A stretch of 63,206 nucleotides of DNA, counting the filler, from Reticulomyxa filosa (lineage: Eukaryota; Protista; Foraminifera): assembly GCA_000512085.1 (NCBI GenBank). It is 19 parts of 19 records of this genome, joined end to end, with 100 filler letters (N's around TTAATTAATTAA, not from the genome) between each part and the next. Parts side by side here need not be neighbours in the genome. Positions count along the whole stretch, not along the records: positions 9,791 to 13,053 come from ASPP01008196.1; 18 more parts are not named here. The stretch is one strand, 5' to 3'. This document shows, one piece after another, positions 1 through 63,206 of this stretch. The translations under genes and the position numbers were made by a program. A model generated the notes under the pieces. That model worked only from the letters and a program-made list of their open reading frames with translations, did not search any database and had not been told where the DNA came from. The stretch's first letter is position 1, and each line of letters begins with the position of its first letter.

Positions 1-71
1 TCTCTCTCTCTCTATCTCTGTTTCATTTTCCCCTTCTTTAATGTCAATGCAATGATCCATTTGTATCGACA

Positions 72-416
72 GTGAACGTTACAACGAACGAACTGATTTT
101 GAAATGTCAATGCACAAAACCATCAAATCAGCAATTATTCCTGGGTGTTGCAGGAATGTTTATTCACGGGTGTACATTCGATGGAAAAGTGCTAAAAGAG
201 TTACCTGCGCTCAGTTTCAATGCAAATGCAAGTGAAATGCCAACTTGCTATGTTTATTGCGAGACGATGACTAAAATAGTGGAAGGTAAACTGATTGTCC
301 CAATCTACTATTCCACAAACAGAACATATCAGGTGATGGATCTCGAATTACCCGATATGAAAGATCAGTCATGGAATTTAGCTGGAGTAGCATTAACCTT
401 GACTAATCTCTACTAG
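72..416 (+). CDS. Dynein heavy chain, C-terminal exon (partial; possibly cytoplasmic dynein-2 type)
   Basis: GMFIHGC...VPIYYSTNRTYQVMDLELP...SWNLAGVAL resembles the conserved dynein HC C-terminus (GLxLEGA...PVY...R......LP....W...GVAL); polypyrimidine tract and AG acceptor just upstream. Confidence 0.65.
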   Translation: MNVTTNELILKCQCTKPSNQQLFLGVAGMFIHGCTFDGKVLKELPALSFNANASEMPTCYVYCETMTKIVEGKLIVPIYYSTNRTYQVMDLELPDMKDQSWNLAGVALTLTNLY

Positions 417-1064
417 GGAATGATATGGGCTCAGGAGGAAGAACATGGGAAAAAGGGCTCTAACGTTTGACTAAATGATCGCAAAAGTCAATATTTGATT
501 AAATGTATTTAAATCTACTTCGATTTTAGCTTTATAGTACTCGTTACTTATATTTTATTAATATGAACACAAAAAAATTTTTATTACTCCCAAATCTTGA
601 AAAAGGTCTTGTGATCAAATTAAGCATATTAGTCACTCAAGTAATATGTTTTCAGTCCCGAAAAATTTTCTTCATGCACTTTTTTTAAAAAAGAGTGAAG
701 CAAAATTTTAAATCGAGCACTCAAAAAAATTACAACAATGTTTTAATCAAAAAACGAAGAGAGAATCGAATTTAAAACTATTCAATTTTCAAGATTGTCT
801 TCATTCTTCTTTGTTCCATTGTCACAAACATTTCGAATACATACACGTTATCCAGATTGTATCTACACTGAAAGCTAATCACGTTTCGGCTGAAAGACAA
901 ATACTTGTATTTCCCTAAAATATGGATTAATCGGTGGATTTAAATAAATTTATAATTGTTTATGGAAAAAATGAGTCTATTGTTAAAAGAGGCGTGAAAG
1001 AGTTGACTTTCTTTTTTACAGCAAAGGGAGATAAGCGAATAAATTCGCATTTTTTCCGAATTGC

Positions 1065-2430
1065 ATGAAAGTAAATACTTTGGGGATTGTCGGCATTGTT
1101 GTTTGTGTCGTAAACTATGTTATTTGTGGCCCAATTTTGATATTTTTTTGGCTTCGCTTTGATAAATTAAGCAAAGAGCCTCATTTCTTAAAAAGGAAGC
1201 CGAAGAGTGTGCGCCTATGTGTAATTTTAGCTATAGTGCATTTGTGTGTTGCTCAACCACTGTCAGTATTAATCCGAATTTTGGACATAACGCCTTTATT
1301 AGTGCATCTGGACGATATTTTGTTCACAGCCACTCTTTTGGGATTGGCATATGTTTTTCTAATGAGGTGAAGAAGAGGAAGTGATTTACATGGCAAAGCA
1401 CATTTTGCATTGAAGAGGATGAAAAGAGAGGGTCAAATAAAAAAAAATAAAATAGGATGATGTCCAATTTAAAAACAGTAATTGATGTTTGAGTATAGAA
1501 ATTGGTTATATTTCTATGAGATTGGTTATGCTCATGCGACCAAAGCGATGGTTTGGAAGCAGCAACTCAATAACTCTTATGGTTCAAGTGGCCCATCAAT
1601 GGAAGGCCCCACAAGTAAGGTGAAGGTGAGAGACAACAAATGGTTTATTGAGCACAAGCCGACCTATGGAAATGATGTATACGTCACGTATTTTTTGTTT
1701 GGATGTCACGTCATTTCGGTCCTCTTTCTCATGTTAGTAGTCACACAATCCCAATCATTTCAACGTTGATATGTGAGACAATATAATTTTTATTAAAAAA
1801 TATGTGACATGGATCTACTATTGTTTGGAGGGAGGGAAAAAAAAAAAAAAAGTAGTACTCGTTTTTCTTTTTTTTGTTTCCTAGAAGTTTAGCAGCCCTT
1901 TCTGAGTTTCCTTGGTACTTGTTCATTTCCCAGTGTATATTATTTGTGCTCCCAATTTCCGCACTCGTGTATTTGTGGAGATGTATCTCACCAATCACAG
2001 ACTTTTGGAGAATCCGAGGTTGGTCTTTTGTTTGTTTGAATGACCGAGGATTGTGTGTGTGTGCACAATAACTGCTCTTTGTGATATACCGTGTCACGGA
2101 CAGACGAGCTGTTGATGTGCAGCGTTGGAATGAGCACGTGTATGATTTTGTATTTGGGTTTGCACGTTAGTATGATCATTGGACAAAATCGCATCGTTGC
2201 ATTGGTGTTTATCGTCTTGAATGGGTGCTGTGTCATGACCGTGACATTGATTTGCACTGCATGGGTATACTTTTGTTGGTGGAAAGAACACATTTTGAGT
2301 GTCAGCGTCTGTCCCGATATAAGCGATCATGAAAAAATGGATTTGCGTATGGTTATCAAAGACAGACATGGATATGAATTGTTTATGGAGCATTTGTTGA
2401 AGTTCATTTTTGCATGTCTCTTTCGCTGCA
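1065..2430 (+). CDS. Multi-exon multi-pass membrane protein followed by the start of an RGS-like domain (7TM-RGS-like), 3' truncated
   Basis: Hydrophobic exons at 1065-1367, ~1500-1733, ~1908-2009 and ~2104-2400. They end in LRMVIKDRHGYELFMEHLLK, which resembles RGS helix 1-3 (L..IL....G...F..FL..E). Confidence 0.55.
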
Positions 2431-2456
2431 AAAAAAAAAAAAAAGGTCTATATATA

Positions 2457-2556
2457 NNNNNNNNNNNNNNNNNNNNNNNNNNNNNNNNNNNNNNNNNNNN
2501 TTAATTAATTAANNNNNNNNNNNNNNNNNNNNNNNNNNNNNNNNNNNNNNNNNNNN
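2457..2556. other. Artificial contig spacer (44N-TTAATTAATTAA-44N); 18 copies, starting at 2457, 3770, 5733, 8501, 9691, 13054, 17014, 20347, 22036, 24790, 25894, 28486, 30806, 32719, 34001, 42029, 44344, 50000
   Basis: Identical 100-nt N-padded linker with stop codons in all six frames; genes are truncated at each copy. Confidence 0.98.
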
Positions 2557-2592
<36 letters not shown>

Positions 2593-2640
2593 GTATATAT
2601 CCAATAAATAATAATAATGTGATAAAAAAGAACGGGTGGC

Positions 2641-3534
2641 GTGATGCTGTCACGACAATGTCATTTGGCAGCGGTCGATCGGATAATATTATTTGAACAA
2701 GACTTCCACGTGTTTTCGATTGGCCACGACTGTGCGTTTTGTTCGTTTTTAGTGTACTCGCAATTGGTGACGATGAAGGCGATCCAAGACATACTGAGCG
2801 ACGACTCGGAGTCGATCCGCGTGAGTTGGTACCGAGGACACTCTGCGCCCATTGCAAACTTGTACCGCAACCCGTGGTGTCTAATGAGCGATCTTGTGGT
2901 GGTGCAGCTATACAATGGAGACGTGGCCGTGTGGTGTGTGTCCACGGCCCAATTGGAGAGACTGTTGAAAGGCAATGAAGCAATGGCCTTCATGCGAGAT
3001 CGAATGTTGCCGCTGTGCAATCGAAGATCAGACCTGCCGCATCTGACCAAACACGAAAAGGAAATCTACGACTTGAATCGTCATCCGCATTTGAATTGCG
3101 CCGTCGTGATCGTCGATATACGAATGCTTGGGGACATGACATTGACGAGGCAATACAACATGGAGATGAACGACTTCAAAGACGCCATTCTGGAATACGA
3201 AGACTTGCCTTCGTTGGCTGGCAGCAAAAAATACGAAAACGGGCCGGCGCATGATAAAGAGATTGCCAAGCTGAGTGACACTTTGTCGCTGCTGTTGGAT
3301 TGGGGAGTGACCCCGGACATTGACAGCCTCTTTCTCTCCACCTTCCGCTCCTTAATCACCGACATTGCCCCTTGTCACGGCTTTTGCGGTGACTTTGAAA
3401 GCATGACCTTGCTCTTTCCCATCACCTCCGCCAATGGCGGGCACTGGAGGATTCAGCCCAAAATCACCGCCATCTACATGCTCGCCGTCAACACCATTTT
3501 GCATGTGGCTGCTCCAATGCGTGCCTCAAGATAA
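2641..3534 (+). CDS. WDR7/rabconnectin-3 beta-like WD40 protein, internal exon
   Basis: FSIGHD...GHSAPI...DLVVVQLYNGDVAVWCVSTAQLERLLKG and LSLLLDWGV...MTLLFP...WRIQPKITA parallel WDR7 motifs recalled from the family. Confidence 0.6.
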   Translation: MMLSRQCHLAAVDRIILFEQDFHVFSIGHDCAFCSFLVYSQLVTMKAIQDILSDDSESIRVSWYRGHSAPIANLYRNPWCLMSDLVVVQLYNGDVAVWCVSTAQLERLLKGNEAMAFMRDRMLPLCNRRSDLPHLTKHEKEIYDLNRHPHLNCAVVIVDIRMLGDMTLTRQYNMEMNDFKDAILEYEDLPSLAGSKKYENGPAHDKEIAKLSDTLSLLLDWGVTPDIDSLFLSTFRSLITDIAPCHGFCGDFESMTLLFPITSANGGHWRIQPKITAIYMLAVNTILHVAAPMRASR

Positions 3535-3869
3535 ATTGCCCATCTGCACACGGCTAATCTCTCATTACCAACTGAATTTGCCTACTCAATTCCAGTTTTT
3601 TTTTTAACAAATGAAAAAAAAACAAAAACAAAAACAAATAAATAAATACATATATTATATAAATAATATATGTATTTATTTATTTGGTTTTTTTTTGTAT
3701 ACGTTGTTGCTATTCACTCACAATCAATGATTGGCTGTAATGTGTTTGTGTTTTTTTCCCCCCCCCCCCNNNNNNNNNNNNNNNNNNNNNNNNNNNNNNN
3801 NNNNNNNNNNNNNTTAATTAATTAANNNNNNNNNNNNNNNNNNNNNNNNNNNNNNNNNNNNNNNNNNNN

Positions 3870-4951
3870 GCCGTCAGCCGATCAAACTCAAACATGAATT
3901 TGTCCACTTGTTGTTCCATTTCGGCCAAGTTCTTTGGACGCGAGTGTTCATATTCGGACAATATTTCTATTAAAAAAAAAAAAAAAGTTCACAGTTATAT
4001 ATGTACGTATATGTTATATAAGTCCTTTTTTTTTTTAAAAAAAAAAAAAAACTAAAACAAACAAACTAGTCTTTTCCCATGAAATGGACCCCTGATAAAA
4101 GGGCTGCACAATAGTGGACGAGTCAAAGTGCATCGCAGATTGAACTGACTTGGATGATGTGAAAGTGACGACGCGAAGCGATCCAAGATGGACAGAGCAG
4201 TGGAAACATGATCGGTATGTTGCAGATTGGAAGACACGACGTCGCTATTGGAGATATCGTGTAAAAAAGAAGGCGTCTTTTTTTTGACATAGCGAGCCCT
4301 CTTTTGCAGTCGCACGACCTTCCTCGTCGGATCTGTGATTTGGCATCTGTTGATCTCGCCGAAACAACTAAACACGTTGCGCACGTCTTGGTCGCTCCAC
4401 GACAATGGCATGTTCCATATGCGAAGACTTTTGCAGTTGTTTAGCACTACGTACGCTCGCTTCAATTGGCTTGTCTTGCTTTGCTGCTGTTGCTGTGCTT
4501 TCAAGCTCTCCAATCGCTTCAGTTGCTTGTCTGTTAACTGTCGACTGTACCATACCTCGCGTGCCTCTGTCATTGGAATTGTCTCTCCTTTCTTTATTAT
4601 CTTTGGTGTTCCTGTCTCCCAAGGGATTTTTATACTATTCTTTTTTGCTATCAATTTGTCAATATTTGCTTCCATTTCTTCTCTTTGTTGTCCTTCTTCT
4701 TCTTTTTCCTCCTCGTTTTGGGTTTCTTTGAGGTCATCGTTGTCCTCAATCACTGTGCTCGCCTTTGTGTCCTTCTCGTTCCCACTTTCCTCATTGTTTT
4801 TTGTTTCCAGATAGCTGCCAAACGCTTGTTCCAATGCCTTGTCCAACGCGTTTTGGTACTCTTCTTCAATGTCACTATGACGCTCTGCTGAAGCGGAGGC
4901 AGAGTCGTCTTCTTCTGATGCTTCAATAAATTTGTCCTCTTCTTTTGACAT
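3870..4951 (-). CDS. RRM-domain RNA-binding protein with acidic N-terminus, multi-exon, 3' truncated
   Basis: SLRIWNMPLSWSDQDVRNVFSCFGEINRCQI is an RNP2/helix-1 RRM pattern; introns rich in poly-A/T. Confidence 0.7.
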
Positions 4952-5535
4952 GATATAAGATTATCTATTGTACACGTCCCCCCTTTCCAGAATTTTTTGG
5001 TTTTGTTGAACTCGAAGGAAACTATTTTAAAGTTAGTAAATTTATTAACTTTTAATACCCTTTTAATTTCATTAACTTTCCAAAAAAAGAAAGAACACTA
5101 AGATCTTATCATATTTTTTTCTCTTTTATTTATTTGAAGTTCACATAAAAAAAAAGATATTTATGACCATAAAATTAGAAATCGTAATCAAGCCTAACTG
5201 TCTCAAAAGTTACTTTCTTTTCAATTTTGATGTACATAAACAAAATAAACCAACGCCCTGATTACAACTAAGATAGAAAGTACAATTGCAACACCCAGTT
5301 ATCGGGGTAGCACGGATTCCCTCACAAGTAAATGTCAACATTTTTGCTGATTTATGTAGTCTTTTTTTTGTGCACTTGTGGAATTTGCAATGTTATTTAT
5401 ACTGTGGCCAAAGAACTTGAAAAAAAAAAAGTAAAAAGAGTTCACGTAATATTTATGTCCTCAATGATTACCTTTACAAAGCTGATTGTTTGAATACACA
5501 ATATTAAAAAAAGGTAAAGAGAACGAAAAAGGCTT

Positions 5536-5732
5536 TTACAAGGAACGATCCATGTCTTTGCACAATTCAGGGTAGGTTTGATAAAACCAGAAAACTGCAA
5601 ACTTCAGTCCTGCAGGAAAATCCAACTGGTCGTTCATTACAAAGCGATACGAGTCTTTCACCGGCATGAACACTAATTCGATATTTTCATTTTCGTGTTC
5701 ACTCCCACCACCTTTGGAAATTCGCATCGATT
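5536..5732 (-). CDS. Nudix hydrolase C-terminus (NUDT14/UDP-sugar pyrophosphatase-like), 5' truncated
   Basis: RISKGGGSEHENENIELVFMP....RFVMND....PAGLKFAVFWF matches the NUDT14 tail pattern GGG..EEGE.IEVV.LP.......D......G..F...WF. Confidence 0.6.
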
Positions 5733-6229
5733 NNNNNNNNNNNNNNNNNNNNNNNNNNNNNNNNNNNNNNNNNNNNTTAATTAATTAANNNNNNNNNNNN
5801 NNNNNNNNNNNNNNNNNNNNNNNNNNNNNNNNTTTTGATTACGTTTGCGATATACTAGTATTAGTTATATTTGATAACAAAAATGTAAACATAGAAGCTC
5901 CAATTTTACCACCTTGATTTTTATGAACGGATTACAAGTTGTTAACTCTTTTCTTTTTGAGTTGGCATTGATTATTCGTTATAATTATTATATCCTTTTT
6001 GCTTTGTTGATTTGAAGAGTTTTTTATTATTATTTGGCTGTACATTTTTTTGTATAGTTTCACTATTGGAATTACATTGCGAATGGATAACTATAGTGAA
6101 TGCAAGCAAAGTTGACACCTAAAACGGCACCTTATAGAGATTATTGATTTTTTACATGAAAAAACAACACTCAGACCTAATTTTTTAAAATATCTACAAA
6201 TTGTGTACTTTTTAAATATCATATTTACT

Positions 6230-6990
6230 AATTGTTTAAAAAATTTGAATATTTTATTCATTTTTGAAAATTTTTGAGAAAAAGTTGACAATTGTGCCTA
6301 CCTAGTAACCATGAAACTTGTCAACGTTTTTTAAGCATTTTCAGAAAGTCCCCAACGCGTAGATATTTGTAAAAAAAAAGATTAGTCTTCTACGTTGCGT
6401 AGTTTTTGAGAAAACTCAATTTTTTGTTAATAAAATAATTTTTTTTTGCAGAATTTAATGTTATTTTCAAAGTTTGTGCATTGTGAAGGTATTGTTGTTT
6501 TTGACTACTGTTTGCTTTGTCTTTACTTATTATTCTTTTTGCTTTTTTTTTCCAATGCCAAACAAGTCAAGCTAATTCAAAAGCATAAGAGATAAAATTT
6601 TTTTTTGTAGTAAGATTGTTTTTAATGAAAATTACCATTTGATTAAATCACTTTTTTCATTGTATACTGCTTGTATTCTCTCTGGCATTGATTTTGTTAA
6701 GTTTGTGCATGTCTCTTTGTCAATTTTTTCACATTATAATTCAAATTGTTTCCAACGTTCTTCTTTTGATCTGAATAGTCCATTTTTGAATATTTTGTTT
6801 TCACTATCAACCACAGATTTTCGATTTGGTTCATGTCTGTAGAATTTATATTGAAATTCAATACTTTGATAGCGTTTTGTAATTGCCATGTGGCTGGTGG
6901 CATTATCTTGCTGAAATATACAATTTCATTACCTTCTAAGCACCAATTAATGCTTGATCATTTTATCATCTAGAACTTCTTTGTAAATAT
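6230..6990 (-). mobile_element. Degenerate Tc1/mariner transposon relic (copy A)
   Basis: Minus strand encodes QQDNATSH (6890-6913) and, frameshifted, NSTDMNQIENLW. About 450 nt of the 3' non-coding part is a reverse-complement homologue of 44940-45395. Confidence 0.8.
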
Positions 6991-8050
6991 CTTCATTGAT
7001 ATTTGATGGAATTTGTGGATCACATTTAAGTTTTCTTTCAACTTTTTAGTCTATCTTTGTTGATTTTAAAAGGACAGCTTAATGATATATTCTATTTTTC
7101 AAATACTTTTCTTAAATCAATGTGATATCATGATATGCAAATTATTTACATTAAATATTAAAAATATTTGGCAGTAAATAGACACATTTCAAAATAATAT
7201 TGTGTAATTTCTTTTTCAAAAGTAAAATTTGATTCGTTATCATATGTATCAATTAGTTTGCGTTTCTTTTTTTTCAGTTGTGTTTTTGTTATGTCTTTGG
7301 TTTGTTCACGAACGTATCCTTCTTTTTTTTTGTTTGTTTTCGTATTCATTTCAGTGCTCATGCTGTCTATGTTCATGTTAGCCTTTGTCTTGTTCATGCT
7401 TGGTGATTTGGAAAATATTTTGCTGGAGAAAATAGAATGTTATGCTTATTCTTTTTTTTATATTTTTTTTGATATATGCATACAAAAAGAAATAAATGTA
7501 CGTATAACATATTATTGTTTTTTTCATTTTTTTTTGTTAATTACTAATCAGTTTGATATCAATTTGATTTAATGCTCAATATTAGTCTATTGCTATGTTA
7601 TAATGCATATTATTTGACTGTGTTTCATGCAGAGTATTTGCTGCATAAATAATTTGACAATTTTAATTGTCAAAATTATAAGTAGTCATAACAAGTTTTA
7701 TACATATCCTTAAAAATACTTTTCTGTTAATAGATTACTGACAGTAAAAAAACTCAGGATTCAGATAATTTATACACATTTTTTCTTTTAGTAATAAGTT
7801 ATTATAATTTGTAGAATACTCCAAATCATTTTTCTACATAATTTGCATAATTATATAAAGCGAAATTAAGGATTCATAAAGCTTAGAAAACAATTACTTA
7901 ATATCAAACAAGAATGCAAAGATTAACTTATTTATCTAAAGAAAACTCAAAGTGCATTAATTGTGATAAATGATTTTCATCTTCATCAATGCTGCACAAT
8001 CGCATCCCACATTATTCGTCGACTCCACCTGTTTTATTTCATTTCTTAAA

Positions 8051-8500
8051 TTACTTTCTTTGATTGTCCTTTTCCTTGGAATTGCATGTCAGTGATCCAA
8101 AATGTGATTTTAATTGTTGCATTTTCTGTAGCAAATTTAAGATCGCTGTTTCAGTTGCAATTTCTTCATTTGTTAATGAATTATCTTCGTTTTGATTTTT
8201 CTCTTCATCATTACTTTGTTCTTCTTCTTTGTTTTTCTCATCATGATCTTTCAGACCATTTAGATTAATTTCAGGCAAATCCAATGATTCTTCTGTTAAC
8301 AAACGTTGCATTTCATTCACTGAATTGCAAACTTCTTTGAATAATACATTAGCACAATCTATTGCCGATTCCACCAGTCGAAAAAGTACTCGATGATGGC
8401 AATGTACGATCTCATTTTGACCAGATTTTTTATCTTTAAATTGGATTGGAATACTTGCTTTCAATAATGCTTCTACAGCTCTATAATCATGTACTTGTCT
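8051..8500 (-). CDS. Hypothetical protein C-terminus (acidic/coiled-coil)
   Basis: Open frame from the contig edge to the stop at 8051 with protein-like composition; no recognisable motif. Confidence 0.35.
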   Translation of the reverse strand, partial: RQVHDYRAVEALLKASIPIQFKDKKSGQNEIVHCHHRVLFRLVESAIDCANVLFKEVCNSVNEMQRLLTEESLDLPEINLNGLKDHDEKNKEEEQSNDEEKNQNEDNSLTNEEIATETAILNLLQKMQQLKSHFGSLTCNSKEKDNQRK

Positions 8501-8689
8501 NNNNNNNNNNNNNNNNNNNNNNNNNNNNNNNNNNNNNNNNNNNNTTAATTAATTAANNNNNNNNNNNNNNNNNNNNNNNNNNNNNNNNNNNNNNNNNNNN
8601 GGGGCATTGTCTACGATTTTGGTGTTAGCAGCGACAGTATTGATATTCGTGGAGCTATTTTGAGGATAATTGGCAATACAAGCCTGAAA

Positions 8690-9690
8690 AAAAAATTGAT
8701 TAATTCTGTGCATATGTTGATGGGGATATTGGTAATTTCGATATCCAGGCATTCTTCTTCAAAATTTTTGGTTTTGTCATCTCCGTCGATAAAATGATTG
8801 AGTGCGAAAGGGCATTTCATTTCAATAATGTTAATTAATTTGCCCATATCTATCGAATTTAGTTTGTACATAAGCTCCACGAATTGGGTCAGACGTTCGC
8901 GATCACTTCCGTCTGCTTTGTTCGTACGGTCCACAATGGACCTTCCAAATTGTAAATCAATACAGACAAGACAAAACAAGAATGTCACGAAACTGTGTAT
9001 ATACAACATAGAGCATCATTTCAAAACTTGGTTTCATATTTCAATACGTGAGAGAATTTCTTTTCAAATTGTTTGGAAAGATTGTCAGCGACACAATAGA
9101 GCGGAGATCCTGGAGTATTGAAAGTCAAAGAATTCTTCCACACTAGATCGAACATCTTGTGCAAACATTTCGGCGTCGCTGTATTCTCTCTTTTTCATTT
9201 TTTCGTTAATGGTGCCCAAATCCATGGGTCGTGTCACAATGCTACAATAATTTTCTAAACCAATTTGATTACAGTCCACGGGAGTACGATATTCGACTGC
9301 TTGTGGATTCGCGCGATTAGCGATTGCAATATTCGATTACAATGTTCTAAATTCCGGTTTGTAATCATTGGCCATATTTGCGTTCTTTGTGGTGACTGCA
9401 ACATCAGACTCTATCTTTTCTTTGTCTCCCAATTCGTCCTTGTCGTCACGGGCTTTTTTTCTTCTCGTTTGCCTCCAGTGGTCTTGCCTTTGGCTTTGCT
9501 TTTGCTTTTTGTTGTGTTCGTCTCTGTCGTGCTGTTGCTGTTGGAGGTGCGCTCGCCGTTTTGATTATCATTGCCTCCATTGTCGTCGTTGGCTCTTCGT
9601 AATCCATCCTTTCTATTCTATTCTCTCTCATTGTCTTCTCTTTAGTGTCCATATGTCTCTGCCGTTGTCACTTAGTTTCATATCCACAAT
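8690..9690 (-). CDS. BET/GTE-type bromodomain + extra-terminal (ET) domain protein, partial, with a 1-nt frameshift near 9147
   Basis: PVDCNQIGLENYCSIVTRPMDLGTI...FAQDVR/LVWKNSLTFNTPGS is a bromodomain; LNSIDMGKLINIIEMKCP...LDIEITNIP resembles an ET domain. Confidence 0.8.
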
Positions 9691-9792
9691 NNNNNNNNNN
9701 NNNNNNNNNNNNNNNNNNNNNNNNNNNNNNNNNNTTAATTAATTAANNNNNNNNNNNNNNNNNNNNNNNNNNNNNNNNNNNNNNNNNNNNGC

Positions 9793-10713
9793 GAACTGCT
9801 GGACCGGCTTCTGACGCACAACATCGCGGCGCTCATGGCGGACGATCGGATCGAGCTTGCCGAGGTGGTGCAGGACGGGGTCCGGGTGCGGGCCGGCGCG
9901 GGAGCGTCTTCGTTCCGCCGCCGGCAGAGCCTGCACAAGCACCTGAAGAAGGCGCGCCGGCTGGTCGAGTACCTGAAGCGGGAGATCGACGAGGACCCCG
10001 ACGCCAGCAACCGGCGCATCAAGGCGGCCCAGGAGCGGGCCGCGCGCGAGCGCGAGGAGCGCGTGGCGGCCGCGCTCGACAAGCTGGCCGAGATCGAGGC
10101 CGAGCGGGAGCGGCGCGGCAAGACCAACAAGAAGCAGGTGGCCGGGCAGAAGGAGCCTCGCGCCTCGACCACCGATCCTCAGGCGCGCGTCATGAAGATG
10201 GCGGATGGCGGCTTCCGGCCGGCCTACAACTGCCAGATCGGCACGGTGGCCGAAGGCCAGATCGTGGTCGACGTCGCCATCGACACCACGGGTTCGGACC
10301 GCGGCCTGCTGCGGCCCATGCTGGAGCGGCTGAAAGAGCGCTATCAACGGCAGCCCCGGCGCCATCTGGTCGATGGGGGCTTCCACAAGAACGAGGATAC
10401 GGAGGAGGCGTTCGAGCAGGGTGTGTTGATCTACGGACCGACCACCCGGAACAAGCACAAGAGCGACCCCTATGCGCCGCGGCCCAAGGACGGCCCCGGC
10501 GTTGCCGCCTGGCGCCGGCGCATGCGGAGCCCGCACGGCAAGGGCGTCTACAAACGACGGGCGATGGGCGAGTGCATCAACGCCCGCTTCCGGCAGTGGG
10601 GCCTGCGCCAGTTCACCGTGCGCGGCGTTCACAAGGTCAAAACCGTCCTGCTCTGGTTCGCCCTCGCCAACAACATCATCGCCGGCCATCGCCTCAGGAC
10701 AGCCAACGCATGA
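9793..10713 (+). CDS. IS1182-family DDE transposase, 5' truncated
   Basis: QDGVRVRA, STTDPQARVMKMADGGFRPAYNCQ, LVDGGF and YKRRAMGECINA...GLRQFTVRG..KV...LW.ALANN are typical IS1182 motifs; the frame is open to the contig edge. Confidence 0.85.
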   Translation, partial: ELLDRLLTHNIAALMADDRIELAEVVQDGVRVRAGAGASSFRRRQSLHKHLKKARRLVEYLKREIDEDPDASNRRIKAAQERAAREREERVAAALDKLAEIEAERERRGKTNKKQVAGQKEPRASTTDPQARVMKMADGGFRPAYNCQIGTVAEGQIVVDVAIDTTGSDRGLLRPMLERLKERYQRQPRRHLVDGGFHKNEDTEEAFEQGVLIYGPTTRNKHKSDPYAPRPKDGPGVAAWRRRMRSPHGKGVYKRRAMGECINARFRQWGLRQFTVRGVHKVKTVLLWFALANNIIAGHRLRTANA

Positions 10714-10803
10714 CCAGGCCGTTGCGGGACCTGCACGGCTATGGCCGCCAAACCCGCCCGTGGCGACAAGGCCCAGCGCACCATCCCGCGCGAACCCAAA
10801 CCC

Positions 10804-10834
10804 GAGAGCTTGCCGAATACGCTCACAAGCTCTC
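10804..10834. repeat. Perfect 9-bp inverted repeat GAGAGCTTG-N13-CAAGCTCTC at the presumed IS1182 right end, abutting the IS110 left end
   Basis: 10804-10812 is the exact reverse complement of 10826-10834. Confidence 0.7.
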
Positions 10835-10864
10835 AGATTCTATGTGGCGACGAGAGGTCGAGAG

Positions 10865-10900
10865 GTAGGTTTGGAGTTGCGAGAACCGAACCTACGGAGG
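10865..10900 (+). promoter_or_regulatory. 5' leader hairpin (GTAGGTTTGG/CCGAACCTAC) immediately followed by the Shine-Dalgarno GGAGG of the IS110 recombinase
   Basis: 10-bp stem 10865-10874/10886-10895 with one G:U pair; GGAGG at 10896-10900; ATG at 10905. Confidence 0.65.
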
Positions 10901-10904
10901 AGTT

Positions 10905-12077
10905 ATGACGTCTTCACATCCCATCGACACCCCCGCCGCCGGCGAGAAGGATGCCACGTTGTACGTGGCGTTTGAACTGAGCAAGTCGAAGTGGCTGATC
11001 GGTATGGTGGTGTCTGGCGAGAGCAAGATGAGCCGCCATCAGGTGGCTGGCGGCGATACGGCGGGGGTGTGGCAGCTGATCTCGAGGAAGCGCGCCCATG
11101 CGGAGAAGCAGGGCCGGCGGGTGCGTATGGTGAGCTGCTACGAGGCCGGCTATGACGGCTTCTGGTTCGACCGTTGGCTGGCCGAGCAGGGCGTCGCCAA
11201 TCGGGTGCTCGATCCGTCGAGCATCGAGATGCCGCGGCGCGCGCGACAGGCCAAGACGGACCGTCTGGACCTCGAGCGTCTGATGCGGGTGCTGATCCGC
11301 CACGAGGGTGGCGAGCCGAAGGTCTGCAGCGTGGTTCATCCGCCGACCCCCGAGCAGGAAGACGCCCGTCGAGTGTCGCGCGAGCGGGACCGGCTGATCG
11401 GCGAGCGCACCGCCCATGTCAACCGCATCAAGGGTCTGTTGCATGGCCAGGGGATCCGCGACGTGCATCCGCGCCGCAAAGGCTTCCTCGAGCAGCTTGC
11501 CCAACTTCGGACCGGCGACGGCCGCGCCGTGCCGGCCAACCTGGCGGCCGAGATCCAGCGCGAGCACGCCCGCCTGGTGCAGGTCGGCGAGCAGATTGCC
11601 GAAGTCGAGAGCCAGATGAAGGCGGAGCGTGCCGCCGCGGCGCCGGACAGTCGGGCCAGCCAGGTCAACCAGCTGATCGGCCTGAAGAGCGTCGGGCCGG
11701 TCGGCGGCGAGACGCTGGTCAACGAGGTATTCTGGCGCGACTTCCAGAACCGGCGCCAGGTCGGAGGCTATTTTGGCCTGGCCGGGACGCCGTTCGACAG
11801 CGGCCAGAGTTCGCGCGAGCAGGGCATCAGCAAGGCCGGCAACGCCCGTGCCCGGACCTTGGCCATCGAGCTTTCCTGGCTATGGCTGCGCTACCAGCCC
11901 GCCAGCACCTTGAGCCTGTGGTTCACGAGCCGCGTCGGCGATCAAAAAGGCCGTGTCAGACGCATCGCCATCGTCGCCCTGGCGCGCAAGCTGATGGTGG
12001 CGCTGTGGCGCTTCCTCACCCAAGGCCTGGTGCCCGAGGGCGCCAGGCTGCGAGCTGCCGCACCGGCCGGCCGCTGA
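10905..12077 (+). CDS. IS110-family transposase/recombinase (RuvC-like DEDD domain + Tnp20 domain), intact 390 aa
   Basis: YVAFELSKSKW, CYEAG and AKTDRLD (E24, E80, D119, D122); C-terminal YFGLAGTPFDSG (catalytic Ser), GISKAGN and AIVALARKL. Confidence 0.95.
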   Translation: MTSSHPIDTPAAGEKDATLYVAFELSKSKWLIGMVVSGESKMSRHQVAGGDTAGVWQLISRKRAHAEKQGRRVRMVSCYEAGYDGFWFDRWLAEQGVANRVLDPSSIEMPRRARQAKTDRLDLERLMRVLIRHEGGEPKVCSVVHPPTPEQEDARRVSRERDRLIGERTAHVNRIKGLLHGQGIRDVHPRRKGFLEQLAQLRTGDGRAVPANLAAEIQREHARLVQVGEQIAEVESQMKAERAAAAPDSRASQVNQLIGLKSVGPVGGETLVNEVFWRDFQNRRQVGGYFGLAGTPFDSGQSSREQGISKAGNARARTLAIELSWLWLRYQPASTLSLWFTSRVGDQKGRVRRIAIVALARKLMVALWRFLTQGLVPEGARLRAAAPAGR

Positions 12078-12099
12078 ACGGCGGCGGCCCGGTGTGTTG

Positions 12100-12260
12100 C
12101 GCAGGGAGCTGATGATGACCGTCCTCATCCATGGACCATGCGGTACCGCTGTCTCAGAAGGGTCTCATCGTTTCCTGGGCAAGACCTCGACCGTGCATGA
12201 GGGATTTGGGTGCGGGGCGCAGCGACGCCCGACCGGATATAAGGTGATGCCGTCGACACA
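12100..12260 (+). ncRNA. Predicted bridge RNA / seekRNA of the IS110 element (target-binding loop 12101-12177, donor-binding loop 12187-12256)
   Basis: Two stem/internal-loop/hairpin modules. Loop strands CCTCATCC and TCTCAG match the flanking target; ATATAAG and (with wobbles) GAGGGATTT match the element ends. Confidence 0.8.
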
Positions 12261-12414
12261 ACGTGCATTGGCCAGACGCCCAGAGTTCCAACGCAACGCG
12301 CCGAAGCCGCCTCTCCACGGACCCATTCCAGCGCCGCGCTCGCGCGCAGCACTCTCAAGCTTCCATTCCCGAGAGGGCCCGATGATTGAGGGACAAAAAT
12401 ATCCAAACCGACCC

Positions 12415-12438
12415 TTGACCGTTCAGCGCTCATATAAG
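12415..12438 (+). promoter_or_regulatory. Outward-facing -35 box (TTGACC) at the IS110 right end; forms TTGACC-N17-GATTCT across the circle junction
   Basis: TTGACC at 12415-12420; joining at the AG core places G+ATTCT (10837-10841) exactly 17 nt downstream. Confidence 0.65.
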
Positions 12439-12506
12439 GATGAGGTAGCGCGTGTCGACTTGAAGCGGAAAGACTTTAGGACAGCGCTTCGAAGCGAGGT
12501 AGCGGC

Positions 12507-13053
12507 CTATGCCCCCGACTTGCCGGTCGCGTCCTCGATGGCCTTGAGCAGGACCGGCCAGTATTCCTCGCCATGCCCCAATTCGACGGCGCGCTCCATC
12601 ACTTCGCGCGCCACGTCGGCGCCGAGCGCCGGGATCTTCGCCTGCTCCGCCATGTCGATGGCGTAGCTCAGGTCCTTCAGAGCATACTTCGTCGAGAACG
12701 CGCGCTCGGGGAACGCTCCCGTCAGCAGCGCCTTCATGCCGTGGTTGCGGAGCGCGAAGGAATCGGCCGAGCCTTTGGTCAGCGTCTCGAACAGCACCTT
12801 GCCATCGACTCCGTTCGCGCGGGCGATCGAAAGCCCTTCGGCCAGCGCCACCACGGTCTGGAACAGGATCATGTTGTTCAGGATCTTGACGGTCTGGCCT
12901 GCGCCGACGTCGCCGCAATGGGTGACCTCGCTCGCCATGTGGCGCAGGAGCGGCGCGATACGCTCGAAGGTCGGCGCGGTCGCGCCCACCATGATCGACA
13001 GCGTCCCGTCGATCGCGGCCTGTCGCGTGCGCGCGACCGGCGCGTCGGCGAAG
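12507..13053 (-). CDS. NAD(P)-dependent beta-hydroxyacid dehydrogenase (3-hydroxyisobutyrate dehydrogenase/tartronate semialdehyde reductase family), 5' truncated
   Basis: FADAPV...A..GTLSIMVG...HCGDVGAGQTVKILNN...AEGL...F...YALKDL. Confidence 0.9.
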
Positions 13054-13255
13054 NNNNNNNNNNNNNNNNNNNNNNNNNNNNNNNNNNNNNNNNNNNNTTA
13101 ATTAATTAANNNNNNNNNNNNNNNNNNNNNNNNNNNNNNNNNNNNNNNNNNNNAAGAGTGGATTTATTACGAATATCGTGTATGGGATTATCCTCTTTTC
13201 CCTCCCTCCCTCCTCCCCCCCCCCCCCCCCTTTTGTGTTATTTCATCAAAGTTAA

Positions 13256-15269
13256 CTATTTTGTGGAGCCATTTTTGGGCCACGATACGTCGCAACTTGG
13301 CAATGGCAAAACGACATCAAACATGGTGAACAAATGTATATTTTCTTCAGTGACATAGGTTACTTTCTTGATATCTTCAGCATCAGTTTCCTCTGAATCG
13401 GCAAGATCCGAGGTATCTTCCACTTCTTCTTCTTCTTCTTCTTCTTTTTTTTCTTTTTCTTTGATATGTTTATTGTCCTCCCCCGTTTTTTTTTTTTCAT
13501 CATTATCAGCACTGTCATGATGATTTCCTTTTCCTTTTCCTTTTTCTTTGAAAGCCACGTCATCATTGACAGCCACCAGATCGCCGACACAGACACGAAA
13601 TCCATAGTGAGACAATCGAAACGAAGCGCCATGATTCCAGACGAAGCTTTGATAGGCGTGAATGAACATGAGACGACGATGGCGACCGAGCATGGCAAAG
13701 GCATCGTCAAAGGCAAATTTTTTGCGAGGATCACGGCCATAGCAATCGATCAAGTTGGTGATGAACTCGCGTTCATTCCACAGCAAAGTGGGGAGCACAT
13801 GCAGATCAGCAGTGTGCAAGAACTGGAGTCGCGACTTTTGCACCTGCTCGTGTTCGTGGCCGCGAGGGCAATAGAGCAGCGCCGCGAACAAGTGCCAGTC
13901 CCTACGTAGCGCGCACTTGCCAAGTTCGTGCGTGGATACGACAGACGTGCCAAATCGTTGCATGCCAAAGTAATTGATAAAGCCATATTCGCCAAGTATA
14001 TGAAAGCGTGCATTTAAAACCTGTTCAACATCTTTATTATTATCATTATCTTTATTATTATCTTTATCTTTATTATTATCTTTATCTTTATCTTTGTCAT
14101 TGTCTTTTTTGAGAGTAATATTTTTAATGACAATTTGAAAACGATTACCAAACAACTGACCCAAAGACAGCCTATGTTGCGGGGACACATACTCAAAGTT
14201 TCCAAACGACGCGCCTTGCACGCCGGCGCGAAGCAATCTCTGCGGTTCCATTCGAAACCCTGTCACCCATTGGCTGGAGATGCCACGCTTGTCTTTGGTG
14301 CCGGCAATGTCAAACACGCCAACACCTTGTGAGCGAATGCCAATCTTCTTCGACAGCAAGCTTAAGCAATGCATTGTGTCCATTTGTCTCTTCACCATTA
14401 CAAACTTTAAAATCTTATTGCCACGAATTATATCTTTGTTATTATTATTATTATTATTATTATTCTTATTATTATTATTATTCTTATTATTATTATTTTT
14501 GGAATGCGACTTTCCGTAGAATGTGCTATTGTCACCCACAATTATACTCCCCTCTTGGCTTGTTGAGTGCGCCACGTGTGGAAAATGTTCGTTCAAAAAT
14601 GCGTGCACTTGACGACGCTTTTTCCTTATCTTTGCAACTGGAAAGGGTCAAAATGCGATCTTTTGACCCCTTTTCGTTCGCTGTCACCAAAAACGCACAC
14701 AATTTCTGGAACTCTTCTGTTCCCAGAATCTTCTCCATTTCTTTCTCTTTGTTCTCCTTTTCACGTTGCTTTTTTTCATTGCCATTGTCATTGTCATTGT
14801 CCTTGTTCTTGTCCTTGTCTTCTTTTTTCGTTATTGCCGCTTCTGGCAACAGTGGGGCTATATTCCTCTCCTTGTCCACTTCACATACTACAAAGTCATA
14901 CCAACGGTGCTTCAGAATCCCGTTCAGTTTCATCTTTTTCTCATTTGTCGCTTGCAATTCTTTTACAAAGTGCGATATCCCGACGTCCTTTTCTTCCAAC
15001 AGTGCTCTCGTATCTAGATCCATCTCTCTATTCTTCAACTCCTTTTGCGCCAGGTCCAACAGCTCCCTCATGTAGTCCTTCGCACTTGCCGATGTCACGT
15101 CCACTGATTTCCGCGTTTGTCTCTTGCTTTTTTTCTCTTTTTTTGCACGTGACTCATTCACCCCTGCTGCAGTCACAGCGGTGCTATTATCTTTTTCTAT
15201 GCGGGCCCTTTTTGCTGGTGGATTTTGTGGATCGGACAAGCCGTGTTTTTGGTTGTCTAACGACGACAT
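13256..15269 (-). CDS. PUS7: TruD-family pseudouridine synthase (PUS7-like), 3' truncated; two ORFs joined by a frameshift near 14620
   Basis: GILKHRWYDFVVCEVD, AGTKDKRGISSQW, GNRFQIVIKN, GFINYFGMQRFG, MFIHAYQSFVWN, DVVLPLP. Removing one A from a poly-A run restores DKEKRRQVHAF. Confidence 0.9.
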
Positions 15270-15572
15270 TATTTATATATAGGATTTTTTTTTCCTTTTT
15301 AATCAACTTGGTGGTCCCTGCAGCAGCAACAAAATGACAGTTATAATTTGCAGTAGAATTGAAAAAGGTACCAAGTACGAGTTAGTGACACTTAGAAATA
15401 AATGAGTAATCGTATTGAACTTATGATAGTAGTAAAGTGAACAATAAACAATCAGAAAAACAATGTTGAAAGTTGGTGTGATTTTGAAGTTGGCAATATA
15501 TATGATGATACAGATTCTATTCGATTTTTTTTTTTTTGAAATCTGGCACGAAGTGACAAAGAGACTCCATGT

Positions 15573-16026
15573 TCAAAGCAACTGAAAACATTTTTGCATG
15601 TGGTTAACCCTTTTTTGCAAATAAGCTTGCGCTTTTTTCGTGATGACACCATACTCACCCTCGTTGTCAGCATCTTCGACAAGTATATAATGCGACCAAA
15701 GCCCAGACTCGACAACAAAGGCAATGATGCGACAAATTTCAAACTGTTTGACGTAGTCCTTCATCGTCTCGGCAGTGATATACGTCTTTGCACCGAAGCG
15801 TTTCAAAAAGTCCAAATAAGCACAAAACAAATGGCACTCTTCCTTTGACCCCGGTTCAATGATCAGTCCGTCAAAAAGCGAGACGAGATCAAACATGGGT
15901 GAGCCAATTAGATAGGTCTGCCAATCGATTAGCAAGCAGCGATTTTTTATTAAATCCGAAATGTGTTCGGCCTTGTTCAAGACAATTCCACTAGTCAATA
16001 TATTATGTATTTATGTATTTATGTAT

Positions 16027-16060
<34 letters not shown>

Positions 16061-16933
16061 TATGTGTTATATGTTGTTATGAATGAATCATAGAAATGAA
16101 AAATAAAACCCCCTTTTAACAAACGAACGGGGATTGTTTAGACAGCTTGCCATTAGTGATCTCTTTGGGGATCATGAAATTGGAAATGAACGAATCGCCG
16201 TGGATAAGACAGCGCATGTTCAACTTGGAGAGCAAAGGGTGCAAATGGTCGCGAATCAAGCTTGTGACGAGCGTGGTGTCAATCCGTTTGAAGAAATGGA
16301 TTTGCGCAGTATCGAACACCGACTTGTGTTGAGTGACCCATTTCGTGATCAACTCGATCGATCGCATTTTTGTGTTCACCCAATCGACGTACCACTTATC
16401 GGTGCATTGCGTCATCCACGGCATCTTGCGAGAATCCAACGACATGCCAATGGAATACGAATGGAATTCGGCCAGACTTTTGACCAGCGACATTACTTCG
16501 ATATCCCATCTCAATTGATGGTCCACAAAGATAGGCTTGTCTACTTCACTCGATACGTCTTCCATTATCATCCCATTCATCACGAGCTCCGTCATTTCAA
16601 AGTACGAGCTGTCAATCACCATTGGGATTGACACGTATCCCGGCGTGATCCACGACGACAATGCTCGATAGAAGATCACCTCGTGCTTCAAAAACTTGGC
16701 CTCCATGTTCGTCTTGCTGGCTCGACTCCATTTCGAAAACGAGGCTTTTCGAATGTGGCTCCGCTTTGCAGCTGCACCTTCTCCACATGGTACGCCGTCC
16801 CTCTCCACGCATGTATCCCTTTCCGGAGTCCAAACGACACCACCTCGTCGTTTTCGTCTTTCATCAGCTTCTTATCGCGCAGGTACTTGGTCAATGTCTT
16901 TGCGGACAAATAGCACGAAAACTCGTCATCCAT
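15573..16933 (-). CDS. Choline/ecdysteroid-kinase-like (CHK/EcKinase/APH) phosphotransferase, two exons, with apparent frameshifts near the 5' end
   Basis: EVIFYR, MIMEDVS, LAEFHS, CLIHGDSFISNFM, LIDWQT..GSPMFDL; intron ~16000-16140. Confidence 0.75.
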
Positions 16934-17113
16934 CAGCTAATCGTAACAAAAAAAGATAATTTGAAATTTTAAATTTAAATAAATACATATAAATATATAT
17001 ATATATATATATANNNNNNNNNNNNNNNNNNNNNNNNNNNNNNNNNNNNNNNNNNNNTTAATTAATTAANNNNNNNNNNNNNNNNNNNNNNNNNNNNNNN
17101 NNNNNNNNNNNNN

Positions 17114-17622
17114 TAATGTACAAAACGTAGTGGACACAATCGAAAATCCAGATATAATACTGAAATACATTGAAGCTGCTGTAGAACTGGAACATTTTGT
17201 AGAGTTCCCAAAGGTGTGTAGTCACAATGAACATTATGATCCAATACAAGTGAAGGAGTCCTTATTGAAGTCCACAAAGATCAAAGGTCCCAGGCCTTTG
17301 ATCCACGTGTGCCATCGTTATGATTATACGGAGGAATTAACAACTTACTCGCACAATCGCCAACTATACCAGTTCATCGAAGCTTATGTGGAGCGAATAA
17401 GTCCTCGAGCCACTCCAAAAGTTGTGGCCACCTTGTTGGATTTAAATGCACATGAGGAACAAATCCAAAGTGTTGTGAGCATAGTGAAGCCTCCAGAGTG
17501 TCCAGTAAAGGGATATATTTGAAAATGTGGCAAGTTGGTGCTATTGTTGCAATGGCTGAAAAATAGAATAGCAGAAGGTGTTGAAGATGAAGAGGTAAAC
17601 AATGCTTTGGCAAAAATTAATT
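17114..17622 (+). pseudogene. Clathrin heavy chain fragment, degenerate
   Basis: PDIILKYIEAA...YDP..VKE.L...PRPLIHVC.RYDY..EL...FIEAYV..ISP..TPKVVA.LLDL; after a deletion/frameshift, LLLQWLKNRIAEG..DEEVNNALAKI, then breaks off. Confidence 0.75.
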
Positions 17623-19107
17623 CCTCAAAGGAAAAAAGTGAGTGACAGGCTTAAAGAATTGTAAAAAAAACTTTGAAAACAGGTAATTCATTTTCAAATT
17701 TTGTAACATTGGCAAAATTTGCATGCTGAATGTTCATCTCTTTCGCAAGTTTGAGCTGAAACATACAATTGGCATCTGAAAAGAAGATCATCATAAAATG
17801 GACATTTATGAATATTCATGTGTTCATGAAAAATTGATATTTATTCAATTCTTTTTTAAATGATATATTAGCTATATATATTATAGACAAAAGACATTAA
17901 CTTTGTGATTCATTTCGAATTTTTTACATATTTTCATTTTTTTTAACAAGTAATAAGCTATTGAATCATCATTTATTACATTAATACAAGACTAAACATC
18001 ACACAAGCCAACCAAGTGGCGCTTTAGAAAGAGAAACAATGTAATTACTAAAATATTTTTGGATTTGTATAATAATCAATATAATTTCATTACAAGTCAA
18101 CTTTCAGTTATACTTACTTAAGGTAGTCCATAAAATCAAAATGCTTTGAAGTATAAATTGACGTCTTTTTTTGTTACTTTTTGTAACATGTTAATTTTCA
18201 GAACAATAAAATATTGTCTATTTGATTATGCAAATACGACATTTGAAACATTATTTAAGGCAAATTAGCATCAAATTATATTGCAAGTCTAGATACAAAA
18301 AGCGTATTGTGAAGTTGTTTATGTGCAGCAAAATAGTTTGTAAATGAAGAGATATAAAAAGATTACAATTGGTAAAGAATTAACTGTTGAGAAATTGATA
18401 ATAATTTTTCTTTCTGGTGAATTAACTATTTTGCTTAAATTTAGTGTAAAAAATTGTATTGATGTCTATATGCAAAAGATATGATTCAGAAATATTAAAT
18501 GCATGCAAAGAAAATAATGATATATTTATGTTTATGCATTTGTTAGTAACATATACAAAGTTGAAGAGCTCTGACTAGTGAGAAGTAAGTCAAAATATTA
18601 ATTATCAAAGTCATAACAATAAAACAAAAAAAAATACAAAACGAAAAAGAGTTATTCAAAGTATCACTTGAAATTTAGCTAGCTTTGACATAAAAAACTT
18701 GTCAATTCAATACTAAATGCATAGTACAAACGAAAAAAAACAAAATGTGTAGTATTTTTATCTTTTAATATAAGATGAAATTGATTTTTCTTATAACTTT
18801 CAAAAAATAAAAAATAATAATGATGTTTTCTATGCATTTATTAAAAACCAAGTATATTTTGGTATTCTAAACTGTAAGTATATATTATTTTAAAAAAAGA
18901 ATTTTGAAATAAATATTAATTTTTAGTGAATAAATACTGAATATTCATATGTCAATTAAATAAAAACACGCAAAAAAGCATCGTGTTAAATTTTGCTAAA
19001 GGAACGTTTTCACTACATGGGCAACAACAAAACAATTTGATGGAAAAAATTTAACAGCAAATGGAAAGAGATTCCTTTCGAGCATGACTTTTTAGTGTAA
19101 AAATCTT

Positions 19108-19397
19108 TCACCAAAAGAGGGCAATTTCATTGTTCATGTTGATCAATGACGAGAACTTGGTAATCATTTTCAGTTGTAAGCTGAAACTTTTGCGACTGTA
19201 AGAGAAGTTCCACAAGATTCTGAAATTTTTCTCCATTGCAGAAATCATTGCTTTTTTTTTTTTGTAATCCTTATCTGCAACAATCTTGCGTACAGCTAAC
19301 TCTTTTGCCAAATCTTGTAAGCAGCACTTGTTGGGATCGTTTATTGTTCCACGAAAATATGAGAGATACAGCATTAACTCTTGAATCTAAATCCAAC

Positions 19398-19432
<35 letters not shown>

Positions 19433-20052
19433 AAATACGTACATTATAAAAAGAGGGAGGTAGTAAATAATCAAAACTTGAACTAAAGTAACACGGTTAG
19501 GATTATCCATTTCCACAATCAAAGAGGGAATCTCGTGAGGAAAGATGTCCAACCCTACATCTTTACTTTCCATCTCTAAAAAGTCATTAATTAAGGAGGA
19601 AGGAGAATCTTTCAAACTGCTGTTATAATACAGTCGAAACAATTTCGTAAGGTCTTCGAGTTTTTTTTTTTCTCGAAACAAAAATTGTGAAAGTTTCGCG
19701 TCGATATAAAATTGATTGCATTTGCGTAATGCACTCACCACATCTGCTTTTTTCAGCCAAGGTTTTATCAAGCAAGCTTCAACAAGCGATATTTCGTGCT
19801 CAGATTTATTCGTGCGAGCAGAAGTTGGGAGATATTTCCATTTCCATCCATTTTCGTATTTCATTTCGGGCACATGCAAACGCATTCTGTGAAAGTCTAT
19901 ATTTTCCACTCCATCATTTTCCTTCACATCCGAATACGTTTCAATCAGATTGCCGCTCCACCAGCACAACAAATTTCTTCGGATCCTTACACTTCGGTTA
20001 ATTGCATGTAATGGATTGTTTGATGCTGCGAGAACAACAACAACAACAACAA

Positions 20053-20089
<37 letters not shown>

Positions 20090-20346
20090 CATAACGTGGA
20101 TATGAAAGAATGCATGTAACACACTCTACGTATACACTCGTTCATATTAACTGACACAATTTGGTAGCTCTGGAAACCATTGAGAAAAACAACAGTAACG
20201 TTTTTGAACGTGAAACAGCAGGTAGATTTTGAAAAACTTCTTTTTCATTGCGGTGTCGTATTTGAGTCCAAACACACCTTTTGATCTTTTAATTATTGGC
20301 AATCCCTTTGGATGTGGATTTGATTTCGTATTTGAATTTGCATTTG
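19108..20346 (-). CDS. Hypothetical multi-exon protein
   Basis: Coding-like exons (~19108-19380, ~19480-20030, ~20150-20346) separated by poly-T/ATT introns; no family recognised. Confidence 0.4.
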
Positions 20347-20446
20347 NNNNNNNNNNNNNNNNNNNNNNNNNNNNNNNNNNNNNNNNNNNNTTAATTAATT
20401 AANNNNNNNNNNNNNNNNNNNNNNNNNNNNNNNNNNNNNNNNNNNN

Positions 20447-21323
20447 AAAAAAAAAAGTTCACAGTTATATATTTGTACATATATGTATATGTGTATGTAA
20501 CCTCCTTTTTTTTTTAAAAAAAAAAAAACAAAAAAAAAACCAACTGTCTTTTCCCAATAAAATGGACCCCTGATAAAAGGGCTGCACAATAGTGGACGAG
20601 TCAAAGTACATCGCAACTCGAACGGACTTTGACGATGAGAAGATGAGAACGGCAAAGCGATCCAAGATGGACAGAGCAGTGAAAACATAATCGGCGTGTC
20701 GCAGATTGGAAGACACGATATCACTGTTGGAGTTGTCGTGTAAAAAAAAAGAACGCGTCTTTTTTTTGACATAGCAAGCCCTTTTTTTTTTTTTTTTGCA
20801 GTCGCACGACCTTCCTCGTCGGATCTGTGATTTGGCATCTGCTGATCTCATCGAAACAACTGAACATGTTGCACACGTCTTGGTCACTCCATGATAATAG
20901 CATGTTCCATATATGCGAAGGCTTTTGCAGCTGTTTAGCATCACGTGCACTCGCTTCAATTGGCTTGTCTTGCTTCGCTGTTGCTGCTGTTGCTGTGCCT
21001 TCAAGCTCTCCAATCGCTTCGGTTGCTTGTCTGTTAACTGTCGACTGTGCCATATCTCATGTGTCTCTCCTTTCTTTATTATCTTTGGTGTTTCTGTTTT
21101 CCAAGGATTTTTCTTTTTTGCTATCAATTTGTCAGTGTCTGCTTCCATTTCTTCTCTTTGTTGTTGTTTCCAGATTAGCTCCCAAACGCTTCTTCCAACG
21201 CGCGTGTTGGTACTCCTCTTCAATGTCATTATGACACCCTGCTGAAGCGGAGGCAGAGTCGTCTTCTTTTTCTGTCTCTTTATCTTCTGCTGCTTCAATA
21301 AATTTATCTTCTTCTTTTGACAT
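20447..21323 (-). pseudogene. Frameshifted duplicate of the RRM gene at 3870-4951
   Basis: Same start MSKEEDKFIEA and near-identical DNA blocks, but the reading frame is split across three frames with deletions. Confidence 0.8.
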
Positions 21324-21944
21324 GATAGAAGATTATCTATTGTACACGTTTCCCCCCTTTTCAGAATTTTTTGATTTTGTTCAATTTGAAGGAAACTATT
21401 TTAAAATTAAACAGGCGATATCTCTCTTTTTTATATTTTATTGGTACTTTCATTCAATACTATACTGCAAGAGGATATCATACATGAGGGTTCTCGGGCA
21501 GTTCTAAAATAAATTAAATTTTATTTATGGAAGTCAAGCGAACAAAAAAATAAAACGAATACAGTTATTAACTTTTGATACCTTTTAATTTCATTAACTT
21601 TCCAAAAAAAGAACACTAAGATCTTATTATATTTTTTCTTTTTATTTATTATATTGCGCATAAAATTAGAAATCGTAACAGTCTCAAAAGTTACTTTCTT
21701 TTCAATTTTTATGTATTGTAAACAAAACAAATCAACGTCCCAATTACAACTAAAATAGAAAGTACATCCTAGCAATTGCAACGCCCAGTTATTTGGGATT
21801 AACATGTAATTCCCTCGTACAGTAAATGTCAACATTTTTGTTGATTTATGTATGTTTTTCTTTGTGCGCTTGTGAAATTTGCAATGTGATTTATGCTGGC
21901 CAAAGTTCGCGTAATATTTATGTTCTCGATAATTATCTTTATGT

Positions 21945-22035
21945 ATGAACACCAATTCGATATTTTCATTTTCGTGTCCATTCTCACCACTTTTGGAAAT
22001 TCGCATTGACTCGTTAATCGTGGCAAAATACAAAT
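21945..22035 (-). pseudogene. Truncated duplicate of the NUDT14-like 3' exon
   Basis: MRISKSGENGHENENIELVFI, after which homology to 5536-5665 is deleted. Confidence 0.65.
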
Positions 22036-22135
22036 NNNNNNNNNNNNNNNNNNNNNNNNNNNNNNNNNNNNNNNNNNNNTTAATTAATTAANNNNNNNNN
22101 NNNNNNNNNNNNNNNNNNNNNNNNNNNNNNNNNNN

Positions 22136-22666
22136 CCTTGACGATGGTCCCTTGGACGTGAGCCACTCGTATAGACAACATTGTTGCGGATCACCAACAA
22201 ACCTGCCAATATCAACAAGTTCAACATTTCTCTGCTATACAGGTTTGGTATGGCAATTCCTATCAACTTTCTCGACTGGTTTTTTTTTTTTTTTTTTTTG
22301 GTTCACAAGTTTACGAAAAATTTGTTTTTCACTGAATGAGGTTAAAACAAGTAAATGATAAATAATCCCCCCCCCCCTATATACATATACAAATATATAT
22401 GTATTTGTATTTGTATAACTCACCGTTCGAAGAAAGTTTTCATCAACAGCCACTTTGGTTTTCTTTTTTTTACGGGCTGATGCACTTGCTACATATTTTT
22501 GCACACGGTCTTTTCCTGTCAGCTGACGCCACACAAAATAACTAATCCCGCCCACACCCAGAGTCGCTGATAAAAACCAAAACCTCTTGTTTTGAGCAAA
22601 AATCTCCGTAAACGTATTTTGTGCCTCCTCCTTAATGGCAACAGGCTTGCTTAAAACCGGTGGCAT
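22136..22666 (-). CDS. Peroxisomal ABC transporter (ABCD/PMP70-like) N-terminus, 3' truncated
   Basis: KVAVDENFL|...LIGIAIPNLYSREMLNLLILAGLLVIR/TMLSIRVAHVQGTIVK (one extra A near 22185) matches the ABCD N-terminal TM region. Confidence 0.75.
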
Positions 22667-24429
22667 TGCGATCGTACTTCAACCAAAGGCAAAATTACAA
22701 CAAAAAAATAATGATGATAATATTACAATGGAGACAAAGGCTTCAAAAAGTTCTGCCACCCTTACAACAAGCACTTTGGCAAAGTTTTTCAAACTGTATA
22801 AAACGTTGTTTTTTCAAAAAAACAAACAAACAAAGGAAAATAATATCAATGTAAATCAGTTAAATACATGGACATCGCATGCTAACTATATGCATATGTA
22901 ATATTCTTATGCACTGTGTATATCAAGAGTGGAAATATTGTGCATTATTTCTTTGTGATAGCATTCAATAATTTGCATCGCAATCTCTTTGCATTTACTC
23001 TATCTATGTCCACAAAGAAATGAAAATGCCTTACTCATGAAAAATTTTTAAATTTGACATTTTTCCATTATAGTTAGCATTGTGTTTCATTGAAGCTTGA
23101 AGTGTCAGCTACCAATTCGTGTATGTCATATGTAATGTTACAATGAGCACCACAACCCAGCGTTAACCTTGTCTGTGATAGAAAGGATAGCACATGAAAG
23201 AAAATAGAACATATCGAAGAAAAATCTGAGAAAACGGTCTGGTTTTGAAAAGGAGTTCTTTTTTGAGATAATAAATAAAGTAATAACATACGAACTAGTC
23301 TGTTTTTGTAAAAAAAATGAAGTATAACTTTTTTCCAGTTGAAGTTTTTTGTACAAAAAAACAGATTAATAAGACTAAAACAATATCTGATGATAAAATT
23401 AAAATACAAATTGATAGATATAAATACTTCATATAATTTGGTTTATATGTCATTGTCTTTCGTAAATACTTACATTTTCATCAAATATCTCGTTCATTTA
23501 TAAAATAAGAAAATGATGTGAAATATGAAAAAATCAAATTTCACATAAAAAAAATAATGTTTGAAAAAATTGATATATAAGCAAGCTTGAACATATTATT
23601 TATCAAGAAAAGCAGCAGAGTTAAAGATCATATGATGCAATTTAAAAAAATTAAAATTATAATGATAAAATATTATATTTAAAAAATCTGGATCTTTGAG
23701 AATGTTGCGAAATAAATAATAAAAAATATTCAGAATAAATTTCTGAATATTTAAATAAATATTGTGATGAATATCAATACATCATCAGGAAAAGTCTGTT
23801 AATGTGATGCTGTGTAAAGAAAATGTATGTTCTAATTATGCGAAGATGTATTGACACGACAATATATATTAAATATCGTGCAAACTATGTTAGCATGAAA
23901 TAAAAATATCAATTTAGATCAAACAATAATCTAAATGTGATAACAATGAAGCTTTTCTTTTATTTTTTTTAAAGGAAAAATATTTTCACATGAAGTAAAT
24001 TATTTTCTTATTGACAATCAATTTATTAAAAGATCTTTATATTAATATTGCTAGAAACAATAATATCTTTGTGAAAATGTGTTTTATAATTTTCACAATG
24101 ATAAAAACATCCTCTTTGAAACGATAAAAAAAGAACAAATAAATAAATAAAAACTAAACACAAATTAGACCGTTATTTGAACCATAATACAGTAGATGAT
24201 TTTTAAAAATTTCGAAGGAGTTCACATAAATTGAAACTGTATTGAAAATAAGAAATTTTTTAATCTTTTTGTTTTCATTAGATACTTTTAAAAAAAGATT
24301 AGCATTGTATCTTTCGTAATTTTTAACAAAATTTTGAAATTTTTTTAAAAATATTTTTTTATTTTAAAATTTTTTTTTGTAATATTTTTAGTATTTTGTT
24401 GATTTTCCTTGTGGCATTGGCTCAACTAG

Positions 24430-24789
24430 AGCGTAGCATAGTTTAGTGTCAGTTTTTTCAAATATTCACAAAGTTATTGTTTGTTAATTTTTCGCATTTA
24501 TATAATTTTACTTTAATTACCACCAAATGTTCTAAATTGGATTTAGGTCTGGTGAATTAGGATGAAAATTTATCAATTATATTATTTTCTTTAGACCAAT
24601 CTATTATTTTTTGTGACATGATGAATATTCTATGAACTGCCAGATCCAGCTTTTCTTTTTACGGTTCCATTACACTTATGTGACGACAGCCAAAATCGAA
24701 GCTATGCTTATATTAAATTTCTTTGCTACAGATCGAATGCCAGCTCACCAACCAGCATACAAACAGCAACTCTTTTCTTAAAAGCAATC
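24430..24789 (-). mobile_element. Internally deleted Tc1/mariner relic (copy B)
   Basis: Minus strand: HTH-like IRSVAKKFNISIASI, then VKRKAGSG, then FHPNSPDLNPI*NIWW (24520-24567) only ~100 nt later. Confidence 0.7.
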
Positions 24790-25141
24790 NNNNNNNNNNN
24801 NNNNNNNNNNNNNNNNNNNNNNNNNNNNNNNNNTTAATTAATTAANNNNNNNNNNNNNNNNNNNNNNNNNNNNNNNNNNNNNNNNNNNNTTTTTTTTTAA
24901 AAAAAAAAAAACGTACATTCATATTATGTACGTCCAATATTGCATTATTACCCCTTTTGCATTTATAAACATATATGCAATATATATATATATACAACGT
25001 GACAAAAAAAAAATAAAAAAAAAATTGCACAGTGCAGACCAATTCTCTATTCGTTTGGTTCCACTTTGCTTGTGCAGCTCCGGATTTCAATTCTTTTTCT
25101 TTTTCCTGTTGAGTGTTTAGCCACACTGTGCTATAATGCAA

Positions 25142-25172
<31 letters not shown>

Positions 25173-25374
25173 CAACCGAAAAGAATTCAACTTCTTCATT
25201 CTCTCTCTCTTGCTCTCTTGTTCTTGGGGCTTCTTTCTTTTTTTTTTTTTTTTTTTCACTTTTATAAATTGTTTTGAAAAAAAATAAATAAATAAACAAC
25301 GAAATTGAAAGACATAAAATGTTATATTTGCTTCGTCATTTATTTTTTTTTTTTTCCCTTTTTCGCTTGTGTTT

Positions 25375-25850
25375 TTAAATGTCAACTGTTGGATGCTCAT
25401 CGTTCAAACATCGAATTACACTTTCCACCAATTCACCAAGCGGCACTGTTTCGCTCCAAAAGTTTGCAATCATTATTTTATTCGTTTGGCTATCTATCAG
25501 ACCATGCTTCAACCCATGATCAATCGAAAGTTCGGGCGGTGTTTTTGGAAACTTTGCTGGTAACTCACTTCGCTCCTCCATTTCATCACATAACACATAT
25601 CAAACAAAAATAACAACATGCACATACACAATCTATTGCATCTTGCTGGTACTAGGCTGTGCATGTTTGACCTCCCCCCTCTGGAATAATGGAAACAGAT
25701 TACATTTGTAAATGGTAGACCCCATAACCCGAACGTAGTTCCACCCGCCAAGTGCTTTGGTCTTCTGAAGACGTCATTCTATATTTTGACCTTAAAGAAC
25801 AAAGGCTATCAAGATGGAATTTTCGATTATATTGTTGTGTGGTCATCTTG
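25375..25850 (-). CDS. UEV/UBC-like domain protein (VPS37A-like N-terminus), multi-exon, partial
   Basis: QQYNRKFHLDSL...STWRVEL|...ELPAKFPKTPPELSI...HGLID...NFW....LGELVESV resembles the VPS37A UEV domain. Confidence 0.4.
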
Positions 25851-28027
25851 CTACTTTTTTCTTCCTAGCAATTTACGCAATTCTTGAAAACTTNNNNNNN
25901 NNNNNNNNNNNNNNNNNNNNNNNNNNNNNNNNNNNNNTTAATTAATTAANNNNNNNNNNNNNNNNNNNNNNNNNNNNNNNNNNNNNNNNNNNNAAGATGA
26001 GATAGTTACATAAGCGTTATTATAGAGGTGGCCTTTAGTGTCTACATCTTAATTGACATTGACTGTTACAACACTAACTGGTTGCGGATTATTGCTGACG
26101 TAAAGTCGGTTTTTTTTTTTTTGTGAACGACAGCATTTTCTGTTAAATAAGACGACAGTTTTTTGCTTAGTGTACTGTTTGGTCTACAGCAACGCTGCTA
26201 CTCGTGTTATCAGGAAGCTAGTCATCTTTGATATCTGGGAATGTCAACAAGCTTTTTTTTTGCCTGTTTGCTACGTGAGAACTTTAACCTTTTTAAAAAG
26301 CATTGACATTGCGTTTAAAAAAAAGAAATTATTGGATTTGTTATTGTAGTTCAAAACTTTGTGAAAAAATGAATAATCTTTTAATTCGCAATAATTAAGT
26401 TTGTGGGTCATTTTATTGAAATTGTGGATCATTTTTTAGTTTTTTTGAACTGTTTTTCAAAAATAGCATAGTTTTTTATTCATTCAAATAGAAAATTAAT
26501 TTTTAATTTGTCAATTATTATTTGAGGAGTTATTATGTTTTTAATATGTTTTATTGAATGAAAATTATGTAAAATTATCAATCAAAACAATAGATTGCAA
26601 GGGGGAGCTTGGTTCCTTTTTTTTATTTTTGATTATGTAATGTTTGTCTTTTGTCACAAACAACAAGCTTCTTGTCCCTGCATACACTTAGTAAGGAATA
26701 TTGATGCAGTTTCTCGTTGCTACAAGTAAAAGTTTTTGTTTTTGTCTTTATTCTTAACTTTTGCAATACGAAAAACATTAAAAAAATAATTAAAAAAAAT
26801 TTGTTGAAGAGATCTTAAATAATAAATGCATCATATTTTTAAACTTATTTTAAAAAATACTGAGTTAAACAACTGGAGAACTATCTGAAAACTTATTTTT
26901 TGTTATTACCAATGCTTTCAGTGTGAGGAAGCTTGTATGTCGACTCCATAAAGAGTGCTATTATTTATGATGATATTCTGAATACTGACATTCAACAATT
27001 GGATAACATATCTATGCATTCAGAATGTATCTCAATTGAAGTTAACATTAATTTGTCTTTGTTAGAAAGCTGTCAGTCAACAAATTTTTTCCAACAAAGG
27101 GCTTTTTTTCCTCCAGAGCTTTCATAACATTGTTAAAAATAAGAACAAACTAAAAACTACACTTACGGCCATCACAAAGCGTTTTCTATACCAACAAGAG
27201 CTAGAATAGAAAAAATATTGTAGCTTGTTAAAAAACGTTTTTTAAAAATCCGAAAACAAACAATTTTATTTTCTTCGGTAAATCCGATAATAATGCGATA
27301 AATCATAACTTTATTTTTCTACAATTAATATGTATTTTTTACGATTGTCAGTTGATACACAATAGCAGCTAGCTGATACAAATCTCCAAACAAGTTGGTA
27401 ATGATACTACAGAACTAACAAAAGTACAGAAATGTCTTTGATCGTCATTGTTTGAAATTTATAGCCTGTATTTCCAATGTGACATTGAATGAAAATGTTT
27501 AAAATCATTTTTTAAAGCATACTTCCTCTACTTCTTTTTTTTTACAAGATAGCCTGTCAAAAAAGTATATGGCATTGATTTGGAGAATACGCTTAGGTCT
27601 GGTGGCATCAGTCTAAGAGTGTTTTTAATATTCGTAATCTTTTTTGAAAGCAGTAACACTTGAAACATATTTATGATCAAGGGAAAGAGAACAAAAAAAG
27701 TGAACAAATAAATTCGGAGTGAGCATATCACGTCGTTGTTACAAATAACGTGTATTGTGAGAAGAATATAGATAATTGTCGCCGAACTTAATATAGAATG
27801 TTTGGAGAAGTGTTTTTTTTTAAAGAGTGTTAATATGCAACATTTGGCATACAAGAGGGAGCTTTTTGTTGTTGTGAACAAAAAAAAATAGGTCGGACAA
27901 AGAAACTTGTACGTTAGACCATATTCAACAATAATAGAAAAAAATTAAAACCTTCTCTCCCTCCTGACACAATACAAAAAAAAAACGGAGTGACGTACAC
28001 GCATACATATTACACAAACAAATAAAA

Positions 28028-28446
28028 GTGACAGAAGCGTTGATACAAATGGGCTTTGATCACCAATATATCAAAAGAGCGTTTAAAGTTCACGAAGTTA
28101 GCAAAAATGGATTTTGTCTGACTGTAAAGAGGCAAAAAAAAAAAAAAAAGAGAGAGAGAAAAAAAACAATCAATCGACAAATGAAAAAAAAAACAAAAAG
28201 AATAACTATGGCCATAAATACCAATTGGAGGTTCTTGCTGAGATTATCGTTCGATTGCGAGAAAAGGATGAAGTTTTGTGTTTACTCTGATAGTTTCTCT
28301 CGTTTGAAGGACTTTTGATTTCTTTTTTTTTTTTTTCCCAAAAAAAAAAAAAAAATGATGGAAAATTCAAAGTCAAAACCACACAGAAAAAAGCAAGTGA
28401 AACAGGGAATGCTGCATCTCAGCCTTCTGCCGCATATGCAAATGAG
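28028..28446 (+). CDS. Hypothetical protein with UBA-like segment, multi-exon, partial
   Basis: EALIQMGFDHQYIKRA (MGF motif), then NYGHKYQLEVLAEIIVRLREKDE in the next exon. Confidence 0.4.
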
Positions 28447-28605
28447 GTGAGTTTTCTTTTACATTTTATATATGTATATATATATNNNNNNNNNNNNNNN
28501 NNNNNNNNNNNNNNNNNNNNNNNNNNNNNTTAATTAATTAANNNNNNNNNNNNNNNNNNNNNNNNNNNNNNNNNNNNNNNNNNNNCCCTCTCTCCTAATA
28601 TGCCT

Positions 28606-29706
28606 CTATTTTTTTTTTAAGAGCGTAACAGCAAGTATCCACATAGTCCAACGCAATATGACAAAACCAGAGCCAGGACAAAGACGTAGGAAACAGCGTT
28701 TCCAAGGAGCAACGGTAATAATGAAAGGAAGGATGACAGCGACAGCAAGAACAACACTTTCACCGTAAATAACTTTGCTGTGAAGTGCAGCTGGCAGCGC
28801 GTTGACATAGCACTTGGGACGGAGTGGGTGATCGGTGCTGGCCGCATCAAACCGCTTAGGATAGTATTCGTAGATTTGGAACGCCCAATACACATTACTC
28901 GCCGTTACACATGAGTTAAACATGAGCGTTCTCAGCACCAAGTTTTCAACACGAGCTCCAAAGTTACACAAATACCAAGTCGCTCCAAACAATATCGAAT
29001 GGAACTTTTTTTTTTTTTTTTTTTTTTTGGTATACATTTGCATATCCATATACGTATACACAAGTGGTGCAAGTTCATGACTAAGCACAAACCAACTCTT
29101 CTCTCACATGACAACAAACAATAACAAAAAGACAAATACCAATGCAATTCCAAAAGCAGCCCAACCATAAGTACGGTAATTCCCTCTCCATTTCCAAGAT
29201 GAAAACAAAAAGTTGGAGGAACATCTCAATGCTAAGTTGTTTGTTTTTTTTTTTTTTTTTGATTTTATTGCAATGAATCACTTTTGAGATGATCAAAAAG
29301 AACAAATACACCACAAAAATACGCAAATACACAAATACAGATAATATCATTGCGTACTATCAGAACACGCGTTTTCGATTAGTGAACTGGCCGCCGTTGT
29401 TGTAGCTATACTATTATTGCTACTCGTGTTATTACTGGTCTCACATGCCAAGAAGTTTTCACATGAATAACTCGGATATCTGGAGTTACATATATTGAAC
29501 AGAAATCTTGTGCCATCTGTATTGTCACATATGTTCCTATGCCAACAATAACAACATTGCTCTGCAGTATAAAACGAAGTATGCCTGTCTTGTTGCCAGT
29601 ATCCTACAACTAAAATTGAGATTGCAACAGTTAAAAACCGCACAAGTGTGAAAGATAAATAAATATATGTACATCGACGTGTACTTTTGTCATCTTGTGT
29701 ATTCAT
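28606..29706 (-). CDS. Hypothetical multi-pass membrane protein with Cys-rich extracellular loop, multi-exon
   Basis: Three coding-like exons with hydrophobic stretches separated by poly-A introns. Confidence 0.45.
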
Positions 29707-30287
29707 CCTTTTTTAAGAAAAAAAAGTTCAGAGGCGTGGTCTTGGAAAAAATTTTTTTTTTGAAAGAAAAACAAATGAGGAAAAATGATAAACAAATTTA
29801 TAGATAAGTTTTACATGTAGTTCACATAATTTTTAAATCTAATTCAATAAAACATATGTATGTCGCTTTTTTTGCTTTAAGCAAAAAAATTTAGTTCTTG
29901 AAAGGGTCGTCGCGTTTTATATTTCGTGAGGCTTGTGTTCAAAATAGCTTCAATTTAAATATCTCTTTTTGTGGATCTGGTTCTCGCACATTCAATATCG
30001 TAACGGCATAAAGCAGGATTTCGGAAGAATCTGTTCGATTTTTCGGATCTACCAAATAGAGTTAAGCGGAACAGTCGACAATTCAAAACGACGAAGACAT
30101 CAAGTTACTTGAAACGTAACTGTGAGTTTCGCTGTTTTTCCTTTTTGGTCACTTTTCCTTCTGGGAGAAAAGGGGAAAAAAAAATGTTTGTTATGTGAAC
30201 TTTTTTTTTTTTTTTTTTAGGTGTGAAAAGAAAAAAAATTAAATAAAACAATTGGTGACTTTTTTTTATCCAAAACTCACCACATCA

Positions 30288-30663
30288 ATGAGCTCGCTAA
30301 ATCGCAAATATGCGAATACGGGGAACACGAATAAGAACCGACGTTCTTATCGTCCGAAGACTCACAATTATAATGTGAATGCGAATGATAGTCACACCTA
30401 CAGTGAAAATGATCAAGACACAAACATGGAAAACAGTAATGATGGCACTCTCAAACATCCACGTGGTCAAAATCGGAATAATAGTGGCAACAATAATAAT
30501 ACTAATAATAATACTAATAATAATACTAATAATAATACTAATAATAATAACAACAATAATAATAATAATAACAACACAAACATAAACAATAACAATCCTT
30601 CCAAACAAAATAATAGTAGTAGTCTTGCTCATAATAGCAGTTCTACTAGCTCAATCGATGTTA
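30288..30663 (+). CDS. Asn-rich low-complexity protein N-terminus (partial)
   Basis: MSSLNRKY... followed by a poly-N tract; GT donor near 30665. Confidence 0.45.
30492..30596. repeat. (AAT)n/(ACTAATAATAAT)n coding microsatellite
   Basis: Directly visible tandem repeat. Confidence 0.9.
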
Positions 30664-30905
30664 CGTATACACAACAACGCATTTTTTTTTTCAAACACCC
30701 CCCCCCCCCTTCTTCGTCCCTAACATGTTGTGTTTGAACGGAAAGAAAACATTAACCCCTTTTTTTTTTTGCATTTGTGCTGTATCTTTGTGACAATTTT
30801 GTTTTNNNNNNNNNNNNNNNNNNNNNNNNNNNNNNNNNNNNNNNNNNNNTTAATTAATTAANNNNNNNNNNNNNNNNNNNNNNNNNNNNNNNNNNNNNNN
30901 NNNNN

Positions 30906-31806
30906 GATCAAACAGTTTGTGATTGCAACAAACTAAGCAATCATTTAATATGTATTGTGTGAAATTTTTATCATATTCATCGTCAAAATATCATTTGTTT
31001 TTTACTATATGATAAAATAATTTGTTTTTGGGATTTTAGGCACAATAAACAATTACAAATATTTAATGGACACGCTAATGGTGTTTGTGGTATTAAATTT
31101 TCATCATTTAATGATAGTAGATATTATGTTCTGGATCATATGATAACATTATTCGTTTATGGAATGTTGAAACATCAAAATCATTACATGTTTTCAATGG
31201 ACATGAAGATGGTATTTGGTGTGTTGATATTTCACCATTACAAAGCAATAATAAATGATAATAATAATAATAAAATGAATAATATTAGTGTGATTGATGG
31301 AAATGGATATACAATTTGTTTTGGATCATGTGATAATACCATTCAAATATGGGATATTGAAACAACCAAACAATTCAATGTATTCAAAGGATATGAAGAT
31401 TGAATTATAAGTGTAAATATGGATCAAATGAATTATTAAATACTATCTGGATCAGAAGATAAAAGTGTTCGTTTGTGGGATATTCGATCTGGTCAACAAA
31501 TTCAAGTGTTCAATGGACATACAAGTATTGTATGGTCTGTTGAATATTCACCATTTGTAATAAAGAATAATATTGGTAATTCAAATGTGATATGTTCTGG
31601 ATCATGTGATAATACAATTCGTTTTTGGGATATTCGATCAAATAAGAATCAATTGCATGTGATCAAGGGAGATGATGGAAATGGAGGAATTATTTTTTTT
31701 GAATTCTTTACAATTAAAAAAGAATAAAAAGAAGAGAAAAGTCAATGAGTATATTATTAATTTGTGTTACGGTTCACGTGGGGATTTGATCCGTATCTGG
31801 GGATAG
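30906..31806 (+). pseudogene. G-beta-like WD40 family pseudogene
   Basis: FNGH...CSGS.DNTIRFWDIR repeats with multiple frameshifts and stops. Confidence 0.8.
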
Positions 31807-34800
31807 TGATGACATCTTGTTGGATGATCAGTATTTTTATTTATACTCTTAATCACCGTGTTGATTCTTCACTTTCAAAATTGACCTTGATAATAAAATG
31901 AATTAAACAAGGTTGTTGAGACAAAATCATACAACTGTGGTGTGTTATTCAAATTCAAATACTTAAGCTTAAAACAAACAAAATACATTAGTGTCAAAAT
32001 AAAATCGAACCAATTTCTTTTCAATTTCTTTGAAATTTTTAATAAGTTTTGGAAATTTGGAATTATAAAATTGATAAAATGGACTCATTCTGTTGAATTA
32101 AGATAAAATTGAAAATAGGTTTGATTAGTGGATGCATCACCACGATGAAATGCTTCTGTTTGAATAGTGTATATATTTGCTCTTGTAATAAGTGATTGTT
32201 CAAATGATATTCAATTATTTCGAGAGTAAGTTCATTCTGAGTGATTGGGAATATGTGGTGATTATTCATTAAATGCATTTGATTTACTATCACCTTTTAC
32301 TTTGTTTGTACTTCCACACATTGTACATTTCTTTGAATTGGATAACATGGACAATGCTTTACAATCAGTAACATATCTCTATCACAAAAAGAAAGACATG
32401 ATTTATTATTATCACTGCAATATAAATGTTTCATACTTTCTTTGCAATCATTGTCTCTAATTTGATTACATTTTTAACATATCCTTTTTACAGTTATTTA
32501 TTTTGATTAATATTTAAATCATTCCATTGAAAACATACAACTAAATATGAGTGTATCAAATCACTTTCATTCTTTGGATGAAATACATTTAATAAAACTC
32601 TTTTTATCCATTAATTATTCAATCTAACCAAAAAAGACTGACGTTTGACATAAACTTAAATGAATAAAATAAGCTTTCTGAGCAACCACTAAATTTAAAA
32701 TCCAAAAATCACGAACAANNNNNNNNNNNNNNNNNNNNNNNNNNNNNNNNNNNNNNNNNNNNTTAATTAATTAANNNNNNNNNNNNNNNNNNNNNNNNNN
32801 NNNNNNNNNNNNNNNNNNAAAAAAAAAAAAAATATGAAAAAAATGAGCCAAGAAGATATATATTTGTAACAAGCAAGTTATGGCGGACAACCACGAATAT
32901 AATAAAACAATTTCGCTTTTGAAAAGTTTTACCCAAGGATTTTTCTTTTGTTCAAACTTTTGATCACAATTTAGAAAGGGATAATTGTATAAGTGTTGTA
33001 CGTTTTGGATTCTTTTTGTAAAAGTTAATGTAGGGCAAGTCCCTATTATAAGTATCCGAACGTCAAGGGAACGGAGGAATCCCCAGTAGGTTAAACTTCC
33101 TCAACAAACTTACTTCTTACTTTCTTGCTTTTCTTTACTTCTTAGTAAACACCTCTCGTATTACAGTTAGTGTACCACTACTATCAGCAGACGTCCCACA
33201 GTATATGAGATTATGCGTTTGTTTGAAATTTGTATCTGATGTTTTGCTAGCAATTTGCAAATATCAAAAGTTGATATTTCACTCTCAATTTTCTTTCAAA
33301 AACACTTTTACTTAAAAATTATTATTAAACAACAAGTAAAATGAATTTTCAACACTTCTAAAAACATCATCCAACACTCTCGCTTTAATGTGTGCATATG
33401 TATGTAGGAAGTTGACTAATTTGTCTAGACTGAAATGTTAAATGTAATACGAATAGTTGCTCTTTGAGCAATCTTTCAAAAATAAATTAGTTTAAATAAA
33501 AGAATATAAACAACAAGAGAATAAAAGATGTTGGAAGAAAAGATAAGTCAGTAAGTTGTTGTGAAAAAGGAGTTTCCTGAGTATACTGTTAAGGTTTTGT
33601 CCTACATGTATTAAATTAAAGAATTACAATTCCATTTTTAATTTTTTTGGCAATTTGATCTACACATCATTACCAGGCCTATGTTTCAACTCAAGAAATT
33701 AAAACTATGCACGCGACAAATAAAAAAGAACATTTCACAAAAAAAAGCAAAAAATTTCATGAACAAATACTCGATAACAGAAATAGCTTGTTTTTTGTTG
33801 CTGCGAATACTTATTAAAAGTTGAATTTGAGGATAATCTTTTTACTAAAAATGATTTGCTTAGAAATAAAACAATGGACTTGGCAGCACTGTTGTTCAAT
33901 AAGAAACACGAATCTAAAACATGAGTTATTTTTCATTGGATCTTGGCATTTTTTTTTGGTATCGCTCACTGCAAATGTTTATTTGATTTTTTCAACATCT
34001 NNNNNNNNNNNNNNNNNNNNNNNNNNNNNNNNNNNNNNNNNNNNTTAATTAATTAANNNNNNNNNNNNNNNNNNNNNNNNNNNNNNNNNNNNNNNNNNNN
34101 AAGTATTTAATTAGTATCATATATGTATATGTATATGTATATGTGTATATGTTTAATTCATTGCACGTGCAAAAAAAAAAAAAAAAAAAAAACTAACCAT
34201 GTCAATGTCCCCTGAAAATGCGTAGCGAAATAGATAATTGATGTCGAAAAATTGCTCCCAGTGCTGCTTCAGCTTTGGTAAGTAGTCGATGAACAACATG
34301 CATTGACTCACCCATCCTTGGATCACTATCATTCGCTTTTGGATTTTGCTATGCGACAAATTCGTAAATATTTGTCGCGATGGAAATTCCGGCCGCGATA
34401 TGTTTCCCAATGGCGTGCCCTGTAACAACTTCTGGTTTTTTTGTATGTGCTTCTTCTCACTCCTATGAAAATTCAATAGCTCTGAATAACGCCTATTTTG
34501 TTGTTATTTTTTTTTTTTGTTGTTGTTGTTTTGCTTCCTTTCTAATTTCTTTCTTTTCCCCTCCTTTCTTGCACTAATTTGTTACTTGAAAACTTTGCAA
34601 TGTGTTGGATTTGACTTCGACATTGTTGATATCCTAAATATGTACACAATGTGTGACCGCTTTGTTAATTCATCTTCTATGCTTACATAATCCACAATTT
34701 GAATTTCATAGTGCCGTGATGCACAGGTCTGCATGGCTTATATATGATTATATATATAATATGAAAGGGGGAGGAATGCGACCGAAAACGCGGTGACGAA

Positions 34801-35697
34801 AGGTCCTGGTCTGTACGTCCCATTTTATTTTTAAAACAATTACACCTTGGTTCAACATCCGCACTTGACATTTATACTTCATTTTTTTTTAATTAGCTTT
34901 TCGCCAAAAATAATATCGATATTAGTTTTTGTACTTTTTTTTTAAGATACTGTCTAAGTTTGACTATAGATCCAATGGATAAACAAATCTAATTGATATT
35001 TTCAAAAAAAACAAATAATAATAAATGAGATATTCAGCTCACTTGCTAGGATAAATTATCTACAAATTTGAAATTATATTAAAATTTAAATTCATCTACA
35101 AATTAATTTAAACTTTTAAAAATAAAAGTGCTTCAATTATCGGAATGTAAGATGTATTTTTTAATTTTTTTTTAAGAAAGACGCTATTGACTTGTGCACT
35201 TGTCAATAAGTATTGTTGAAAATGATTGATTTTTAAAAATTAAGCACGCTTACTTGTATGATTGCCCCAAATAAACGATTATGTAGTGTTCAGTTTTATT
35301 TTGTTTGATCTTGACATTACTTTTAATTTTATTACGCACTCAATTGTCAGCCCAAATCAATAAAGAAAAATTATATAAGAAACGTTTCACTTTTTTACTA
35401 TGCGAGACGTGTACGTGTGCCACAATATATCTTGTCTTTTTAGGTACACGCACAGCCGAACTTGACAAAAATAATGTTCACAATTTTTTTGTTTTTTTAA
35501 ATTTGATGTACTTCCCAGCTGGTTTCAAGGCATTGAAAAATCCGAACGTTTATCAGTGATCATTACAAGTTTTTTATCCAAAAATGACACATCTCTTCAA
35601 AAAAATCAATATTTTATTTTGTACAAGCCAAAAAATCTGTGTCATTCTCAATTTTTGCTTTGGAACAAGAAAAGCAACTTTAAACAAAAGAATTGGT

Positions 35698-37668
35698 TTA
35701 ATCTGTTTTTTCTTCGTCATTTTGTTCCGTCTTTTCAGAACTGTAGTTTCCACCATTTCCTTTTCTTGCCAATTCTGCTTCCAATTGGGCAACGCGTTCT
35801 CTCAAGTCAATATTATCCTGTTCCAATTCAGCGTAAGTTTTCTTTTTAACAAACGTGCTTCCTTCACTTGGTGCTTTCGTGTCAGTTCTCAATGCAGGAT
35901 TCATTGAAGTTGTGACAGGATCCTTGTTTTCTCCCTTCAACCATTCGTCAGCTTGCAAGGCCGGACGTCCAGCATATGCATCAGGGAAAATGTCTTCTTG
36001 GAATACTTCCGCACCTGCTTTGCGAGGTACCTGTTTATTTCACAAAAAGAGTTTTTTATCATTTTCTTCCTGTATGTGTATGCACAAATGCACTAAATGC
36101 AAAACGTAACGATGAATGAAATCGGCACAACGGTACTCTTTGTCAATTTGTAGTATCTAGCGACTTCACACTTCCAAACATCGCAACTTCGTTTTGGGAG
36201 CCAACCTCCACCTTTTTGCGGCTCAGGGTTTCGGTATGCATTGAGTAAGTAAGCGACTTTGTCATCATTTACCAACTCAAAATAAGTGATGTTTCCTTCA
36301 CCTTTTCCTGATAAATACAAAAGGCCATTATCATTGTCAAAAAATGGGTACAACACACTGGCTGCCTGATCAATGTCATTTTCATATAACGCTTTGTCCA
36401 ATTTTCGTAAATCCCACACCTTCATCTGGCGTTTTGCTGAGCGCGAGAAACCCGTGCCACCAATCCATCCCAGGTTGTCAGCCCAAAATACTTTGCTTTT
36501 TTTTGTTTGTTTAGGATTTTTATTTATTTTAGTGAGATGAAAAAGTATACGTTATTACGTTAACACACGTATTTTTCCCTTCCCCTCCCTAGCAGTTTCC
36601 GTGGCAACTTTGTTCATACCTTCCTTTGGTTCCATCAAAAGCATCAGGAACGGTTTGTGCCTGGTCAATATTTCTTGGGTCATAGATTCGAATGGCTGCA
36701 TCTTTTCCGGCGCAAGCAATGCGTGATCCGTCTTTATTCCAGTCCATGGTCATGACAGTGTCTTGGCATTGATCAAAGGTGCTCACGCAACTTCCAGTCT
36801 CAATATTCCACACTTTGACAGTGCGATCAAAAGCTCCTGTCGCGACAATGTTGTTTGCTGTCGGATGGAATTTAATGAATGTCACTTTCTTTTGGTGTCC
36901 TTCTAACAACACTGTTGGTTTCGTCACCTAAAAAAAAAAAAGTTGAAATATTTGACAAAAAAAAAAAAGTTGAAATATTTGACACAAAAAAAAAAAAGCT
37001 TTTTTTAGTTACTTACGCGCGCTCCCCCTTTTCCTCAAAAAAAAAAAAAAGGGCATCTTTTGCTTAAAATCTCACCCTTTCTCCTGCTCGCGTTTTTTTT
37101 TCGCACAACTTTTTTTTTTTTTTTTGCTCACCCCCCCCCTTCAGCTTCGTGTGATGAAATTACTTAACAGTTTCAGTCAAACCATCTTCTGGAAATTGTG
37201 TGATGGCCGCATGGCAGTCTTCTGAGGCGGTACCGACCATATTGACTAAAAATGGGTGAAAATCAAAATCCCAGGTTGTTCCCTTGTGAACACTCAACAT
37301 TGGAACGTTGATTGGAATTCTTCCTGGTTCGTCTAATCGACGGATGTACAAAGGGCCTCCGCCGCCTTTTTCAGATCAATCCCAAAACATCAATTGCATT
37401 TGCTTGTTTTTTGAAATGACACAAAAAAAACACACCACACACCTGCTTTAGCTACTGCAAAAAATCGTGTGTTGCATTTCAAATAGCTTCCTTCACCACT
37501 GCAAAAAGGGTTTTTCACATCAATGAACTGCTGTTCCGGTTTTGCCGGTTCACCGTAGACGTGACGATATTTTCCTTGTCGCTGTTCGAAAATTCAAACC
37601 AATAGATGCAATAAAGAATTCAAACACAAAACTACACTCAACTTCTCCTTGGATTCTGAAATGGACAT
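35698..37668 (-). CDS. Coronin (actin-binding WD40 protein), multi-exon, apparently complete
   Basis: KYRHVYGE, GGGGP, LEGHQKKV..IKFHPTANN, LYPFFDNDNGLLYLSGKGEGNI.YFE, PQKGGGWLPKR..DV.KCEVARYYKL, VPRK..EVFQEDIFPD; C-terminal coiled coil. Confidence 0.93.
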
Positions 37669-38687
37669 CCTTTATATCAAAGAAATGTTCCTGCCAAAAA
37701 AACACCCTTGAACTAAAAAAAACCTAGAGGGTTGATTTGTTAACTAAGTAAAAAAACAAAGTGCTAAAAGTAATGAAGTAAGAGATTCAATAAGTATAAG
37801 GATGTGTAACGTAGTTACTACGCTTTTTGGTTATTAATTATTTTGAAATGGCATTCATTATAACTTTTGTAGTTAATTTTTTTAAAATTTTTTTAATTGT
37901 TCATTAAACCCAAATTTCAAAATTACCACTACTGATGAGTTACTTAATGTCGCGCAAGGAGGTTAATCTTTGAAAAAGTTGAATAACCACATAATTTCGG
38001 TAGGGTGAGTCAGCTGCAGAAAGAGAAATACAAAAATTCACTTTTTGAACAATCTTAACGACTGCAAAGTCTAACGTTAAAGGAAAAAAAGTGAAGACAG
38101 TTAGTTGGAAAAGTTCAGATGAAAAAAGTTCCAAGATTCTCTTGGAATATGTCACAAACCTATGATTTTGCCTAAATTATCAAGTACATTCCACTGTTAT
38201 TCATCCCAACGTCTCAAAAATATGTTTACAGGATACCAAAGTTTTATGTTGTACACGAAACTGCGAGTTTGTGAGAAAAATCAAAAACAAGTATAAGAGC
38301 GATGAGCATATAACAGTCAACTTTACTCCTGATCCTTTACTGCAAAAAAGAGTGGTTTGTATAGCATATATTGCAGTTCTTCATGTAAACAACGATTATT
38401 GAATAAATAAATCGGAAAAAAAGTAGTTTTTCCTTTTGTAGAGTGTTGACTAACTATTTTTCTTGTTCTATTACATTTCAATGTGATGAATTGTTTTCAT
38501 GTAGTTAAAGCATAAAAATTAATTATATTTGTTAACTTTAATTTTGAACGGCACGTTTTTGTCCGGCATGATTGTTCTCTGAAATCTTTAAAAAAACCAG
38601 ACCAGAAAGTTCACTTAGTTTGGTTTTTGGTTAAAATTTGTCAAAGATCTCATCAATTTTCTTCTGATAAGAAAGCCAAAAGAAGAC

Positions 38688-39419
38688 ATGGGCGGTTTAC
38701 ATATACTCCATTTTTGGAAGACTAGCTTGCTGCAAATGTTAAATGGCAAGCATGCCTTGAAAGAAACAGCGGTTGGAAGTTTCTTTGTCTGGGGACCTTC
38801 GTTTGCTTGTTGTTTCTTCGTTGGTTATTGCTTTGCAAAGTTAAGCTTTTTTATCTTCGAAATGCATGCATTGAGTGTCTTTTTTGAAAACTTGTAATTT
38901 TTTTATCACTCCCAACGTCGTGGAAAGTGTAGATAGTATGCGTATTTTTTAAAAATTTTTTTGGGTAATTATTTTGCTATTGAATAAAAAAAAAAAGAAA
39001 CGCACTATCTTTAAAAAAAATTGGGCCTTTTTTATTTTTTCATTAAGTATTGATTGATTTATTGGTAGTGTCGATTGTTAAAATAGTTGTGTTTTTTGTA
39101 AAATGCTGAGAACAGTGGGTGGAGACATGATCCTGAGGTTCGAATTCGTCCTCACACACGAGCCTGGCATCAAGACCCCGAAAAAGTAAAAATGGCATCC
39201 ACATATCGTCGAGGCTCGTTCCGCTGGATGCTTCCTGAACGAGTTGGTTATGTTGATAGAGTGGAGGAAAAATTGTACGAGGAAATTACCGTGAAGGGAA
39301 TTGTCAACTGGGCATTGGCCACAGAAGACTGGACTGAAAAAGGCTCAAACCCTGCTGAAGATCCGAAAAAGCTTCATCCTTTGTACAACCACCCTGCTCA
39401 CAGAGGCTTTCATGTTTAA
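38688..39419 (+). CDS. NDUFA4/B12D (COXFA4)-like small mitochondrial membrane protein, two exons (38688-38839, 39116-39419)
   Basis: GT (38840)/AG (39115) splicing is in frame and gives TM segment + NGWRHDPEVRIRP, similar to the family's xxNPDVR motif. Confidence 0.5.
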
Positions 39420-40416
39420 TTGAAAGACAGAAACAAACATTTCATTTTTGCTTGCAAACTGCATCAAGAGTCAAATCTCTAAAGACAAGGTACAACGAAT
39501 GGATTACTGACACTTCTGTTTCCTAAAAAAAACAAGGGGGTGGGAAAAAGCAAAAATGAAAAAAGTCAACACTGATTATTTCTTTGTTTGTCACTGGTTT
39601 CTTTTTTCAATGCTGATGTGCAACAATTTGGTGCGCTCTTTGGTTGGGTTGTTTATTTTTCCCCAAAGGTACACATAAATCGAAACCGATTATTTGTTTA
39701 ATTTTCATCAGCTCTTTTTCTTGGACCTTGTGATATCCGGATGTACAAAACGCATTGTACATAAGTGGAAAGACCTTAGTTTTGACCACATTTGCGTTAT
39801 TAAAAAGGGGGACCCAAAAAATTTTTAAAATTGCTTAGTTCAATTTTTTTCGCAAAAATTCGTTTTTTACCAATAATTTTTTAGATAATCTATCAAATTT
39901 ACACTTGTGTTACATCTGCCAATATAACTCCGATTTCACCTTTTTGAATTTGTTTTTCATTCATCATATATTTCGCAAAAATGAAAAAACGAAAAAGTGA
40001 AAATTCGATTTTTTAAGAGTGTATCCATAATTTTTTGGAAACCTAAAAGATTTTGAAAATTTATCGTTACTTGTCCCAAGAGTAGTACAAGCGTGCCAAT
40101 AAACTTTAAACGATCTCTTCTATTACAGAATTTTATCTTTCTTTTGCATTTATAACCAAAAAAAGTTGCCAAAATAAAAACGTGTGGTCACGTTGATCAT
40201 TGAAAAGTTTTTTATTGCATTGCGAAAAATCTTAAAAGAAGGTATAATATTATTGTTGCCTATGGAGAAAAGGAAAACACGAGGAAAAAAATTAATCCAA
40301 AAAAAAACCAACAAAACAAAGAAAGGCAAAAAACAAATTGAAAATCTCTTTGTTTTTTTAACTTCTATGAAATCTAATTTCAATATATTTTTTTGTTTGT
40401 TTTCCTTCGTTAAAAA

Positions 40417-41995
40417 TTACGATATTTTGGCATGTTTCAGCGGCGCGGTGACAATACCAGCGCTTGTTGTAAACGTACCGTCATTCCATGACATTTCGCC
40501 ATTTTCATTTGTTTTCAAAGTTGGGAAGATTTCTTTTTCCCAAAAAGTGTCTTGTTTGTTACTTTTGATTTTGACATTTTCGTCGGGTTCCCATTGTGAG
40601 AGGTTCTGGTTGGACCAATTCAACCTTTCACCAACTTTAGATCCAGGTGGAGGGACAAGGGGTTTGACAACAGTGCGATCAGTATTCGAGGCAGCCAATA
40701 GCATGCCCTGAGATTCAATCTGTTGAAACTTTGCGACTTCAAGTTCGCAAAAATGACAACAAGCTGATCTTTCAGCTCTTCTTCTTTTACAAACTTTGCT
40801 AATCCACTGACAACCTATTTCGGGTATAGATAATGTGCAAACAACTTGTGATATGTTTTTTGCTTTGCTACCAATCTCCCTCAGTCTCAAACAAACCTGT
40901 CTCGGTTGAGGCTCCCCGATATCAATTTTTTCAACATAGGATGTCTCCTTGGCATTGGGATGTCTTTCCACCGAAAGGACTTTGCCAACACGGAAATCGA
41001 CTCTGGCGATAACCGGTCGATCAGTTGTTTGCTGTTTCTTTTCGAAACGACTGGTATGTTGCTTGAACAACACAGGCCCGACTTGTATTTTGGTGCCTGG
41101 TTTTAAGTTTTCAAAGTTTTCTTTTAATTTGGGAATAATCGTTTTCGACGTGCCTAAATCGGTAAATACCTGAGCGGAAGCTCGTGGTGTGAATGGTTCC
41201 ATAAAGTGTGCCAACACGTAGATACATTCAAGCAGAGTGCGAATGGATTCCGCTTGTTTTTCTTATCTTTTTGTTTCCATGGCTCCACTTTCGTCAGCCA
41301 GTCATTGGTATCACGCAAAAACGACATCACTGTATTCGCTGCGTCACATAACTGAAAATCGAAAAAGAGCGTCTCGCATTTCTCTCTTAACACCGACAGA
41401 TCAAATACCTTTTATGTATTCAAACATTACATTCATATACCATCATATGCACATATATGCATATACACATATACATATATGTATTATATGCATTGATACA
41501 ATTGTGTGAGCTTTCAATTGCAAAAATAAAATACAACTTACACGTACATATATCCATATATGTATATAATCTTTTTTTTTTTTTAAATGAAGGATATGTG
41601 TTGTATATGTATATAAATCGAAACGGCAATAGGTTTGGTATCTGGAACTTGGGACTGTGTAAACTTTTCACACAAAACCAAGGAGCGATTGACGAGATTA
41701 CCAAAGATGTGTGTCAAATGGGCGTCATGTCTTTCCAAAAGCGCTTTTTCATTCCAGCGCAAGTCTTCACCAAAGGGGGCTTGCGTGGCGATGAAATAGC
41801 GCAAAGAATCGGCGTCATGTTTTTGGAGCTCTTCGAAAGGATCAACCACATTGCCAAGGGACTTGCTCATTTTCTGCCCGTCTTTGTCAGTGACAAAGCC
41901 ATGGCAAAACACGGTTTTGGGCAATGGCACTCCTGCCGACATTAAAATGCAGGGCCATATCACCGTATGGAACCACACAATGTCACGGCTGAGTT
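40417..41995 (-). CDS. Methionyl-tRNA synthetase C-terminal half with appended tRNA-binding OB (EMAP-II/Trbp111-like) domain, multi-exon, 5' truncated
   Basis: DIVWFHTVIWP..LMSAG...P..VFCHGF...GQKMSKSLGNVVDP; D.LRYF; VDFRVGKV..VERHPNA...YVEKIDIGE..PRQV; ESQGMLLAA. Confidence 0.9.
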
Positions 41996-44443
41996 GTTTC
42001 AATTGATTAGTTGTTTTTTTTTTTTTTTNNNNNNNNNNNNNNNNNNNNNNNNNNNNNNNNNNNNNNNNNNNNTTAATTAATTAANNNNNNNNNNNNNNNN
42101 NNNNNNNNNNNNNNNNNNNNNNNNNNNNTAGATCAAGTCTTGCAATTCGGACAAGGTGAGTTCCTTCATCTTTATCTGCACCGTTTTTCGATCCATTAAT
42201 AAATAGGTTGTCCTGTCTTGCAGCTTCGGTTGCGTCGTGGCTTGCCTTTGGGTTGGACTGACACCCGAACCAAACTGACATTCGAATTGGCATTCAAGCC
42301 CGACAAATGGGAGTAATCATAAATGGACTACACTTGAGAAAGACCAGCTTTCGACCGTGCGTCGACCACATTGGAGACATCGTCCAAATGCATCCAAACG
42401 AGGAAAGTCCGCTGATCGAGTTTATAACTCACCTGAACTTGTCCCGAGCACTTGTCTTTGCGTTTGATCTGTGCGGTGACCCATTGCGAGCTTGTATGCA
42501 AAAAAGATGTCGACCCAGTCGTCGTTGATTCAGACAAAGACTGGTCTTTGACATAGCCTTCATTTGCTATTACTACATTTCGATTTGCTTGTCCTAATAT
42601 TTTTCAAATTGTAATGAGCAAAAGATTTCATCTAAATCTCAGACAGATGGTGAGATGTTCACAAACATCAATGTCTTTGACTAGCATCCTACATTTATTT
42701 ATTTAAAAAAAAGGAAAATTATTTCAAGTCAAAGTACAAAAAGAAACTTACCCAAAGAATCTTGTAATTCCAGCCAATTCAATTAAATGCAATTTGCCAA
42801 AGAATCTGTCTCACGAGTGACATGATTACATCCAATCACTTCAAACAATTCCTTTATCGCTCAATAGTTGGTTGACTCCTCAGCCATGTGTCGGACCTTT
42901 CATTGCATATGTTTTGTCATTTCTGCTTGTCCATACGTCTTTATTTATATTTTTTTTCCAATCCAACTTAAGTCAACATTATAATGTTATCAAATTTGTT
43001 TTTGTATAATTCGAGAATGCAGGGACTTAACTGTTCAAAATTGTATGTACTCAAGGTGCAATTCATCGACAAATTAAACACTCATTTCGCTCGAGCTGTC
43101 ATTTTACAAAAGTGGCCGAACACAGCCTACTGACAATATATATTAGCAGGGTTTCGCCATAACAGAAGATATCGCTAATATCTTTGGAATGATTTTGCTT
43201 CATTTCGATGAGTGCTGACGACATATCTTTCACTTCAGCCATCATTGCTTGTAGCCTTTCTTTCACGCACTTTTGTGATACTCTGTCAACTCTAAATTTG
43301 CTACTATTTCTACTCATTGCAAACAAAATAAAACAAAACAAACAAGTAAAAATGAGTGCATTTGTTCAGTTTATTGTTTGATTAAAAAAAAAAAAAAGGA
43401 AGATAAAAAACTTTTGTAAAGATTGGTTTTGACGTCGAAGATCTGTGTATCGGCATGATGGAACTGATTGATCTGTTGTTTCCATGTGTCAAATTCCGAT
43501 ATAATATTGACTTCGCCTTGCCGTTTTTGATTGAGTTGGATTGCACTGGATTGCAATTGTTGATTGACTTGTTGCAGTTGCTGTTGGAGTTCAGCAATTC
43601 TTCATTCACCGTTGCTAATATTGTCATCGCTGCTCGTTTCCATTCCACACATTGCCATTACGTGAGTCAGGTGCTTTCGTTTGAGATTCCGTTTTCACTC
43701 TTTTCCCAGTCTTTACAAGATTTTTTCTTGTTGAGCGTTGCCGCGATTCCAATGCCGATCTCGGTTCGATATTTCATTCTTTTAAGTGGTTCAATTCTTC
43801 CACCTGTTCACATCATGATCTTTCTGTTGTTTTTTTTTTTTTTCCGAAATAGCAATTGGATATTTATCAAAGAGAATATACATAAATGGGTACCAAAGTG
43901 AAAGGTGAAGGTTGAGAGTATGTGAAATGTTGTGAATTGACCACCCGTGCGGTGTTGAATGTCATTCTTTATACACCAAAGCCATAACCTCATACCGGAT
44001 TTGAATTGGTTGATAGCTTAAAGCAACCACTGATGCTGACTTTGATGCATTTTTCTTTCTGAATTTGCTACATTGCCGTTATTCTCCATTTAGCTTATAC
44101 ATTTCAATGAGCAAATGTTATGACAAAAGTTTTGATAACGATTTCCATAATGATCTTTCATTTGTCTTTGAGTAGAATTAACGATATGATTTTTCAAAAG
44201 GCAAGTCGTTGATTATCTTTTTGAAAAAGTTAGAGCCGCACGACATCAATATCCACTTCAGCTCTACAGGCAAGCAGTAGTGAAACCTTTGTTGTTTGCT
44301 ACAAAACACAAACATTACAAAGCTAAAAAATAAAAAACTTGAANNNNNNNNNNNNNNNNNNNNNNNNNNNNNNNNNNNNNNNNNNNNTTAATTAATTAAN
44401 NNNNNNNNNNNNNNNNNNNNNNNNNNNNNNNNNNNNNNNNNNN

Positions 44444-44770
44444 TTAATCAATACATTCACTGGACATACTAATTGGGTGAATAGTATTGATTATTCAACA
44501 TTTGATGATTGTCAATTCATTTGCTCTGGATCAGATAATAAAACAATTCGTGTATGGGATGTTGATAACAACAAACAAATTCAATCATTCAATGGACATT
44601 CATTTCGAGTGAATTGTGTGAAATTTTCACCATATCATTATCATAATCATCGTCAACATGTAATTTGTTCTTCATCATTTGCCAGAACCATTCGTTTTTG
44701 GGATTTCAAACATAACAAACAATTACAAATATTCAATGGACACACTAATAGTGTTTATGGTATTGAATTT
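44444..44770 (+). pseudogene. G-beta-like WD40 family gene fragment, truncated by a Tc1 relic
   Basis: FTGHTNWVNSIDYS...CSGSDNKTIRVWD...FNGHTNSVYGIEF, then an abrupt switch to transposase sequence. Confidence 0.8.
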
Positions 44771-45395
44771 CACTCAAATTCTCCAGACCTGAACCAAATT
44801 GAAAATCTGTGGTGGATATTGAAAACGAAAGTATTCAAAAATGGACCATTCGGCTCAAAAGAAAAACTCCAGAAACAATTTAAATTAAAATTGAAAAAAA
44901 AGACAAAGAAACATGCACAAACTTAACGAAATCAATGCCGAAAAAAATACAATCAGTATACAATGCAAAAAGTAATGTAACCAAATGGTAATTTTCATTA
45001 AAAACAATCTTACCACAAAAAAAAATCTCAGTTCTAATGCCTTTGAATTAACTTGACTTAATTATCATTATACAAAAAAAAAGCAAAAAAACTAATAATA
45101 AGTAAAGACAAAGCAAACAGTGGTCAAAAACCATCATACTTTCGCAATGTACAAACTTTGCAAAATAACATTAAATTCTGCAAAAAAAAATTTTTTTGTT
45201 AACAAAAAATTGAGTTTTCTCAAAAACTACGCAACGTAAAAGACTAATCTTTTTTTTTACAAATATCTACGCATTGTGAATTTTCTGAAAATGCTTTAAA
45301 AAAAGTTGGCAAGTTTCATGGTTACGATGTAGGAACGATTGTCAACTTTTTCTCGAAAATTTTCAAAAATCAATAAAATATTCAATTTTTTAAAC
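44768..45395 (+). mobile_element. Tc1/mariner relic, 3' portion (copy C)
   Basis: NSPDLNQIENLWWILKTKV catalytic-E motif; long homology to the reverse complement of 6230-6850. Confidence 0.8.
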
Positions 45396-47369
45396 AATTA
45401 TGAAAGATTTAATAAAAAACCAACTTTAATTTGTATTCTGCTGTACTTTCTTCAAAAAGAATAAAAAAAACATTTGACTGCGTTGCGTTGATATTTGTAA
45501 TTATTGTCATAAAAAAACAACAATATTTTGAAATATACTCAAATTACAAAAAGCCGGCATTGATTTGCTTTTTATCACCTTGTTCACTTTTGTTCCGTTT
45601 TACTGTCAACAAATAGAAAAAATGCATAGTTTGAAGAAGGGACAAAATTATTTTTTTTGTAACGATGTTAGTAATACTACTGTGTATTTTTTTTATAAAG
45701 ATGCAATGATATTTTCATTGTCTGTTTGTTTTCCCATTACATCAAAGATTTGAGCTTTATGTCAAGATTAATATGCATAGTTTTAACAGCAATGCGATAT
45801 TATTTGGATCTAATGAAAAAAGATTTGCTGGTTTGAGAAAAATTTGCTTTTACAATAGAATAATTATATTTAGATAGATGTTTAAAAATAATAGTCTACT
45901 CCCTTTAAAACTATATCTGTACAATGTAATATTCTATAATTGTAGCTAAACAGTTACAAAAATTAGAAACACTATTTTCCAAGAGAATGATTAAAGAGAA
46001 AAAATGTGTAATCTTCATAACATACATAAACACCCTTTTATTAGTCGATGTTGCAGCATTCCTTATTTTACACCCTTTTGATCAAAAAATGTTATTTTAT
46101 TATCATTACTTATTTGTCAAAAAAACATAAATTGTTTGAAATGATATAGGACTTGAACATGTACTTGTGCTCGAACCAGACTGCAAGTGAGTTAAAAAAA
46201 AAAGCGTTTGTTTCAAAACTTGTTTTGGATTTTGTCCCATACATGGACAAAGAGACTCAATCGCTATGAAGTATACAACTCTTTTCTTTTCAGAGTTTGT
46301 ATGTCTGTATTACAATCTTTACAGATAAGAGTTATTACGTGTGATTCTTCAAGTTATCTATCACCAAAGTTAGACCAGAACTAATCCTTCTCACTTTCAC
46401 TGTCGTTTCTTAAAAAAATTCCAAATAATAAAAATACATTTGGATTGCTATAGAATAGAAACAATCGTATTTACAAAAAGTATGACTGTTGCATTTGAAT
46501 CAATTATTGAAAAAAGTAATATCCATAAAAAGTGCTCCTATTGTATCTATGAAGGGGATGGATGCCTTTTTTTTCCTCTTTGAAACAAGAGGCTACGTGT
46601 ACACAAGGATTTTTTCTGTGACATCGTTCCCCATCTCTTTTTTTTTTTAAAAGAAAATTATTCATGTACGTAAACAAAAAAAAATGCACATATAAAAATA
46701 ATAAAGCATATTGTAGTGATCTCCGAAGTACTATGGCATTTACTAAAAACGGAGAACGTTAAACTTACCTTAAAAAAAAACATGACGCATTCATATTCTC
46801 CTCCACCCTCCCCTCTGCTTTGATACTAAAAAAAAATCATAATTGTCCCTTTCTTGCTGTGTTTTCTTTCTCAGGGTCAGTTGATTTTTCGGAAATGAAT
46901 CTAATTGGCATGTCTTATACGTTTGAGCAAAAAAAAAAAGGATTTGAATTTTTTTCTTTTCAAAGAACTTTCTTAAACTGTAAACACAACATTCAATATA
47001 AACAATGAAAGGTTTTGTGGAGCGAATCCAAGTATTTTCTTATTTTCCAAATTACAATTGATAATTGATATTTTGTTTGTTTGTCGCGATATAATTATAT
47101 AATTACATTTTCAGGTGATAACGAGCAAAGATAGTAGTTATAGTGTGACCATAAACATGACAAAAGAAAATTGTGTACGTGATAAATATGTGTAGATTGG
47201 AGTGCATGTGGAGTTATTTATTACAAGTTTCCAGTATTCTTCGAAGGCAATGCCAATGACATTATTGACAAACAATTTGAACGCGATGAATATGAATGAG
47301 AGACTGCATGATGATGTCAATGTCGTGTGAACGAACAAAAGAACAAATGGATTTGTGTTTGTATGTAGG

Positions 47370-47895
47370 ATGAATCGTGGAATGGCGTCGTAGCTTTGAC
47401 ATTCCTCCTCCGGATATCGATGAAAAATTGGAATACAATCATGTCAACGATGCGAAGTACAAACATATAAATCGCAAAAACATTCACAAAACTGATTGTT
47501 TGAAAGATGTCATCATTCAAGCTATTCCTCATTGGGAATCTGACATATTGCCTTCTTTGAAACAATGTGACATTACCAAATATTTTTTTTTGTGTCATCA
47601 CATGCGATCTTTCGCATCTTTTTTTTTTAATGTGAAATTTTTCAATTTAACATTATATAAATCTCTTTTCACATGCAAAACGATCGCAGCTCATGGAAAC
47701 ATCATTCGTGAATTTTAAAATATCTTGATAATATTGATGAAAGCGTAATTCCGAATTTGGAGATCCTCACGGGCATTCATCTCGTTTACGAGTTTGATGA
47801 ACACTTGAAAGTTATCACTGTGAAAGGTCGAGTATAGCCACTTCAATGAAGGTTTTTAGGCGATTCTGAAAAAATTAAACGGCACAGGAAAGTAT
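47370..47895 (+). pseudogene. 2,3-BPG-dependent phosphoglycerate mutase pseudogene, C-terminal half
   Basis: WRRSFDIPPP...CLKDV...IPHW...I.P.L|...IAAHGN..R, in-frame TAA/frameshift, then LDNI....I.NLEI.TG..LVYEFD. Confidence 0.8.
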
Positions 47896-48109
47896 CAAAA
47901 ATCAAACCAAGCACAAGTAGGTTGTTGTTGGCTTGGTGCTTTCCTTTGTTTGTTTGTTTGTTTATTTTGGTTGGGAATTTTTTTGATAACGTATACTTGC
48001 AACAAAATATTAAAGATCCAAGATATCCAAAAAAAAAAAGGTGAAGTTAGTGCATCACGTTCACATTGGCGATTGAAGTGTTTGTTAATGCATGTTATGT
48101 CTCGTAGTG

Positions 48110-48470
48110 ATAGTGTCTCAACTTTTTCGGTGCTGTGTCTTTGGACGGTCTTCACTTTGTTCAAACTGGTCAATCCACATTCGCTCGTTCACACTCCACG
48201 ATTTTTGCACTGGGATCCATAATTGGTCTAATGTTTCCAATATGATATTGCCCGTTTTGATGGCGCGCTTCAAATAAGAGGTGTACATTATGTCAAATTG
48301 AAAATGAGCTTTTTTCAACACGTTGGCCCCTTCTTGAGCTTCTTTCACACCTAAGTCCGACAAGTCGCAATCCACTCAACTTGTGAACTGATTTGTCGCA
48401 TTCCAAACACTTTGGCCATGTCACACAAACACCAATGTTGCATGTTTCTTTGGTTCGTGGGTTATCGTTT
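48110..48470 (-). pseudogene. 2,3-BPG-dependent phosphoglycerate mutase pseudogene, N-terminal half (opposite strand)
   Basis: LVFV*HGQSVWN..NQFTS*VDCDLS..GVKEA...G..L......FD..YTSYLKRAIKT...L..LDQLWIPV.KSW..NER; TGA at the RHG Arg and at the Trp position. Confidence 0.85.
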
Positions 48471-49679
48471 TGGGAAATGTTAATATGTTTATTTAACACA
48501 AAAAAGGGTTTTAACAGATTTCAAAGTGACGTTTTTTATTTGTACTTCAACAGTCTTGTTTTTGTGTTTAAAGCAAAACAATAGATAATAGGCACAATTT
48601 TCGTTCTTGGCGAGATTTTTGTGTAAAATCCTTTTTTTCCATCCACTTTATTTTATTTAACCTTTTAATAATTCATTTGCATGAAATATATAACAACTAA
48701 AGCCACTTTTGATTTTAAATTAAAGTTAAATTGTAGCAAAAAATCATACTGGTTGATAGACCTGTTAACAAATATGCAAAAGAACATTGCAATGTCAACG
48801 CAATTGATTATTGCCAAGCTCTATGGTCTTGCTTTTAATCTCTGTTAGTGATTTCTACGCTGTACATTGTTTGTAATTTCTTTTTTTGCATTGCAAAGGC
48901 TGGAATTCAACACCGGAAGGCTTGCTCGTTATATTAGAGATTTTTATCGTTCACATATTTTAGCTCAACAACTAAAATTTAATTGCACGACATTTGTACC
49001 AGTTTATAACAAAAGCAAAAGACAAAAAATATCATCCCTTTTTCAGAATATATAGCAAATTGAAAATTTTCTTCAAAAAAACATTTATACGAAGATAATT
49101 TGATGCCTGAAAATAAAAAAAGAAAGATTCTCTTCTTTAAACATTCAATTTTTTATGCAAATTGATCTTTGTACAGTTCATTTAAGAGATTTGATAAGCT
49201 GCTTGTAAAAATGAAATTATGTTATATATACCTTGAATGCTGTTGTAAATCAAAAATGATTTGTAAACTATTGATTAGAATTGTTTGAAACGAGTTTTCA
49301 AAAAAAATTATATTAATATTTAATTATACATTCTTGCGCTTTAAATTACCCATTTCATATAATTTTGAAAAAGCTAGAAATTAAAACAAAAAATTATTGT
49401 TATCTAATATTTACAAAATAAAACACTTATTTCTCGTCACAAAGTTTATATTTATTAAATAAAAGAAATTCATTTCAATTTTTTATTGACCCTTCGTGAG
49501 CTTAAAAAAAGTTGAAAAGCATTTTTATCATTTTTGCATCATTAAAGATTATCTCAAAGAAAAAAAAATGGAAAAAAGATACTTTAGCTTAGTAATGAAA
49601 GTTTCGTTTAAGTTCTTTTTTCAGGATTTTGTTATTATTGTTTTTCTCATTTTGCTTTATACTAAAACAGTCCAAAGAA

Positions 49680-49999
49680 GAAGAAATCCAAATTATAATC
49701 TATCATTGGATTCGGACATTAAACATTAAATTAGGATGGATTAAAGATTTTGACATACTCGTTGCCAATTATGTTAGTTCATTTGTTCTTTCTTTTTAAA
49801 TGACAATCAAAACATTCTAATATTATTTAACATAGGTTTATACTGTCTTCATGTTTGACACATTTCGTTCATCATCCAAATTAATCAATACATTCACTGG
49901 ACATACTAATTGGGTGAATAGTATTGATTATTCAACACTTAATGATTGTCAATTGATTTGTTCTGGATCAAATGATGAAACAGTTCGTGTATGGGATAT
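49680..49999 (+). CDS. G-beta-like WD40 family gene, 5' part (partial)
   Basis: HWIRTLNIKLGWIKDFD|...MFDTFRSSSKLINTFTGHTNWVNSIDYS; paralogue of the gene at 44444. Confidence 0.65.
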
Positions 50000-50434
50000 N
50001 NNNNNNNNNNNNNNNNNNNNNNNNNNNNNNNNNNNNNNNNNNNTTAATTAATTAANNNNNNNNNNNNNNNNNNNNNNNNNNNNNNNNNNNNNNNNNNNNT
50101 TTACAAAATATTAATTTTTCATAAACATATGTTTATATGTATTCATTTTAAGGCTAGTCATCGAAGACAACACACAAAACTTTCAAATAGTCGTAAATTT
50201 TCTTCAAATCAAATCTTCACTCCACGTTGCTATACAAACAGTGCCTGTTGAGACGTTAAGCCGTTGGAATCTTTCCAAATACTACCTTCTAATGACAGAC
50301 CGCTTTGAACACCTGCTCGCCGAACACATTTCGTTGAGCATGTATTGGTTGGAGATTGCGTTTTCTTGGATTGTTCACGATTGACAATGTCTTCAGCCAC
50401 AACATCCACATTTTCCATCGACATTGAACTCAAT

Positions 50435-50815
50435 ACTCCACAACTTAATCGTTTTATCTACAGAACATGATATAATTTTGGAACCATCATGAGAAAATTG
50501 TACATCCATTACCCAATTAGAATATCCTTCTAATACTTGAAGTTGTTTTCTTGATAATGCATCCCATATTCGGATTGTTTGATCATTTGAACATGAAACA
50601 ATTTTAGAATCATCAGTTGAAAATTAATCAGCATTCACTTCTGATAAATGCCCTTCTATTTGTTGAAGCTGTTTTCATCATAATAATCCCATATTCAAAT
50701 TATTTGGTCATTTAAGCAGTGATAATTTTGGAACCATCAGGAGAAAACTGTACACCAGCAACCCAATTTGGATATCATTCCATTAATTGGATCTGTTGAT
50801 CTGATGATGCGTACA
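50435..50815 (-). pseudogene. WD40 repeat pseudogene (FSPDGSKI type)
   Basis: WVAGVQFSPDGSKI...KIVSCSNDQTIRIWD...LEGYSNWVMDVQFSHDGSKIISCS.DKTIKL, with stops and frameshifts. Confidence 0.75.
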
Positions 50816-51399
50816 ATATTACACAAGCTGTTTCAATAAGATCTTTGGTTGCGTATTCAATAAATCAGGTTTATCACTCCTTTCTGTTTTTTCGACAATG
50901 TCCGCCAAATTACAATAGTCTTTTGTTTATGTTTTTTGGATCTCATATGTAATTTAGGAAATGCGAAATTTCGGAAAGTTGTAATTTAACGTAGTATAGA
51001 TTTCAAATTTTTTTTAGAATTAAAATGAGCATAAAATTTGAGCGATATATTTGACATAACTATTTTCATGTTTTGAATTACCACTGTTTTCATTATTGTA
51101 ACATCACAAAGATTATTTTCGTGAAGTGTACACAATGGTTTATCGCATTATCTTCGCAACACTGAAATGTCGTGACAGAAAGAGATAGACAAGTGATGTT
51201 ACAGTGTATCACTTGAAAACCAGTATCACCACACACAAAAGATCTCAACATCAAAGCAAAAACAAACACGAACAATAAGCTTTTAAAAACGGAAAAAAAA
51301 GATCTACCCCAAAGACTAACGCTAAGTTGTATGGTTTGAATGGCTACCAAGTATTGTCAATTTCACAAAACTCATCAAATGATGAGACATGCGCCTATC

Positions 51400-54300
51400 A
51401 GTTCGAGTTAAGTGAATCCACCTCACAAACATCTCCTCTATTTTTAGAAAAGCCATTATGACGCGATGTGTCAGACCCTTCCACATGACAGCACAGCGAG
51501 GTCTCTCTCGCCTTGAGCAAAGGCCGACTACTCTGTGGAAGTAATGTCGGATTCGATATAAGCAAATAAGACCCTTCCGTGTCATCAACAACAAAGTTCC
51601 AACAGTCGCTTTGCCGATAAGCCTGCTGCAACTCCGGGACGCCAAATGTGGAGTTGCCACTACTTAAAATTGTATTTACGAAAACACGTACAATCAAACA
51701 AATTAATTATACATATAGCTTTTTTTTTTTTGTTAAATAAAAAAAAGTACGTATACATAATCGGATGTAACATGTACACAAATAATAAAATGAGGTTCCT
51801 ACTTTGAACATGTTTTTTTCTCCGAGTTTTTGATTGAATGAAAAGAACAATAGTGGTTGGCCAGTGATGAAGAAAGGTAACATCCGCAAAGGGGGCAAAA
51901 GGGGAATGCCTTTTGTTCGACCAGATGGTAATTACCATTGCGGACAGTGCGCACATGGTTATTGGTAAGGTTTGTGGAACAAGTGTTCACCTGTTTACAG
52001 TGGGACGAAAGATAAGGTTCCTCAACACGCCATAACTCCTTGGAAGATGGTGGTGACGATAGTGATGATGAAGAGGACAGTTGATCATTTTCAATTGGCA
52101 CAGTGTTGTTTTGTGTGTCTGTCTTGGGCAAATGACCAGGACCTTTACGTTGTGAAGAAGTCGTTGTCGTAGTAGTAGTGGGTGGATTGGAAGACGTGGT
52201 CAAAGGATACGTCGTCGTGATGCCCTCTTTTATGTCCTTCGCTTGCGTCGACTTTTGATTTTGAGGAGAGGGTGTTGCAATTGTGTTCAAACATGTGTCA
52301 TTAACCCATTTCGAAGACGTGCTGTAATCCAGCGCTGTGTTACCACACCACGTGAACGACGACGATGAAGAAGAAGAAGAAGACGACAAGAGACGATCTT
52401 TGATTTCACTAGCCATTGAACACTGTGACAGTGTGCTGTCTTCATTTTTCATGGAAAATGCAAAATGGCTGAGGATATTATTGTTCATTGTATTTTCCAC
52501 TGTCGATGGGAAATATTCCTGAGCCAATTCCATAAAAACAAATTATTTTTTTTGTGGTTCTATATATATGTACATATACATATCCCCTTTCTCTCACGCT
52601 CAAGTCAAAACTTCGATTAGATTGATGTCTTTCTCAATCTCAACAAAACACGGACCACATTGTCCGTTTGGAGAGCGCTGTTCGTCAGAACAACCTGACG
52701 CAGTCGCATCATTGCTTTTGGGACGCTGTTGAATGGGACTGACGTTCAGCGGACCACTTTGGCGAGAAAGGCCATCCAAAGACACGCCCTCCAATCTTTT
52801 GTCTTGGCCCGTGTGCAACACTGCATATTCGTCAATCGTCTGTTCAAATTGTTTGTCATTTTCATCCTTGCTCGTATCCTTATCCTTGGCTTTATCCTTA
52901 GTTTTGACACAAGACTTTGTCTTCTGCTTCGACTTATATTTTATATCCCTATATACATAAACATATGCATATATGTATATGTACATATACATATATTTAC
53001 GCGTGTATTATATATCTTTATTTATTTGTTATTTGTTTACTGATTTAATAAAAGTAATGCAAATATAATAATTTGATAAATCTCTGTTTCTCGATTTTTA
53101 CACGAAACATATTTATAACACAGACAAAAAGTTTGGGACAAAACTGTGTGTGGACGAGATCGGATTGGTTGTGTAGTTTGTGGAAAGTCCGAAGCTGGGC
53201 GATCAAGGAATCCAAATCGTCAAAAAAGGGGTTCAAACAAACGGCAATGAACAGATCGGCGTTGGCCAATTCGTTTGCACAAGGGTCCCGCAGCACCATG
53301 ATCACGTCTTCAAACCTCTCTGTTTTCAATATTTCTTTTTCGCGCAATGCCAGCAGCGCCAAAGCCGTTCTGAATATCATGCTCGTTCCCTCTGCAAATA
53401 AGATATCCCAAACTCGTAAAGTCGTCTGTACATTCACATTTTTTTTATTTTTTTTTAAAGATTTGCCAAAGGGGTGAGAAAAAAAGGGGGGGGGAAAAGA
53501 AAATAAATTAAAAAAAACTTGGTATGGCAAAGTGGTAACAAATAAACATAAGAACCAATCGATAGCGACAGTGGACAAATGGAATTGAAGCGCATGAAAA
53601 TGGCGAGCAATTCTGGGCAGCTTGATGCGGATTAATTCGGAGAGCACACGTTCGTCAAGCAAAACACCGGCCAAATCGACTTGATGATAGAAGAGATCCA
53701 TTGCGCAGCACACATCCTCCAGCACGCTGCAAAGCATCCAAAACGCTTGTTGTTCGTCCATGAATGACAGTAGCATGGCACCGATGATATTCATCGACTG
53801 GCAGTAGCCGACACTCGGGTTTCTCACACTGTATGCCATGAGAATACGTCGGAGCATTTCCACCGTTTTTTCGTTTCTTTGCTGTTCGTCCCATGGAAAT
53901 GTCCTCTTCAAATCCTTTTCTATTGTCGAGTCTATGCCTTTATCCTTATCTTTATCTTTATCTTTGCCTCTCATCATCTTTCTTTCCTCACTTTTTTGTA
54001 CAAGCTGCAAGTAGTAATTTGGACAAATTGTTTTCATCGTATGCATACGCTTTTGGCATCCCGACGTCTCACTCCAAACCTGTTGTGTTTCCACCAATGA
54101 TATCCGTTTCATGTTTGTGTACAATTTTTTTTTATTTTTTTTTTTTTTGGAGGGGGTTTCAATGCATCACAACTTACAAAAAAAAAAAAAAAAAAAAAGG
54201 GGGGAATTCTTTTCTTTTTTTTTTAATAAAAAATCTTAACAAAACCCCTGAGAGAAGAAGGAATCCCTTTTCGTATCATGGGCTTCAATTCCGTTCGATC

Positions 54301-55944
54301 CTCGCTCATATCCATTCGATGTGCGAGATACTTTTCCCACCACTCCTGTTCATTACTCACACGTGGCTTTCGTTTCAGCATCTTGTTACATGTTGCGTAT
54401 TATGTTAGTGTGTGTATGTACACCACTATTTGTTTGTTTTTGTTTTTTGTTTTTGTTTTTTGGCTTCCTTGGAGATAGTTTCAATATGTGGGAGTATTGT
54501 AAGTTTGAATATACCAAATCAGCAGAGGTTTTTTGGTTGTGCTGTCCTAATCGAAATGGCAATAGCTCCAATGAAAACATTAGTGCATTCTCGCCACTTT
54601 TGCTTTCTTTCTTTTCGGCATACCCCAGGCCCCCCTGTCCAAAACGTGTCCCATTTGTTTGCCATTGCCACATTGTTTTAATGATAGAGATTGACAGTAG
54701 TATCCAAGCTTTAGAAAGAGAGTAATGGGGTTGTTTTTTTTTTTGTATAAATAATAATAATAATAAAAAGAAAAGGGGGATCCACGCATGAACGTTATAA
54801 ATAGGAACATAACGCAATGGACTCGTTCCGCCAATAGTCGAATGAAACATCTTTTGCAAACTCGAATTGCGTCGTGAATTCCTTTGTCAGGAATTGCCGC
54901 AGTATCTTTATTATTTCAACATTCAGATGTATTCATATACATACATATATATATTGTAAATAACAAAAATCAACAAATACAGCTGCTTTTTTTTTTTTTT
55001 TTGGAGTACTAACGAGGTGAGCACAAAGTGCAAACGACTTGCCCACATGATCCACAATGATACTTTGAATTAGAAGTAGTGAACTTGCCATTGCAAACGT
55101 TGCAGCAAACTACATTTTCATCACAAGCCCATTCTGCTGGATTGTCCATATCTTCATTCTAAAGTTTTGTAGATTGTCGTGTCTTTTATTTTTTTCTTTA
55201 TATTCAGGTGGAGGGGGAGGAGGAGGAAAGAGAGAAAAAAAAACAACAAAACTTGAATAAAGGCACTTGGATTCATTTGTGTCAATAACTGTGCGCACAA
55301 GTCCCTTTGCTAAAGTTTACACGAGTTGCACATACACATTAAAAAAAAATTTTTTTGAATCATTATGCAACTGACTAGTGCCCCCTTCCTTTTCAAAAAA
55401 AAAAAAATAAAATTATTAAGTGTGTATACTCCTCTTTCTCCTTGAATTCTTTTCCAATTCTTTTTTTTTTAAAAAAAAGGGAGTTTAAAAAAAATTTTTA
55501 GAACTTCCTTTTTTTTTTTTTTGAGTTTGCCCCTCCTCGTCCCCTCTTTTCCAAAAATCCCAAACTTTTTTGGATTGAAATAACAAGTCCCAAGAAGCGT
55601 CTCGCTTTCGGTCAAACACAATGACTAGCCGGTTGTCATTTTTGGTCGAACAGAGTATCTTGCGCATTGATAAACTCTTCATTATTGATACATTTGCTTG
55701 TGAGGGACTCATTTCCAACCGTCCATTTTTAAGATATTACATTGCCCGTCTAACTCCAAATTGCACTATTTCGTCAATTTTTCCTTTTCCAATTAAATTG
55801 AGTACAAAAGTAATTTTTTTTCCTCCTCTCGTATATATTGTTGAGTACTCGGCTTTAGCTTTGTTTTGTTGGTTGGAAAGGTAGTACCTCTTGTTTGTTT
55901 GACGAACGCAAATTTTTCACAACGAAATATTCTTTTGATGGCAT
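51400..55944 (-). CDS. Multi-exon Rab-GAP with FYVE zinc finger and TBC domain (gene ends approximate)
   Basis: TBC: IRKGIP..LRG|VW..., IEKDLKRTFP, LRRILMAYSVRNPSVGYCQSMN, WFLCLF..LP, LRVWD. FYVE exons at 55012-55140 (WACD..C.VC..KF...KYHCGSCGQVVC..CS) and ~54850 (IRVCKRCF). Confidence 0.8.
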
Positions 55945-57591
55945 TTTTGCCAGTGTGAGAAATTGTTTTGGATGCATTTTAACAGAAGAAAGATGATTGG
56001 ATCATGAAAATAAAAGAGCTTACAAGTGCCAAGTCGTTTGTTATGTACGACTTTTTTTGATTTTGAAATATCCCTTTTAAACGTGGTAACGTGCTAGCTA
56101 AGCAGACTTGTTTGCCTCCAACAAAAAATTTATCAAAGCACAGTTTTAATGGACAGTTAGTTTCTATTGACAAAAAAGGATATTCAAGACAAACGTGTTA
56201 GCCTCAATTACAATCTTTCAAAATTAATACTTGTGAAATGTAAACAAATAATTACTTGTTAATAACCATTGTTTGCAATGTCTAAGGTTAAGAAAATGTT
56301 GTATTTCTTTTAGTAAAAACTCCTTCCAAATGCAGAAGAATAAAAAGAAAGTGTACGCATAAAAAGGTACTTTCTCGTGCCGATGGATTTGCTAATTCTT
56401 TTTCAAGCATTTTGTAAATATTTTTTTAGGATGTCAATATTGATTTTTTGATCATTTTTTGCTCAATATCATTTTTGTCGTTTGCAATTTCTGTTAAAAC
56501 GTGAAAACGCGTTGATATATTTGTGAAAGTACTATATGTAAAAATGATAAGTGAATGTTTATAATATTTGACTTTGATACATTATTAAGAAATCTAAAAC
56601 TATTTCAATGGAGATAGTACTTTTATATGCACATAACAATGTGTTTATATTATCATATAAGTTAGTTTTTCACAATTAATTTGAATATATAAATAATATC
56701 ATATTATTTGTTCTACTTTTTGTAAAGTAATAAAACGTACTTTAGTTTATATAATTTAAAGCACAATTAATCTATATTAAAATACTTTACGTATTTCAGT
56801 TCAGCTTACTTGATAATATTTTGATATTGCTATTTATCATATAAATCATATGATTAATCAATAATTTCTATTTTTTTCCATCTACAATCAGTTTCAAATT
56901 GTTAAATATGACTGTTTTCCATGTCTATGTCTGTTTCCTCGTTCCTATATGTTTTCATTATTTGCCCTAAGTTAGATAATAAAGTCACCCTTATTGCTTT
57001 TTTATTTGTTTTCGATGATATTATGTATTTGTCGTCCTTGCTTGCTCAATGTTTAAGCTTTTGCATATTTTTCTTAATGTGAACATGTATTTTTTACATT
57101 TTGCATTTTCCAATTTGAGTATCTTTTTGTAAATTAGCATTACTTTGCTATATATTATAACAGCTTTTTTATAAAAATTTTTATTTATTTGTCTGTTTCA
57201 TGTTATTTAGCAACAGTAAATATTATTATTTGAATTAATTATTAGCTTTTTGCATTTCACCAACAACTCAGATCTTGACTGCGTTGTTATTGTTTCTACA
57301 AATTACCTTTGCTCTGCACATTTACAGTGGTAATTTTTAACGTATACTGCGTTGTGTAGTATCATTATGTTAATTTCTTTTCAATAAGTCCTAGTGTGAA
57401 AAATAGGTATTAAAGTAATAAGTAGACAATATTGATAAATTTTTCATGGACTGTCTCATTAACAATACGAAATATTTAGTTGCAAAACAAAAAAGTTTTC
57501 TTTTTCCTTTTTTTGTGTTGCGCTGCAATTTTGTGCGTTATATATTCTCAAAAGGTTTAATTGGTTAATCAAATCATTCTAATTCAGTCGA

Positions 57592-59046
57592 TAATGAGCA
57601 CGTTTTTTTCCTATATTGGCGAAGAATACAACGGAAAGATGACGGAAAGCGCAACAACTGAAAGCGATTGTACGGAAGCGGATCACTGTAACTGCGAGAC
57701 CCATATAAAATGCAGCGAAGGAAGTGAATTAGGCCAGGAAACTAAGCCGTGGGTTTCCTGTGCCTACCACGCACAACACGGCCGCAGTTCGTGTTTTTCA
57801 TGTCTTTCGCGGGTTTCAACATTGTGGTGGTTGTTGCAAGACCTGCGGCTGCGATCACTTGGATCAAGCCCCGATTCATCACAACAGTTGTGTCCTTACT
57901 AGTGAGCCATTGCCTACATCCACTCCAAAAAATGAGAAAAACGGCAACAATTGTTTTTTCGACACTCAAATTGAATACACAAACACTCGCACCGCTCAAG
58001 TTATTACCTTTCATTTAAAGCCGATCAAAAACACAACCAAAAAGACCAAACCAACGAAGAAACCCACTGCGACGCCATGTTGTGATGCCAGCATCACAAC
58101 TGCAAACACCGACGAAAAAATTGAATGTCCTGCTTGTCACGTTTTTATTGCTAGAACCAACACCGCGACAAAACGCCATCAAGGGATTTGCTTTCAAAAA
58201 GGTGTGCAACGTTATTATATTTTTTATTATCTTTTTTAAAAAATAAAAAAAAAAAAAAGGGTTACTGAGAGGGAGAACGCTTTTTTTTTTGTGAAAAAAA
58301 TTATTTTATGTTTTTGCGAAATACCGTGTGAGTGTAACAAAAATAAAAAATTGTTGGAAATAGTTTATCGTTGCAGTGGATGTTTCATTCTGACATTAAG
58401 TATGAAGGAAGTTTTTTTGCATAAAAAGAAATGCAAAAATAATCCGAACCGCGATAAAAAAAAGCCGAAAAAAAAAGAACAAGTTAGCCACAAACGGACG
58501 GCAACACCTAAAAAGTATGAATGTGAGAAATGTGGGAAAACGTTTAAAAATAACAACAACTTGAAACAACATATCACTGGGGTTCATACAAAAGTATTTC
58601 GCTGTCCTTATGATGCATGTCAATTGCCATGCAAGCTCTTTGGTCAACAAAGACATTTGCGTGTGCACATTGAGCGGTTTCATTTAAAAGTTCGTGAAAC
58701 ATGTGAGTTTTGTAAAAAGTCTTTTTATGACAAAAGCAGCTTGCGTAAGCATATTAACGATATCCACCTTGGGGTTAAGCAATTCACCTGTTTTACCTGT
58801 CATAAGTGTTTTGCAAGGTTTGGTTTATATGTTTTATTTTATTTATGATAATTGCCATAAAAAAAAACGATTTTGATCTGTTTGCTTTAATGATGTAGAA
58901 AAAAAGGATTAGATATTCATTTAAGCACACACGATTGTGTCAAGAAAGTAATGTATGAATGCGAATATTGTCAAATTTCGTTTGCCTACAAAAGCAATTT
59001 ACAAAGGCATATATCCAAAAATCATGAAGAAGTGGTCTCAAATTGA
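57592..59046 (+). CDS. C2H2 zinc-finger protein, multi-exon
   Basis: YECEKCGKTFKNNNNLKQHITGVH, CPYDAC...HLRVHIERFH, CEFCKKSF.....LRKHINDIH, CFTCHKCF and YECEYCQISF..KSNLQRHISKNH. Confidence 0.85.
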
Positions 59047-59430
59047 AAGCATGAGTGTTGTGTCCTTTTTGGTTTTGTTTTTGTTTTTTTAAGAATTCTT
59101 CTTTATTGGAGTGGTTTTGGCAAGGCTCGAAAAAAATTGGCTGTGATGAAGAAAATACTAAAAATTAAATTTTTCATTTTGTTTGAACAAAAAAAAGAAC
59201 TTCAAATTTAACTGCATTTTTTCTTGTTGTATCACGAAAATTAATTCCCGTGTCAATATTATTAAATCACTTGACTTTAGGAATAAACAAATAAAATATA
59301 AAGTTCGAGATTTTTAAATATTTTCTTCGGGTGCATTTGTAAATGAAATCCAAGTCATATTTATTGAATAAAAATTTGAACCTTTTTAAGAACAATTTGT
59401 AGTTGCAAGAAAATAATTTAATATTTGTTT

Positions 59431-61313
59431 TCACTTTGAAGTAAAATTTTGTTCTTGAACATTTATCCCATGTTTTGTCAAATGTTTTTCATTTAGCTGC
59501 GGGTCAGTGTTGAAGGGTATTTGTTGACATAACCAACTCATTACATTTTCCTGTCAAAGTCAAGCGTTTACTGTTTTTTTTTTATAAATACAGGAAAAAT
59601 AACTAAACTTCCCAGTTGGAATAGTTGTTTCTATCAACTCTTTTTAAAATATTAATTGCTGAAGTAAGATCTTTTTGGATGTACATTTCGTCTTTTTTTA
59701 AGTTTGTAGAAAGAATAGCTCTTTGGTATAACGCCATTGCCTTCATGCATGTAACATATGTTTTTTCATATTTAGTATACAAATAAATTTGCATGAAAAT
59801 AGAAACCTTTGTAAGAAAAACAGAGAAAATATGCACACCAGAAATTTCTCGCAGATAAGTTTGGAGTATTTGTCATTATTGACATCAGCTGACAATACTT
59901 GTATGACATGACTACAATCTTCATGGGCACGCTCCCATTGTTTCACTCCAATCAAACATTGACAACGACCGACATAGCATTCAATCACTTCGCTGTCATG
60001 CGATCGAAGTTCGTGATCTTCTTTTTTAAGGACAGCAGTGTACATATTCAACGCCGACTCAAGCGCATTGCACAAATAATATTTATGTGCTTTATCAATC
60101 ATAAACGGCACACACATTGCAAGTGTGTCAGGTTTTGTTTTTGCTTCGGTTGGTACAATGGCTTCGATCTTGGTAAAGTCGGGAGGTCTTACGTTTTCGC
60201 GTGTAGGAACACAATAACCTGAATTTGTGAATGTTGTTTCTATCACTCTCGGACGTCGAATTCCAGGGACCATTTCTTTTACACATAATACTTTTTCCTT
60301 TATTTGTTTTTTTTTTTCTTTTTATTACGCGCATTCATATAATCCTTTTTTTTAATCAAAAGAAATACAATTCCATAACCTCTGCAGTTTCTACGTTTTT
60401 GGTAACTGCGCATTCTGTGGATGATACGTTCTTAGCGTTGTATACGTTTTCGCATGTTTTTTCCTCAATGTCCTCGCACGATTCTTCTGTTTTTTTCGGG
60501 CTCGTGTCTTTTCCTCGAATCCATGAATCGACTTCGCACTATAAATAAATAATTGTTATAAGGTGTATAGAAAGAAAAACTCTTTTTTCCTCATCCTAAA
60601 GTGCAATAATAATCTATACCTGTGCCTGTTCTTTTGCTTTTTCTTCGAGTTGGCTAATGGTTTGTTTTAGAACTTTTTCTTCATGCCATTCTCTTTCACG
60701 AGCTTGCTGCATCTGATACGTAGTGCATTCAAGCGCAGCTGCACACTTGGTGCATGTGGGGAGCCAAAAAAAAAAAGAGTAACCTGTTGCTGTTGTTTAC
60801 GTTTTTGGGATTGTGTCATATTTTGACGAAACGTTTCAAGTTCCATCAGTGATGCCTGCCTTCTTTCGAACCTTGTTTTTTTGTCTCCACTATATTGAAT
60901 GTCATCCCAAAGTTTGGGCGATTTCTGAATGTGTTTATGCCCACATGCAACCGTCAGAACAGGAGAGAAAAAAAGGATTCAAACCTTTCAAAAAAGAAAA
61001 AAACAGAGCCTCAACTTTTAAAAATTGAAATTCGATGTTTGTTGATCGCAAAAGAACCTTTACATGAAATGGATCGATTTCGCACGGAAAATCAAGTTGC
61101 AGCAAGTAAGGAGAAAAATTAAAGCTAAAGTAGATGACAGTGACTGTACAATTTGAACACAATTGAAACAAAGCTGCAAAAAAAAAAAAAAAGTTGTTGC
61201 GTATAACTTTCGACAATGTCATAAAGAAATTGTTTTCTAAGCCCTTTCAGATTTATCGTGACACAAGCAAGCGTTTCTGTTTGGTTCCAACTCCAATCTG
61301 GGGTTATTTGCAT
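59431..61313 (-). CDS. DNAAF4: Dynein axonemal assembly factor 4 (DYX1C1)-like protein: CS domain + coiled coil + TPR, multi-exon
   Basis: ITPDWSWNQTET...TINLKG...FSPYLLQLDF..EID matches the DYX1C1 CS domain; PGIR....IETTFT.....PTRE linker; TPR (A..MYT.......YVGRCQCLI...QW..A.EDC..VIQ.L). Confidence 0.7.
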
Positions 61314-61971
61314 TTTTGCTCTAAAAAAATTTATTTTAAAGCAAACTTTTCCTCATGAATAAAAAAGAATACTTATTTTTTGTTGTCGTGACGTCAAACA
61401 AAGTCTTCAATATTGTCAACAACACTGCTGAACTCACGAGGAGTATAGTTTCGACGTGTTTTTGAACAACTGTGTACATTAAAGCCAATCAGCAAAAATC
61501 ACTTAAGAAAACAGTAGATTACAAAATCTTAAGCTAATTAAAATTAAAGGCAATACGAAATAGTTTCTTAACGTGTTGGATGTTGCACTCCAAACAGGAG
61601 ATGCTTTTGCTATCTTGCTTTTCTTGTAGATAAATGAGTAGAGAGTATGAAAAGAGCAATATAACTATGGCTTCTATCAAGAAGAATCGAATGCAATGAA
61701 TCAGTACAACGTCAAACTTAGAGAGAAGATACATATGAAAAAAGAGAAGAAGTGGTCTCGCTCATAGTTTTTATCAAGTGATTTTTGAAAAATATTACAA
61801 AAAAACAAGTTGGGCATTTTTCAATAATCACTTTAGTAAAGGAGGGAGGAAAAAAAAATAAAAATCCAATTTCTAATGATTAACGCCGATATATTTATTT
61901 TTGTTACAAGCCTAAATCGTCCTCGTTCTCTTTTTCTCTCTATTCCATATTCCTTAGAACAAAGTATGAAT

Positions 61972-63185
61972 TTACAATACAGTGCAGCATTGAGAGGCCG
62001 GTGGCACATATGTTGGCATTTCATCACGTAAAGTGGATCGTCTCCTTTCATTGGTGAAAGTGGCGACGGGGTCCGGTCGGTTCCTCAAAAAAGTTTGTTT
62101 ATCTTGTCTAGCTTCCTGATAGGCGCCTGTGTTTCTGCGTTTGGGCGGTGCGGCGTCAGTTTTGATCGAGTCATTGGTCGACGCCTTGGGAGTTTGATCA
62201 TTAGCAGTATTATTATTGTTACTGTTTGGCGTGGCCTCGGTGGTGTTATTGGGTGACGAGGTTTGGATAAGCGTGCTGTTTTGTTTCGCGCCAGCCTCTT
62301 TTTCTTCGTCCTCCATTTTTACGAGTGGAGGATGTTTCATCTCCAATTCCTTGGGATCCCACAGCTGTTCATCGTCGGCGTCGTTCGCACCGTTTGGACG
62401 ATTCGCCACTTTTTCGCCACTGCTGTAGCTGTTTAGGGACCCAATCAGCAAAGACGTGTCAAAATGGAACTTCACCAGCTCCGACTTTTTCGTACGTTTC
62501 AAAAAGTTGTCATACGTTTTGTGGTTCAAAGTGAACCCACGAGATCGTGTCTTCACCATCGTACTCTGTCCAGCTTCGTTAATCGCCGGATGTAGTGCAT
62601 GCAAAAATTCTTCATACTATCTTTTTTTTTACATATATGTACGTATACATTTTGCATTAGAAAGCAAATTGTGTACATACATATATAATATATATATATG
62701 CATACATAATAAATAATAAAAAAAAACGAAACATCAATTTCTCCGTCTCCGTTTTCGTCGATTTCTTTGAGAATGGACTCCACTCTTTTGAAGTCGGCCA
62801 CGTTGGCGCCAAACTTTTCCATGGCGTGTTTTAGCTCTTGACTGTCCAGTTTGCCATCCCCGTTTTCGTCCATTTCGACGAAGAGATCATACAAGCGCTC
62901 ATCCACAGCCACCAATGCGTCAAAGGCACTTGAGATGACGAGTTCGTCAATCGTGATCGACCTGCCGTCGTCCACGTCCAAGTTTTTGAAAATGCGGTCG
63001 ATCTCCTCGTCGTCCAGCTTCGTCGTCGCTTTCATGCCCTCTCGAAACTCCTCCAAGCTTATCTCTCCGTTGCCGTCTTTGTCCCATTTGCGAAACGTTT
63101 CCAGCGTCTGTGCGTACCGATGAGGGTCCATATGCAGCGCAAATAAGCGGGCCACAATCCGTTTGAATTGGCAAGTGTTTTGGAA
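61972..63185 (-). CDS. EF-hand calcium-binding region (CDPK-like calmodulin domain, 4 EF-hands) with C-terminal extension, 5' truncated
   Basis: DKDGNGEISLEE, DVDDGRSITIDE, DENGDGKLDSQE and DENGDGEID|YEEF; preceded by the junction-like segment CQFKRIVARLFA. Confidence 0.8.
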
Positions 63186-63206
63186 ATTTCTTTTTTTTTT
63201 TTTTTT

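Follow-up and report, generated by a model that had tools for sequence, protein, structure and literature searches.

An IS1111-type element with a probable bridge RNA whose guides covary with target and donor DNA

The window, by which we mean the whole stretch of DNA analysed here (63,206 nucleotides, filler included, from the Reticulomyxa filosa assembly GCA_000512085.1), appears to hold a complete and probably active IS1111-type element of the IS110 family, with its own bridge RNA, inserted in a REP-like palindrome. From comparison with related elements we put the probability of this reading at roughly 0.9. The reading is built on the element's anatomy and site specificity, on covariation that links the guides to DNA and, within the RNA, the strands of stems to each other, and on the family and predicted fold of the protein. 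The bridge or seek RNA could be read from the raw sequence and confirmed by comparative analysis alone. Among its relatives, about 20 target guides have been reprogrammed naturally while the scaffold is conserved; this series includes single-base guide/target switches between near-identical RNAs and could guide the engineering of IS1111-type recombinases. The mechanism itself is not new: RNA-guided recombination by IS110/IS1111 elements has been established since 2024, and the protein family already goes under the name "RNA-guided transposase" at NCBI.

In the proposed mechanism, the 3' non-coding end would encode a structured RNA of about 230 nt. An internal loop of this RNA, the target arm, would carry the target guides, and a second domain would form a multiloop that contains a 7-nt strand identical to the right end plus core and a short, uncertain strand opposite the left end. 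The RNA-protein complex would join the excised circular element and the target, with Ser-mediated strand exchange at the AG/CT core, as experiments have demonstrated for IS621, ISEc11, ISPa11 and ISKpn4. Transcription, binding of the RNA, the circular intermediate and catalysis are the steps that we infer from published work.

Limits of the element and its target site

In the piece of the window in question (9791-13053), an ORF of 390 aa stands between two genes of which only the 3' parts are included, one for an IS1182-family transposase and one for a dehydrogenase (Table 1). The IS1182-family gene, truncated by the edge of the piece, scores below the cut-off of NF033551. The element is located in an intergenic repeat just beyond the stop codon of the dehydrogenase-like gene.

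Table 1. Features of the element, its RNA and its neighbours, in window positions
Feature	Position	Strand	Basis or remark
IS1182-family transposase gene, 3' part	9835-10713		Truncated at piece edge
Left target flank TCTC + core AG	10831-10836	+	YCTCAG right before element in 9 near-identical copies
Whole insertion sequence, 1602 bp	10837-12438	+	Limits of homology between copies from different contexts
Left non-coding end, 68 nt	10837-10904	+	Opens with conserved AT-N-C-Y-ATG
Left subterminal inverted repeat	10857-10876	+	Left end aligned with reverse complement of right end
Transposase/recombinase gene, 390 aa, intact	10905-12077	+	Pfam, NCBIfam, structure match
Putative structured bridge/seek RNA domain	12084-12310	+	Enclosed by basal helix P0 (12084-12101 / 12292-12310)
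Target-binding arm	12102-12177	+	MFE fold; main stem 12110-12120 / 12161-12170
Right-target guide (loop-1 5' strand)	12123-12130	+	Pairs with top strand G + GATGAGG
Left-target guide (loop-1 3' strand)	12152-12157	+	Pairs with bottom strand TCTC + AG
Donor-binding multiloop domain, closed by helix P2 (12175-12180 / 12278-12283)	12175-12283	+	RNAalifold, covariance model
Small hairpin Ha (12185-12188 / 12199-12202)	12185-12202	+	82% paired, 3/4 pairs compensatory, model-fitted alignment
Candidate right-donor guide GAUU	12203-12206	+	Opposite core G + first 3 nt of left end, top strand
Inner hairpin of donor domain, GGU/ACC + G+C-rich stem	12209-12234	+	93% paired, 3/6 pairs compensatory
Left-donor guide	12237-12243	+	Would pair with bottom strand of right end + AG at circle junction
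Terminal hairpin ATGC..GCAT	12247-12268	+	RNAalifold; 91% paired, 4/6 pairs compensatory
Right subterminal inverted repeat	12401-12419	+	Includes conserved CTTGAC
Right target flank GATGAGG	12439-12445	+	Identical in 9 independent insertions; flanks diverge farther out
3-hydroxyisobutyrate-dehydrogenase-like protein, C-terminal half (PF14833)	12507-12992	minus	Truncated at piece edge

A scan of one genome per species detected 80 related loci. In eight of them the protein shows about 98% identity; five of these eight close copies are found in a single complete Reyranella chromosome and are mutually 98-100% identical. Homology between the window and these copies extends from about 10832 to about 12446. 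Nine near-identical copies in different contexts occupy the same 13-nt site, YCTC-AG / GATGAGG, and in all nine the junctions read YCTCAG, the element start ATTCTATG, the element end CATATAAG and then GATGAGG. AG (CT on the other strand) is the common core and stands at both junctions, so that it is undecidable which copy belongs to the element; for the same reason we delimit the element as 10837-12438 and treat AG as shared. Uninterrupted sites, YCTCAGGATGAGG with a single AG, are present in the flanks of three loci (L001, L008 and L045). The nine insertions and the empty sites together give a site with a short core at both junctions and without a longer target duplication. The target CCTCATC-CT-GAGA of the preliminary description is this site read on the opposite strand, with its CT core corresponding to AG in the orientation of the transposase.

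In most copies a REP-like palindromic repeat contains the target site; the left flank of the window copy is instead another insertion sequence. The IS1182-family transposase gene lies directly upstream of the element (9835-10836), and the same IS1182-like sequence adjoins the element at the Reyranella locus L007 (384-1432), with 95.9% identity over 9791-12446. Despite this common neighbour, the right flanks of the two copies diverge past GATGAGGTRG. Either the insertion site is located within the terminal repeat of the IS1182-like element, much as IS4321 and IS5075 are in Tn21 ends, or the two elements are co-mobile. At L001 (1286-1432 and 3035-3184), the element is located within a tandem array whose units, about 52 nt long, start with GATGAGG and end with CTCTSAG, and every unit boundary is thus a potential target site.

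The motif that opens the left end is kept in all loci with sufficient flank. The right non-coding end, downstream of the transposase gene, measures 361 nt against 68 nt for the left. When the two ends were aligned directly, subterminal inverted repeats of about 19-20 bp came to light about 20 nt from each tip; they include one indel, owing to which a repeat finder had missed them. CTTGAC is conserved in the right ends of all loci. Judged by its long downstream non-coding region and its subterminal inverted repeats, which are defining traits of the IS1111 group in PMC11187229 and PMC11208160, and by a guide order reversed relative to IS621, the element would be of the IS1111 type.

Covariation of the guides with target and donor DNA

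The 80 loci yielded 53 distinct 3' non-coding ends with about 20 target specificities. The ends of the homologous elements were located independently of the RNA. In ten multi-copy families they were taken as the points where the copies cease to be alike; in the remaining loci they were assigned by two family motifs, AG/AT-N-C-Y-ATG on the left and CTTGAC, a short spacer and CCCAT-A-Y-R-AG on the right. Within the 3' non-coding regions, the stems and the donor region are conserved and both strands of loop 1 are hypervariable.

Three strands in the RNA of the window copy match the DNA of its junctions. GGATGAGG at 12438-12445, taken as its reverse complement, gives CCTCATCC at 12123-12130, TCTCAG at 12152-12157 equals 10831-10836, and ATATAAG at 12237-12243 equals 12432-12438, the element's final 7 nt (5 nt plus core AG). 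All strings quoted in the preliminary description, including these three guide/DNA matches, were found again at the positions given there. In dinucleotide shuffles of the 3' non-coding region the chance of the three exact matches was 0.009, 0.054 and 0.00075, and the three occurred jointly in 0 of 20000 shuffles.

The same relations hold across the loci. In about 20 specificities (20 distinct right-flank 7-mers), the 5' strand of loop 1 is reverse-complementary to core G and the right flank together, with a mean contiguous Watson-Crick run of 7.26 for the own flank and 2.84 for non-cognate flanks. The 3' strand is identical to AG together with the 2-5 nt of left flank that precede it (13 distinct left-flank 6-mers), with mean runs of 5.07 and 3.07, respectively. 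For the donor 3' strand and the right end these values are 7.08 and 3.00, and each of six right-end 7-mer variants is mirrored exactly in its own RNA. None of 5000 permutations reached the observed score in any of the three comparisons. The permutations ignore phylogeny, which is a minor concern because there were many independent guide switches: guides changed many times within clades, and also between very close relatives. One minimal pair (L030 and L043) is identical at 143 of 154 positions outside the guide. Its guides differ in one base (..CATCC vs ..CACCC), and the right flanks, GATGACG and GGTGACG, differ at the matching base. Both loop-1 strands track the DNA of their own locus (0/5000 each), and this covariation, the test that the preliminary description had called for, strengthens its main claim, which holds: an IS110-family RNA-guided recombinase with its own target and donor guides.

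Some loci deviate from perfect complementarity. Six loci (L065, L068, L069, L071, L072 and L075) have the guide GCCACCC, one base short of the perfect complement GCCCACCC of their conserved right flank GGTGGGCA. With the same right flank, the guide of L025 is the full complement and that of L038, CCCACCC, matches over 7 bases. The GCCACCC clade suggests a tolerated bulge or a shorter effective guide. At L017 (2666-2829) the left-target guide CCCGG faces the flank CCTCAG with one mismatch and one wobble, the core position included, and the right-target guide matches its flank perfectly; this locus is an off-target insertion or a drifting copy.

Recognition of the left end is less clear. A 9-nt guide for it, GAGGGATTT, had been proposed, with the reservation that it fits the left end only with wobbles and one mismatch. 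This weak fit was seen again. Counting Watson-Crick pairs, the score is 1.92 for the own left end and 1.63 for non-cognate ones, and 383 of 5000 permutations reach the observed mean; when G-U pairs are allowed, the scores are 4.44 and 3.58, and 4 of 5000 permutations do so. Variation at position 3 of the left end is not followed consistently by the RNA. The first four bases of the proposed guide (12199-12202) are taken up by the small hairpin Ha, although the positions of Ha slide between clades, which makes the hairpin less certain. With these four bases in Ha and the covariation weak, the 9-nt guide was rejected in favour of one of at most 4-6 nt. A short guide, of which about 4 nt at most (12203-12206) would be free to pair, is a possibility; its spacing of 2 nt to the next helix is that of the right-target guide in loop 1. 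Recognition on this side may depend mostly on the protein and the subterminal repeats.

Structure of the RNA and of the recombinase

The target arm folds as it had been drawn in the preliminary description. It is more stable than shuffled sequences (z = -3.1). RNAalifold recovers its main stem, for which pairing over 48 homologues amounts to 95.6% and five of ten pairs show compensatory changes. The hairpin of loop 1 is kept in 49 of 50 homologues, and that of the second loop, likewise proposed, is also paired with covariation (Table 1).

The donor region is arranged differently from what had been proposed, which was an outer stem (TCGAC/GTCGA with GCAT/ATGC) around a simple internal loop. These strands are complementary in the window copy, but TCGAC/GTCGA is 42% paired across homologues and GCAT/ATGC is conserved and shows no compensatory change; ATGC covaries instead with a GCAT farther downstream (12265-12268). 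The proposed module on its own has no extra stability over shuffles (z = 0.2), and we rejected its outer stem. Applied to the donor region, RNAalifold unprompted pairs 12175-80 with 12278-83 (P2) and ATGC 12247-50 with GCAT 12265-68. With these two helices, the donor guides are placed in a multiloop under a long-range helix, in agreement with the remark in PMC11208160 on the multiloops of IS1111 bridge RNAs. The identity of ATATAAG with the right end stands (0/5000), and the simple internal loop around it does not.

Building a covariance model from homologous elements, which had been suggested along with folding, gave a model of the donor helices (R1) that matches 48 of the 48 loci searched, the window with 85.7 bits. 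In an alignment made with this model, 86.9% of cells are paired and 17 of 25 pairs show compensatory changes, whereas displacing the partners by 1-3 columns leaves 30-43% paired; P2 is 88% paired, with compensatory changes in five of seven pairs. An alignment fitted to a structure favours pairing, and the displaced controls and the unprompted RNAalifold result agree with it. It was adopted in place of a MAFFT alignment in which the clade of the window is one column out of register with the majority at P2 and the terminal hairpin, and which gave low pairing for both (66% and 54%).

The whole RNA is enclosed by the basal helix P0, whose duplex in the window copy has an energy of -33.7 kcal/mol. 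P0 comprises about 17 bp and begins 7 nt past the stop codon; other clades have different but mutually complementary sequences at this place. The mean duplex energy is -17.7 kcal/mol for cognate and -13.0 kcal/mol for non-cognate strands, with the cognate strand first in 8 of 22 lineages. For P2 this energy test has little power, as the helix is conserved. The structured RNA would thus extend over about 12084-12310; the preliminary description had found the right region and set its limits (12100-12260) too narrowly. A fold of the whole 361-nt right end gave z = -0.21, without signal in this G+C-rich sequence, and folds of sub-domains and comparative analysis were informative where this fold was not. 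Compensatory base-pair changes occur in four or five helices, and tolerance of G-U pairs is confined to the + strand, pointing to an RNA of + polarity. A scan of 9791-13053 against Rfam with E up to 1 gave no match.

The strand CCTGGGC (12172-12180) has two potential partners, CAGGGA upstream (12102-12107) and GCCCAG downstream (12278-12283). The upstream pairing closes the target arm and the downstream pairing closes the donor domain, and both have some covariation support. In most families the two partners have the motif CCCAG in common. An alternative fold at this strand is possible.

A metatranscriptome contig of 159 nt covers 12090-12248 without a difference, alongside contigs over the gene; such contigs, given without strand or ends, show only that the sequence occurs in an RNA library, and they could originate from DNA. 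A search for a sigma-70-like promoter within the linear element found none, which fits the published view of a promoter that is formed at the circle junction. CTTGAC of the right subterminal repeat resembles a -35 box and is located 13-18 nt from the tip. When the junction of right and left end is inspected by eye, CTTGAC would stand 16-18 nt before G+ATTCT (across loci, G+ATTCT or G+ATCCT), a poor -10 box. A promoter at the circle junction would be possible.

The 390-aa protein matches PF01548, the N-terminal DEDD (RuvC-like) domain, with 30.3 bits (cut-off 29), PF02371, the C-terminal Transposase_20 domain, with 38.4 bits (cut-off 21.3), and the NCBIfam equivalog NF033542 ("IS110 family RNA-guided transposase") with 184.7 bits (cut-off 140). 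Its identity to anything in the plasmid collection is at most 51%. A single-sequence search against solved structures gave no match, and a profile of 13 homologues was required for alignment to the solved bridge recombinases. An AlphaFold2 model made from these homologues has a pLDDT of 81. The best PDB matches of this model are ISCro4 (9T56) and IS621 (8WT6, 8WT9), with E values of 7e-11 to 5e-9, full-length alignments of about 370 columns and TM scores of 0.5-0.6; the predicted fold of the recombinase matches that of IS621 and ISCro4. E80, D119, D122, S299 and G300 are invariant in the 13 homologues, and with the family profile S299-G300 aligns with the Ser-Gly (SG) motif of ISCro4 and IS621. 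At the place expected for the first catalytic Asp, where strand 1 ends, the protein has E24 (10974-10976; FELSK vs GIDVSK of ISCro4) in an alignment that is not significant (1.1 bits), and E24 is invariant in the 13 homologues, which are 50-85% identical. The first catalytic acid appears to be Glu in place of Asp.

Alternative readings and known systems

One alternative modifies the main reading. It holds that this alphaproteobacterial clade has a variant architecture in which an RNA switch, lopsided donor recognition and Glu for the first Asp come together; as a joint claim we consider it unlikely. The RNA of about 230 nt would be a three-way junction in which CUGGG(C), the strand that follows the target arm, pairs either with the upstream CCCAG-like strand, so that the target arm alone is closed, or with the downstream GCCCAG. 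It would thereby alternate between a short form that serves the target alone and a full, bispecific one. The donor would be read in a strongly lopsided manner, over 7 nt of the right end but no more than about 4 nt of the left, and the protein and the subterminal repeats would see to the remainder.

It is improbable that the system is of the right kind and the window copy an inactive relic. The left flank speaks for this, being another insertion sequence and not the usual repeat. However, the reading frame has its full length, the RNA model scores 85.7 bits in the window and 86.3 bits in the Reyranella copies, and ends, guides and stems are identical or nearly identical to those of the five copies in the Reyranella chromosome, whose mutual identity of 98-100% also counts against decay.

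Still less probable is a short seekRNA in which only the target arm guides, the ends being recognised by the protein through the subterminal repeats and the identity at 12237-12243 having another cause. For ISEc11, a seekRNA of 70-100 nt is sufficient, and recognition of the left end was left open (Siddiquee et al. 2024, PMC11187229); moreover, the left-end guide is weak in the element family of the window, and subterminal inverted repeats are present. Against this, all six right-end 7-mers are mirrored exactly in their own RNAs (0/5000), and the strand at 12237-12243 stands in a conserved, covarying frame with the same helix spacing as the left-target guide, which is hard to explain without pairing.

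That the 3' end acts as DNA, as a protein-binding or recombination site with flank matches as by-products of site-specific insertion and no RNA at all, is hardly credible despite the missing Rfam match and the lack of an internal sigma-70-like promoter in the linear element, for four or five helices show compensatory changes with G-U tolerance on one strand, the guides change together with flanks whose matched junctions are about 300 nt away, and the RNA is essential in relatives by experiment (PMC11187229, PMC11208160).

The preferred reading, a complete IS1111-type element with a bispecific RNA, can be compared with four sets of known elements. In IS1111 elements the non-coding region is located downstream and the top-strand match lies 5' of the bottom-strand match (PMC11187229). 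ISEc11, ISPa11, ISKpn4 and ISPst6, which are described in the same paper, share with the window's element the DEDD-type transposase, the long downstream non-coding region, the subterminal inverted repeats, and the position of the top-strand-complementary segment (12123-12130 here) 5' of the bottom-strand one (12152-12157). As in these elements, the two matches overlap at the insertion point and relatives are naturally reprogrammed. ISPa11 also inserts into repeated palindromes, its target being REP. The transposase is longer here, 390 aa vs about 340 aa (typically 330-350 aa, PMC11187229), and the literature range for subterminal inverted repeats is 7-17 bp. A donor-matching strand is evident in the window's element, whereas it is undescribed in that paper. 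Bridge RNAs have been predicted in 93% of IS1111 elements, often with the donor nucleotides in a multiloop (PMC11208160).

IS621 (Durrant et al. 2024, PMC11208160; 8WT6-8WT9) likewise has a bispecific RNA with separate target and donor regions, and reads both strands of each DNA around a two-base core, CT (AG as read here). Its guides comprise nine and four bases around this core (PMC11208160). The target arms of the window's element, 7 nt and 2-5 nt, are likewise one long and the other short, and the proteins are alike in predicted fold at a sequence identity of about 15-17%. Unlike in IS621, the RNA is located 3' and not 5' of the gene, the guide order in the loop is reversed (a reversal also described for IS1111 elements, PMC11187229), the subterminal repeats are long, and the donor guides are placed in a multiloop under a long-range helix and not in a simple internal loop. 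Read in transposase orientation, the longer target arm is on the right here and on the left in IS621, whereas the long donor arm is on the same side in both; the geometry of IS621 is thus mirrored for the target and kept for the donor.

ISPpu9 and ISPpu10 of Pseudomonas putida (PMC12288879; bioRxiv 10.64898/2026.03.19.712850) are IS110-family elements that insert into repetitive extragenic palindromes, and ISPpu9 has a small RNA gene downstream of its transposase gene. They resemble the window's element by description, in another host lineage and with another target sequence. Finally, IS4321 and IS5075, as described where PMC11208160 cites Partridge and Hall 2003, belong to the IS1111 group, carry subterminal inverted repeats and take the terminal repeats of other mobile elements as targets. 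As far as that description goes, the position of the element directly after an IS1182-family transposase gene, in the window as at L007, is a parallel to them.
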